64,000 bases of DNA from Mobula birostris (taxonomy: Eukaryota). The notes beneath the pieces were generated by a model that had not been told where the DNA came from, made no database searches, and saw only the letters and a list, made by a program, of their open reading frames with translations. Below, one piece after another: positions 1 to 64,000 of this stretch. The translations under genes and the position numbers were made by a program. The stretch is from NCBI RefSeq assembly GCF_030028105.1, contig NC_092370.1, positions 40,310,643 through 40,374,642 of the forward strand, given 5' to 3'. Positions within the stretch are counted from its first letter, which is position 1, and every line of letters starts with the position of its first letter.

Positions 1-137
1 TTTTTTTGTTTGATATTTTTCTTTGAACGGGTTGGTTCCATGGTTGTTCTCCATTTCGAGACTGTCTGTGGGGAAGATGAATTTCAGGGTCATATACTGC
101 ATACATAGTTGATAGTAAATATGCTTTGAACCCTGAA
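1..137 (+). mobile_element. 3' end of non-autonomous retroelement with Rex1/Babar-like tail
   Basis: Reverse-complement match to about 2590-2715; ends in a TTGAAC-type tail. Confidence 0.6.
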
Positions 138-1302
138 TTTTATCTTTGTATTCGCTGTCTGAAAGACATAACAGTTAACAAGAAGTTACTAATTAATAAT
201 TACATTGTGCTCATGTTTGGAGTTCCATTTTCGTGGTGTTTGTCCATGAAATATTTTGGATGGTCATCAGCAAACCATTAATTCAAGAACAGAACATTCA
301 GAATGACAGTATTCAAAGCTACCTTGGAATATATATTTTTAAAAATTACGATTTTAAACTCATGGTTTTTGGCAAAGATGGTAAATCTTTCATTGAACCA
401 GTTGCAGAATATACAAGACACGGCAAAATTTTATCAATGTGAGTAATTACCACAAATAGAAAACTTACGTTACAAGGTATGGAAGTGATAATCTCCTTTA
501 TAAATAAGTGTCGTCATTACCCAGAAAGAACCTGACGAGGAAAGCAAGGAAGTTGGAAGACAAGAGCACTGAAGTATGTTTAGGCTTAATACATTTACCT
601 TAGATTTGGATCTCCTTCTTGTCTACAGACCTAATGATATTGTCAAAGTTTACACTATAATTCACATTTAAAGTAAAGACAATGTATGTGAATGCTATGT
701 GATGTAATTATATCCTTTGGTAGCAAAGTTTCTCCTCAGTATTGAGCTGCAAAGGAACTCCAAGCCCCCAGTGTGCTTCAGGGATAGCAGGCATAAAGCC
801 TTTCAATGAGATCATGGCCTTAGCTCCACTTTCCTGCTGGTTCACATGGTTCCTCAGGGGACCCAAAACCTGTCTGTCTCGGGTATGCGTAATAACATCA
901 TTGCCAACAGCCATCTCGTTCAATGCCCTCAACTCTCTGGAATAGATGATTCTGAAGATTCACACACTCCATCAAAATTTCCTCCATCTTTATCTTTAAA
1001 GAGTGACCCCATAATGGGGAAAACATCACCTTAGCATCTGTCCTCTCATGCCACCGACGCTGGTGTATATTTCAGTAAGGTTGGAACTCATTCATCCGAC
1101 AAGCATATGAATATATAAGCAGGAGTTGAGCCTTAAGTCTGCCTCGTATCTCACTATGAATATAGCTGATTCCTGCCTGCCTCAATTCTTAAGTTCTTTG
1201 GCATTTCAAATGTTTATCTATTTTAACCTTAAATATCTCCAACCACCCTCCCCCCACTATCGGCTGGGGCAGACAATTCCAGCTATTCATTACCCTACCC
1301 TA

Positions 1303-2248
1303 AGGGATTAAAAGTAACATTAGCAAATTTGCAGATGACGCAAAACTGGGTGGCAGTGTGAAATGTGAGGAGGATGTTATGAGGATGCAGAGTGACTTGG
1401 ACAGGCTGGGTGAGTGGGCAAATGCATGGCAGATGCAGTTTAATGTGGATAGATGTGAGGTTATCCACTTTGGTGGTAAGAACGGGAAGGCAGATTATTA
1501 TCTAAATAGAGTCAAGTTAGGAAAAGGGAAAGCACAATGAGATCTAGGTGTTCTTGTACATCAGTCACTGAAAACAAGCATGCAAGTACAGCAGGCAGTG
1601 AAGAAAGCTAATGGCATGCTGGCCTTCATAACAAGGGGAATTGAGTATAGGAGCAAAGAGGTCCTTCTGCAGCTGTAAAGGGCCCTGGTGAGACCACACC
1701 TGGAGTACCGTGTGCAGTTTTGGTCTCCAAATTTGAGGAAGGACATTCTTGCTATTGAGGGAGTGTAGCGTAGGTTCACAAGGTTAATTCCCGGGATGGA
1801 TGGACTGTCATATGTTGAAAGATTGGAGCGACTGTGCTTGTATACACTGGAATTTAGAAGGCTGAGAGGGGATCTTATTGAAGCATATAAGATTATTAAG
1901 GGATTGGACACGCTGGAGGCAGGAAGCATGTTCCCGCTGATGGGTGAGTCCAGAACCAGAGGCCACAGTTTAAGAGTAAGGGGTAGACCATTTAGAACGG
2001 AGTTGAGGAGAAACTTTTTCATATGGTGGATATGTGGAATGGTCTGCCCCAGAAGGCAGTGGAGGCCAAGTCTCTGGATGCTTTCAAGAAGGAGATGGAT
2101 AGAGCTCTTAAAGATAGCGGAATCAAAAGTTATGAGGATAAGGCAGGAACTGGATACTGATTGTGGATGATCAGCCATGATCACAGTGAATGGCGGTGCT
2201 GGCTCGAAGGGCGGAATGGCCTGCTCCTGCGCCTATTGTCTGTGGTCT
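1303..2248 (+). mobile_element. CR1 (HER1-like) LINE, 5'-truncated RT C-terminus and 3' UTR
   Basis: SKFADDAKLGG, WQMQFNVDRCEVIHFG and RRLRGDLIEAYKI motifs; several stop codons. Confidence 0.92.
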
Positions 2249-2589
2249 ACCAGTCCAGTAAGTATATTGCCTTTGTTCACAAAGCAGCTCCTTAATCACA
2301 GTAATCAACCTGCCTTGTGCTTGATTGCCAAATTAAGACTGTAGTGTCATACAAGTACAAACTGGGTGTTTTTAGAATATGTTTACGTTCTCTGGACTAA
2401 CTACTTGTCAGCTGTAATCTCTGTGGCAACTGAAGGCTGTCCATGTATAACATAATGGGAGGTCAATTATATTTTCGTTAACAGTGATCGGAGTTAGAAG
2501 GTAGATACGGTTGTGTCTAGTTATTACTGATTTGTAAAATTGAAGGAATTACATGTACATGTGTAATTAATAATGTGTCTGGCAACTTC

Positions 2590-3310
2590 TTCAAAGATTC
2601 AAACTATAATTATTATGAAAGTATGTATGCATACAACCCTGAAATTCGTCTTCCCCAAGGACAGCCAGGAAACAAAGAACTATGGAACCAACCCATTCAA
2701 AGAAATTATTTTAAAAAATTAAACTCCCCACGCCCCCCAGACACAAAAAATCATGCAAACGGCAATAAAAAAGAGTGAAAACACAGAATATAAAACTCAA
2801 AATTAGAAGGCGTGTTGCAGTTCAGCTCAGTGTTCATTATCTGCATGCCACCCCGATTCAAAAGTTGCCCAAAAGTAGCGGCCAGAAGTAGTTCACATCA
2901 TACACCTGAACTGGAGTCAAAATAGACAAAGCGTGGCAATGAAACCTTGCTCTGGTACCCTCCTCCAACAGCATGTAGGGTGAGAGAGACCATTTGAACA
3001 CAGGGACCTTCCCTCAAGAGCAGTGAGAGAGACAGAGAGAGAGACTGTCAAACGCAGACACCCTCCTCCGGCGGCAGTGAGTGCTGAACGCTCGCTTGGC
3101 CTTCGCACACATCTTGGTGACTTCAGTCGTCTCCAGTGCTTTCATCGGCGAGAGATGGAGCCGATCATGGGCTCACACCCCATATCCTGGCTTCCTGGCC
3201 GTCCTGCCACACTCTTTCATTGCAGCCTCATCAAACCCTCTCGGAGATAGCAAAGCGCCAGATCGTCCGACTAGCCTGAAGGTGCGCCACCAGAATGTCA
3301 CAAGTGAAGA
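2590..3310 (-). mobile_element. Non-coding, non-autonomous retroelement with Rex1/Babar-like 3' tail
   Basis: Tail resembles that of the coding Rex-like copy at 32599-32680; GC-richer non-coding body; second copy at 1-137. Confidence 0.55.
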
Positions 3311-3319
3311 TCATAAAGA

Positions 3320-3560
3320 GTGTGTTTTGCTCAGTTTTGTAAATTGGTTCATAGAATATAAAAGCAGGGAGGTTTGTTGAATCTTTACAGAGCATTATCT
3401 GTACAATAGCTGGTGTTTTGAAGCATTAGCTCCACACTTTAGGAGGGAGGTAAGGGTTCCAGAAAGGATTTAGAAGCCATTGGCTGGATTGATTTCAGGG
3501 ATTAAGCTTTAAAGTTAGACCGGAGAAGACGGGATTGTTCTTGGAGCAAAGAAAGACAAA
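3320..3560 (+). mobile_element. Old CR1 fragment
   Basis: FVNWFIEYKSREV matches the CR1 ISRGIEYKSREV region; highly decayed. Confidence 0.55.
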
Positions 3561-5127
3561 ATGTGCGTTAAGTATTGTAACAGATAATTGATATTTTACA
3601 TTGGTCATCTCAAGGATCTTTTCTTTGTTCAGAATTTATTGTGTTTGATGTACATGAGAAATATGATTACAACACCCAGCAAAAATTGAGTGTTCCAGGC
3701 TAAAGCCATATTTCATCATGTTAATTTTCACGGAAGAACAGAGTGATATTTCAGAAATGATTTGACTTAACTGTATGGAGCATTATGCAAAGACTTTTGC
3801 TTCTGACATTATTATGCTGTATCCATCAGTTATTCCAGCTGCAATCAAAATATAATCTCTTTCTATATGCCTATGTATATCACTCGCTATAAATAACCAG
3901 TGATTGTACAATTAGTTACATCTCTAGTGTCTTCAAAGATTGTAACACCTTTTGAGTATTGACCTAACTTTAATTATTTCAAATATGTATTCCGACAAAT
4001 ACAGCTGTTACAAAGTTGAAAGGGATGCAGCTTGGCACAGCCTTAAGATGTTTGTGTTCAGTCAAGTAATTCATTTTGATGTGATACCTACTGGCAGGAT
4101 TTCATGGTGAGTTCTACATCTTTGACAGATATCAGCCCTGTCGACCAGTACTTCTAAATTTTGTTTGAAGGGAACACCAGAAAAGGATTTTTCTTTACCT
4201 TCTGCTTTTCCTGTTGCTGGAATAAAACCCCTGCCAACAACCATCTAAATCAATGCCATATCAGCATGCTCCTTAGTCCGAAGGTCATTCCAACATCTGG
4301 CCACACAGTCTTGTCCTTTAAGGTTTTTGATTGGGCAGCATCTGTTCAGAGGTCCCATTTTCAACCTCCCTTTGATTACTTTGACAGTAAAAAGAAGCTT
4401 CTATTACATTTGACATGCTAACAGTCAAACTTCAGAATGTATTTATGATGAACACAAGGAATGAGTTAAGTAGTTGTGTACTTTAGAGAATAACAGGTTA
4501 ACTAAATAAGCTATTACCATTTAATTATGGGAAAGTAAAATTAATTTGTAGAAGTTTTGTTCTCTTAACAATATGTTGACGTATCAATGTATCTAGGTCT
4601 TAAACTGGGGAGAATCAGAATCGGGTTTAATATCACTGGTACGTCATGAAATTGGAATATCTACTTAATATTAAGACATTTAAATAATATAAGTAGTTCA
4701 GCAAATGTTGTTTGCCTGTAAAGTATTGGTTGTCTTTTTTTTGGGAAGTAGGGAGAGTTAAATAATATTGTTGTTAAGATGTTACCTGCTTATATATATT
4801 TCACCATGATTTGCAATGTGGCCCCTTACCTTTGTAAAACAAGCTTGCATATATGCCTACCTAACTGTAAATCCAATTTCTTTTTCTATATAAAAAAAAG
4901 TAGAATACTTCAGAAGCTGGAAATCTGAAGTAAAGACCAGGAGCTTTTGTGGAAGTAGTGACACAGCTGATGAAGGCCTGCAGAAAGGATGTTTATTTCA
5001 ACGGAGGTGGCACATTGGAAGTTTGGAGTTCCTCTGCAGGCTTGAAAATTGACAGGCTCAATACTGATGAATAACAAAGGATATAATTATATCACAGAAC
5101 ATTCACATAAATGGCTTTCACTTGAAG

Positions 5128-5372
5128 CATAGCAATTAGCATAACACTATTAGAGCACCAGCAACCCGGGTTCAACTCCACCGCTGTCTGTACAAAGTTT
5201 GTATGATCTCCCCGTGACTGTGTGGATTTTCTCTGGGAGCTCCAGCTTTTTCCCCACTCTCTAAAGATGTATGGCTAGTTATTAGGCTAATTGGTCACAT
5301 GGGTGCAATTGGGTGCCACAGGCTTGTTAGGCCGGAAGGGCCTGTTTCCATACAGTATCTCTAAACAATAAA
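5128..5372 (+). mobile_element. V-SINE (HE1-like) with CR1-type tail
   Basis: tRNA-like head with B-box GGTTCAACTCC, V-domain-like core, tail ggccggaagggcctgtttcc shared with CR1 3' ends. Confidence 0.75.
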
Positions 5373-5984
5373 CTCCTACGTTCGTACCTACAATAGAGAA
5401 GAAGTGCATTGTCAGTAAATTGGGATGTCACTTCTCGAACTAGGCAAGAACTAGTCAAGAGCAAAACAATAGATAATGGGGTTCTATAGGCAGAAAATGA
5501 TGGAGGCACACAGTGGACAGAACAGATAGTCAGTGAGCTTGTAAAGCACAAGGTCTCAATCATTTGCTCTATGCATGCAATGCTTGAAGATCTTTCTGAG
5601 AAGAAACGTTAAAGTTTGTGTCCCAGGAGAAGTTAGTAAAAACCCCAGCAGGAGAAAGGTAATACTGGTACTGGCCACAGGGCTGGAGGCATTTGAGTCA
5701 TCATGAAATTTATCAGCACCCTGAACAAGATACGTCTATCATGAGGTTATTGTCAAAACTTTGCTGTGGTATTTTAACCCAGTGCCTTCAGATATTTGAG
5801 AGTCAGGGTCTCATCTTTACAACTGGATCTGAGAATGTGTGGTCAAGCTATATACACGTGAAAAATGCAATTTCAAGTGAGGCACTAGAGGAGCATTTGG
5901 TGTGTGAACTGCTTGATGAGGTAGTTCAGATGGAGTTATTTAACACAGAGACTTATTGAAAAAGTATCTTGTGCTTTCCTGGCG

Positions 5985-6126
5985 TATATGGCGAATAAAC
6001 TCTTCTTGGGCTTCCAGCCGGGTTCAGGTATCGATTATAACTGACTCTGATGGAATTATAACAAACACTGCCATCTTCATCAGGGGTGAAACCTGGGTAT
6101 GTCTAGTCCAGTGGTATTTATACCCT
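5985..6126 (-). mobile_element. Terminal fragment of a second PLE family with a degenerate hammerhead
   Basis: Minus strand reads CTGATGA-A-GATGG...CCATC-AGAGTC (stem II present, GAAAC damaged); otherwise unrelated to the adjacent pLTR. Confidence 0.5.
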
Positions 6127-6179
6127 TTCAGTACGCTGGATGAACTCAGCGGGTCGGGCAGCATCAGTCAGGAACGATG

Positions 6180-6215
6180 AGTCGACGTTTCGGGCCGGAA
6201 TCCTTCGTCAGGACT
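6180..6215 (-). ncRNA. Minimal type I hammerhead ribozyme motif in PLE pLTR
   Basis: AGTC-CTGACGA-AGGATTCCGGCCC-GAAAC-GTC-GACT: intact core, AGTC/GACT stem I, one mismatch in stem II. Confidence 0.75.
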
Positions 6216-6363
6216 GAAGAATGAAAGATGGGGAAGGATTTGAAGAATGCTTGTAGCGTCAGTTGATAGGCCAGTAATTTGAAAGACAAAGGGGTGGGGG
6301 GGGGGGAACATTGACATCATAGCCCTGAAAACAATGGGTGGTAGAAGGAGGAGGCGGAACCAT

Positions 6364-7227
6364 GACTCTCATAACTACCTCGACTATACCTCTTCCCACC
6401 CCGCCACATGCAAAAATGCTATTCCCTATTCCCATTTCCTCCATCTCCGCCGCATCTGCTCAGAGGATGAGGCTTTCCATTCCAGGACATCTCAAATAGC
6501 GTCTTTCTTTAAGGATCGTGGTTTCCCTTCTACCATCATCAATGATACCCTCACCTGCATCTCCTCCATTTCCCGCACTTCGGCCCTCACCCCATCCTCC
6601 CTTCACCACAACAGGGACAGAGTTCCCCTTGTCCTCACCTACCACCCCACCAGCCTCTGGATCTAGCACATTATCCTCCGCAACTTCCGCCACCTTCAAC
6701 AGGACCCCACCACTAAGCACATCTTTCCCTCTCCACCCCTCTCCGCTTTCCGCAGAGATCAGTCCCTCCGCAACTCCCTTATCCACACGTCTACCCCCAC
6801 TGATCTCCCACCCGGCACTTATCCCTGTAAGCGTAAGTGCTACACCTGTCCCTATACCTCATCTCTTGCAACCATTCAGGGCCCCAAACAGTCCTTCCAG
6901 GTGAGACAACACTTCACTTGTGAGTCTGTTGGGGTCATCTATTGCATCCGGTGCTCCCAGTGCGGCCTCCTCTACATTAGTGAAACCCGACACAGATTAG
7001 GGGACCGCTTCGTCGAGCACCTCCACTCTGTCCGCCGCAACAGACAGGATCTCTCGGTAGCCACCCACTTCAACCCTGCTTCCCATTCCCATTCAGATAT
7101 GTCCATACATGGCCTCCCCTATTGCCATGATGAGGCTAAGCTCAGGTTGGAGGAGCAACACCTCATATACCGTATAGGTAGTCTCCAGCCCCTTGGTATG
7201 AACATAGAATTCTCCAACTTCCGGTAA
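6364..7227 (+). pseudogene. PLE ORF remnant: RT C-terminus, CKRKCYTC linker, GIY-YIG endonuclease
   Basis: Single frame with one TAG at 6664-6666. YLDYTSSHP, RRICS, VIYCIRCSQCGLLYISET..RFVEH..VATHFN..EQHLIYRIGSLQPLGMN. Confidence 0.9.
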
Positions 7228-7434
7228 TTCCCTCCCCCTCCCTTCCTCTATCCCTATTTCATTCTACCCCCTCCCCCAGCTCCCTCATGGTTCCGCCTCC
7301 TTCTTCTACTACCCATTGATTTCAGGGCTATGACGTCAATGCTTCCCCTCCCCCACTCATTTGTCTTTTAAATTACTGGTCTTTCAACTGACGCTACAAG
7401 CATTCTTCACGTCCTTCCCCATCTTTCATTCTTC

Positions 7435-7470
7435 AGTCCTGGCGAAGGGTTCTGGCCCGAAACGTCGACT
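7435..7470 (+). ncRNA. Minimal type I hammerhead ribozyme motif (core mutated)
   Basis: AGTC-CTGGCGA-AGGGTTCTGGCCC-GAAAC-GTC-GACT: A>G in the CUGA core, stem II intact. Confidence 0.65.
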
Positions 7471-8695
7471 CATCGTTTCTGACTGATGCTGCCCGACCCG
7501 CTGAGTTCATCCAGCGTACTGAAAGGGTATAAATACCACTGGACTAGACATGCCCAGGTTATTCAGAGAAATCAGCGGCACAAAATTACTGTGCCATGCC
7601 AATGGTGGGACAGCAAAAATCCAATTGACAAAAGTGGCACAAACCACAGGTGAGCAATTATTAAGTGCAATCCCATAGGTATGTTGAAGCTACATTTTGT
7701 AGTATACTCACAGGAGATCCTGCAGGCTGGGATGTGTTGTCTTGAACTGGTTGGTACAGGGCCATGGCAAGTAGCTCTAGTGATTGTGGCTCAGAGGGCC
7801 AGAAAGACCTATTCCATGCTGTGTTTCAATAAATCAATTAATAAAATTCAGCTATTTACTAGCATTGTTCTTATTCATATCTGAAAGCTTCATCAGAAAA
7901 AAAATCTGCATTCTAACCTTTTAGGTACTACAGGTAAAATACTTAAATACAGGGCAAAATCATTGACTCTATAAGGAAAGTATGTTTTGACTGTTTGTAA
8001 AGGAAGATGAGCTACTGCAGGTGCTGGACGAACCCAGAAGGCTAAGCAGTACCTGTGGAGGAGAAAAGGGTCTTGAAATTGACTAGGAACAGGAAGCAGA
8101 ACAAGTTTTCCATGTAGGCAACAAGAAAGACGGACATAGCTAAGGCCCAAGCTAGTAGCTGTCTTTCTTATGGGATGTGGCTGTCTTGTCTGAAGGCTCA
8201 TCATGGGTATAGTGTACAAGGTTGCCTTTTTTATGCTGAACTCTCAAATACTCATATACAGTATGCACAATGTTAAACTTCCAAACTTCTTGTGACAGGG
8301 GCTTGGGGCTTGCCTTACAATCTCCGGGCAGTATATTTTACTGAATCAATTTGTTGTCCTGTGGAGAAATTTCAAAGGTTATTCTGACAAAATGAAACAT
8401 ATTTGAGCCATTTCCCCACCGTACAAAATTAAACAAAGCTTAACTGTAGTTCCTATTCTGCTCTGCTTTCCTTGTTACCAGATTACAATCACTGAGTTTC
8501 TGTTATCACGCAAAATAAAACAAATATCAGGAAATAGTATTTTAAAAAGTAACATCTAAACATTGTTGGATATTTGGAGCTACTTGGTGCTGATGTTTTT
8601 TGTTTGAGTAATTCATTAGCTTTTTGGATTTCCTCTGTTGACAATAGTGACTGCATTTTACCAAGATTAGAAAATCTACCTTAAACTCTTCATAG

Positions 8696-9035
8696 CAGCA
8701 CACACAAAATGCAGGAGGAACTCAGCAGGTCAGGCAGTATCTATGGAGATAAATAAACAGTGGATGTTTCGGGCTGAGATCCTTCTTCAGGACTGGGAAG
8801 GAAGGGGGAAGATGCAAGAATGAAAAGGTGGTGAGAGGGGAAGGAGGACTAGCTAGAAAGTGATCAGTGAAGCCAGGTGGTGGAAAAGGTAAAGGGCTGG
8901 AGAAGAATGAGTCTGGTAGGACAGAAAGGTGGACCATGGGAGAAAGGGAAGAAGAAAGGGCACCGGATAAGAAGTGATAGGCAGCTGAGGAGATGAGTAA
9001 GAGGCCAGAGTGGGGAATAGCAAGAGAAGTGGGAG
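8696..9035 (-). mobile_element. PLE pseudo-LTR/3' UTR fragment with hammerhead motif (8759-8794)
   Basis: acacacaaaatgc..ggaggaactcagcaggtcaggcagt terminus; minus strand CTGAAGA..GAAACATC. Confidence 0.8.
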
Positions 9036-9207
9036 TCTGTACTTGCCATGTGCTCTTTAGCTCAGTAAGTGTTTCATATGTAATTGTGCATGTGGTGCTT
9101 GGATAAAGGTGGAGGAAGGATAAATTTGATTAGATGTTAGGCAACAAGGTATCATCAGAGGAGGGTACCATGCCATCTGGATACCTGATCCATGGATATC
9201 AGGACCT

Positions 9208-9800
9208 ATCGTAGAACCGGACAGCACAAAAATATGGGCCATTTAGGTCCACCTCCCTATACTGCTTGTGATGCCCATCTCTGCTAATCCTATTTACCGG
9301 TTCAAATATCTTTTAAAGGTTGTAAATATATCTGCCTCTACCCCTTCCTCCGGTTGCTCATTCCAGATAGCCATCAGCCTCTGTGTGGAATGTTACCCCT
9401 TGGGTCTCTTAAATTCTCTCCCTCACCTTAAGCTTGTGTTCTCCAATTTTAGACTCGACTGCCCTAGTAAAAATGATTCCGGCTATCTACCTTATACTTT
9501 TTCTCTCTCCTATTAGATCACCTCTCAGCCTGCTCTGTTACAGTGTGAATAAACCCAGCCTCTTCAATCTGTCCTTATAATTACAGCCTAATACTCCAGG
9601 CAACATTCTGGTGAATCTCTTGAGCACTCTCTCGATTCCTACCATATTCTTCCTGTAGTGTTGTGACCAGAACAAATATAGTCTAATCAATGTTTACTGC
9701 AGCTTCAACATGATGTCCCAAATCTTACACAAAGTGCCTCATTCTGTGAAAGGCAAGCATACCAGATGCATCCTTCACCTCTGAGCCACTCTCAGCAAGC
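9208..9800 (-). mobile_element. Old CR1 3' fragment
   Basis: Decayed similarity to the other minus-strand CR1 copies (agatcacctctcagcc, caacattctggtgaatct, tgtgaccagaac). Confidence 0.65.
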
Positions 9801-10094
9801 TGTGCACTTGGACACAAGGAGGGATACTTCCTTCAGAGACTACGACCACAAGAAGACAATCGCAGATTGTGTCACATGCTCTTGAAGGAGTAGTTATTGA
9901 TAGTTAAAATCCTTTGATCGTTTTTGCAATAGGTAAGGTGTGGAGGAATGGAAAGTGTTTTGCAAATCCTTATCCTCCCCCTAGTCTTCAAAAAAAGATC
10001 TACCCTTGGGGGACTCAGGGAAGGAAAGATGGTGCAAATCATCTTAATGTTGCATTGCTTGACCTTTGACAGATCTGAGCATACTTATCACTTA

Positions 10095-10654
10095 GCTGTG
10101 TGGTGAAAAAAGCACAACAGCACTTCTTTCACCTCAGACGGTTGAGGAAGTTTTGTATGGGTCCCCAAGTCCTAAGAACTTTCTACAGGGGCACAATTGA
10201 GAGCATCCTGACTGGCTGCATCACTGCCTGGCATGGGAACTGTACCTCCCTCAATCACAGGACTCTTCAGAGTGGTGTGGACAGCCCAGTACATTTGTAG
10301 CTGTGAACTTCTCATGATTCAAGACATTTGCAAGGACAGGTGTGTGAAAAGGGCCCATAGGATCATTGGGGACCTGAGTCACCCCAACCATAATCTATTC
10401 CAGCTGCTACCATCTGGAAAAGGGTACTGTAGCATAAAAGCCAGGACCAACAGGCTCCGGGACAGCTTCTTCCACCAGGCCATCAGACTGATTAACTCTC
10501 ACTGATTTGAGTGTATTTCTATGTTACATTGACTGATCTATTTATTATAAATTACTGTGATTGCACACTGCGTATTTAGATGGAGATGTAATTTAGAGAT
10601 TTTTACTCCTCATGTATGTGAAGGATGTGAGTAGTAAAGTCAGTTCAATTCAAT
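10095..10654 (+). mobile_element. Rex1/Babar-like LINE 3' fragment
   Basis: KKAQQHFFHLRRLRKF..FYRGTIESILTGCITAWHGNC and LLPSGK..RTNRLRDSFFHQAIRLIN; (CAATT)n tail. Confidence 0.85.
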
Positions 10655-10883
10655 TAACTCACTGTGATTCATAGTACTTTGGATTCTGATGAGCCACCTT
10701 CAGGATTGTAACACTCCAAGGAATTAATTACCTCATGACAGAAGAAAATTGAATAAAAGGGGAACTCAAGAAATAGGGAGGCGAAAGAAGTCAGTTCTTG
10801 TATTTCTGTAGTGTCTTTAACTTTGGAATCTTCTAAAGTTCTTTGTAGCCTATTTTGAAATGCATTCACTGCTCCAAATTAGG

Positions 10884-11226
10884 AAACATAGAATCATAGA
10901 AAACCTCCAGCACAATACAGGCCCTTCGGCCCACAAAGCTGTGCCAAACATGTCCTTAGAAATTACCTAGGGTTACCCATAGCCCTCTATTTTTCTGAGC
11001 TCCATGTACCTGTCCAGGAGTCTCTTAAAAGTCCCTATCACATCTGCCTTCACCACGGTCGCTGGCAGACCATTCCATACACTCACCACTCTCTGCATAA
11101 AAAACTTACCCCTGTATCTACTTCCAAGCACCTTAAAACTGTGCCCTCTCCTGCTAGCCATTTCAGCCCTGGGAAAAAGCCTCTGACTATCTACACGATC
11201 AATGCCTCTCATCATCTTATACACCT
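10884..11226 (-). mobile_element. CR1 3' fragment, (TTCTATGT)-tail subfamily
   Basis: YKMMRGIDRVDSQRLFP..RGHSFKV..WNGLP; near-identical to 24778-25140. Confidence 0.88.
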
Positions 11227-11244
11227 AAAACATGATAACTAACC

Positions 11245-11500
11245 TTCACACAACAAGCTCCAACAAATAGCAGTGAAATAAGTGACAAATAATTTCTTTT
11301 AGCTATTGGTTAAGACAATCAGTTACGTCCACCGGGGAGGGGGCAGTCAGAGTGTCAGTAAGGACAGATCATCTGACTTCAACATGCTCTAATTTCTGCA
11401 CAAAAGCACCATCCTGCAATATGTTTTGAAATCTCTGGAATGAGGTATCCTGAACCCATGATAATTGAGTTTTAGAATGGGAGTTATTTTACTGCTTACA
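11245..11500 (-). mobile_element. Ancient DeuSINE-like SINE remnant
   Basis: Patchy resemblance to the recalled Deu-domain consensus (ttacgtccacc, tctctggaatg..tgaaccca). Confidence 0.4.
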
Positions 11501-12137
11501 AGCTATGGTGATCTGCCTCTGAATTTGTTCCGTTCTGGATATCTGTCTTCTACCCTCCAGAACAGTGTTTTCTGAATTCTGCTATTCACATTCTAAATGA
11601 CACCAAATCACATTCACTATCAGTTCAGTTAGTCCTTAGTCCATAGATTTCAATATTTTCATCCTTTTCAAATCACTCTGTCCTTGCTATGCTCTGCCTC
11701 TATTGGCTTCACACCCCTCAATATTGTCAAGACATTTCCTCAGGTGAATTGGCACAGAATTACATGGGTGTCATCATCTTGACTGCCATGTTCATTTTCC
11801 GTGCCAATTTCTGTCAGTTCTCAGCTGCTTGGGATTCCTTCAGTATTTTCACAGGGGATCCACAGCGTACATACTAAGTTTGCTGAGGTTCAGCATAGTT
11901 GTATTCCCAAACTGATTTCCTGAATTAGTGAACTATAAAAACTGGTGATTAGAGCTTCACATTTGTACTTCTCCAATCATGACATTCTCAATAATTTCTT
12001 TCCATTTTAACCAATGTCATCTGCAGGTGGAGAACACTATTAATAATACAAATTCCGGCCTAATAATTCGTTGCATTTAGAAATTTCAACGTCCAGAAAT
12101 TTAGAAATCTGGATATAAAATATAGTACTGGGAAATG

Positions 12138-12400
12138 CTGAGTCTGCCTACCATCCATCAGGGACATTTATCAGGAGTGCTGCATACACAGTATTATTAG
12201 GGATCCTACCCGTCCATCCAGCATCCTCTTTGACTTTCTACCATCAGACAGGAGACTCCGATGCATAAAAACAAGAAGGGTCAGGATGGGAAACAGTTTC
12301 TTCCCCCAGGCCATTGGGCTTCTGAACTTCCTGCTGCACCGTATTCAAAGTGTCACTAGTTAATCTGTTCCATACTGTACAGTAATTAATTTATGCACTT
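12138..12400 (+). mobile_element. Rex1/Babar-like 3' fragment
   Basis: Encodes LPSDRRLRCIKTRRVRMGNSFFPQAIGLLN-type C-terminus. Confidence 0.7.
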
Positions 12401-15145
12401 GCACAAGTGCTATATGGCAAACTGTCAGATGTTTTCCTGAAGTTTTGATGTTGGTTTACAAGCAGTTAGTATAAGTACGATCCCTGAGGTAAGTAACAAA
12501 TGAGCCTTCAGCCTGGCTTCTTGCCAGGAGGTCATGTCTCTTACAATTTCACCTAAAGCTGCCTTTCCAGTGCTCAAGCTCAAATCCAGTGGCTAACCTT
12601 GACTGTATTTGTGAAGATACTTCCTAGATTGAAAGAGATTTTAGACTTCAAAGCATTGGCATCAGAGATCCATATCATTCTAACTGATGCCAGGCACTGT
12701 GAACTTCCACCTTGCACTTTGTGACCAACTTGCCTTGGGCACCGAGGATAACAGAATCATACATTTTCTAAAGCCATTCTTGAAACATTCCTGTATTAGA
12801 CAAGGCTCTTCATTCCTTATTCACTTTATTACATCAGTGTCAAAACTTTCTGAAGAATTCTCTTATAGTGTCAAGGGTTGTATCTTTGGTGAATTCTAGT
12901 ATCTTTGCATCAGATTTCTCTTGCAAGCTGATGAGCTCTTTTAGAAAACCAGATGAGAAGGAAAATTGTTTATCTTGTGCCCACCTATTATTTTATGTGC
13001 ATTTTAGACGTGATGTTTGTTAATTGTCACATTTAACAGCAAGGTTAAATGAGCCTGCATTTGGGGTAAAAATAGCATTTTCCAAAATTCACTGACTATT
13101 TCTGGATTCCCAAGTTGACATGAAGGAGTAACAATAACAGGACAACATACTAAGATAATTGCAAATGTTTACATGTTTGTTTTAACAACTTGCTAAAGCC
13201 CAGAAATGTTAGTCCTCGCCTACTCTCGGGTTCTGGCCTCAAAACTGTAAGATCTTTGTCAGTTGTTGTATTTATCCATGCTGCTGTTGTAATGGGTCAC
13301 CTTTTCTTCTCCACGTCCTGAAATTGTAGTACTTGCATCATCTGATTGCCAAGTGTGGCGATAACTCCCCATATAGAATCGTATAGCATAGAAACAAACC
13401 ATTCAGCCCACTATATCCATACTGACCAGTGCACTCCCATCCTCATTGTTATCATGTACTAGAACTTGACCTATGGCCTTCCACTTAAGAGGTGCTATTA
13501 TGAAATGTATAGCGTTGTCACAGAGAGTCCAATAACATCTTTTGTACTACCTCCAGTGTGTTGTGAGTGTTCCTAAAATTTCTTTCATCGGAAAGACACT
13601 TGGAAGCAGACAAAGATTCATTTAAATTTATAACCTCAACCATGAAAATGGCTGGGTTTTAAGATGGTATCAAAACAACTATACAAAAATCTGCCAATGT
13701 CTTAGTAGGTTGTCCTTCAAATGATTATTTTGATGTCATCTTAGTGTCTCAGAAGAAGGCAGTAATGCAGTCGGACACGCATCCAGGCTTGGAAGTCGAT
13801 AAGAATGTAACTGATGAACTAATGAAATGCTTCTCCTTGGTGTTTGGGGAAAAGATTGTGGGGTATCACAGGCTTGCACATTAAATAGGAGGAGGATCCT
13901 CTCTGACTCAGAGCCTTGCCATACTGGAAGAGAGGATTTTATGGGCAATTGGATAACCAGGAGCCTTGCAGCGTCCAAACCGCGGGAAGCTCTCAAACTT
14001 TGTCGTAAGCACCTGTCTTGGATATCTTCAATCATTTCCCACTTCTTTTTGAATAGCCTATTCTGTCTACATGCATTTGTGTGAACACAAGCTCAGATGC
14101 TGGTAAAATGAGGACAGATATTGCCCAGGAGGATTCTGTGAGGGCTAAGAAAGGAACAACTTACATGAAAGGTGACAGAAATGTATACCAAAGTGGTTGA
14201 GGCATTATCCATTGTTTGACAAAATGTATCCCAAGCTAATAAGGAAGCGGGAAGGACTCATCCCGAGTTTCTTGCAGGGAAAAAGTGTACAGTCAAAAGA
14301 ACAACATCAGGTCAACTCTGGAACGAGTGTGTTCTTTTGCATGGCACCTGGTAATTTTACAAAGGGTTGTAGTTCTGGTTTCACCTTTCTTGATGGCACA
14401 GACGGAAGTCGTTCAAATTTTCACATCAATGCATTGTCTCTGATTGACCCATTAAAGTGCTACTGATCATAACCCAGGAGCAGGTTGCTGTCATGAGAGG
14501 ATAGAGAGATGCCATCTGTGAGCAGATTGCTGCTCTCCAGGAATTGAGTAATTATCAAGTCAATGAGTCGGGTGGGGACAGGTGTATAACTCACAGGGAC
14601 AGTCTATTGTTCAGCAAGAAAGTCAATTTAGTCAGAAAGTAGTTATTTAAAGAACGAACAAAGCCAAAATTATAGAAAACTGTCCCAATTAAATTGGAGC
14701 AAATTCTTCGGAGAAATCTAGTGAGTGTAGGGTAGTTAGGTATAAATTGTGTGCAGAATCAATATCAGTCATCTGCAAGCTTGATTGATGTGGGAATTAT
14801 CCAATCAGCTCCACTCAGTCTAGTTGTACTGTTGTATTATATGCAGCCTTGAAGATGAACTAGTGATGCAGAAAATCCTTCCTCATATCTCTGTGTGATT
14901 GCAATAGCATCAGGATGAGCTTATTGGCTCCAATGAATGAGAAAGTACAAAGAGAATACATTTTTGGTCTTTGCTAAATCATAATTGGTTATATTAAATA
15001 ACATTTTTGTTACTGTTTGATAATGCCACTAATGTTAATTATGAATTTAAATTACATAGCCAAATTAGCATTTAAAATGAAACTGGACTTCCCCAAAGCT
15101 TAATGGGAAGACTTACCAATTGATTTGGCACTAGGAATGCTGCCT

Positions 15146-15320
15146 GCAGTTTGATTTACTGGTCTTGCTGAGTTAACTGACTGGGCCAGCAGTAGGCAGG
15201 CTATTGTCCTCCTGACCTCAGTCCAGGGAAAGGAAATACTTGGTGAAAGGGATTACTCCAGAGGGTATCCAGTGACTGTTGTTGGAAAGTACACACCCAT
15301 GTATGTTCAGGAAAACTGAG
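15146..15320 (+). mobile_element. LF-SINE-like ancient SINE remnant
   Basis: ggtcttgctgagttaactga..cagcagt..tatccagtgac..tggaaagt resembles the recalled LF-SINE-like consensus. Confidence 0.35.
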
Positions 15321-15971
15321 GTTTATATAATATCAGGAAAACATTCTGGCTGGTTTTTCTGCTCCTTCACCTCAGACCTGGTGCACTCCTGATGAACAGT
15401 GGTCGCGCCCTGGCTCAGAAGCAAGTGAATTTGCCATCATTTGCATGTCCGCGCAATCCTGTGGCTTACAGCTCCAACACAGACTCATCCACATCCGGCA
15501 GGAGGTGGCTCTGCTAGGAGAGAAGGAAACTTGTGCACGTCTGAGAATGAGAATTTCAGACTACTTGACCAGGTTAGCAGCTGTAAACCCCCTGCAAAGT
15601 TCAACAGTGCTATGAAGAGGTCATGGGCTGTGATGGTGTAACACCAACGTACAACCTCTTCTTGAATAGCTAGACTCCGACATTCTAATTCATTGAGCAT
15701 CTTTGCAATGTTAAAGGATTAATTGTCAATCTTTGTAACTATGATATTGAGAAAGGAAAAAAACACTAGTTAGTGGTGCATTTTTTGTCTTCTTTTAGCA
15801 GGTGACTGTGTTCAGGCCCCCCAAGTCTATCACCTTGGGAATGAGATAGTTGACACTGGATGTCACGGCCACCTTTCACCACATGAAATGAGGGATCTTT
15901 TCCTGCTCTTTCCAGCATTCTACTTTTTGTATTGGCCTCCTTCTAATACCAATACTGGTATGGAGAAGCCT

Positions 15972-16235
15972 ACAAAGTTCAAAGTACATTTTATTATCAA
16001 AGTACGCATAAATTATACAACCTTGAGATTCTTCTGCTTAAGGGCAGCCACTAAACAAGAAACCTGAAAGAACCCAATTTACAAAAAGACCAGCACCCTG
16101 TACAAAGAGAGAGAGAGAAAAATCAAATCAAATCATGCACACAAATGAAGCAAGCATCAGCATTTAGAACGAAATCGAGTCCATAAGCCCGAAGCCAGGA
16201 GCAGCCAGAGTGGGTCCATTGTCTCAGTCCATCAA
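15972..16235 (-). mobile_element. Non-autonomous element with Rex-like tail
   Basis: caaagttcaaagtacattttattatcaaagtac is nearly identical to the Rex tail at about 32600; body is different. Confidence 0.55.
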
Positions 16236-16244
16236 ATTTGCACA

Positions 16245-16700
16245 ACAGTGGTACAAAGAGTGGTGTATATAGCCCAAACCGTCACAGGAAAAGCCCACTC
16301 CACCATTGAGCAAACCTACAAAGAGTGGTGCCACAAGGAATCAGCAGTAATCATCAAAGGGCTCCTGCCATCACTCCATGCTCACTTCCCACTGCTTATT
16401 GTTTGCTTTTGTTGTATTTGCACAGTATTTTTTCTTTTGCATATTGATCTCCAAATTCTGTAGAAAAGTAGTGGATACACCCAGTCCATCGTGGGTAACC
16501 CCCCCCCCCCCACACTGTTGAGCATATCTACACAGAGTGCTGTCACAGGGCAGTAGCATTCATCATCAGGAACCCCTCCCCCACCACCAGATTATGCTCA
16601 CTTCTCACTGCTACCATCAGGAAGAAGGTACAGGAGCTCAAGGGCCCACACGCCAGGTTCAGGAACAGTTACTAACACTCAACAATCAGGCTCTTGAACT
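16245..16700 (+). mobile_element. Two tandem Rex1/Babar-like 3' fragments
   Basis: QRVVYIAQTVTGKAHSTIEQ, and a second copy ending ccatcaggaagaaggtacaggagc..aggctcttgaac. Confidence 0.7.
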
Positions 16701-16718
16701 CAACTTCAAGTGTTCAAG

Positions 16719-17269
16719 TAGGGTTAAACTCACTTCAGCATGTCTTTTACAGTTAGGCTTTGCCAACTTTCTCACTCCCAAATAAGGGACAAAAGTAGCA
16801 GTCAAATACGGGACACTTGTTTTTACCCTGAGAAAGACTACCATGACCATGAAGCCTTGCATGGGCACCTGTGTGCACATGCGTGAAGTGCCGATTTTTT
16901 TTCCACACATCAGTTTTGGCTTAGTCTTCCCGACTATACTGTACATACATTATTTTTACTTTATATAAGCTGTGTATTTATCGTATCATTCCTGCTTTTA
17001 CTATATGTTGGTGTTCTTATTTAGGTTTTATGTGTTATTTGGTATGATTTGCTAGGTTATTTTTTGGGTCTGGGAGCACTCAAAAATTTTTCCCATATAA
17101 ATTAATGGTAATTGCTTCTTCGCTTTACTCCATTTCAGCACGAAAGGTTTCATAGGAACGCTCTGCCTTAGCGGGGGAAATACGGGACAAGGGCGGTCCC
17201 GTATGGGACAAACCAATTTAGCCCAATATATGGGATGTCCTAGCAAATACGGGACAGTTGGCAACCCTA
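16719..17269. mobile_element. hAT-type non-autonomous DNA transposon (MITE)
   Basis: Ends TAGGGTT...AACCCTA; perfect 8-bp TSD TGTTCAAG (16711-16718, 17270-17277); repeated subterminal AAATACGGGACA motifs. Confidence 0.8.
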
Positions 17270-17277
17270 TGTTCAAG

Positions 17278-17381
17278 TTCAACACTGCGTGACAAGGAAT
17301 GAGGAAAGGTGCAGCTGACTCATATTGTTTCCTCGTAGCCCGGTAGCACATGCTTTGCGGCCCGGTGGTTGGGGTCCGCTG
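17278..17381. mobile_element. End of an outer hAT-Charlie-like element
   Basis: Terminus ggttggggtccgctg (reverse complement CAGCGGACCCCAACC) with GCGGCCCGG-like repeats. Confidence 0.55.
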
Positions 17382-17498
17382 TTGTAAACAGACTCATGGA
17401 TTACTGCTGCCATTGTATACAATTTAAAAATCAATTGACAAATGGTTTTATTAATTTGTTCCTAACTTTGATCAGTACTTAGCTTTGGGAGTGACAAT

Positions 17499-17638
17499 CC
17501 CAGTCCTGATGAAGGGTCTCAACCTGAAATCTCAACCGCTCATTTCCCTCCATAGATATTGCTTGATCTGCTGAGTTCTTCCAGCAGTTTGTAAGCAATA
17601 ATTCAGTTTCCAGCATCTGCAGTTTCTCTTGTGTCTCC
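17499..17638 (+). mobile_element. PLE pLTR 3' end with decayed hammerhead
   Basis: AGTCCTGATGAAGGGTCTCAACCTGAAAT..ctgctgagttcttccagca..ccagcatctgcag. Confidence 0.75.
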
Positions 17639-18665
17639 AGAGAAATAAAGATCCATTCTATGGTTTATTCTTTAAAAGCAAATTCGGCTGTATTTTCAAA
17701 TGTAGCAGATAAACTATTCTAAAATAGGAGAGACATGTCGTACATATATAACTTCTGGAAAGTGAGTTGGATCAATTGGCATCAGACTTCATTATAATCC
17801 CCAGAATACATATAATATGCACCAGCAATTAAGTGTGAAGTTGCGGAAAGTGAGAAATTCAGGTGATTACGTCCAAAAAAGCATTAAGGCTTTTCGCGTC
17901 TTAGATCAGAACACTTTGTTATTAATGTTTGTGATAAACTACATAGAAAAGTGTAGAAAATCTGGTCTATAATTGCAAAATGCTCTGCTCTGAAATATCT
18001 TTTTTCCCCCTGTAGGTTTTACTGTATGACCGTCAGCCAAGTAGAGCATTGATTTCTTCCATGACGTGCATAAGCATAGCTGTTAATTTTTGATTGCATG
18101 ATAATCAGGAAAATATCAATCTCATTAATCCCTAATTTGGATCGAAATGCAGCCGTATTTAAGTTCACATTTCTAAAGCCAATATGACTTGTATGATCAT
18201 TGTGTTGGAGAACATTTTCAATTGCTGCAAACAGCAGTTAGTAATTTAATTTTGCTTTATTTTAGTATGTATTTGTTAATTATGACATTTTTGGGTTATG
18301 TATTAATCATAACATCAAAAACATATGAAGTGACAATCTTTTATTCTGCAATAAAAACAGACTTGACAGGTGACAGCAGTATCTACACTAAATTTCTCGC
18401 CCATCAATGTCTCTCTGCTCTCTCTCCCTCATTAAATTTAAATTACTCCTGTTAGTGAAAACTTGACAACAGACTTGAAGGCAGTATACCTTGCAGAATA
18501 TCATTAGATTAAAATTTCTTATGCATGTTACACAATAAGTAAAATCTTTTCATGCAAGTAGGCTCAGTTCATTTCTGATAAATCCACAATAGTATAGTAT
18601 TTCCTCGTGCTGGAATGTCATTAATGTAGTGTCTTTGCTGTATCTTTACAATCAGTCTGCCAATT

Positions 18666-18945
18666 TGAGACACAAAAGACTGTAGATGTTAGAATCTGGA
18701 CCAAAAAACAAACTGCTGGAGGAATTCAGTGAGTCAGGCCGGATCTATAGAGGGAAATAGAAGTAAATCTTTTGGATCAAGATCCTTCATCTGAACTTGT
18801 GCTGTCCGCCAAGGCTATCTGCAGCTCCCAGTTACAAGCCATATTAATTCCTGTCCAGAATTCCACACCAACCTGGGTCTGATTTCGGCCCCCTCCTCTG
18901 CCAACTATAGGAACAGCACCTCATATTCTACCTGGGTACACTAGA
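18666..18945. mobile_element. PLE remnant: inverted pLTR plus decayed GIY-YIG C-terminus
   Basis: Minus-strand pLTR 18666-18797, then + strand LPVTSHINS..EQHLIFYLGTL. Confidence 0.6.
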
Positions 18946-19511
18946 GATTCTCCCATGATGATGTCATTGATTGAAGTCAGTGTTGTTCAGCCATTAGTGT
19001 GTGTAAAGGGTTGTGTTCAGCAAAACCCAGGCCACAGTATCAAAGGTGTTCTATTTCAGAGGGGTTTCTGTAGAGATATTAAGCATTTGCTTCCAGTCTA
19101 ATAACTATGGCACAAGTCGTTCAAAAGCTTCACAGCGGAAACTTGTGCTTAAAGATGTCTCATTGTTGTCAGCCTATCATTCATAGAGGTGAAGGTTTCT
19201 GCCAGAAAAATAAGCTTCTTTTTCGAGACACTTTTAGGTTTACTACCAAATTATATAGAAGTCTAAAGCATTTTGTCCCAGTTGACAAATAGCACTGAGG
19301 AAGGAGTGAGGAACAGAGACAAAGCAAACTTAATTTTTCAATTCATTTCTTCAACATGAGGAAATACCAAGGTGTTACCATGAGTTCTTTGACAACTGGA
19401 GATGATTTCTCTACCTGTTTTTCTCCAGTGCATCTTGACTTCTCGCTAGCTGAAGACACCCATTTTGCCTCTGTAAATCCTGCCCACTGCCCATTATTGC
19501 ATTGCCACTAT

Positions 19512-19760
19512 GGAGCGGCACAGTAGCGTAGCGGTTAGCATAACGCTTTACAGCGCCAGTGACCCAGGTTCATTTTCCACCACCATTTGTAAGGAGTTTG
19601 TACATGTTCCCTAAGACCACATGGGTTTCCTGGAAGCATGCCGACTCTTGTGGGCTGCCACCAGCACATTTTCTGACTCTGTTGGTCATGGTGCAAACAA
19701 CACATTGCATTGTACTGTATGTTTTGATATACATATGACAAATAAAACTAATCTTTAACT
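19512..19760 (+). mobile_element. V-SINE head with a non-CR1 (Rex-like) tail
   Basis: gcggcacagtagcgtagcggttagc tRNA-like head plus partial V-domain, then tail ..gatatacatatgacaaataaaactaatct. Confidence 0.65.
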
Positions 19761-20611
19761 CTGTTCCCAAGTAGCTTTAAAGTTTCATTTTCAAATTTGG
19801 CTGCTCATATATGTAGGAGATTGCTGGTAATAAGAAATATTATGCATCAAGAAATCAAATCACAGTGCTTTGAAGTGTTGGCATATCAAACTTTTGCTTT
19901 ATATAACACTTATGTTATTTGCTTTATAAAATTAGTTGTAATTTAGGCTAATTCAATGTGATTGCAATGGTATTAGGTAACACATTACTCTTGTAAAGCT
20001 TTATTCCCTGCAATTTGGGAAGCAAGCTAACTCAGTCCAAACTGCGACGGTGAACAAACTCTCTCAGATGATACAGAGCCATCTGCTCATAAATCATACC
20101 TTCATATTTGCACAAATAATTCATCCACAACTCAAATCACAGCTGATTTATTGGTGGAAGATGCTCTTGCCTTGTCTGAAGTGGGAGATGAAAAGGAGGG
20201 GGTGGATACCCTAGTACCTTACAGTGCCATTTATCATCCAAGAAATAATTTTTACTGAGGCTTCTTAAACAAAAGGTTATTTCTCTGTCACCTCTCTGAC
20301 CAAGTTCTTTGTCCTTGATATGGAAACTAGATTACTATTTCAGTTACTATTTAACTCTTTATAAGTTGGAATTTAACATAATACAATTAGTAATCCATCT
20401 TCACATTATAAAACCTGGCTACATTATCCTGACACAAGTTTTCATAAGTGCATGATTCTTTTGCTGAATTAGGTGCCAGATTTGATGTTAACCTGGTGCC
20501 ATATTTGTGTTTCATGGGTTTTATACTAAATGACTGACTATATAAGATGTCTTTAGAATTTATAACTCAGCTCCAGATCCATGCATTGATTTAGTGTATG
20601 TTTGGTAGTCA

Positions 20612-20963
20612 ATTCATCATCGTTATGTGTTGTGTCGTATGATGTAGGTGATCATGGTCTCGACCATGATTGTCTTGGCAAATTTTTCTACAGAAGCAGT
20701 TTGACATTGTTGCCTTCTGGGCAGTGTTTTTACAAGACAGATGACCCCAACCAGTATCAATATTCTTCAGAGACTGTCTGCCTGATGTCAGTGGTCGTAT
20801 GACCAGGACTTGTGATTTGCAACAACTGCTGATATGACCATCCAGCCCCTGCTCCCGTGGCTTCACATGATCTAAGCAGGTGCTACACCTTGCCCAAGAG
20901 TAAACTATAGGCTGGCGGAGGGAAGGAGTGCCTGCGGTAGAGATGTATCTCCACCTTGCCACC
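20612..20963 (-). mobile_element. RTE-related non-autonomous element/SINE
   Basis: Minus strand ends ..catacgacacaacacataacgatgatga (RTE-like tail) preceded by aaactgcttctgtagaaaaatttgccaag (RTE 5' UTR-like). Confidence 0.55.
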
Positions 20964-23900
20964 CAGATGGTTAATTAGCTACTGGAAATTATCCCAGCAT
21001 AGACGATGGCAGGAGAATCAGGGAGGAGTTAATGAAAATGTGAGGAAGAAGAGATTATATGAAATGAGTTGCGGAATGGGGCTGATGAGAGTGTTTTGAG
21101 AAGCACCATAGACTCAGAGGGCTGAATGGTCTTTAAACAGTTTGCTTGATTGATCTTCATTTCAACCTTCAATCATCACTTTTAATAGATCTTCCTATTA
21201 AAAAAAATAGATAACACAGATTTTGCTTCCTGAACTCTTTTTGATGTATATTATGGCTGCCGATCATGAAAAATCATGAAATTTCCCTATCAAGCACCAT
21301 TCTTTTGAGATCACCTATATTTGTTATTTCAATTCATAATTCAAGTCATTTAACATGTTGCCCAAAATGTAAGCTGAAATGTTTTCTATCTTGTTCAGAA
21401 AATAAATTTAAGAGGGGGGATATAACCTACTATTTGCGATATTGTTTTTTTTCACTCGCTGGTATTGAATGTTCCCCAATAATTTCTCGAATTCCAGCAG
21501 TGATTCAGTTTCCTTTGAGCATAGTTGTCCAAATTTTTGGAGCTGGGAACCAGGAAACCACTGAAGCAATCAAGCAAGATCATGTCTGGTTGCAGAGAAA
21601 TGCAGATTTCCAAAACGCAAATTGAGGAGACTCATACGCCAGTCCAAGATTTTACAAGGAATTCGAGAGACCCATGTATTTTACAATAGAAGGAACATTC
21701 CAACTGAATAAAAGTTTCTGATAGCAGAATGAGCAAGCTATTCCTGTGTAAATAAACATAGTGCTGCTGCATGATTGACCAAATGTTTTCCTGTCAATTT
21801 GTTTGCTAATAGTATTGCACAGTTCCAATTTTGTTACTGATCTTGAAGGGTAAGGCAGCAGTAGTTGGTGGAGGAATCAGGTTCCACTCAAAATACACTT
21901 TAAAAAGGTGCACCTTGAAATTCACACTTTAGTGTTAAAATCTGAAAAAATAAAATGGGGCTGTATTATACTTCACCAAAATTCAATTCCACTGAGTACA
22001 AGTACTATTACTGTTATTGAGTGGCTGTTACTATTTGGGTATTTGGATCTGATGCTGAATATTCAATTTTGAGACGAGATTAATCACATGACTTTCACTT
22101 AGATATCTTGCAACCTAATAACTTCTAATTAATTACCTTAATAACAATTAATTAATAATACATAATTTTTAATTTTCAACTTTTAAATTTGCAAGGTATT
22201 TCTTTGCCCTTCCAAATAAGGAGTTTATCTGCTTGACCTTTGATTCACCTACCCGAATTAAGGTAGCAGAATAGCACTAATGAGTTACCTTTAAGTTGGG
22301 AGCACCAGTGTATCCTTGACAGCAGTGCAAAGCCCTTTCAGAAGAAGAGGATCTTGTGGCAGCCCTGCCTTGCTTGTGGCCTGAGTCAGTAATCCAGTGG
22401 CAGCCTTGCCTCGTTCTAAATTACGGCTGAATCTTCTTTGTGCACTCACATGGTGTTCTTCCTTGATGGCAGTAGGCTTCTTTTTTTCACGGCTGAAATT
22501 TTGAATATGAATTAGAGTAGTGGCTTAATTAAAATTATACCCTGAAATATTGTGAACTCAATACATATGTAACTAATTAATACATAGCAGCAGAAATAAG
22601 AGACAGGAAAGTATGGACTAAATAATCAGCTCCTGAATTCTTTAAATCCTCTACAATTTTTCTGTGGAACTTCTGAAAGTGCGTATCTGAATCATTGACA
22701 TCTCAGTGGAAAGATGTTTCTGCATGACCCCCAGGGTAAGTGTCTTCTGCTGGTATTTTGTACTGTGAAGACTAGTCTAGGTACTGGATTCCAATCACAA
22801 AATGCTACTGGGTAGACATGCTTGGAGGCCAGGGAAAGATGAGGTTCCATGCACAGTACACAGTATCTATGGGGTAATCAGTTGCAGAATTCTTCCAGAC
22901 AGATTTGGATTAATGCTTTCTCATATTGGCAAACAATCAGACATTGCAAAACATTTTTTGTGAATTGCTTTCATTATGACATTAAAATAGGAGATAATTA
23001 CATGAATAAGAGAATGAAAATGCATATTTTAATAAGCAGTTCATTTTATTTAGAGGACACATTTCTGAGTAGGAAATAATCTACAGTACATGAGAAGTGG
23101 CAGTTTCTTTGGGATATACTGGAATGTTCTCATGAGGCTGCATGCATGTCGCTTTGTATTTCTTGACACTTAATGGCATCAGAATCTCTTGTTTGTAAAA
23201 GGATGAAAATTGAGCCCTATTTCTTTGCTAAGTGAGTATCATAAGATGAATTAGCGTTAAATTTTCTCCTTTGCTACACACATTCTTTGACATGGTGTTT
23301 AATAGTGTTAAGCCTATCACTGCTGATCTAAACGTGTCTGAAGTAAACGATGACCCTTGCGTCTCCATAATAGTGAAACGTCTCTCTGATGTGAGTTCAT
23401 GGACCTGGAGCATTAAGTTAATTTTGCCCTGGATTTTTGAGTTGCGTCTTTATTTACCCCGCGGAAACACAGTGAAGAATACAGATTTTGACCGAATGAC
23501 AGAGCGTAGAGGGTACAATTAGGTGCATTAAATTAGAATATGACAAAAAGCCTATCTAAATATTTGTCATGATGTTATCTATTCAATATAATGGTCTGTT
23601 CATGAAGTGAAAGCAGACGCACACAGGCACTTAATTTTGTAAATAATTGGTGGGTTTTCATTATCCTTTATCAGCTTTGAAGGCATAATTGAGGGTATGG
23701 TGTAAATTGTCATAGGTCAAGATTTGATGATTTGGTTTATAATCTAGGATTAGACCTTGTTTTATTTCTATTTTACCCAGATTTAACTCTCTGAATACTC
23801 AGCAAGAATTGCTATTTTTTGACCCAAAGCAGGTGTTCTTGCATCAGATCAAATGCCTATGTTCTCAGCTGGGGAATGGAATATAACATAAGAAAGCAAA

Positions 23901-24777
23901 AAAAAATGGGGGAAAGCTTAAAATTAAGTTATTAATAATACCGTTTAAAATAAAATAAATGTAATTCCTTTATAGGAAAGAAATTCAGCAAACACAGGGT
24001 TAATGTGGCTGCATAAATTTTCCTTGGATGTATATTAGTAAAACCCTGTGATCCCATGATCTTTGATTAGATTTGAGCCAGTAAATATCTTGTGATTAAT
24101 CAAAGTGGGTTGTTCTGCATGTAGTATAAGTCACCTTCACAGATGGGATGTAAATGTCTGTATTGTTTGCTGAAATTATTTCATGTCTTGCCATCTATTT
24201 CTGTAGCTGAAAAAGATCGGCACGAGAAATTAATCATTTATTATTTCTCTGTTTAAGCTGGCCAACTAATAAACAAAGCAAAAGGGAACACCCCCTGATG
24301 TGACAGGAACAAATCAATAAGGCCAGACTGAGCAAGGGCAGAAATCCTTGTCGTACTTGGCAAATTTGAATGGCCTTGCTGTACAGCAGTGTTTCATCTG
24401 CCAAACTATATGTGGCAAAATGTTGCTGATGTCTATTCAAGAAGTAATGATTAAGGTTCCCATTAAATCCATGCCTGAGTACATAAGATGTAAAAATCAG
24501 GTAAAGGCCACAAAATTCAAATATGTGTTTTGCTATTTGGATAGTGAGATTTTACTTAGATTATTCCAATAATTCTAACATTGGTTTGAGCAGTTTGTTA
24601 ACACTGTACAAGAAAAGTCAGGCAGTCCGTGACTTATCTCATTTTAGAGGGCCATATTTTACCGAGAGGAGAAATCAAGCAGATTTGAGACAATGTGATC
24701 CAGGGTAACTTATCATGGATTGCTAAGGACAGGCACCGGCAGGTTTCTAATAACAAGTTAACCACCAGTATTCACCG

Positions 24778-26065
24778 ATAGAAACATAGAAAACCTACAG
24801 CACAATACAGGCCCTTCAGTCCACAAAGCTGTGCCGAACATGTCCTTACCTTAGAAATTACCGAGGGTTACCCATAGCCCTCTAATTTTCTAAGCTCCAT
24901 GTACCTGTCCAGGTGTCTCGTAAAAGTCCCTATCGTATCTGCCTTCACCACTGTCGCTGGCAGCCCATTCCACGCACTCACCACTCTCAGTGTAAAAAAA
25001 CTTACCCCTGACATCTCCTCTGTACCTACTTCTAAGCACCTTGAAACTGTGCCCTCTCGTGCTAACCATTTCAGCCCCGGGAAAAAGCCTCTGACTATCC
25101 ACATGATCAATGCCTCTCATCATCTTGTACACCTCTATCAGGTCGCCTCCGTCGCTCCAAGGAGAAAAGGCTGGGTTCACTTAACCTAATCTCATAAGAC
25201 ATGCTCCCCAATCTAGGCAAAATCTTTGTAAATCTCCTCTGCACCCTTTCTATGGTTTCCACATCCTTCCTGTGGTGAGGCGACCAGAACTGAGCACAGT
25301 ACTCCAAGTGGGGTCTGACCAGGGTCCTATATAGCTGCAACATTACCTCTTGTCTCCTAAAGTCAAGCCCATGATTAATGAAGGCCAATGCACCATATGC
25401 CTTCTTAACCACAGAGTCAACCTGCACAGCAGCTTTGAGTGTCCTATGGACTCGGACCCCAAGATCCCTCTGAGCCTCCACACTGCCAAGAGTCTTACCA
25501 TTAATACAATATTCTGCTATCATATTTGACCTACCAAAATGAACCACTTCACACTTATCTGGGTTAACTCTATCTGCCATTTCTCAGCCCAGTTATGCAT
25601 CTTATCAATGTCCTGTTGTAACCTCTGACAGCCCTCCACACTATCCACAACACCCCCAACCTTGGTGTCATCAGAAAATTTACTAACCCATCCCTCTACT
25701 TCCTCATCCAGGTCATTTATAAAAATCACGAAGAATAGGAGTCCCAGAATAGATCCCTGAGGCACACCACTGGTCACTGACATCCATGCAGAAAATTACC
25801 TCTCTGCAACCACTCTTCGCCTTCCGTGGGCAAGCCAGTTCTGGATCCACAAAGCAGTGTCCCCTTGCATCCCATGCCTCCTTACTTTCTCAATAAGCCT
25901 GGCATGGGGTACCTTATCAAATGCCTTGCTGAAATGCATATACACTACGTCTACTGCTCTACCTTCATCAATGTTCAATCTACCTTCAAAATTCAATCAA
26001 GCTTTTAAGGCACGACCTGCCTTTGACAAAGCCATGCTGACTGTTCCTAATCATATTATGCCTCA
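24778..26065 (-). mobile_element. CR1 LINE, RT domain to 3' end, disrupted
   Basis: VYMHFSKAFDKVPH, SGVPQGSILG, SKFSDDTK and LVRPHLEYCAQFWSP across frameshifts. Confidence 0.92.
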
Positions 26066-26169
26066 GATGAAGAATGAAAATGTATTTCAAATTACTCCAT
26101 GCCATTTTTTTGAAAGTGTTTCAAATGTTGAGACACACACCCAATATTTTAGGAACAGCTTCTTTATTT

Positions 26170-26432
26170 TATTTCAGTCTGTCTGTCTATCTATCTATTT
26201 GGAGGTACATCGCTTTGAGGCACACTGCCCAGAAAACACCCCCCTCCCATTTAGCCCTAGCCTAATCACAGGACAATTTACAATGGCCAATTAACCTACT
26301 GAGCAGTATGGTTTTGGACTGTGGGAAGAAACCAGAGCACCAGGAGAAAACCCACACGTTCCAGAGGGAAGACGTACAAACTTCTTACAGAGGATGCTGG
26401 GATTGAACTCTTCTGCCCTGAGCTGTATACCA
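26170..26432 (-). mobile_element. V-SINE
   Basis: Reverse complement of the V-domain (ttggactgtgggaagaaaccagagcacc); same subfamily as 44968-45254. Confidence 0.75.
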
Positions 26433-26819
26433 TTAGAATTGTGAATGAGGTCTACCTCACTATTTCTCTTTTGCACTATTTATTTTTTTCTGTAACAGTA
26501 ATTAAAGTATTTTTTTACACCTTGTGGGGGACTGCCACAAAACAGGAAGTTTTGCAATATACAGTATGTCAAAGATTATAAACCTGGTTCTGATTTTTTT
26601 TTTTGTCATGGTGTCAAGGGACTCTGTTTGTGTAAAGCACAAGAATTTCAAAAGAAGGACCAGCAGAAAAGTGTTCTTGAATTTCTCTCTGTAAAGCACC
26701 ACAAAAATGATATGGTCACATTTCCCCAATGTATTTCAAGTTTTCAGTTGTTGCAGTGTAATACTGAAGATACTATCTTTCTAGATAGCTGTTAAAGAAA
26801 CATGATTTTTTGCAATTGA

Positions 26820-29800
26820 GACTATAAGATATAGGGAGGGACGTAGGCCTTTCGGCCCATCAAGTCTGCTCTGCCATTCAAGCATAGGCTGATTGAATTC
26901 TTCCAGTTATCCCCACTCCCCTACCTTTTCCCTACTCCCTTTGATGCACTGGCTAATCAAGAACCTATCTATCTCTGCCTTAAATGCACCCAATGACTTG
27001 GCCTCCACAACCACTTGTGGCAACAAATTTCACAGATTTACCACCCTCTGACTAAAGTAATTTCTCTGCATCTCTGTTCTAAGTGGACGTCCTTCAATCC
27101 TGAAGTCAAGTCCTCTTGTCCTAGACTCCCCTACCATGGGAAATAACTTTGCCATATCTAGTCTGTTCAGGCCTTTTAACATTCAGAATGCTTCTATGAG
27201 ATCCCCTCTCATTCTCCTGAACTCCAGGGAATACAGCCCAAGAGCTGCCAGACGTCCCTCATATGGTAACCCTTTCATTCCTGGAATCATCTTGTGAATC
27301 TCTGAACCCTCTCCAATGTCAGTATATCCTTTCTAAAATAAGGAGCCCAAAACTGCACAAAATACTCCCAAGTGTGGTCTCACAAGTGCCTTATAGAGCC
27401 TCAACATCACATCCCTGCTCTTATATTCTATACCTCTAGAAATGAATGCCAATGTTGCATTCACGTTCTTCACCACCAACTCAACCTGGAAGTTAACCTT
27501 TAGAGTATCCTGCACAAGGACTCCCGAGTCCTTTTGCATCTCTGCACTTTGCATTCTCTCCCCATCTAAATAATAGTCTGCCCGTTTATTTCTTCCACCA
27601 AAGTGCATCACCATACACTTTCCAACATTGTATTTCATTTGCCACTTCTTTGACGATTCCCCTAAACTATCTAAGTCTCTCTGCAGGCTGTCTGTTTCCT
27701 CAACACTACCCATTTCTCCATCTATCTTTGAATCATCGGCAAATTTAGCCACAAATCCATTAACCCCATAGTCCAAATCATTGACATAAATGGTAAAAAG
27801 TGGCGGTCCCAACACCGACCCCTGTGGAACTCCACTGGTAACCAGCAGCCAGTTGGAATAGGATCCCTTTATTCCCACTCTCTGTTTTGTGCCAACCAGC
27901 CAATGCTCCACCCATGCTAATAACTCCCCTGTAATTCCATGGGCTTTTATCTTGCTAAGCAGCCTCACGTGTGGCACCTTGTCAAACGCCTTCTGAAAAT
28001 CCAAGTACATCACATCTACTGCATCTCCTTTGTCTAGCCTGCTTGTAATTTCCTCAAAAAATTGCAGTAGGTTAGTCAGGCAGGATTTTCCTTTCAGGAA
28101 ATCATGTTGGCTTTAGCTTATCTTGTCATGAGCCTCCTGGTATTTTGTAATTTCATCCCTAACAATGGATCCCAACAACTTTCCAACCACTGATGTCAAG
28201 CTAACAGGTCTATAGTTTCCTTTCTGCTGCCTCCCACCCTTCTTAAATAGCAGAGTAACATTTGCAATTTTTCAGTCATCTAGTACAATGCCAGAATCTA
28301 TCAATTCTTGAAAGATCATTGTTAATGCCTCCGTAATCTCTCTCCAGCTGCTTCCTTCAGAACCCGAGGGTGCATTCCATGAGGTTCAGGAGATTTATCC
28401 ACCCTCAGACCAGTAAGCTTTCTGAGCAGTTTCTCAGTCATAACTTTCACTGCACATACTTCGCTTCCCTGACACTCTTGAATGTCTGGTATACTGCAGA
28501 TGTCTTCTACTGTGAAGACTGATGCAAAATACACATTCAGTTCCTCTGCAATCTCTGCGTCTCACACTACAATATCTCCAGCATCATTTTCTATTGGTCC
28601 TATATGTACCCTCAACTCTCGTTTACCCTTTTTATACTTAGAAAAGCTTTTATTATCTTCTTTGATATTAGTCGCCAGCTTCCTTTCATAATTCGTCTTT
28701 TCCTTCCTATTGACCTTCTTAGTTTCCTTTTGCAAGTTTTTAAAAGTTTCTCAATCCTTTATTTTCCCACTAGCTTTGGATTCCTTGTATGCCCTCTCTT
28801 TTGCTTTTACTTTGGCTCTGACTTCACTTGTCAGCCATGGTCGTGTCCTTCTTCCATTTAAAAATTTCTTCTTAATTGGAATATATCTGTCTTGCAGTTC
28901 CCTCATTTTTCGCAGAAACTCCAGCCATTGCTGCTCTGCTGTCCTTCCTGCTAGTGTCTCTTTCCAGTCAATCTTGGCCAGTTCCCCTCTCATGCCATTG
29001 TAATTTCCTTTATTAATGCCGACACATTGGAACTTAGTTTCTCCTTAAATTTCAAAGTGAACTCGATCATATTGAGATCACTGTTCCCTAAGCTTAAGCT
29101 CTTAACCTTAAACTCTCTTATCAGCTCCAGATCATTGCACAACACCCAATCCAGCACAGCCAATTCCCTAGTGGGCTCAACAACAAGCTGTTCTAAAAAG
29201 CCATCCCTTGGACATTCTATAAATTCTCTTACTTGCGGTCCAGTACTGGCCTGGTTTTCCCAATCCACTTTCATGTTAAAATCCCCAACGATTATCATGA
29301 CATTGACCTTCTGACACGCCTTTTTTATCTCATGCTTTTATTTGTAATCCACATCCTGGCTGCTGTTTGGAGGCCTGTATACAACTGCTATTAGGGTCCT
29401 TTTACCCTTGCCCTTTCTTAACTCAACCCATAGACACTTTACAACTTCTGATCCTATGTCAACCCTTTCTAATGATTTAATATTATTTCTTATACACAGG
29501 GCCACCCCCCCCCCTCCCTCCGCCACCTACTAACCTATCTTTCTGATACACTGTATATCCTTGGACGTTCAGCTCCCAATGGCAGCCATCCTTTAGCCAA
29601 GTTTCAGAGATGGCCACAACGTCATACTTGCCAATCTGTAGCTGAATTTCAAGATCGTCCATTTTATTTCTTGTGCTGCGTGCATTCAAATACAACTCTT
29701 TCAGTCCAGCAATTGTTGCTTTCTGTTTTAACTGCACCACGCCTCTATTGCCCTGTAACTCATCCCACATGCTGTGATTATGCTTCAACTCCTGCCTGTC

Positions 29801-29865
29801 CTTTCTATCATCTCTGTTGCACACTATCTTTGATTTACTTCTGTTTTCCTCTTCCTCAGCCCTGT
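26820..29865 (-). mobile_element. CR1 LINE with near-complete but disrupted ORF2 (APE endonuclease + RT)
   Basis: LYLNARS..VVAISETWL, GGGVAL, VYRPP, IVGDFN, SDLNMI, YLDFQKAFDKVPH, GVPQGSVLGP, FADDSK. Confidence 0.95.
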
Positions 29866-30298
29866 GTTATCATACCACCTGATTTTTTCCTGTGGTAGTT
29901 CTGCCTGCTCCTGTGGACTGAAGGTAAGGTAGATGAATGTGGTGTTTGGGTGACCACTAATCTCGACGTGAGCAGATAATTGACAGTAATGACAGAAGTC
30001 AGCAGCAGTGGCTGGAATGATCTGATAGCGAGCAGTAGGCAGTGATCCTGACCTCAATCTCCATGGGTAAAGAATTCCAAGAGGAAATGGAGTTAATATA
30101 AGTAAATTTTTCCAGGAAGTGAGGTTGAAGAATTTATAAGTAACACTGTTGTTAGAGAGTTTTATGCTAGGAAGAGTGAAGAGCTATGGAAAAGTAAAAT
30201 CAGACTGTAGTTGGTAATAGCTTTTCAGTGAGTGCTAAGGCACTCAGAAATGTTTTGGAGATGAGTGGGTAGATTTTTTAGCCCTTTTTTTTGAATTC

Positions 30299-30695
30299 CA
30301 AACAAGATAAAATCTGCAGATGCTGGAAGTCGAAGCAACACACACAAAATACTGTAGGAACTCAGCAGGCCAGGCAGCATCTGTGGAAAAAAGTCAATGT
30401 TTTGGGCAGTGACCCTTCATCAGGACTGGAGAAAAAAACCTGAGAAGTGGATATAAAAGGTTGGGGGGCGGGGGTGGAGTCTCGTTGACTTAATCCATTT
30501 TGCCTCCAGCTTCCACCTTGCCCTCAAATTTATCTGCTCCATTTCCAACACCTCCCTCCCCTTTCTCAATCTCTCTATCACTATCTCTGGAGACAGCTTA
30601 TCTACTGATGTCTATTACAAACCCATGGACTCTCATAGATACCTGGACTATACCTCCTCCCACCCTATTACTTGTAAAAACTCCATTCCCTCCAT
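30299..30695. mobile_element. PLE remnant: inverted pLTR (hammerhead 30392-30427) plus RT fragment
   Basis: + strand FASSFHLALKF..LPFLNL..STDVYYKPMDSHRYLDYTSSHP. Confidence 0.8.
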
Positions 30696-30856
30696 CCCCA
30701 GTGGCTGTTCTGTAAGCGAAAACATCTTGTTAAATCCACTCGCTGGATGTTTTTTTTGTTTTTGGCACCATTCTTTGTAAACTCCAAAGTCTGTTGTGCA
30801 TAAAAATCCCAGGAGATCAGCAGTTTCTGAGATACTCAAATCACCCTGGGTGGCAC
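30696..30856 (-). mobile_element. Tc1/mariner-derived fragment
   Basis: SISETADLLGFLCTTDFGVYKEWCQKQK resembles a Tc1 transposase N-terminal HTH. Confidence 0.7.
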
Positions 30857-30949
30857 TTAATTAATTAGCTTGTTTATTTCGGCTTTTTTCTTAAAGAGGT
30901 GTTGGACGTGCTCCGGCTAGCACTGCACCACTGTATGGAGGCACGTTAT

Positions 30950-32152
30950 ATAATAGGTCAAAGTCAGCATGGTTTCCTTCAAGGAAAGTCTTGCCTGAAA
31001 AATCTGTTGAATTCTTTGAGGAAATAACAAGCAGGGTAGACAAACAGTCACTGGATGTTGTTTATTTGGATTTTCAGAAGGTCTTTGACAAGGAGCTGCT
31101 TAACAAAATAAGAGCCAATTATAGGAAAGTTACTAGAATGGATAGACGATTGGCTAACTTGCTGGAGGCAAAAAGGGGGCCTTTTCAGGTTGGCTGCCAG
31201 TGGCTAGAGGTGTGTTGCAGGGGTTGGTATTGATGGCTTTGTGGCCAAGTTTGAGGGCGATACAAAGATTGATGGATGGGTAGGTAGTGTTGGGGAAGCA
31301 GAGTGTCTGCAGAAAGATTTGGAGAGATTGGGGGAATGGGCAAAAAAAGTGATAGATGGAATATAATGTAGGCCATGTACTTTACCAGAAGGAATAAAAG
31401 TGTGAACTATTATTTAAATGGAGAGAAAATTCAAAGATCAGAAGTGCAGAGGGACTTGGAAGTCCTCATGCAGGATTCCCTAAAGGTTAGTTTGCAGGTT
31501 GAGTCAATGGTAAGGAAGGCAAATGCAATATTAGCATTCATTTTGAGAGGACTAGAATACAAAGCAAGGATGTAGTGCTGAGGCTTTAGAAGGCATTGGT
31601 CAGACTGCACTTAGAGTATGATGAGCAGCTTTAGGTCCCTTATGTAAGAAAGGATGTGTGGGCATTGGAGAGAGTTCAAAGAAGTTTCACGAGAATTCCG
31701 GGAATGAAAGTGTTAACCTTTGAGGAGTGTTTTCTGGCTCTGGGCCAGTGCTTGCTGGAGTTTAGAAGAATGAGAGGGAGGTCCCTGTCAAATATTGAAA
31801 GGTCCAGATAGAGTATATGTGGAGAGGATGTTTCCTGTAGTGGGAAGTCTAGGACCAGAGGGCACAGCTTCAAAACTGAGGAATGTCTGTTTAGAACAGA
31901 GATTAGGAAAATTTTCTTTAGGCAGGGGATGGTGAATCTGTGGAATTCTTTGTCACAGTTGTGCAGGCCAAGTCATTGGGTGTATTTATGGCAGAGGTTG
32001 ATAGGTTCTTGATTAATTAGGGCATCGAAGGTTACAGGGAGAAAGCAGGAAAATGGGGTTGAGAGGGATAATAAATCAGTCATGAAGGAATGGAGGAGTA
32101 GACTCGTTTGGCTGGGTGGCCTAATTCTGCTCCTGGGTCTTATTATCTTATG
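30950..32152 (+). mobile_element. CR1 LINE RT to 3' end, internally deleted
   Basis: EFFEEITSRVDK..VVYLDFQKVFDK, KANAILAFILRGLEYK; tail ggcctaattctgctcc..tcttat. Confidence 0.88.
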
Positions 32153-32194
32153 CAAACTTGATCAGTAATTGATGAAAGTGGCTACCTAAGTATT

Positions 32195-32582
32195 GCAAAC
32201 ATGAGAAAATCTGCTGATGCTGGATATCCAGGACAACACAAGAATGCTGGAAGAACTTAGCAGGTCAGGCAGCATCTATGGAAAGGAGTAAGCAGTCAAT
32301 ATTTCTGGCTGACACCCTTCATCAGGACTGGAAAAAAAAGATGAGAAGTCAGAGTAAGAAGGTGGGGGGAGGAAGGTGTGCAAGGTGGTAGGTAATTTAT
32401 GAAACTGGGAGAGGTGGAGGGGGTGAAGTAAGAGCTGGGAAGTTAACTGGTGGAAGATATAAAAGGCTAGAGGAAACAGAAGGAGAAGGAGCACCAGAAG
32501 TGCGTGGTGGGTAGGTGTGGAAACGGTGATGACTCAACAGACTCGCAGATGAAGTGTCGCCTCACCTGGAAGGATTGTCTGG
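32195..32582 (-). mobile_element. PLE pLTR (hammerhead 32294-32329) plus endonuclease fragment
   Basis: RQSFQVRRHFICES matches the 6901 region; CTGATGA core on the minus strand. Confidence 0.8.
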
Positions 32583-32598
32583 CGGATGGAACTTTGTA

Positions 32599-33245
32599 TT
32601 CAAAGTTCAAAGTACATTTATTATCAAAGTACATACCTACATACACAAGCCTGAGATCATTTTCCAGTGGGCATTCACAATAAATAGAAAAACACAATAG
32701 AATCAATAAAAGACTGCATCCAATAGGATGGACAAACAACCAGTGTGCAAACAACAACAAATAATGCAAATAAAAAAAGAAAAAAATACTTAATAACAAA
32801 TAAGTAAACAATAATTATCGAGAACACAAGATGAAAAGTCCTTGAAAGTGAGTCCATAGGTTTTGGGAATATTTCAATGATGGGGCAAGTGAAGCTATTC
32901 CCTCTGGTTCAAGAGCCTGATAGTTGAGGGGTAATAACTGTTCCTAAACCTGGTGGGCTGGGTACTGAGGCTCTTGTACCACCTTCCTCATGGCAGCAGT
33001 GAGAAGAGAGCATGGCCTGGGTGGTGGGGGCCTTGATGAGGGATGCGCATCTACGTGTAGATGTGCTCAATAGTGGAGAGGGCTTTACTCATGATGGACT
33101 GGGCAGTATCCACTATACTTTGTAGGCTTTTCCATTCAAGGGCCTTGGTGTTTCCATACCAGGTCGTGATGCATCCAGTCTATGTATGCTCTACCACTCA
33201 TCTATAGAAGTTTGTCAAAGTTTTAGATGATATGCCGAATCTGTG
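32599..33245 (-). mobile_element. Rex1/Babar-like LINE 3' fragment
   Basis: Collinear with 39345-39960; TTTGAAC tail. Confidence 0.8.
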
Positions 33246-34888
33246 TCTTCATAATGTTAAAGAAATCATCAGATTCACCATGTTTCTATAAATTAATATC
33301 TCTGGATCAGCAAGCAAATATCAGTCCTGAAATACAATTTTTTTTTCTTGTAATTATCTGAAGTAACCCATGATCACTTCTAATGATTTCCACTTGTCCT
33401 GATACATCCTATTGTAATCAGAAATGGAAAGAGATCAGGAAATAGTATGTAATTGTGTTTAGATAGGTGGCAGATAATGATGTTCTGAGCACTTAGCATC
33501 TTGAACCCGTAGCTATGAGAGGTTTCAAGAATGGCTGTAGTATTTTTCATTTATTTGAAAAATATTATTGTGGCATGTTCTTTAATGCTATTGACCATGA
33601 TAATAGAACCCATATTTTAAAAGGCATTGATATACTTTACAAACATGCTAAATCTCGGAACACTGAAATTTAATATTTGCAAATGGACAAACACTATGCG
33701 TAAATGAGGAAGCTTTGCACAATAACATCTACTACAAAGGACACCCTGATGGCACTAAGCTTTTTCTGATCATTTGATTATCAGAAGAGCCTGCTGAAGC
33801 CACAGAAGTGCTGTTTAAATGTTGCTTTGTGCCATTTTTACTATACATTGATACTTAAGGTTATGATGGTAGATCAAGAGAACATCACCGTAGTGTTTTC
33901 TTTCTGTGTGCAGAAGATCCCTTGCAGTGGTTGTGCTACTGACTCTTAATTCCAAAGGATTTATGCCCAGTGATGTTCACCTTGCAATTCCTGGATCATC
34001 TGACTTTTTCATGTCAATTTGGAGTAGTCACCAATGTAAGTCTAGCTCATTTGCTGGCAAGCATAGAAGTTCAATGTAAACATTTAAGGGAAGATTAATT
34101 AGCAGCTGACCGGGAGAGAGATTGATGAGAAAAGAATGGAGCTCATTTAATTCTCCAATAAATTAATGTGTTTGATGACCACCCCGGTCAAAAAGGATAA
34201 TAAATTCTCCATGTCCAATAATTTCTTCCTTGCCTGCACTAGATGGATCAATCTATCACACCCTTAGGATACTTCTGTAACTGTTCCTTCACAAAAAGCT
34301 TTGGTTAAGGAGAATCTCAAAATGAGAAATTTCTGAATGGTACTCAGCTGCCACATACAGGTAGCTGCACAATCTTTGTTCAAAGCAGAGCACCAAATTG
34401 TACATCCTGCAGAATTCTGAATTTGCCTTTGACAGTGCTCCACAGAATGTGAGATTAAGGAGGACTCTTCTTTTGGTGCGGAAGATGGCATTTATGTGTA
34501 TGTCAACACGTACTGATGTCTTAACATCTGAGAAACAATGGCTAAATGTTAACTTCCAACCACACCTTCTCCTTAATCTTGAATAAGTAAGTCTCGCTTT
34601 GCACTTCTTTCCCATAGATCCAGGAAATAACAGGAAGCAGATAACGAAGAGGAGGATGGCACACTTTTGTCTTTTTGTCATCATAATCATGAGGAGGATG
34701 GGTTATATATGCTAGCAATGATTTTGGCTCCCAATGGTTACATCAGATTAGGACAGGGAGCTGACTCTGATTGTATAAAACCTGGGTGACCTTGGAAATA
34801 AACTGTAAACAAGGTTACCTGGTCAATTCATGAGTGGAGGGCATATAGAGAACAAGATCATAGACAAAAGAACCTTAAAAAGAAGAAG

Positions 34889-35555
34889 AGCAACATACAC
34901 ACAAAATGCCGGAGGAACTCAGCAGGCCAGGCAGCATCTATGGAAAAAAGTACAGTCACATTTCGGGCTGAAACCCTTCGGCAGGACTGGAGAAAAAAGA
35001 AGCTGAGGAGTAGATTTCAAAAGGTGGAGGAAGAGGAGAGAGAAACACAAGGTGATAGGTGAAACCAGGAGGGGGAAGGATGAAGTAAAGAGCTGGGAAC
35101 TTGATGGGTGAAGGAGACAGAAGACCATGGAAGAAAGAAGAAAGGAGGAGGAGCACGAGAGGGAGGTGATGGACAGGCAAGGAGATAAGGTGAGAGAGGG
35201 AGAAGGGGATGGGAAATGGTGAAAGGGAGGGGCCATTACCAGAAGTTTGAGAAATTCATGTTCATGTCATCACTACCCAAACGGAATATAAGGTGTTGTT
35301 CCTCCAACCTAAGTGTGGCCTTATCACGATAGTGGAGGAGGCCGCAGATGGACATACCGAAATGGAAATGTGAAGTGGAATTAAAATGGGTGGCCACTGG
35401 GAAATCCCGATTGTTCTGGTGGACGAAGTGTAGATGCTTGGCGAAGCAGTCTCCCAATCTACACTGGGTTTGACTGATTTACAGTAGGCCACACTGGGAG
35501 CACCAAACTCAGTAAATAACCCCAACAAAACTCACAAGTGAAGTGTTGCCTGGGG
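34889..35555 (-). mobile_element. PLE 3' fragment (GIY-YIG C-terminus, pLTR, hammerhead 34954-34988)
   Basis: GDCFAKHLH..PVATHFNS..LRLEEQHLIFRLGS..MNFSNF. Confidence 0.88.
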
Positions 35556-35574
35556 TCACTATCAGGGATGACGC

Positions 35575-36570
35575 CAGAATGGCTGGTTTCTGGGAGGAAT
35601 TCAGGAGGCACAGGATAGTTATGTACCAAGGATTAAGAACTATTCCAAAAGGAGTATGACGCAAGGGTGGCTGACAAGTGAAATCAAAGACAACACAAAA
35701 GCAAAAGACAGGGCATGTAATATAGCAAAAAATAGTGGGAAATTAAAAGATTGGGGGAGTTTTAAAAACCAACAGAAGGGAACTAAAAAATCCATAATGA
35801 GGAAACAATAGGCAGAATAGATAAAGGAGAATCAGTGGATATTGTTTACTGGATTTTGAGAAGGCCTTTGGTAAGCAACCAAACATGAAGCTGCTTAACA
35901 AGAGCTCATGGTATTACATAAAAGATACTAGCATGGATAGAGGATTGGCTGACTGGCAAGAGACAAAGAAGGGGTATAAATGGAGCCTTTTTTGTTGGCT
36001 GCAGATTACTAGTGGTGTTTCACAGGAGCCAGTGTTGGGACTGCTTCTTGTTATGCTGTATGTCAATGATTTGGATGAAACGTCGACCGATCATTTCCAC
36101 TGATGCTGCCCGACCTGCTGAGTTCCTCCAGCATGTTGTGAGTGTTGCTTTGACCCCAGCATCTGCAGATTATTTTGTGTTTGGATGAGAGAATTGGCTT
36201 TGTGGTCAATACTGTGGATGATGCAATGATAGGTGGAGGGGCAGGTAGTATTGAAGAAGCAGGGAATCTGCAGAAGGATACTTAGATTGGGAGAATGGGC
36301 AAAGAAGTGGCAGATGGATTGTAGTGTACGAAAGTGTATGGTCATGCACTTTGTTAGAAGGAATAAAGGTATAGACTATTTTCTAAATGGGGAGAAAATT
36401 AAAAAATCTGAGAGGCAATGGGACTTGGGAGTCCTTATGCAGGAGTCCCTAAAGGTTAACTTGCTGGTTGAGTTGGTAGCTGGTGGTAACAAAGGCAAAT
36501 GCAATGTTATCCTTCATTTTGAGAAGACTAAGAGCAAGGTTGGGATGGCCTTATTCTGCTCCTATGACTT
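35575..36570 (+). mobile_element. CR1 with internal deletions, interrupted by a PLE mini-insertion
   Basis: ITSGVSQEPVLGLLL..YVNDLD and WAKKWQM..KCMVMHF. Confidence 0.8.
36079..36179 (+). mobile_element. About 100-bp PLE terminal insertion with 9-bp TSD
   Basis: TTTGGATGA at 36070-36078 and 36180-36188; insert starts within GAAACGTCGAC. Confidence 0.8.
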
Positions 36571-37001
36571 ATTGAGTAAATAAAGTGGGGAACTCCGTCT
36601 CAAACTCTCTGAAGGTTTCCTGTATAGTTGAAAATACAGTCTAGAAATAGAACATCTAGTGGCAATGGATTGTTAATTAAATTGAAATATTTCATTATAC
36701 AATGTCCCTTTTTTTGTGACTAATGAAGTTAAAGATCTGATTCCTAGGTGCTCCCAGAGCAATCCTAACTATTTTTACATAGTGTATTGTAGTTTATATA
36801 AGGGACTTAACTCAAGTGTTTTGAAATAAAAAAATGAACTCTTATTTAAGATTTTTTAAAAGATTTATTCAAGGAAAGTAATATTACACATTAATCGTTT
36901 AATGGAAGGTTAGTGACTAAAGTAAGAAATTCTAATTCTCAAATCTTAAATGCACTAAAAACGTTGGCTGAAGTTAGATAAGTAAATGCTTTTTTGGGCA
37001 A

Positions 37002-37177
37002 GCAACACACACAAAATGCTAGAGGAACTCTGCAGGCCAGGCAGCATCTATAGAAAAAAGTACAGTTGATATAGTCGACTGTACTCTTTTCCATAGATGG
37101 TGCCTGGCCTGATGAGTTCCTCCAGCAATTTGTGTGTGTTACTTGGATTTCCAGCATCTGCAAATTTCTCTTCTTTG
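37002..37177. mobile_element. 176-bp fold-back PLE mini-element with 15-bp TSD
   Basis: About 70-bp inverted arms plus tail; flanked by TGCTTTT(T/G)TGGGCAA at 36987-37001 and 37178-37192. Confidence 0.85.
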
Positions 37178-38984
37178 TGCTTTTGTGGGCAATCTAGGAC
37201 ATGTTAAAACATTAACATCTAAAAATATATTTAACTTTTAACTAATAAAATACAACAGTGCATTTTTCAAAGGGACATTGGAAATAAAGCACTAAGCTTC
37301 TAAATGAAGGAAACGCTATATAACAGGCACAGTCTAAGAATAGAAAATAAAAAGTGTGATCCAAAAAAGAAGCAGGTATTTGCAAATAAATCTTCTGTAT
37401 CCAAAGGATGACTAAGACTTATTAATGAACACCTATCAGGATAATATATTTAATAGTATGAATTAAATAACTAATACGTAAAAATTAATGTGATTTTAGG
37501 GCAAAAATAAGGTTGAAAATTATAGTTATCTTTTATAGGATTTGAATGGAACTACTTTATATATGGTAATTATCTTTATCGATGGGCGTAATTTCTCCTT
37601 TTGACTGTTGCGAGCAATCCAGTAGACAAAATGATTTCAACATTTCAACTAAATTATGAAACTCTGGGCTGATGAAATATCAAATTCTTTCTCTTTCTAA
37701 ATATATTGGTTAAATTGGAGTTCAGTGAAACTCTTCCCAGATGCCAATAAAAAATACTGCTAGATTTAATTTGCTTTTTAATTTGCTAATTAAGTGTATT
37801 AAAGCCTTGATTTCTGTGAAAGTGGAATCTACAATCTTAGTATATCATTGAATATCACTGATTGGAAATTCGGAAATACAATCAAGAGAATTCATGTTTT
37901 ATAGATTTAATAAAAGTGCATTAAGCAGTTCTATAAAAAGGTAAATCATCAAATTAGATATTTTTGAATCATTTCAATTATAAAATGTTCTAGATTGCAC
38001 ATGAAAGCATTCATTTATCTAACTTCAAACAAAATTTTGAGTGTATTTAAGATTTGAGGCTTAGAATTTCGTACTTTAGTCTCCAACCTTTTTTTGGATG
38101 TTTGATGTGTAGTATTACTTTCCTTGAATAAGTCTTTAAAAAATAATTTAATTTTTAACATGAGACCTGCAGAAAATACTGTCATGTAAAGACTTAGCTG
38201 TAGCTTATGGTATTGGTATCAAAATTTTATCAAAAGTAGACAAAATCCTATTGTATGTTTACCTTGGTGCTAATACTGAAATACTGTAGTTTGTCTTTTC
38301 AGCAGTACCATCCTTTTTGTATGGCGTTACTTCTAAATTAATAGTATCGTATTTATAGTTGATGTTTAAATTCTTACTATAAAACTTGAACAGATATAAT
38401 TGTGCAGCTAATCCAGAAGTAATGTGGTATGAAAAAAGCTGCATAAACCATTTTTAGAATAAATGATTGTACTAAACATAACTGACTGAAGGCATTGAAT
38501 CTCAGCTTTCTGTTACTATTTAACTGTAAAGTTAACTGATCAGAATGGTAAATGTAGTGTTCATGGTGAAATTGGATTAAATAAGTTTTTTTCAGCAAAT
38601 AATTCAGATATAAAACCAGATGCTGCTTTGTACTGTCACAGATCAAAGTTAACAAGTCCTCCACTTGAGGATATTCTTCCAAATTGCATCATTTTTGTTA
38701 GTTTGGCTGTATCTACTAGGCAGAGGAATTTAAGGTAAATTTGTTTGTTTAATTTTCAGACCAGCCACTCAGCTCGTGCAATATAACAAATATGTGATAT
38801 TCTGTATTTATAAAACATTCCTAAGCAAAGGCTTGTGAAGTATGAACTGGACGAGGCACTAACCCATACAGCCAAATTTAATCATCAGTAGGATGTACAG
38901 TCCATCAAATCTGCTTGGTTATTCAGTAAAATCATGGCTAATGATTTAAATCCACCTCTAAATCCACTGTACTCTGATTCCTTC

Positions 38985-39265
38985 ATGGTCTATTAATCTA
39001 TCATTTCATACCCATATCCACCCTATCAATATTCAATAGGTTTCAATGAAAATCCCCCTTCCTTATTCAATTACTTCTCATCTGATAAGCCTTTCATTCC
39101 TGGAATCATTCTCATGAACCTCCTCTGAACTTTCCCCAGTGTCAGCACATCCTTTCTTAAATAAAGGGCCCTAAACTGCTTACAATACTCCAGGTAAGGC
39201 CTCACCAAGTGCCTTAAAAAGCCTCAGCATTACATCCTTGCTTTTGTATTCTAGTCCTCTTGATA
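38985..39265 (-). mobile_element. CR1 fragment
   Basis: ISRGLEYKSKDVMLRLFKAL. Confidence 0.75.
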
Positions 39266-39344
39266 TGTTAACGTGACGTCTGATATGCTGAGGTTGTTCC
39301 TGGCAACTTGCAGTATAGTCCCAATACAGAGTAAGTGAATTGAT

Positions 39345-40297
39345 GAAATACATATATGTCACCATAGAGATTTGTTTGCTTGTGGGCATTCTCAGTAAGT
39401 CCAAGAAACATAATAGAATCAATGAAAGCCTGCACCTAACAGGACAGACAAACAACCAATGTGTAAACAGACAAACTGTGCAAATAGAAAAGAAAAAAAA
39501 AGACAAACAAATAAATAAATAAACAATGTATATAACATGAGATGAAAAGTCCTTGAAAGTGAGTCCATAGGTTGTGGGAACATGGGACGAGTGAAGTTAT
39601 CCTCACTGGTCAAGAGCCTGATGATTAAGGGTTGATACCTGTTTCTGTATCTGGCGATGTGGGTCCTGAGGCTTCTGTACCCTCTTCCTGATTGGCAGCA
39701 GCAAGCAGAGAGCAAGGCATGAGTGGTAGGAATCATTGATGATGGATGTTGCTTTTCTGCGACAATGCTTCATGTAGATGTGCTCAATGCTGGAGAGAGC
39801 TTTATCTGTGATGGACTGAGCCATATCCAACTCCATTTGTAGGATACTCCTTTCAAGGGCATTGAGGCTTCCATACCAGACTGTGATGCAGCCAGTCAAT
39901 ATACACTCCATAACACGTCTATAGAAGTTTGTCAAAGTTTTAAATGTCATGCTGAATCTTTGCAAACTTCTAAGGAAATAAAGACACTGCTGTGCTTTTT
40001 CCATAATTACATTTACGTGTCGGGTCCAGGAGAGAGCCTCTGAAATGATAATACTGAAGAATTTAAAGTTGCTGACCCTCTCCACCTCTGATTCCCCCGA
40101 TGAGGACTGACTAATTTCCTAACGGTTTCTTCTTCCTGAAGTCAATAATCAGCTGACGTTGAATGAGAGGTTGTTGCTGTGGCACTACTTAGCCAGATTT
40201 TCAGTCTCCTTCCTATATGCTGATTCGTCACCACCTTTAATTTGGCCAAAGACAGTGATGTTGTCGGCAAGCTTAAATATAGCATTGGAGCTGTGTG
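39345..40297 (-). mobile_element. Rex1/Babar-like LINE, about 950-bp 3' fragment
   Basis: ERVSNFKFFSIIISEALSW..KAQQCLYFLRSL..FYRRVMECILTGCITVWYG. Confidence 0.88.
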
Positions 40298-41085
40298 TCT
40301 TGTCACTTACACTCTTAAGCAAATCCTTCCTATTAGCATATTGTTTTTGCCATATCAATATGATTTACTATTAAAGCAAGACTGATCTGTAATTCATTTT
40401 TAAAATTTCAAAATGCTAGTTGAAATTTGCTATTCAAAATAATGTTGCAAAATTGATTAATTTCAAAAATACCAAACTCTGGAACTATTTCTTTACACAA
40501 ACTTTGCCCACATTTTCATGGGACTTCAACTGTTGCAAATACACACAATTCTGGTTTTGTGAAACTGGGGAAATGCTGCTTGGATATTATGCCTCAAACC
40601 TGTGCCATGGTAGTGGCAGATTTAATACTATCTAAAAGGAATTTATGCTTCATGTAGATGTGCTCAACATCTGTGTACATAGACTTCGTGATGCCTTGAT
40701 GTCTTGAAGTTCCTTCAGCTATTTTACGTGATGACTTATCATAAAGATGTTGCACTTTGCTTAGCAGAAATATAATTTGGTGGTTTCAGGTTTTCATCAA
40801 TTTTAACCAAATCTATTGAGAAAAACTTACTTGATTACTTTATAGCATTAAAATAAATTTAAATAAAGAGGAGACAGTAACTATTTCGGTAGCATCAGAT
40901 TTGGCATATAGCCATTTTGGTGGCATTTACTGTGAAATGAACTTACTGAATATTACAAATTTCTAACAGCGAAGGAGTAATCAAGAATATTGGCTTATTT
41001 ACTGCTGCAAGGCTTTTTGTTTCACTGATGTATTGTGCAAATTTTACTTTAAGGTAGCTCGGTTTCCCATTTTCTTTCAATATAG

Positions 41086-41219
41086 ACCTGGAGAGCCGCC
41101 AATAGTACGAGGCTGGATTCCATTTATCGGAAAAGCAATTGAATTTGGTTGTGATTCTTTCGGATTTCTTCTTTCTTGTCAGCAGAAATGGGGAGACATC
41201 TTCACGGTATACATGGCAG
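41086..41219 (+). CDS. CYP7B1: Cytochrome P450 7B1, exon 2
   Basis: tttctttcaatatAG acceptor, G|GTGAGT donor. Encodes (R)PGEPPIVRGWIPFIGKAIEFGCDSFGFLLSCQQKWGDIFTVYMA(G): proline-rich hinge and GDIFT motif of CYP7/8 enzymes. Confidence 0.92.
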
Positions 41220-42639
41220 GTGAGTTTTCTTATGGAATGTATCCAGAACTGCCAATGGCAATTAAAATTATAACTGATTTTTTTTTCTGTTCTGACATTG
41301 GTTGATATGAACCCCAGATTTTCAAGTAACTGTTGCATTTATGGAAATGACAAGTTTTTTTTTGAGAGAGTAATACCATCACACCAAACTCCAAAGCATG
41401 AAGTGGGAGAATAAATATAATGTGGTTAGCTTGGCAAATTAAACTTGGAATATTTTCACTTCATGCCTGAACCAGTTTGAATGTTAAAAACTGTGCTGAT
41501 TGATTCTGTCAGAATTTTTATTTTTGTTCAGCTGTTTATTTTCTCTCTTAAAAAGAACTTGTCAAAAAACTTGGGGAGAACACGAAAGCAGTTCATTTGG
41601 AAAACACAAAACGATGTTTGGTGTCCTAGCAAGACGATGTTTTGGGAATGCGGTATCGCTGAATGCAGTTTTCAACATGACAAGCAAATGATTGTCGGGC
41701 TAAAACGTTGCAAGGGACATGAATGTCATCTTAATAAAGAAATTAAAAAGCACATCTTTCTGCGAGAACAATGTAAATTTCTGACCTGTCGCGGAAAATA
41801 GTTCTCTAATTGGTATTGTGTGGTGGTGCAGCAGAATCGTTTTCCCTAAACGTCATTCCAGCGAAGCAATACTGTACATCATTGTCAACAGTTCAGCAAA
41901 ATCTCCCTAATAAGACAGTGATTGCATAAATGCTGTGCTTCACTGCCAAAGAAACCCCACCTTGTTGAATACGTCGACTGGAGAGGTTTTATGTTTCTCT
42001 TACTGTATCCCATGAGATACAAGGTATAATTATGTGAAAAGATAAACTTGCATGCATATAGAGACTACTGAAGGTGATAGAAATCAATTGACCGACTTCA
42101 GATTTTTTTTAAATTTTTGTTATTTTAAAAACTGATGCTACAAAAATTGTCTGACCTAGATATAACTGCTTCAGGGTCAGAATTTAATATTTGCATAAAA
42201 TCTATCTTTTCCTTTGAAAGCATGCAGCACGTTTTCTTTAATTTTTAGGGTAAGCACCACAGAGCCAAATATTCTGCAGTTTACAGTCCTGGGTGACATT
42301 CTGTCATAATATCCTCTGTTGTGCAGAGTTTACCTGACCAGACTTTGTGAGGACATTACAGGAGTATCTTATTTGCATGGAGGAGACTAGTATAGTTCCT
42401 ATTTCAAGCAAGTAGCATGTAATCACCTTCCCTATGCCAATAGAAAATCAGCAATCTTGCCTGTCATGGGGGCAGTCAGGTGCCTCATTTCTAGCCATTC
42501 TCATTTTCATCACAGGTAAGAAGCATAATAGTTTTTTAAAGTTTTCTTTTCTTTTCTAAGGAGTTTGGAGTCACTTTTCTGATTTGAAATAGGATCATAG
42601 TGCATCTCAGTTCATTTGGCAAATCTGGTTCCGTCATTA

Positions 42640-43740
42640 CCATGAGCCCATGGTATTACAGGAAAGTTACTAACATGGTTAGAGCATTGGCTAATTGGTA
42701 GGAGGCAGTGGGTGGGAATAAAAGGATCCTTTTCTGGTTGGCTGCCAGTGACTAGTGGTGTTCCACAGGGATCAGTTTTGGGACCACTTCTTCTTATGCT
42801 GTGTATAAATGATTTAGATGATGGAATAGATGGCTTTGTTGCCAAGTTTGCAGATGATGCGTAGATTGGTGGAGGGGCAGGTAGTTTTGAGAATGGGTAA
42901 TAAAGTGGCAAATGAAATACAATGTTGGAAAATGCATGGTCATGCACTTTGGTAGTAGAAATAAATGTGCGGACTATTTTCTAAACGGAGGGAAAATCCA
43001 GGAATCTGAGATGCAAAGGGACTTGGAAATCCTTGTGTAGAACACCCTGAAGGTTAACTTGCAGGTCAAGTCAGTGGTGAGGAAGGCAAATGCCATGTTA
43101 GCATTCATTTCAAGAGGTCTAGAATACAAGAACAAGGATGTGATGCTCAGGCTTTATAAGGCACTGGTGAGGCCTCACCTTGAGTATTATGAACAGTTTT
43201 GGGTCCCTCATCTTAGAAAAGATGTGCTGGGATTGGAGAGGGTTCAGAGGAGGTTCACAAGGATGATTCCAGGAATGAAAGGGTTATCGTAAGAGGAATG
43301 TTTGATGGCCCTGGGTCTGTACTCACTGGAACTCAGAAGGATAAGGGGGGAGCTCATTGAAACCTTTTGAATGTTGAAAGGCCTAGACAGAGTAGATGTG
43401 GAAAGGATGTTTCCCATGGTGGGAGAGTCTAGGACAAGAGAGCACAGCCTCAGGATAGAGGGGCACCCTTTCAAACCAGAGATGCAGAGAAGTTTCTTTA
43501 GCCAAAGGCTGGTGAATTTGTGGAATTTGTTGCCACATGCAACTGTGGAGGCCAGGTCATTGGGTGTATTTAAGGCAGAGATTGATAGGTTCTTGGTTGG
43601 ACAAGGCATCAAAGGTTACAGGGCAAAGGCTGGGAACCGGGGTTGAGAAGGAGTTAGAAAAAAAAGATCAGCCATGATTGAATGGTGGAGCAGACTCGAT
43701 GGGCCAGATGGCCTAATTCTGCTCCTATGTCTTATGATCT
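42640..43740 (+). mobile_element. CR1 LINE RT to 3' end (intron 2)
   Basis: GVPQGSVLGP, FADD, LVRPHLEY..RRFTRMIPG, WNLLP. Confidence 0.92.
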
Positions 43741-44001
43741 CATTACCCTGGGTCCTGGTGGAGGCTGCATCCCTAACTCCTAGATTTTGGTAGTGCCAAT
43801 TGGCCATGGTGAGAAGTTCACTGATATCCAGAAGAGCTTTACCTCCTAGCTGACCAGGTTATCAATCAGCCCTACTATTATGTAACAGGTGGTGCCATTG
43901 CGGTGTGTATCCTTGCTGAGGAAATGATATTCCACCAGAAGCTAAAGGGTTTTGCTTCTGGTAAACTGTGAATGTCAAATGCAACTTTCTGACAACTAGC
44001 G

Positions 44002-44082
44002 TAACACACACAAAACGCTGGAGGAACTCAGCAGGTCAGGCAGCATCTATGGAAATGAATAGATGAACAGAGTTGACAACTC
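44002..44082 (-). mobile_element. Short PLE terminal fragment ending in a small hairpin
   Basis: aacacacacaaaacgctggaggaactcagcaggtcaggcagcatctatgg..cagagttg-a-caactctg. Confidence 0.7.
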
Positions 44083-44967
44083 TGCTAGTTATTGGCGATG
44101 CTATGTATAACACCATTTTGCTGCCCCACAGCTTCTGCTTACAAGCTTTTCTTCCACCACTTTTGTTTACATATTAATTTGGATTATTATAACAGCAATA
44201 AATTATTTCCATTCATACATGCATTAGATAAAGCAAGAATATCCTAAGATGCATTATTTTTTTAATGATACCATTTCAATTAAGAAGGCAGTTAACCAAA
44301 ACCTGCCAAGAGTGTAGATTTTGAGGAGAATTTTAAGAAGGAAAATGTGCTAGAGACGTGGACAGACTTAAGAATGGAATTCCAGAGTGTAGGATCTTGG
44401 CAGCTAAATGCACATTCACCTTCTGCGGATGGATTAAATTCAGGGCCAAGCAATTGATGAAGATTAGTGTACCCATGTATTGAAAGGCTGTAGAACTTGG
44501 GGAGGTTATAGAGATGAGAAAGGACTAGATCCTGTAGGAATGTGACCATCGTGGACACTTTAAAAACGGAGGTAGAGATATATTGGCAGAAACTGCAGGT
44601 CATAGGGAGAATGAGGGAACAAGATTTATGCTGAGTCAAAACATGCATTATATGAACTTGGGTTTATGGAGATGTCCAGGTCAGTCTACAGGTAATAAAG
44701 GCATGTATAAAGTTTCCAGCAGTAAATAAGCTGAGGGAATGAGTAAATGAGCAGTGTTAAAGAGGCAGAAATAGACACCCTGAGCAATGTCATAGTTAGG
44801 CAATCCAATGCTCCATCAGATTCACGTAGATCAAAGTGGCAAACTTGGTTTCAAGTAGTTGCTAATGCTATGAATGAATTTTGAACCGAATGTTGGAAAT
44901 AATGGGTTTGGTACTCTCAATATCAGGCCAGATCTCAACTGGCTTTTTAACCAACATGATAGCCTTT

Positions 44968-45254
44968 AGCCACAGTAATGTAGTGGTTAGCATGATGCTG
45001 TAACAGCTCGGGGCATTGGAGTTTGGAGTTCAATTCCGATGCCACCTGTAAGGAGTTTGTACAGTACATCCTGTCCGTGAGCACATGGCTTTCCTCTGGG
45101 TGCTCCAGTTTCCTCCCTGGTTCCAAAGAAGTACTGATTAGTAGTTTAATTAGTCATTGTAAATTGTCCTGTGATTAGGCAAGGGTATAATAGGTGGCTC
45201 ATTGGGCTGGAAGGGTCTGTTCAGACATACTAAATAAATAAAATAAGTTAAATA
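44968..45254 (+). mobile_element. V-SINE, near full length
   Basis: tRNA-like head, B-box gagttcaattcc, V-domain, (TAAA)n tail. Confidence 0.8.
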
Positions 45255-45777
45255 ATCCCAGAATTACTAATGGATTTAAGACACTGAGGAATTAAGGAAA
45301 ATGGTGGTGAAGTGGGATTGGCTGACGGGACTCAGTTTTACTGAGATTGCCCAGGATTTAAACTGCAATCATCTGCGGCACAGACTCTGAGTCCTTTGGA
45401 TTACAGTGGAGACTTTAGGGATGTTGGTATGAGGCATATAGAGACATAGGTAATTTTTCTTTAAAATTATTGATGGCTTTAACTTGTTTATTTCAATATA
45501 ATAGTTTTCAAATTGTCTCTGGTTTCAGGCCTTTTGAGACCTAGCAAAGCTGGGTGCAAGGTTTTGTCAGCTTCAAAGCCTTTGAGGCTGTTCCAGGGCA
45601 TGGCACCCTTACTGTTCCACAGGAGGCCTAGCCAGCCAGCACTACCTTATCACCACTTTCCTTAGCCCTTCACAGTTTCTGACACCAGGGAACTCAAATG
45701 TTAAGAGTGATTTGTTTTTAACTCTGGAGTTTGGGAGATATTGTGTTACCAAGACATGGCTGAGCATCAAAACCAGC

Positions 45778-46128
45778 AAAGTTGGAATATGGGAGTGGAT
45801 GTTTCAAAGAGTGGGAGAGTCTAGAACCAGAAAGCTTGACTTCAGAAAAGAAGAACCTCCCTCGAGTACAGAGATGGGGAGTAATTTCTTTAGCTAGCTG
45901 ATGGCAAATATGTAGAATTTATTGGGTATAAGTTGCGTGGAGTGCAAGTCATTGGTAATATTTAAAGTGGAGGTAGATAGGTTCTTGATTAGTAAGAGTG
46001 TCAAAGGTTATGAGGAGAAGGCAGGAGAATGGGGTTGACAGGAAAAATACATCAGTCATGTTTGAATGGTTGAGCAGACCCAATGAGCTGAATGGCCTAA
46101 TTCTGCTCCTATGTCTTGTGGTCTTATG
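45778..46128 (+). mobile_element. CR1 3' fragment
   Basis: MFQRVGESRTRK; tail ggcctaattctgctcctatgtcttgtggtcttatg. Confidence 0.8.
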
Positions 46129-46394
46129 GAGACAGCGAGAGGAATTCTGGGTAGAACACTCAGTCCAGCAAGACTAGAGGAAATCTTTTGATTGTTTAAG
46201 AAGGACAGGTCAAACAAGGTAATGGTGAGATATAGATGGGTGTAATAGGTGAGGGTGGAAATGACTGATTTTCAGATGATGCTGGTGAGAGAATTGCATG
46301 TGAGAGAAATAGGAGGACTCAAATATAAATAGTTGAGGTGTTTTTGAGGTGATGATGCCAGTGCCTGCACTCCTCTAGCTACTATTGGATGGGT

Positions 46395-46672
46395 CAGATT
46401 TGGGAACAGCTTCTTTCCTACTGTGATAAGACTGCTGAACGGATCCTGACCTGGATCTGGTCCGTACCCTCCAAATATCCAGACCTGCCTCTCGTTTTTT
46501 TTTGCACTACCTTACTTTCCCTTTTCTATTTTCTATTTATGATTTATAATTTAAATTTTTCATATTTACTATCGATTTGTACTCCAGGGAGTGTAAAGCA
46601 CAGAATCAAATATCGCTGTGATGATTGTACGGTCTAGTATCAATTGTTTGGTGACAATAAAGTATAAAGTAA
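46395..46672 (+). mobile_element. Rex-like 3' end
   Basis: RFGNSFFPTVIRLLN followed by 3' UTR ending gacaataaagtataaagta. Confidence 0.7.
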
Positions 46673-47144
46673 GAAGGGAGCCTCGTTCATATGGTTGAGA
46701 GTTGGTGGAGAGATTTTGGACCAGAAAGATGTCTTCAATGATGTCAAAAATTGAAGACAATCCCAAAAGGATGCAAATAGATAATTTTAGAGACAAATTG
46801 TACTATATTAATAGTTTTTTTGGTAGTAATCTGACAAATTAAATCAAAAGTAAGCACTAGAATGTAGGTCACTTGCATCACAGTGGGCAGAGTTTTGTTG
46901 TATATCATTAGGTATGCAGAAGACAAAAAGAACAGGATTCCTGTCCAATGGTTCTTGCAGCATTTTGCTATTTTTTTCTGGCACAACTTGATTTTTTTTT
47001 GGAGGGATGGAGTGGATTAAATCCACTCAAAATATAGTGTCACCAATAAGTCATCATATTTACAGCTTTATTAGAGAGAGCTGCAAGTCAGATCTTAAGC
47101 TAAGAGGTTTAACATGCTAACAGCTATTGTTTTATTTCTTACAG

Positions 47145-47738
47145 GCAAATATATTACTTTTATCTTAGATCCGTTCCTTTACCAGTTAGTCATTCAGCTT
47201 GGCAAACAATTAGACTTCCAAGAACTTTCAACAACATTTTCAGCAAGAGTATTTGGTCACCCTTTAATGAATGACCCCAAAACTCCCATATCCTTGGAAG
47301 AGATTCACAAGCTCTATAACTACTTACAGGGGGATGAGTTAGTTATTTTGCATAAAAGTACAACTGAAAATCTTCAGAACATAATGAGACAAGAGCAGGT
47401 GGGATCAACGGAATGGAGAATTGAATACATGTATGACTTTTGTTGCCGAATCATCATTGAAGCCAATTATGTATCTCTGTATGGAAAAGCACCAAAGGAT
47501 GAACAAAAAAAAATTGCTGAATTAAGGGAGAAATTCCTTAAGTTTGACCAAATGCTTATGTACCTGGCTGCAAGGATTCCCATTGAACTTCTAGGAAACA
47601 CAAAAAGAATTCGCAAGGAACTGATTAGTTACTTTACATCAAAGGAATTGGACCAACGGCTAAATATGGCAAAAGTAATACAAGCCAGAAGAGACTTGCT
47701 TGACTGCTATTCATATCTTCAGGATGATCAGAAAGCAG
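47145..47738 (+). CDS. CYP7B1: Cytochrome P450 7B1, exon 3
   Basis: tttcttacAG acceptor, G|GTAAGC donor, 594 nt open. Begins GKYITFILDPFLYQLVI, close to human CYP7B1 GKYITFILDPFQYQLVI as recalled. Confidence 0.95.
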
Positions 47739-49126
47739 GTAAGCAAAAAGATGAACAAATCGGTTCTTTCAGCTGCGTGACACCATAGTACTCTGATATC
47801 CCAAGATGCTATGTCATTCTGCTAATTTCTTCTTATAGAAAAACTTATAAAACATGCATGATAAGAGCGATGGTTTCACATGTAATTGAAATCACTGTCA
47901 CAATAAAATTGAATGCTGTGCCTTTGCAGCTGAAATGTAGCACTGAACTTCCTGTCTCGGACTAATGAGCATAAGTAGAAAATAAAATAATATTGGTTCT
48001 TGAAAAGAATCTTCATAGACTATCAATACACCCAAAATATTTCATAGTTCACCAATAACCAGTCTCTCTGAGAGACAATAAGGAGCCTAATATTAAACAT
48101 GGAAATCACAGTAGGGCAGATGTTTTGGAAGTAATAATGAGGATACTCAATACGATTTCAGCATTGGTTTTGAAGGCTGTCTGTTCTATCCCCTCATTCT
48201 CACTGACTCATCCCAACACCCTGAATTTTTCTCTGTTAATGGGCATAAGCCCTTTTTGCAAACTACCTCCTCCCACATTTTTGGTGCTGTCATTGTACAT
48301 ACTAGATCCCCATTCCACTGCTGTGCCATGGTTTGACATTCTGTGTGTTTGTATATTTTCTGACTTGGCTGGTCACTTTACCAAATGAAAACCAAAGAGG
48401 GGAAGGAATATATGGAGGCTATGGTTGTACCTAGAAAGGGGAAATTTTGAAAAAGGATTTTGATGTGTGAAGTTCATACCATATGTGGTCTTGCATTTGT
48501 TCTGTGTGTGTACTGGAGAAGAATTTCTTTTCTGGGACCTGGTCCATTGTTACCCAGGCACACAGAACAATCAGGAGGGGAGAGTAGATCTTTAAAAGAA
48601 CCTGTGCACCCATGAATCGAATTGTTATACAGTGATGGAGGAAAGGAAGCTTGAGGTGCATGCACCAGTCAATATTCATGACAAATACCAAGAAAGGCAA
48701 AAATCTTAATTTAGACTAAAAGCTCAAAAATTATGAAATCTTATGTAAAGAAGATGACGATGGTGTGACCTTGAAGGAATTTTTTTATAATATTTGGAAT
48801 GGGTTGATATTGTAATATCTTCAGCCTGCAAAAGCCTTCTGTGATAATTGAATTCAACTTTTTGCTGATGTGGTAAAAAAGGCACTTATTGCTGATAATG
48901 AGGCAGATTTAACAGAGCTACATCTATCCCTCCCGCCTTCAATGTAACATTACTTTGAAACTGTCCTCATTAAGCAGAAAATTAGACTTTAGAAGCCTAT
49001 TGGTCCTCATTAGCATTCACTGATCCTTGGCTGGGTCTTTGTCCTAACATCTTTTAATTAGCACACTGCAAATCTAATCAGTGTAATAAATGCTATTAAT
49101 CTTCCTTTTCACTTATTTTCTCACAG

Positions 49127-49333
49127 CACATCATTTTACCTTACTGTGGGCTGCTGTTGGAAACATGCTTCCAGCTGCGTTCTGGACCCTATATTACATT
49201 GTGAAGAACCCAGAAGCCCATGCAGCTGTGCGAGATGAAATTGACCACGTGTTACAGGCAGCAGGCCAGCGGCCAAGCCCTGACTTCAATATCACCCTCA
49301 GCAAAGAAGATCTAGACAGCATGGTGACCTTAG
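49127..49333 (+). CDS. CYP7B1: Cytochrome P450 7B1, exon 4 (I-helix)
   Basis: ttttctcacAG acceptor, G|GTAACT donor, 207 nt. AHHFTLLWAAVGNMLPAAFWTLYYIVKNPEAHAAVRDEID retains the CYP7/8-type I-helix Asn. Confidence 0.95.
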
Positions 49334-50472
49334 GTAACTCATTCTAATTTGGAACTGGAAAATGGAAATTACAGTATTACTTGAAAAATGTGGAGGATAC
49401 CATAGATAGCTATTTTCACTTTTTCATTGTGCATTTCCTTATACACAATGGAGATAGTTTAATTACCAACAAACACCGGTACACCTCATGAGTCTGCTCC
49501 ACCAGTGAATACAAAGCAGAACTAGGGCTTTGAAGGTGTTGGTCCTAATTGTCTCTTTGAAACCTGCTCAATACTGGGGGTGTGGGATTGCTTAATTAAA
49601 GACAGATTCTCCATCAAGTGAGTGGCTGAGTTTTTCTTTCGGTTTGAGAACCGTAGCAATTAAAATTAAAATTTCATTTATTTTAAATACAATTTTGAAG
49701 GACTTAACCTGGTGTTCATGTAGTGAACTATTTACATTGTAGTGTTAGTGCACTTCTTGTACTGCACTCACCCTGTTTCTGATAAGGCAAAATTAATCCA
49801 GGATACATCAGGTTCAAAGTTCCTGGCCACATAATTTTGCATACAGATTGAATCAATAGAATTCTGAATATACTATGGAAAAGTTTGGTAATTTCCTTTT
49901 GTTAAGTACTGCTCAAATTTATAGCAGTCATTTTGAAGAGTTGGTGTTTGGAATCCTATATAAAATTAGCATTTGCAATGCCTATTCCTTCACTGATTGC
50001 TTCATTTGTTTTCTTTCTGTTTCTGTTTTTCATTCTAATAATTCTTACCTCTTTGGATGATAACCAAATCTTTTCTAAAACAAACTCTATAATGAAGCAC
50101 AATTTAAGCTAGAAGCCATCCAGTACACAATGTGTTAAATCTTTATATTGAATCTGACGTCCATCTTGGAATGAGAAATGAAGACATATGATCCTTTTAA
50201 TCTTGGGAGTCAGCAAAACGGAAAAAAAAATTCTCTAAGGAAATGCATGGTCTCATTTGAGAACAGCAATCACACCTTATCTGACACCAGCTTCTCGCCT
50301 GCTTCAGGAAGCAGCAAAATTTTAAATGCCCAGCATTTTAGAATTGGGACACTCAAAAGGCATTGTGATAGAACCTAACTTCTAGGTGTCTTGATATCGT
50401 GGAGTTATTAAGTACGGTGACCTGTCACTCGAGCATTCACTGATATCCTTGATATGGCAATCTGTTTTTACG

Positions 50473-50586
50473 AGAAACATAGAAAACCAACAGCACAATA
50501 CAGACCCTTCGGCCCACAATGCTGTACCAAACATGTACTTACTTTAGAAATTACCTAGGGTTACCCATAGCCCTCTATTTTTCTAA
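50473..50586 (-). mobile_element. CR1 3' tail fragment
   Basis: Matches 10884-11000 and 24778-24895. Confidence 0.8.
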
Positions 50587-50727
50587 CACAGATTACTTAC
50601 TTTTACCTACAGCTTTTAGAGTCCTGGGGGTTCAAACTCCACTTGAAACTTAAATAAATTAAGGCTGCTATTTAAGTTCAAAATCTGCATTTGCAAAAAT
50701 CACAGTCCCAAGTTTGAGAAATTAAGA

Positions 50728-51125
50728 GTAACACACACAAAATGCTGGAGGATCTCAACAGATCAGGCAGCTTCTATGGAAAAGAATATATGGTGGACAT
50801 TTTGGGCCAAGACCACTAATCAGGACTGGAAAGGAAATGGGGACAAGCCTGAATAAGAAGCTGGGGGAGGGGCAGGAGTATGAGCTTAGAGGGTTATAGG
50901 TGAACCCAAGTTAGGGGGACGGAGATGTGTGGGGGAGGGGAGTGAAGTGAGAAGCTGGGAGGTGATAGCTGGAAGAGGTAAAAGGCTGGAAAAAGAATCT
51001 GATAAAAGAAGAGAGTGGACTATCGGAGAAAGGGAAGTAGGAGGGGTAGCAGGCAGAGGTGATAGGCAGGTGATGAGAAGAAAAGAAGTAAGTAGAGAGC
51101 ATGAATGGGGAATGGAAGAAGGAGG
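50728..51125 (-). mobile_element. PLE pLTR/3' UTR with decayed hammerhead (50792-50827)
   Basis: Same terminus and purine-rich body as 8696-9035. Confidence 0.8.
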
Positions 51126-51249
51126 CTGTTTGTTGGTGGAAACAAGAGACTTCCGTGGCACAATTTTGAGGAGAGTAGTATGTTCTAGCCAACGCTTGTC
51201 TCATCACTACAAGAAGGCTAACTTTATTCAGTGCATTTGCCATTTTGGG

Positions 51250-51540
51250 AATGAAAACAGAAAATGTTGGAAACAGTCAACAGTTCAGACAAAAAAAAGG
51301 AACAGGGCCTTTTCTTAGAACTGGGAAAGAGAAAAGAAAAGTCAGTTTTCAGTAAAGGATAGACCTGTTTTTGCTATTTAAAGTAACTTGGATTTCTCCT
51401 TCCCAGATCTGTTCGAATTTCTTGGACCTGAAACATTAACAGTTTGTATTTTCATAGACTGTGTCTGACCTCTTGAGTGTTTCTAGAAGTTTCTGTTTTA
51501 ATTTTGGATTTTCAGCATCTGCAGTTTTCTGATTTCCATT
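51250..51540. mobile_element. Old PLE inverted-terminus remnant
   Basis: aaaacagaaaatgttggaaac ... gtttctagaagtttctgtttt..cagcatctgcag. Confidence 0.5.
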
Positions 51541-52671
51541 TGAATACTTGGGGATCTTGCTCCATACAAATTATCACAGCTCTTTATCCAAGTAAAAATT
51601 ATTCTGCTTCAATTGAATTCATTATTTCTAAATCTAGAATAGATAAGTTAGTGGCCATTCTTCATGTTCAGATTTTGTATAAAAGCAACTTTATCTGGTG
51701 TAGCTTGGTGCAGCTGAACAGCACACCTGATGATGTCACAAGACACACAGAGCCTGTTTCCTCTCTTGCTGACGTAAATGGAAAGTGCTGGATGCATTCC
51801 ACAGCCTTCACTGAATGCCCACTGTAGTCACTGGGTTCACAATTCACTGCAGGCTGCTCAAACACCTGCCAAAGTTCACTGAAGGTGCTTAAGCTACAGG
51901 GATTTTTTTTTAGTGTGAAACTGCAACAATCCATTCAATGAGACCAACTTGCGATGCAATGGCATCTCTCCATCAGCAACCTTACAAGATATGGCATTGT
52001 CCAGAGCAATGCCAGCAGTAGCTGTACCACAATCAACGAGGGTAGCATTTTGAACATTACTTGGTGTTCAGAATCAGTATTGAGGGAAAAAAGTCAAATG
52101 ATATGACATTGAAAATCATGACTTTTTTGATGGAAAAGTGTCATTCCTGTTTTACTGGTTATGTGGGCTTCAAAATCCCTCTGCCTTATTGTAGGACCTT
52201 GGGTATCACAGTACCTCCCATTCCCTTTGAGTGTGAACTAATGTGTGTGATGATTCAAGAGTAACTCTTCCGTAGTGAGCCATCTTCAGACGGTTGTTCA
52301 GGGCCAATGCTTTGTGACATGGCTGGCTGTGTGCTGCCTGAGATATTGTTGTGGGAGTGACTGGGTACTCCTGTTCAGGGGACTTGTCAGTATGCTGAAT
52401 ATGCCATCAGATAGTTTCCTGGGACTAGGTTGACAATGATGAAGTGATCTGCAGGCTCTCAGCTCATTCTACCATTGATTCAGCCTCCTGAACTGGAGCT
52501 CACTCACTGACCGACTCTGGGTCATTTTGTGTTGTGTCCCTGCTGTCTTCAGTCTTCTGCCAGAAGTCTGCTTTTTGTGTATCTTGTACAGGACTCTCTG
52601 ATCATGATAAGAATGAGTCAGTGTTAGGAATGTGGGAGAAACATACCTTCACTCCTGCAGTAGAGCAGCAA

Positions 52672-53250
52672 ATTTCAAGTTCAAATTTAATTATTGTTTC
52701 AACCATATATTAACACCCATGAATACAGCCAATTTTAAAAAGCATTCCTCTGGGGCCAAGGTACAAAACACAATTTCAACAATCATACACAGCACAAGGC
52801 AAATATAGCACATATAAGATGACAGTAAACATACAGACACAAAAAAAATTGCATATAACCGGTTTCCTTGAGTAACATGCCCTGTTTGATGGCGCATGGG
52901 TATTGTCAGCAAGAACAAGCTTCATCAGTCCTCAGACGAATGCACACATGCATTCCAGCTTGACTTCCATCAAGCAAACACCAGAGGGCAGCAACAATGG
53001 GAGGGGGCGGCCCCCAATCCAGCATGGACACTGCACCACACTGCCTCCAGCATCTCTCCTCTGGGACTTCTGCAACAAGCCTAGTCCTCACTGCAACTGA
53101 GACCATGTAGCTCCCCCACCGCCAGTCATGCCACTAAACCAGTGAACCAGACTTACAGTATTTTACATACCAATGTAGAGCAGGGTCTTGCAATTGCCAA
53201 GAAAAACATCTACTCACTGTTCGTGCGCTGACTCCAATGCCTTTCTGTAA
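52672..53250 (-). mobile_element. Non-coding element with TTGAAC-type tail
   Basis: ttcaagttcaaatttaattatt tail; body unrelated to 2590-3310. Confidence 0.45.
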
Positions 53251-53251
53251 C

Positions 53252-53744
53252 AGGATGTGGATACTATGGAGAGAGTGCAGAGGAGATTTAACAGGATGTT
53301 GCCTGAATTAAGGGCGTAACTTATGAGAATAGGTTGAGTGAACTTGGACTTTTCTCCTTGGAGCGATGGAGGATGAGAGGTGACCTGATCAAGGTGTATA
53401 AGATGGTGAGAGGCATTGATTCTGTGAGTAGCCAGAGGCTTGTTTCCAGGCTAACATGAGGGGGCGTAGTTTTAAGGTACTTGGAAGTAGGTACCAAGGG
53501 AATGTCGGGATAAGTTTTTCACACAGGGAGTGGTGGGTGTGTGGAATGCACTGCCGACGGCGGTGGTGGAGGCGGATACAATAGGGTCTTTTAAGAGCCT
53601 CTTAGATATGTATATGGAGCTTAGAAAAATAGAAGGCTATGCGCTGTGGAAATTCTTGGCAGTTTCTAGAGTAGGTTACATGGCTGGCACAGCATTGTGG
53701 GCCAAAGGGCCTGTAATGTGCTGTAGTTTCCTATGTTCTATGTT
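53252..53744 (+). mobile_element. CR1 3' fragment
   Basis: VVGVWNALPTAVVEADTIGSFKSLLD; (TTCTATG)n tail. Confidence 0.88.
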
Positions 53745-54262
53745 CAGGCTGACACATAGTCCATACCAAGTCCAGCTCTTCCGCAAACAAGCAACTCACT
53801 GTAGAGTGGACCTGTAGTATTTGACTTCTTTAATGTCCAGCATGGTCTTGCGATTGTAAAAAAGACATTTAAAAGAAGACAAAAATGCCTATAGTTGACC
53901 TCAGAGAGGCCCTTGCATCTGAGCATACTACTATCTTACCAGAAGACTATGCACCATATCTCTGCTGCTGCTATAGGAGAATGGTTTGCTCACACATGGC
54001 ATCTCTGCTTAAGCAGGACAGCATTTTACTGGTGGGGAAGTATTAGCTGCTCATGATAGAATAACCATGTCCACTGAAGCTAGTAATATGCTCACAAATG
54101 GCATCTCGCTGTTAAATGAGGGCATTAAACAGGACAGCATGGTGGAGCAGCACTTATATGTCTTATACACTGCTGTCCTATCCCTCCAGAGACCTGAATT
54201 CGAACCTAACCTTGAGTGCAGTCTATGGGACATTTGCAAGTTCTCCCTGTTTCCACTGCATG

Positions 54263-54868
54263 AACCATAAGACATGGCAGAATTAAATCATTCCGCCCAT
54301 CAAGCTTACTCCACCATTCAATCGTGGCTGATTTAGTATTCCTTCTCAACCCAATTCTCCTGATTCCTCCCTTTAACCTTTGACACCCTTCCTAATCAAG
54401 AACCTGTTAATCTCTATTTTAAATGTACCGAATGACTTGGCCTCCATAGCTGCCTGTGGCAATGAATTCCACGGATTCCCTCTGCTATGGGTTAAAGGAA
54501 TTTCTCCTCGTTTCTTTTCTGAAGTGGCATCCTTTTATTGCTGAGGCAGTGTTTTCTTGTCCTAGACTCTCTCATGACTGAAAACACACATCCACTCTAT
54601 CTAAGCCTTTCAATATGTTGTAAGTTTCAATGAGATCCTCCTTCATCTTTCTAAATTCCATTGAATACAGGCCCAAAGCCACCAAACACTCCTCACACAT
54701 TAACCCTTTTGTTCCTGGGATAGTTCTTGTAACAATTCCCTGGAGCCTCTCAAATGCCAACAGATCCTTCCTTAGATGTGAGATCCAAAACTGCACACAA
54801 TACTCCAATGTGGTCTGACCAATGCTTTATAAAGCAGCAACATTATGTCCTTGCTTTTATATTCTAGT
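54263..54868 (-). mobile_element. CR1 3' fragment
   Basis: EYCVQFWISHLRKD..DLIETYNILKGLDRVD. Confidence 0.85.
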
Positions 54869-55435
54869 CAAAGTTCAAGGTAAGTTTATTATCTAAGTAC
54901 ATATGTGACCACTTGGGTTTCCTCCTGGTGTTCTGGTTTCTGCCCACAGTCCAAAGGTTAATCGGTTAATTGGTCATTGTAAATTAGGCTGGGATTAAAT
55001 CATAGGTTACTGTGTGGTGTAACTGGAAGAGCCTATTCCATGTTGTAATAAATAAATGCTGCCATATAGTGCCCAGAGATTCATTTTCTTGTGGGCATTC
55101 ACAGTAAGTACAAAGAAACACAACAGAATCAATGAAAAACTGCACATAAGAAAACTGGGCAAACAACCAAAGTGCAAAAGACAACAAACTGTGCAAATAC
55201 AAAATAAGTTAAATAAGTAAATAAGCAATGTATATCAAGAACATGCCTTGTAGAGTCCTTGAAAGTGAATTCATTGGTTGTGAATCAGTTCACTGTTGGG
55301 GTGAGTGAAGTTATCCCCTCTATATCAAAAAGCTGATGATTGAGGGGTAGTAACTGTTCCTGAACCTGGTAGTGTGGGAGAAATGGCTCCTGTAACTCCT
55401 TCCTGATGGCAGCAGTGAGAAGAGAGCATGGCTCT
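54869..55435 (-). mobile_element. Rex-like 3' fragment interrupted by a V-SINE piece (54905-55057, +)
   Basis: Collinear with 32599-33015 apart from the V-domain insert. Confidence 0.75.
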
Positions 55436-57235
55436 CTCAATAATTCCTCTTGATCCAGTTTCATCTCACTTCCTTTCAATATACTGGCAGATTAATTGAC
55501 TACTGTAAATTATATCTTCGTGCATATTCGATGAAAAAAGGATTAAATAAGAATTTGAGAAAGAATAAGTTATAGGACTATAAAGAAATGAGGGGGTGGA
55601 ACAAAATTGATGGGATTACTCCTATGGGAGCCAGCATGAACCCAGTACCTTGGAATAAGTCACAGGTCAGACCTCTGTCTTGATGGTGAAACTGCACTGA
55701 AGCAGAAAGACCTGGTATCACCTCTGGCTGTGCCTTTACAGACTGGACCAGTGTGATGGATATTCATTCATAACTTGCCTCATATCTTTCAAAGCTTGCT
55801 TTCTAAACTCATCAGCTGCCATGTGTAAGAACAAACAGTTGTAAGTAAACTTCCAACAACTATGCTTTGTTTAGTTTTTGGCTGTAAATGAGGGTTAGTT
55901 CTGTGTTTTTAAAATGTAAATAGAAAGCAGTATTCAGTTTGAAGTTAAAACAAAAGAATTTTATTACTGTTCAAAGGGATGCAGTGTAAGACAATGGGCT
56001 GTTCAATTTATCTTGTTCCAAACAAAGTTGATTAAGTTGCTTATTTCAAGGAAGCTTGCAGACCAGGTGGATAATATCATTTAGCATATTGAATAACTGA
56101 TCTATTAATGTTAGGAGTTTTATGTACTCAGAGAAGTTAGCTTTATAGTATTAGTGATGGAAAGCTAAGATCTGTATCTCCAAGATGCTTTTAGACTTTT
56201 AGTATTAAAAGGATATCTGAGGAAATATCTTACGTATGTGAAATCACCCAAGAAGTAGAGAAAGGATACATATGTTGAGCACAGTGTAGGCATATTAGGA
56301 ATAGGGTAAAGGAACATCAAGAAGCATGGAGAAAACAAAGAGTAAACTAGAATTCATTCCTCTGTCTTTGGTTTCCGTGACTGACAACTTGTTCGCCTGC
56401 AACTCATTGGTATTTCTTTTTAATTTATGGGAATTGTATTTGTGTCTTGGAGATCCTCTGTGCTTTGTGTTTTAGAAATGGTTTGTAATTTGGAAATCTT
56501 TAAGATAGAAATCCTCTGTGAGGTTTAAATGTGTTTTAAGAATGTTGCTTGGATTTAAATGTATATCACATCAGTTGGTGGTATGTGTTGACACAGCCGA
56601 CGATACCTTGCACAGAATCACACAAGATGGCTAGAGAGGATGTCATGACCACTAACCCTGTAAAACTTCTTGCAGGAGCTGACAGATGCTCCTAGTCATT
56701 TCTATTTGGCCAGTAGCTGACAGATAATTCGCCATCTCACCATACATCTCCACCCCCTGTCCCATTCCATCTTTGCTCTTTCTAGGGAATAGAGGCTGGG
56801 TGATCATATGAGTTCTTCCGATAGCTTTGATGTGCAGAGAAAACAGAAAATAGTTGTACTTTTATGGTGATACAAGAGCACAGATGGTCATAAAGGTATC
56901 TACTGGTGGTCAAATCAAAGGGAATGTAATGATCACAATGAAATGTTGTTAGTGAGGACACCTGATAGAATTATGATTAGATTTGCTCCTTTGGTGGTAC
57001 CTCTACCTATGAGGTGCGGGATGACGTTGCCGATATAGATCAGATGGTGCATCTGTGACAGCCGAGTGCATTCCCTCGTATTCCTCTCTGTCTTTTTCTA
57101 AATAGAGGGGATGAAGGACATGAGATTACCTCTTCATTATTGTCTCTTTGCTAGGTTAACCTTCCCTTTAGCATTCTAGGGAGAAGAATGCATTTAGAGA
57201 GGGTGGTAGTGAACACTGGTGTAGGAGAGCATTTC

Positions 57236-57254
57236 TGTGTGTGTGTGTGTGTGT
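57236..57254. repeat. (TG)9 microsatellite
   Basis: Direct reading. Confidence 0.9.
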
Positions 57255-60200
57255 CTGTACATGTGTGCACACACAAGCATGTATGAATACTCACTCTCAC
57301 TCTCCTATGGCCACTCTCTTCCATGGTTTCTGCAGTGTGTGTATCAGAGGTGCCTGGGCACCACATGCAGAATGCCTTTGAGTGATGCTGTTCTCCGATT
57401 GATGCACATAACTTGTATCCTCCTGTGCTGAATTAAGTGAGTTTTTAGTGCAAACAGTGCAGCACCCATTTTAACACAAGATCCTAGATATAAACACTTC
57501 TCTTAGTGTATTTCCGCCCAACTCTGTGACCTTTTTTTTGAACGGAGGATTCAATTAGGTGTTAGCACCATACACAGTCTATTTTCAGTGCATCAGGAAA
57601 GAGGAAAATCCAATTTTTTTAAGCAGTATCATTCCATAAATGTAATTTTTTTCCGGCAAGAGCTTAATTAATCACTCTTTAAAACGTTCTCTGCTGCAAA
57701 AATAATTTATACTCACTCAGTCACTTTGTTACTTGGCCTTCTGTAATAAGTAAAGTAAATCCCTTGTAATTAATGCTATGGCGTCCTCAATCTGAAATAC
57801 TTTAAAAAACTGTTTTCGAAGTCTACATCGACAGGATGTTTTTTCAAGGTGAAAACTCATTCCTTAATACCCATCATTTAGATATTTTAAACAAAAGTAA
57901 CAGCAGTCTGATTTTTGACACACGCCAAGAACTATTTGTAAACTCTGGCTTCCCTGTCAATCACATTGCCAATCTGTCAGCCACCATTTATGCAGCTGCT
58001 TTACTAACATGCTGCACAGTGACATCCGGCATCGTTGACATCATCATGATTGACAAGTGGCCTGCCAACACAAATAGTTTTGGGGGTTTTCATATTTTCT
58101 TTAGAATGGGTAAAATTAAAGGATCAGTACATGGATTACAGGGACAAGAAAACTATTTTCCCCAGCACTATCTGTGGAGCCCTTACAATGTTCATGTAAG
58201 TACATAGTACCCCTTGAGTATGTCTTGAACTTGTTCATACTCTTTCTTGATATATTATACCATACCAACTGAAATATTTGCAATTATAGCATTTAATTGG
58301 TCCTTGAAAACAGATATGGAAATAGCAAATCTAGTTGCAAAGGATATTCTCCAACATGCTGCTTCTGAGAACTTTTCCTTCCTGTTAATTAAATTATACT
58401 ACCAAACAGGATTAGCTACAAAAACCTGTATAATAGTTCCTCTCTGCTCCTCGACTCATGATTATTTTAAATAGATCAAATAGATTAGTTTTTGATTCAG
58501 TATTTTATGTGTAAAAGTTCATTTTTTCTGGAATGATTCCTTCTTATTGTCACTTTCTTTTCATTGTTAGTTTATTGGTTGACAAATTGGACATGATGAC
58601 AACGAAGATCAGCAGCTGTAGTTCTTACAGTACTTATTGATCATTTTCTGTTCAATGTTATTGAATTTCAGTACACTGTCCATTTTTCATGATCCTTCTA
58701 GGCATTAGAGACAGAAGTGACCTTTCAGCTTTCTGAGCTGCATTGTTGAAGCATCTTATAGGTGACTGGGTATCTAAATCACCATTTTATATTTATTTTG
58801 CAATTTAAGCTGGCAGAATTTTTTTTGCCTAGTTTGCTTACCTGTCATTTGTGGCAATATCCACTCAAATTAGTTGCATTTCTTAACATGGATAATTTCT
58901 CCATTTTGAAAAAATAGCATTCATTTGTTGAAAATTAATAGGGAATGTTTTATGATTTTAAAATCCCATAGATTTTAAAAGGCTATTGTACCTTGCTGTT
59001 TACATTAAACCAGGCAGGCAGAATGCTAACACATAACCAGCCTTGCTTAAACTGGAGAATTGTAAAGGGGGGGTGGGGGGAATATATATATATATAGCAT
59101 TTTGAAAGCACTTGTAGACCTCTAAAATGCAGTTTTTAAGGTATTTCACTGTAATTTGCTATAAATCTATCAGGATTTTACATGGATACAAACTTTCACT
59201 TCAAGGATAACTGCCAATGTCTGGCACATTAAGTTTGTAGTACAGATCTCCATTATTTCCACTGATGCTGTAACTGAAAGGGAGCATTTCCTCCAACCTG
59301 AGCCGCTGTGTTCATGAGGAAACCAAGGGGATGTATTTACAGATTATGTCATCACAGTCTTTAAATTGCCTGTTTGTTTGGTATAGCACAGAAACAGATG
59401 TTGCCCTCTGCATTGGATAATTTACAGTATTTCTTTGTGCTGAATGGAAGACTTTCAAGCTGCCAGCTGATCTGCCTAGAGAATTGGATGTCAGCTTCTG
59501 ATATATGTTAAATGTATAAAATAAACTGATTGTGATTTTCTGCATTTTGTTTTTATTTTTGTGTGCAGTCGATTCACAGAAAATTCTTTTGTCAGCTCAA
59601 ACCACAGGAGCCTCTGTTTCTTCCTTGCTGATCATAATCTATCTATTACTTTCGTCATTTAATAATTATCATCATGATTGCTCAAAGCAGCCTAACCTCC
59701 AACATGTAGCTGGTACTGTAAGTTATAACAGATTTTGTCACTTACTATCTGACCACAAAGCGACATTCTGTGCTCCATTATCGTGATTAACTTCTACGTA
59801 AGATATGCTTGCCCAATTGTCATTTGTGATACTGCATCAGGCTCTGACTGCCATGCTGCCAGGGCGAACCTCAGCCAATGGAACGTGACCATGTTGCTTG
59901 TACACTAACTACTACACTTGCTTTTCACAGTTGTGCAGTGCAGTCATGAAATTATCTATTTGTTTCATCTGATTTCTTAGGCAAACAGTAATGTTTCACA
60001 TGTCATCTATCATTTCCCAAGCACATAGTAAAATGGTTTATGCACAATGTCTTTCTTTTTGCTGCGCACAGCAAGAGGGTGGAAGGTAGACATTTTATCG
60101 TAGACTGCAAAGTTTCGCTGCCAAAACACTGCCACTTAGAATCTATCGTGTCAGGTGCCTTGTGGCAATCAAGCCTGCATTTTGGATCCGCAGTGGTGTT

Positions 60201-61227
60201 CTGGCTTCGTCACCAACAAACCGATTTGACTCTGCCTGATTATAGTAACGAAGGCAGTCCAAAAGAATATGCAGAGACTCACTGTACGTCACATTGAATC
60301 ACCGCGCTGACCACACAGAGCCGGCCGAAGCTTCATTCCTTTCGACAAATGCACGCTTAAGGAAAAACCTACTGCGAGAAAGCATCCCATGCCACTTTAT
60401 TTTCTGTGCACGCTGTAGCAGATTTAATGTTTACTGAAAGAACAGTTGCTGTTTACTTTGCATTAGCACTTGAAGTTTTTTTTAAAACTTCCTTTTTTTA
60501 ACAACACCACTGGTGCTCAAGATCATGAGTGAAGCTTACTTTTAATCCCTCTAACACAGGTGATGAGTTTTACAAATTTTTGTCATCTAATGGGCTGATA
60601 CTCAATTTTTCTACTTTCAAGTGACAATCAGATAGAATCAAGTTGCTAAGTGCAGTTTCCAGATATGCTGTTAGAAAGAAGTCAGTTTTGATTACAGTGT
60701 GTGTGTTGCAACCTCAGACAGGAGCTACATGCTGATATGCATTCTATCAGAATGATTTACGCAAATTATGCACATTATTCTCATAGGAATTCTCCCTCAA
60801 ACTGCCAGGATAAATTGCCGGAAATTAGCCATAAAATCTCTCGAGCAGGGAACAAAAGGTGAAGGCCACTGGGAAAGTAAGGACGTTGGCTTTATAGAGA
60901 CTTCAAGGATGGGATGGTAACTGTATATTGAACAGGCTTTCTAACTGGATCTGAAAACCCACGCCTGCCAATTTTACTGACAGGAAGCTGCATTTCTTCC
61001 TTTAAATTGAAAGCAGAAATTCTGGTTCTTAATTATGTTTCAGTAGCCATGTTAAGTTTTAAGGATATTCCCAGAATTAGGTTTAAGTTATGGACACAAA
61101 AGTGATGTAACTCTCAGAGGTGAAATTTCTAAATTCTTGATGTTGGTACTCATTCATTCTCATTCTCATTCATTCTCTCTCTCTCTGTCTCTCTTTCCTT
61201 TCATCCATTCTTACCTCATGCTTTTAG

Positions 61228-61406
61228 GAAGTGCAGTAGATGAAGCACTTCGTTTATGCAGCTGCTCAATGAACATCCGATTCGTCAAAGAGGATATAAA
61301 TGTAAGCTTTAAGGAGGGAAAAGGAATCAAGCTGAGGAAAGGGAACCTGTTGGCGTTTTATCCTCAAATTCTACATATGGACCCAGAGGTTTTTGAAGAT
61401 CCTGAG
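61228..61406 (+). CDS. CYP7B1: Cytochrome P450 7B1, exon 5 (K-helix ExxR)
   Basis: cttttAG acceptor, GAG|GTATGT donor. GSAVDEALRLCSCSMNIR...YPQILHMDPEVFEDPE carries the ExxR and HxDPxxF motifs. Confidence 0.95.
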
Positions 61407-62544
61407 GTATGTGATTTTGTGCATGTACGTTCTTTTATTCCTGCAAACATATAGCAACAACCAAGACTGTTGTTCTAGTGTTCCCATTGCTCTTTCTTCC
61501 AGAAGAAAAAGAAGTCTCTTAACTTTTGTAGGGTGTGTGGTCCAAGACTTGCAGGTTGTTGAATTTACTGTCTCATTGGAGAATATGGCAGTGAGATTGA
61601 GTGGTGTTGCTTTGAAAGGATTAACATTAAACTGTGAATTGATTGGCTTCAAATCAAGGAAACTCTTGGCTTTTGTCACGTAATGGATCACTTGATGACC
61701 AAATGAAAGAATAAAGAATTGAGGCAGTAACAAATAACCTGTGCTGTTTAGCTAATTATATACCAGGGCATCACTGTTTAACACAAAATTCTTTTCAAGC
61801 TGGTTTTTTGCTTCATATCACTTCACAAGAATTCTCTCCTTTCTTGATCAATTGATATGATGGCCTGAGCTTGAGATTGTAAAGCCATTGCTCTGCACTG
61901 GAACTCTGAGGGTAATTGTGTCATCTCCTTGTATTTTTTTCTCTGCAGCCAGAGTTAATGAATATCAAAGACTGGAAATTAATCCATCCTGGCTCAGCTT
62001 TAATGTAGCTTCAGAGATTCACCACCTGCATGCAAATTAAATACAATCAGATTCTACATTGCATTTGGTGAATTGTTGCTGGTACTAGCATTAACACTAA
62101 ATTATTGTCTGAAGTTGGAAAGAGGAGATGACTGGTTCAGCAGCAGCTATCTTTTTATTCTCACAGTGACCTTCCATTGTACTTTCACTTATGAATATAT
62201 TAAATTTGCCTATTAGTATTAATTGGCAGTTTCTCTTTAGGACAAAAAAATTGATCCAATTCATACTTAGTTTAGAAATAAATATTTATTTTACTAAACC
62301 TTGGCAAACCAACACTGGATCTTAGCTATGCAATATTGTTTATTTTATGTTGCAGAGTTAAAATAATTTTTCACAAACATTGTTATGAATCTTACTTGAA
62401 TTACTTTGACTGATGCCGTATGTGCTTCTCAAATTAAACCACAGCTAACTAATTCAGCCTGACCACTTCTCCAAAAGCTGATTAATCTCATAGTCTTTAT
62501 TAAAACGAAGGAAATGCAGTGCTTTATCTTAACTAAATAAATAT

Positions 62545-63091
62545 TGTTACCTGAATCCAAGTAATCTACTCCCAGATGACTATGGACTCTAGCAATGGAA
62601 TGAACACTAATTCCACTTCAGAAAATTAATTACACAAGTTTCAAGTATATGCCTAGGTGTTTGATTTTGAATATTGAAAAACAAGTATTTATTACCTCCT
62701 CCAGATGCGGTCGATCCTCTACAGTGAACCCGGCACCCAAGCAAGGGCGGACACACACCGGGTTCCCGCTGATCGTACCTTTCCACCCTGTGCGTTTAAG
62801 GCTTGGTTCCGCCACCAGCCTTCCAAAATGACTCCCGCCAACTTGCGGGGGGGGGCACCGCTTCCAGGGTCTCGTTACCTCGTGGTGTCGTGTGTGTCCT
62901 GCCTTAGCGAATCTGTCCCTTTTTATCCCCCTGCTGGGGTATCACCTGTCCATCACTTCAAACAGTTCAGGGTTCAAAGGGGGAGCCGCTCTAGACAGCT
63001 CTCTCTCCCCCGTCCCTTCCTTACACATCTCCAGATCGCCTGTCCATCACTTCAAACAGTTCAGGGTTCAAAGGGGGAGCCAATCTTGACA
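62545..63091 (-). mobile_element. Probable solo LTR (547 bp) in intron 5
   Basis: TGT..ACA termini; flanks ATAT/ATAC (imperfect 4-bp TSD). Minus strand has a 47-bp duplicated U3-like block, a TATA-like GATAAAAAG and a downstream AATAAA. CpG-rich. Confidence 0.62.
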
Positions 63092-63417
63092 ATACCCAGA
63101 CTGATGGCTCCTTCATTAACACCTCCAAATGCTGCTTCATTGTGGTCCTTATCTCTCCCTCCCCTGAGGACAGGTGGCAGACCAACTGCTGATGCCACTG
63201 GTGCTATCCCAGGCCAGCAAACATCTTAATTTATGTGTATTCTCGTCACAGCTACAAAATGTCAATAAGGGTGAGAGGACAAACAAAAGCAAACTGAAAC
63301 AGAAATGGTGCGGTAGCATTCTGTGAGAGGCATTACCAGAAATTGTTAATATCAATATTATATTTAAAAGACTACAATGTGCCTAGCGAGTGAGTGAGAT
63401 TGCACTGTTAGAACCAA

Positions 63418-63545
63418 GCAAGATACACAAAATGCTGGAGGAACTCAGCGGGGCAGGCGGCGCCAGCCAAGATGTTACCCGAGACTCTGAGATTCTGTGC
63501 GCCTGTTGCTTTGATTTCCAGCATCTGCAGATTTTTCCTTGTTTG
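63418..63545. mobile_element. Collapsed fold-back PLE mini-element
   Basis: Inverted terminus acacaaaatgctggaggaactcagc joined to tail ttgctttgatttccagcatctgcag; degenerate direct repeats ctgtt(a)gaa.caa(g)gcaag on both sides. Confidence 0.65.
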
Positions 63546-64000
63546 CGGCTGTTGAAACAAGGCAAGTGCCCAAAAGACAGAGGGATGGAGAATTAAAGTG
63601 ATGAGGTCACTCTTGTGGAGTGAACACAGCTGTTGTCTAGAACAGTCACAGTCTGCATTTGATTTCAGTCAGCATGATGAGCACCAAATGCAGTACACTG
63701 GATTAGCAGAAATGGCAAAAGACCTGTAGATAGAAAAAGTTTAGGAGGATGTGGGCATAGAGATCTAGATAAATAGGCATTTTAATCAGCAAAGACACGT
63801 TGGACCAAAGGGCCTGCCTCCACTGCTTGAGTGAATTACCGTTCAATCTTGGGGGCCGTTTGGCTCACCGAATCATGGAAGGGAAGAGGCAAAATGGAGG
63901 CTGCTCCATCTCCCATGGCTGCTTAGGAAAGTCTTTTGAGCATTGTCTTGACTGATGGAAATGGAAGAGAGTTTCAAAGGGAAGAGTCCCTCCAGAAAAG

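Follow-up and report, generated by a model that had tools for sequence, protein, structure and literature searches.

Minimal hammerhead ribozymes in the pseudo-LTRs (pLTRs) of Penelope-like elements (PLEs) are the subject of the 2014 paper by Cervera and De la Pena (PMC4209133). The motifs described there have a U-rich leader, a short helix I, CUGANGA followed by one base, a G-C-closed helix II, and GAAA. They have a palindromic 15.2-16.2 and no loop III, and they are located in the pLTR. The elements that carry them are mostly single truncated copies, and opposite-strand pairs also occur. The same paper describes dimer formation through an ACGU palindrome, and the published dimers cleave weakly. 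According to the accessible part of Craig et al. 2021 (PMC8557442), EN+ PLEs have an inverted 5'-truncated pLTR and an optional tail of 30-40 bp, and the role of the PLE hammerhead is called unclear. In the same part of that source, Neptune-type EN+ PLEs comprise a C-terminal GIY-YIG endonuclease, a CX2-5CxxC linker, and CCHH. Nematis shares the linker finger with Neptune, whereas the Penelope/Poseidon clade lacks it. The vertebrate PLE groups are Neptune and Poseidon in the accessible text of a preprint.

The Anolis Poseidon element PAc (Frangieh et al. 2024, PMC11167929), so far as the available portion of that paper goes, has a hammerhead that cleaves only with the element protein and is dispensable for insertion in vitro. 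This hammerhead lies upstream of two reverse-transcription starts, which give short and tailed ends; the targets are AT-rich, and insertion proceeds from uncleaved RNA. Animal non-LTR retrozymes contain a type I hammerhead derived from PLE pLTRs and form head-to-tail tandem units, and the accessible part of their description (bioRxiv 10.64898/2026.07.22.740005) reports hammerhead retrozymes in the only chondrichthyan sampled.

The window analysed here is the whole 64-kb stretch of Mobula birostris DNA (contig NC_092370.1, positions 40,310,643 to 40,374,642). It has a GC content of 40% and contains many LINE remnants. The repeated motifs in it are very probably decayed minimal type I hammerheads in the pLTR of a high-copy, likely Neptune-type PLE family. 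In active ancestors they likely cleaved after GUC, as a dimer or aided by protein, and the copies present here are predicted to be inactive. They are ordinary transposon remnants; the arrangement has been known since 2014, and the rays are an added lineage. Cartilaginous fish were not seen among the motifs in the accessible part of Fig. S3 and Table S1 of PMC4209133. A literature search, with most subscription journals outside its reach, found no paper on ray PLE hammerheads. The window adds one more lineage, the rays, to those with minimal hammerheads in PLE ends.

On the sense strand, helix I consists of AGUC/GACU (4 bp), followed by the core CUGANGA, an extra A, and helix II of GGGU/GCCC with a 4-nt loop. 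GAAA, CG, and UC come after helix II; 15.1-16.1 forms the palindrome ACGU, and loop III is absent. The minimal type I anatomy proposed in the initial annotation holds, and it matches the consensus line of Fig. S3 in PMC4209133. Four features named as unforced in that paper are also present. The U-rich leader, the extra base, and the pLTR location are shared with the published motifs, as are the single truncated copies and opposite-strand pairs. The listed motifs of Acropora Neptune and of Crassostrea are built in the same way, and the 4-bp helix II of the ray is at the short end of the published range. The five stem II loops quoted earlier (TCCG, TCTG, CTCA, CACT, and TTCA) are correct, and CUUG (twice) and GUCA also occur. 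The core and the flanking AGTC/GACT had been described as largely kept. This is true of AGTC, found in 8/9 full copies, but GACT is found in only 5/9, and all 12 core positions are intact in 4/9, with 10-11 intact in the remaining five. None of the nine copies has both the core and all 10 pairs intact. The extra base after A9 is A in 8/9, and the 10.1-11.1 pair is G-C in 6/9 and G-U in one. Both focal arms and a partial copy at 36079 have the ACGU palindrome, and three others have AUAU or AUGU; the helix III palindrome is broken in 4/9 copies.

All nine full copies lie where the initial annotation had placed them, with the approximate 18760-18797 refined to 18762-18797, and the partial copy reported near 36077(+) is present. 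Seven partial arms occur in the window besides these nine. The motif at 6180..6215(-) has a core of 12/12 and one A.C mismatch in helix II, while the motif at 7435..7470(+) keeps 10/10 pairs and has the core change A6>G. The defects of these two focal copies are complementary, as had been claimed, with A at 10.3 opposite C in the left one and A6>G in the right one. The base that restores the G-C pair at 6201 makes up 96% of the depth in the contigs of run X1. The decayed motif at 8759..8794(-) belongs to a 5'-truncated pLTR at about 8695-9040 with a short 3' end, and has three broken pairs. At 17502..17537(+), the copy starts just 5' of helix I and has a long tail; three of its pairs are broken, the one closing helix I among them, and helix III is disrupted. 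The old decayed motif at 18762..18797(-) contains U4>A, G12>A, and an A-U pair at 10.3-11.3, and its copy begins at helix I and ends in a long tail. The motif at 30392..30427(-) has G12>A and lies in a second inverted-type unit, in which an RT fragment (+) ends near 30690. The motif at 32294..32329(-) has a core of 12/12 and a broken 10.1-11.1 pair, and its pLTR is joined to an endonuclease fragment at 32536-32592. The motif at 34954..34988(-) contains A6>C, lacks one base, and lies behind an endonuclease remnant at 35242-35526. The motif at 50792..50827(-) contains G8>U, G12>A, and three broken pairs.

A profile was built from the nine full copies and searched against the window at E<=1, with the reversed window as control. 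The window gives 20 matches. They comprise the nine seeds, which match by construction, seven further matches at E<=0.002 (36076+, 37001-, 37075+, 43995-, 51425+, 63418-, and an 8022- remnant), and four weak ones (E 0.4-0.9), which were disregarded. The reversed window gives one match (E 0.84). The remnant at 8022-8065(-) is a weak match to the 36-nt block downstream of the motif (E 0.0003). A tail-only piece at 63501-63545(+) was found by eye; with this piece included and the 8022-8065 remnant excluded, the number of arms is 16. The bare pattern CTGANGA..GAAAC is not significant in the window, with three matches (one unrelated) against 0.96 expected. A descriptor needing both helices matches once, at 6211- (the copy at 6180-6215), against a mean of 0.15 matches on dinucleotide shuffles, and its strict form (4-bp helix I, 2-nt link) matches 0/100 shuffles. 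The Rfam hammerhead families have no match at the gathering score in the window, and at E<=10 in 5900-9100 only two unrelated chance matches and no hammerhead were obtained. The monomer folds are unremarkable (z -1.0 to +0.4), and the three-helix fold is absent from all of them. Both the missing Rfam match and the missing three-helix fold are expected for a motif that lacks a stable helix III.

The reference for counting changes was the majority base of each column, except in three columns, where it was chosen by hand. Of the 57 changes in 324 cells, eight CpG columns account for 31, mostly C>T or G>A (23). In the remaining columns, the core has 4/90 changes, the stems 10/126, and the loop, N7, and extra base 12/36. 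Since variation is concentrated in the loop and N7 while the core and stems are spared, neutral decay alone is insufficient, and this contrast is the strongest argument that the fold was selected in active lineages. Pairing is kept in 84% of cells, compared with 18-39% when the partners are slid. Covariation in the stems, which had been proposed as a check, is not above shuffles by any measure in the nine decayed copies, and the motif is not refuted by this result. Two-sided pair changes number two, against 1.3 in shuffles, with 199/500 shuffles as high, and double CpG decay could account for one of them. The test is weak because dead copies decay neutrally and the CpG columns hold more than half of the changes.

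The segment may have been conserved for another reason, as an internal promoter, an ORF start, or a protein-binding site, with the hammerhead a dead relic even in active copies. When the focal subfamily is compared with five other copies, the identity of the motif is 0.76, that of the upstream segments 0.61 and 0.48, and that of the linker 0.42. The 36-nt block downstream of the motif has an identity of 0.77 in the same comparison, and conservation alone thus does not single out the ribozyme. This block (7481-7516(+) and equivalents) folds into a 5-bp hairpin, in which one pair has changed on both sides, from U-A to C-G, in the focal subfamily. Ribozyme mutants of the anole element, whose ORF begins within the hammerhead, still insert normally (PMC11167929). 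Against this, variation is concentrated in loop II and N7 and spares the core and stems, as expected of a folded hammerhead, the motif has every feature of the published consensus, and the anole motif cleaves once protein is added. The relic explanation is accordingly improbable, and a hammerhead that was functional in active lineages is the preferred reading.

The focal unit contains the motifs at 6180 and 7435. Its limits had been set at 6127-7523, and these differ from what was found: the inverted arms cover 6090-6365 and 7285-7560 (276 nt, 93%), and the inserted unit probably spans 5958-7558. The proposed Penelope-like origin holds, as the unit consists of an inverted pLTR, a remnant of the RT C-terminus and GIY-YIG endonuclease, and a direct pLTR. 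The candidate 5-bp target-site duplication TTATT lies at 5953..5957(+), abutting position 5957, where the multi-copy cover begins, and its right copy lies at 7559..7563(+). TTATT flanks the whole unit, and as 5 bp of AT-rich sequence it could be due to chance. The left arm at 6125..6365(-) is an inverted 5'-truncated pLTR and joins the ORF remnant through a shared 3-nt TGA. The 5'-truncated ORF at 6364..7227(+) contains the RT C-terminal part, a CX3CxxC linker (CKRKCYTC, residues 155-162), the GIY-YIG endonuclease, and CCHH, of which C197, H219, and H235 are invariant and C200 is present in 9/10 alignment rows. It has one in-frame stop at 6664-6666, and YIG reads YIS; positions 6664 and 6979 differ from most matching contigs. 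The 3' pLTR occupies 7228..7525(+), with the right arm from 7285, and the direct motif lies 208 nt past the ORF stop. The block downstream of the motif holds an ATG that could start the ORF.

Among 95 protein matches of similar length, the nearest are from Hypanus (a stingray, 79%) and Mobula (77%). Longer homologues carry RVT_1 and GIY-YIG (24 matches) in a collinear alignment, and full-length homologues at 39-47% carry PF00078, several also PF01541. A direct Pfam scan of the two ORF pieces gives no match. The RT core is absent from the window. The linker finger indicates either Neptune or Nematis, and since the vertebrate groups in the preprint's accessible text are Neptune and Poseidon, the element is likely of Neptune type. 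The C-terminal endonuclease, the linker, CCHH, the inverted 5'-truncated pLTR, and the optional tail (about 36 nt in the ray) are all similar to the Neptune-type EN+ PLEs in the accessible part of PMC8557442. In contrast, the focal unit adds 167 nt of a second repeat family. PAc belongs to a clade without the linker finger, whereas the ray element has one.

The two focal motifs run in opposite directions within the 276-bp inverted repeat, and a dimer between them is not expected. In transcripts that span both arms, a 276-bp duplex is predicted in which the 7435 copy is paired along its whole length. Because the focal motifs are on opposite strands, and the 7435 copy is mutated in its core and predicted to be fully paired, no activity is expected here. 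Of the transitions between the focal arms, 13/15 give G.U pairs in the plus-strand hairpin (p 0.007). Arm differences are found upstream of the motif in 14/19 cases, with fewer from the motif onward. ADAR disfavours an A preceded by G. Seven polarised A>G changes occur in or beside the arms and all of them follow a G, for which reason ADAR editing of the hairpin was rejected as the cause of the arm differences. The TT shared by the arm ends was dropped as a proof of a common template because the right-hand TT also starts the candidate target duplication.

The second multi-copy family is represented by a piece at 5958..6124(-). Two contig records span 5957-6121/6123, and one of them has unmatched sequence beyond. 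The depth of this piece falls to about 200 at 6049-6056. It contains a TATA-like TATAAATA at 6122-6115 and the 5' half-core CTGATGA-A-GATGG at 6083-6071, a candidate hammerhead; the place of the 3' half-core is rearranged in the 5958-6124 copy by an 8-nt duplication. A 33-nt extension at 7526..7558(+), 3' of the right arm, matches the start of the second-family piece. The composite unit arose either by 3' transduction, with two start points used in copying a chimeric RNA, or by insertion into a resident palindrome. It may be a case in which the hammerhead-bearing end of one PLE family was carried off by another.

The ends of the 14 non-focal arms fall into two classes about 36 nt apart, eight long and six short. 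Besides the focal unit, three more head-to-head units are found at 30.3-30.7, 37.0-37.2, and 63.4-63.5 kb, and the two short head-to-head pairs each have one short and one long arm. Several subfamilies had been proposed, and this is supported: over 336 nt, the copies labelled A and G are only 72.6% alike in their endonuclease DNA, which indicates at least two subfamilies. A short copy at 36079..36180(+) lies in a LINE RT remnant between the 8-bp duplications 36071-36078 and 36181-36188, and starts 5-7 nt before the scissile bond. The head-to-head short arms at 36993..37178, with one short end and one long tail, are joined at the helix III/scissile-bond palindrome at 37065-37079; palindromes at inverted PLE junctions were already noted in the accessible part of PMC3846280. 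The short copy at 43998..44073(-) is flanked by the 8-bp duplications 43990-43997 and 44074-44081, and its 5' end is at, or <=3 nt from, the scissile bond. An old partial copy at 51425..51545(+) starts in helix II and has a long tail, and the head-to-head arms at 63418..63545 stop short of the hammerhead.

In an active ancestor, two or more motifs would be present in a tandem transcript; they could pair through ACGU and cleave after GUC, either as a dimer or with an element protein. The element protein would then nick AT-rich DNA, and reverse transcription would start at either of two points downstream of the motif, about 36 nt apart. Early stops of reverse transcription would produce short copies, and the head-to-head joining of two cDNAs would produce the inverted units, four of which are found. 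The motif would have been selected only while the lineage transposed, with decay since then, mostly at CpG. Copy formation by nicking, reverse transcription, and cDNA joining is what the structures and the cited papers point to. The two start points giving short and tailed ends, the AT-rich targets, and insertion from uncleaved RNA would be similar to PAc, as judged for the ray from its sequence and for PAc from the available portion of its description.

The short copies might also represent a separate non-autonomous SINE or retrozyme family and not truncated PLEs. Several copies are only 70-140 nt long, two begin at the helix I boundary, and animal retrozymes derive from pLTRs (accessible part of bioRxiv 10.64898/2026.07.22.740005). 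Such a family is highly improbable: the copies begin at scattered positions, from the ORF to past the motif, and four of them are attached to remnants of RT or endonuclease coding sequence. No head-to-tail tandem units are found in the window; the ray copies are dispersed or head to head, in contrast to the units of the animal retrozymes. Truncated PLE copies remain the preferred reading.

The 5' ends of 4/16 arms, at three loci (36079, 37065-37079, and about 44073), fall in the interval from -7 to +1 around the predicted scissile bond. Under an exponential model with offsets set by hand, and with the head-to-head pair counted once, the chance of such a cluster is 0.004-0.011 if the site is fixed beforehand and 0.24-0.69 for any 8-nt window. 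The 5' ends of truncated copies may thus pile up at the scissile bond as a ribozyme footprint, with one end possibly exact and three a few bases beyond it in the helix III palindrome, but this reading is doubtful and the cluster is a lead only. Three of the four arms near the bond run past it, which indicates that their templates were uncut and is in line with the dead-relic explanation. If the cluster holds throughout the family, with its many thousands of copies, ray genomes would record where reverse transcription meets a folded, possibly dimeric hammerhead, and ends at the bond compared with ends past it would measure the frequency of PLE template cleavage in vivo. Two further arms (17502 and 18797) begin at the helix I boundary.

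The host gene is CYP7B1, with 98% identity to the Mobula birostris protein over the exon searched. Exons 2-5 lie on the plus strand at 41086-41219, about 47140-47746, 49126-49341, and 61215-61418. A hydrophobic filter and tblastn found no exon 1 (residues 1-25 of the Mobula protein) in the window. With exon 2 beginning at 41086 and no exon 1 found before it, positions 1-41085 are probably intron 1, which would hence be longer than 41 kb. The intronic setting assumed in the initial annotation is supported in this indirect way, and the PLE motif copies likely sit inside the ray CYP7B1 gene. Seven of the nine full motifs are opposite to the host sense strand; at p 0.18, an orientation bias against that strand was dropped.

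One or more copies could be host-adopted intronic ribozymes that cut the CYP7B1 pre-mRNA, in keeping with their position in or just upstream of CYP7B1 introns and with the 2/9 full motifs in the host sense strand. Both host-sense copies are broken, however, the 7435 copy by A6>G and the 17502 copy by loss of the closing pair of helix I and by its helix III. The 7435 copy is also predicted to be buried in the duplex described above, and no same-strand partner for a dimer is nearby. Host adoption is thus very unlikely, and decayed transposon hammerheads are the preferred reading for these copies too.

The PLE family is very abundant. In run X1, 53,490 contig pieces are matched over 1.4 kb, and run X5 gives 63,302 pieces; contigs were matched at 80% likeness, and summed depth is not equal to copy number. 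Summed depth is about ten times as high in the bin that holds the motif as in the neighbouring pLTR bin upstream. The match stops at 6180, the outer edge of helix I, in 173 (X1) and 228 (X5) contigs. Abundance and subfamilies together make the family useful material, in which covariation could be tested properly and 5' ends could be mapped across the genome relative to the cleavage site.

A protein-based scan of metagenomes for the element gives no loci. The stem-free motif pattern occurs 0 times in viral contigs, once in prokaryote genomes, and five times in metagenomes; these six matches were rejected because neither the family profile nor the ORF matched. Two further patterns give no match in either of the two collections searched. 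The zebra-shark read-through protein P0001 has last 13 residues that are compatible with the motif (1/119 proteins scanned, at the protein level only), hinting from this C-terminal peptide that sharks may carry a hammerhead motif in the same place. Ray gene models whose names refer to a kinase domain (P0025), a chitinase domain (P0033), and a mucin isoform (P0035) match the PLE protein at 71-82%, which suggests that transposon sequence was absorbed into these models.

What the first reader, a model, noticed from the sequence alone, without database searches (positions are those of the whole stretch)
37002..37177. Fold-back PLE mini-element whose symmetry axis sits at the predicted ribozyme cleavage site
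Seen: two inverted arms of about 70 bp meet at cagttgata-ta-gtcgactg. Each arm stops within about 4 nt of the hammerhead GTC^GACT site (the left arm shows CpG decay), followed by a tail of about 35 nt and a 15-bp TSD with one mismatch. It looks like a MITE but is made only of PLE sequence downstream of the cleavage site. Inference: a self-cleaved short RNA was reverse-transcribed and copied twice at one target, which would make this a ribozyme-defined non-autonomous retroelement class. This is the best candidate for an under-described system here.
Basis: partly seen in the sequence, partly recalled or inferred. Interest (0 to 1): 0.75.

Follow-up and report, generated by a model that had tools for sequence, protein, structure and literature searches.

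The report
Head-to-head Penelope retrotransposon stub
This 176-base hairpin is two short copies of a Penelope-type jumping gene's end joined head to head, a known insertion layout; both copies run 2-3 bases past the predicted self-cutting site of the element's RNA, so they were likely copied from uncut RNA and are probably a one-off leftover rather than a new ribozyme-defined element.

Summary
In detail: a 176-bp insertion (37002-37177) with two inverted arms of about 69 bp, a one-sided 35-nt tail and a 15-bp TSD (14/15). A nearby paralog shows the empty site. Both junctions are present in three relatives (1.5-8% diverged), and one contig from the more distant ones spans a same-length centre. 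The layout (inverted 5'-truncated pLTR, one-sided tail, TSD, palindrome at the junction) is the published anatomy of endonuclease-bearing Penelope-like elements. The right arm keeps 3 bases and the left at least 2 bases upstream of it, which a cleaved 3' product cannot template directly. The cut also lies inside a GTCGAC palindrome, so cleavage and palindrome effects are confounded. No amplified family with this centre was seen, and other fold-back centres vary across the hammerhead. A loose truncation hotspot at the hammerhead remains possible (2 of 8 other nearby ends, P about 0.1), and perfect cut-to-cut hairpins would be invisible to my contig test. The scan already noted similar stubs elsewhere in this genome. 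Verdict: ordinary PLE stub; cleavage role about 20%.

The parts
36987..37001 (+). Left target-site duplication, 15 bp; its last 3 bases also match the pLTR continuation (possible priming microhomology)
   Evidence: arm reported from 36999
37002..37069 (-). Left arm: inverted, tail-less pLTR copy, from +66 back to -2 relative to the predicted cut (to -3/-5 if 37070-37072 are decayed pLTR)
   Evidence: family letters from loose ends
37070..37073 (.). Centre filler, TATA (1-4 nt depending on how far the left arm is read); symmetry axis at 37072
   Evidence: sequence
37074..37142 (+). Right arm: pLTR copy from -3 to +66; predicted hammerhead cut between 37076 and 37077, inside the palindrome GTCGAC
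37143..37177 (+). One-sided 35-nt PLE tail, ending where other tailed copies in the window end
   Evidence: tail definition PMC8557442, PMC11167929
37178..37192 (+). Right target-site duplication, 15 bp, 1 mismatch
37978..38143 (-). Inverted paralog of the flank that carries the empty site
   Evidence: 82% over 149 nt, 81% over 32 nt
34889..35551 (-). Closest longer family member in the window (92-93% to each arm); tail-less, carries the hammerhead region and runs on into the endonuclease coding region
6090..7560 (.). Longer head-to-head PLE insertion of another subfamily with intact hammerhead-like motifs and the linker + GIY-YIG reading frame (6667-7227); same architecture, junction far from the cut

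Best explanation
It is a TSD-flanked pair of very short Penelope-like pLTR copies joined head to head, likely made once, at this site, when the element's enzyme primed reverse transcription from both cut DNA strands and likely stopped just inside the hammerhead of an uncut RNA. Steps: (1) inferred: the GIY-YIG endonuclease makes a staggered cut 15 nt apart in AT-rich DNA (TSD shown). (2) inferred from in vitro work on an anole PLE: each target 3' end primes cDNA, one at the outer start site (arm with tail) and one at the inner start site (arm without tail). (3) shown: the arms end at -3 and -2 to -5; inferred: RT stalls on entering the folded or protein-bound hammerhead core. (4) inferred: the two cDNA ends are joined with 1-4 A/T filler bases at or beside the GTCGAC palindrome, and fill-in gives the TSD. 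(5) The product has no hammerhead core and no ORF (shown), is old (arms 14% apart; present in relatives 6-8% diverged) and is probably inert.
For: Anatomy matches published PLE insertions: inverted 5'-truncated copy plus one-sided 30-40 bp tail (PMC8557442); TSD and palindromes at inverted junctions (PMC3846280); opposite-strand hammerhead pairs 100-700 bp apart (PMC4209133). The anole PLE cuts and extends both strands, the tail equals the distance between two RT start sites, hammerhead mutants do not change insertion, and no RNA-seq reads began or ended at the cut (PMC11167929). Both arms pass the cut. In the window 0 of 16 callable 5' ends are clearly at +1; they range from about -1100 to +61. 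In one search, 7 of 8 rows with known filler letters are fold-back centres whose arms reach well upstream of the cut (by eye about -31/-11, -26/-17, -12/-28, -10/-30, -31/-10, -6/-18), one further join lies at +12/+12, and the 4 centre-spanning contigs among the 32 longest pieces have depth 7-14, like single-copy flank contigs (6-18).
Against: Ends do crowd near the cut: besides this element, 2 of 8 ends within 100 nt of the cut lie at -6/-8 and about +2 to +6 (P about 0.10 against uniform), and 3 further contigs have centres within 3 nt of this one's length. The cause of stopping (structure, protein, palindrome or cleavage) is not shown. Because GTCGAC is self-complementary, the bases past the cut could have been copied from the partner cDNA. 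Twin priming is borrowed from a Poseidon-clade element in vitro; this family looks Neptune/Nematis-type. The contig test is insensitive: it did not list this locus's own centre in runs X2 and X9.
Confidence: 0.7

Rival explanations
1. Cleavage-defined ends: RT ran off the 5'-OH end of the self-cleaved RNA at +1, and the extra 2-3 bases came from a jump onto the still-paired 5' fragment or onto the partner cDNA.
For: Both arms stop within 5 nt of the cut; two other short insertions in the window start within 8 nt of it; the closest relative at 34889 lacks one base right at the cut. PLE minimal hammerheads cleave weakly as dimers (PMC4209133) and the anole one cleaves when protein is added (PMC11167929).
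Against: Needs two separate short jumps to give 5 of 5 family-matching bases. No clean cut-to-cut join is among the 7 joint rows (but young perfect palindromes would be hidden, see Tried and rejected). Majority letters next to these arms read a core with C in place of the canonical A6 in most rows, and so does the closest window relative; canonical core recalled, activity of the variant untested. Hammerhead mutants did not alter insertion in vitro.
Confidence: 0.17
2. Self-priming fold-back: one cDNA snapped back at the palindrome around the cut and copied itself to make the second arm.
For: Proposed for palindromes at PLE inverted junctions (PMC3846280). In an intact copy the only self-complementary 6-mer between -35 and +10 is GTCGAC at -3.
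Against: The tail-less arm ends where solo tail-less copies also end (8690, 34889, 43998, 50727), which fits a fixed RT start site rather than a chance end of self-copying. The observed centre is one base longer than, and differs from, the hairpin that the family sequence would form (by eye).
Confidence: 0.06
3. Post-insertion deletion: a longer head-to-head insertion lost its middle.
For: Long inverted repeats are unstable (established knowledge); longer head-to-head insertions exist in the window (6090-7560).
Against: X10 record 8 spans 37037-37103 with 6 differences, 0 gaps and flank-like depth 8.3, so the centre had this length in a relative 6-7% diverged. The centre holds filler rather than a shared microhomology.
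Confidence: 0.04
4. A self-propagating non-autonomous hairpin family (MITE-like or retrozyme-like) mobilised as a unit.
For: It keeps the region downstream of the hammerhead, which in the anole element suffices for in vitro insertion, and non-autonomous PLE derivatives are known.
Against: No high-depth contig crosses this centre in 4 runs: depth crossing 37070 is 62-174 against 1.1-1.8 million on the arm (depth is only a rough guide). Copying a hairpin RNA as a unit from the outer start site would not need two start-site-defined ends. No look-alike of the whole 176 bp among earlier scan windows (weak).
Confidence: 0.03

Closest known systems
Complex insertions of endonuclease-bearing Penelope-like elements: inverted 5'-truncated pLTR, one-sided 30-40 bp tail, TSD (Pen2a_Av etc., PMC3846280; PMC8557442 Fig. 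2 legend)
   Same: Head-to-head arms, tail on one arm only (35 nt), TSD, palindrome at the inverted junction.
   Different: Extreme brevity: no ORF, no hammerhead core, both copies cut down to about 69 bp; TSD 15 bp against 8-10 bp in the rotifer examples.
Poseidon of Anolis carolinensis, PAc (PMC11167929)
   Same: Hammerhead upstream of two RT start sites that bound the tail; AT-rich target; both strands used.
   Different: Different clade (the window's element has the CX2-5CxxC linker of Neptune/Nematis); the paper does not describe 5' junctions in the parts I read.
Minimal type I hammerheads of metazoan PLEs (PMC4209133)
   Same: Family pLTR carries stem I, core, stem II and the palindromic GAAACGTC stem III; opposite-strand pairs known.
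   Different: This insertion lacks the core; only the cut-site triplet and downstream strand remain.
Non-LTR retrozymes (bioRxiv 10.64898/2026.07.22.740005)
   Same: Short, non-coding, PLE pLTR-derived.
   Different: Retrozymes are head-to-tail tandems with a hammerhead in each unit; this is head-to-head with none.
L1 twin-priming inversions (recalled; listed only)
   Same: Two primers from one staggered cut give a 5' inversion inside a TSD.
   Different: L1 arms come from different parts of one RNA; here the same segment is present twice.

Membership tests
EN+ Penelope-like element insertion | Sequence is the terminal repeat of an element coding RT plus C-terminal GIY-YIG | tested here: met
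   Arms 92-93% to copy 34889, which runs into sequence 73% like the frame at 6667-7227; that frame is 62% to a protein with Pfam RVT_1 and GIY-YIG hits. The window fragment alone had no Pfam hit.
EN+ Penelope-like element insertion | Inverted 5'-truncated copy adjacent at the 5' end | tested here: met
EN+ Penelope-like element insertion | 30-40 bp tail on one end only | tested here: met
   35 nt, right arm only
EN+ Penelope-like element insertion | Target-site duplication and empty site | tested here: met
EN+ Penelope-like element insertion | Minimal hammerhead in the family pLTR | tested here: met
   Motif scan and stem I fold in other copies; Rfam gave 0 hits at gathering score.
Neptune/Nematis clade | CX2-5CxxC linker before GIY-YIG | tested here: met
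   Present in frame 6667-7227 and homologues; this is another subfamily than the stub's.
Neptune/Nematis clade | RT phylogeny | not tested
   No RT tree was built.
Non-LTR retrozyme | Head-to-tail units each with a type I hammerhead | tested here: not met
   Head-to-head; no core inside 37002-37177.
Non-LTR retrozyme | Circular RNA intermediate | not testable with these tools
   No raw RNA reads offered.
MITE | Terminal inverted repeats at both ends, related to a DNA transposon | tested here: not met
   Right end is a tail outside the repeat; sequence is PLE pLTR.
MITE | Many copies of uniform length and centre | tested here: not met
   Only low-depth centre-spanning contigs; test insensitive to young perfect palindromes.
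Proposed ribozyme-defined non-autonomous class | Arms begin at +1 and hold nothing upstream of the cut | tested here: not met
   -3 and -2 to -5.
Proposed ribozyme-defined non-autonomous class | Breakpoints cluster at the cut genome-wide | tested here: inconclusive
Proposed ribozyme-defined non-autonomous class | RNA with a 5'-OH end at the cut | not testable with these tools
   Only contigs were available.

The most novel reading that the evidence does not exclude
The hammerhead of this ray PLE sets where reverse transcription ends: cleavage, or the cleaved-but-still-paired ribozyme, makes a sharp hotspot of 5' ends, so that head-to-head stubs of near-fixed length are a genomic fossil record of in vivo PLE ribozyme activity. 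A set of perfect cut-to-cut hairpins, invisible in contigs, is not excluded. That such hairpins also spread as units is much less likely (about 0.03).
Probability: 0.2. Interest if true: 0.55.

Novelty: new member of a known kind. Interest (0 to 1): 0.22.

Why it matters
The role of PLE hammerheads is open: they cleave weakly in vitro and were dispensable for insertion in the one reconstituted system. A ray genome with a very large number of copies (about 53,000-61,000 contigs laid per run) makes the question testable by counting 5' ends base by base. This single locus does not answer it and, read literally, points to an uncut template. As an element it is an ordinary, old, very short PLE insertion.

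Tried and rejected
Rfam: 0 hits. Exact-pattern scans for family copies found 0 loci in metagenome contigs and 0 in prokaryote genomes. In one search the joint table (15 shown, 387 hidden) was dominated by alignment seeds and was not used for breakpoints; run X1 had no cover on most of the right flank. In one search, joint rows marked 'between: not known' (5 of 7 rows) cannot be placed and were left out of the centre list, except the +12/+12 row, which is cited with that caveat. Runs X2 and X9 did not list this locus's own centre, so absence in that test is weak. Young perfect cut-to-cut palindromes would break contigs at the axis (my inference from how such contigs are built) and would not be seen. 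I did not lay reads on an intact-hammerhead copy, because the closest one lacks a base at the cut and CpG decay there would fake breakpoints. PDB search of the endonuclease fragment gave nothing useful. Lunse et al. on hammerhead core variants was not held; I saw only its title in a reference list. Copy at 8022-8059 was too decayed to call and was dropped from the 17 copies, leaving 16. No TSD was found by script for the insertions at 63415, 17500 and 6090.

Full report
Observation. The sequence holds a 176-bp insert at 37002-37177 between two 15-bp direct repeats (36987-37001, 37178-37192; 1 mismatch). None of 200,000 random 15-mer pairs from the window matched at 14 of 15. The arms are 71 nt and 87% complementary, fold as DNA at z = -13.2, and the right arm carries 35 extra bases. 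The flank has an inverted paralog at 37978-38143 in which the duplicated word stands once, an internal empty site. The insert lies upstream of cytochrome P450 exon-like segments (CYP7 likeness recalled).

What it is made of. BLAST of the insert against the window found many copies of the same end sequence. The closest, at 34889-35551, is 92-93% like each arm and continues through a hammerhead-like motif into sequence similar to the frame at 6667-7227. That frame matched 14 longer proteins, best 74-82% in the rays Hypanus and Mobula; one shark homologue has Pfam RVT_1 and GIY-YIG hits and the CX2-5CxxC linker described for Neptune and Nematis PLEs. So the arms are the pLTR end of an endonuclease-bearing Penelope-like element in a ray-like genome.

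Where the arms stop. With +1 the first base after the cut, the right arm begins at -3. The left arm reaches -2 for certain and -3 to -5 if two further differences are CpG decay; the decay at +1 itself is supported (C dominates at 37067 in 4 of 4 runs). A cleaved 3' product starts at +1 and cannot template these bases directly; five matching bases by untemplated filler has a chance near 1 in 1000. The escape is that GTCGAC, which straddles the cut, is self-complementary (the only such 6-mer between -35 and +10 in an intact copy), so the partner cDNA could have supplied them, at the cost of two short jumps. The same palindrome means that nearness to the cut cannot by itself separate cleavage from palindrome-guided joining.

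Other ends in the window. I read 5' ends by eye for 17 copies and dropped one as too decayed. Of 16, none is clearly at +1; four lie between -8 and +6 (this element's two, a tailed solo stub at 36079 starting at -6/-8 with a 9-bp TSD, and a tail-less solo stub at 43998 starting at about +2 to +6 with an 8-bp TSD). Leaving out the finding itself, 2 of 8 ends within 100 nt of the cut fall there (P about 0.10 against uniform). A second fold-back at 63415-63545 has its arms ending at about +22 and +61. This hints at a loose hotspot, no more.

Relatives and copy number. Contigs of four public runs were laid on 36560-37980. Organisms B, C and D each have a contig running from the left flank into the left arm and one from the right arm into the right flank, at 1.5%, 5.5-8.1% and 6.1-7.2% difference, so the insertion predates their split. 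Laid on 37032-37112 (9,394-10,747 records per run; 32 pieces shown, 39,912 hidden, longest kept), 4 of the 32 span the centre: one in organism D with 6 differences and no gap at flank-like depth 8.3 (likely the orthologue; it does not reach the flanks), and three with centres 3 shorter, 1 longer and 2 longer at depth 7-14. Depth crossing 37070 was 62-174 against 1.1-1.8 million on the arm; the tool warns that depth is no copy number, so I use only the order of magnitude. Seven of 8 rows with known filler letters are centres whose arms reach far into the hammerhead, by eye about -31/-11 (two organisms), -26/-17, -12/-28, -10/-30, -31/-10 and -6/-18. The commonest loose ends at the arm tips (458-609 contigs per run at 37066) continue as hammerhead sequence, so most copies run through the cut. 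Against my reading: the test missed this locus's own centre in two runs, and young perfect cut-to-cut hairpins would be hidden.

Is the ribozyme competent? Majority letters beside these arms show C at core position 6 in most rows (A in 2 of the 8 rows for the right arm), as does copy 34889. These are mixed-subfamily majorities, the canonical core is recalled, and I could not read the paper on core variants. It lowers, without excluding, the cleavage reading.

Comparison with print. PMC8557442 (passages) gives the inverted 5'-truncated copy and one-sided 30-40 bp tail as typical. PMC3846280 (passages) shows them with 8-10 bp TSDs and notes palindromes at inverted junctions. PMC4209133 (parts 1-2 of 4) describes minimal hammerheads, opposite-strand pairs 100-700 bp apart and low dimeric activity. 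PMC11167929 (parts 1-2 of 4; its supplementary Fig. S2, not seen, bears on the RNA-end claim) shows both-strand cutting and extension, two start sites bounding the tail, no effect of ribozyme mutants on insertion, and no RNA-seq ends at the cut. The retrozyme preprint (part 1 of 5 and passages; supplements not seen) defines retrozymes as head-to-tail units with hammerheads, which this is not. PMC6765202 was seen as passages. I found no paper that maps PLE junctions against the cut: searches gave 0 papers; two searches gave 3 and 14 listings, judged from the listing only apart from the two papers above; supplied the papers read. Subscription journals are mostly not covered.

Earlier scan notes describe several similar stubs elsewhere in this genome with other centres, and two report some preference for the cut. 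They are unchecked leads and not counted as support.

Verdict. A real but ordinary, very short head-to-head PLE insertion, most likely twin-primed and truncated on uncut RNA at the hammerhead (0.70). A cleavage role at the ends is possible (about 0.2); a separate mobile class is unlikely (0.03). New member of a known kind; interest 0.22.

Noticed in passing
window 63415-63545: Second fold-back PLE insertion: left arm ends at about +22, right part is little more than the tail (from about +61), with about 42 nt of foreign filler between; no TSD found by script.
   Followed up: partly
window 36079-36179: Solo tailed PLE stub inside a LINE fragment, 9-bp TSD, starting at -6/-8 with 2-nt microhomology to the target.
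   Followed up: partly
window 43998-44073: Solo tail-less PLE stub, 8-bp TSD, starting at about +2 to +6 with a short stutter-like 5' end.
   Followed up: partly
window 6090-7560: Head-to-head PLE of another subfamily, 276-bp arms 93% alike, with linker and GIY-YIG frame; its left end abuts what looks like a hammerhead motif of a further repeat family (about 6000-6089).
   Followed up: partly
window 36853-37209 and 37978-38143: Low-copy local inverted repeat, about 82% alike, also present in organisms B, C and D; the element sits in its left arm.
   Followed up: partly
table 5c (centres laid on window 37068-37079): All seven fold-back centres with known filler have 35-37 letters between the arms, several as reciprocal pairs near -10/-30; this may be a preferred junction geometry or a reporting bias of the tool.
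   Followed up: no
window 34960-34990: Hammerhead core variant with C at position 6, also the majority reading beside these arms in public runs; this copy also lacks one base at the predicted cut.
   Followed up: partly
window about 41080, 47099-47788, about 61200: Exon-like segments of a cytochrome P450 gene (Pfam p450 below cut-off for 47099-47788; CYP7 likeness recalled).
   Followed up: no
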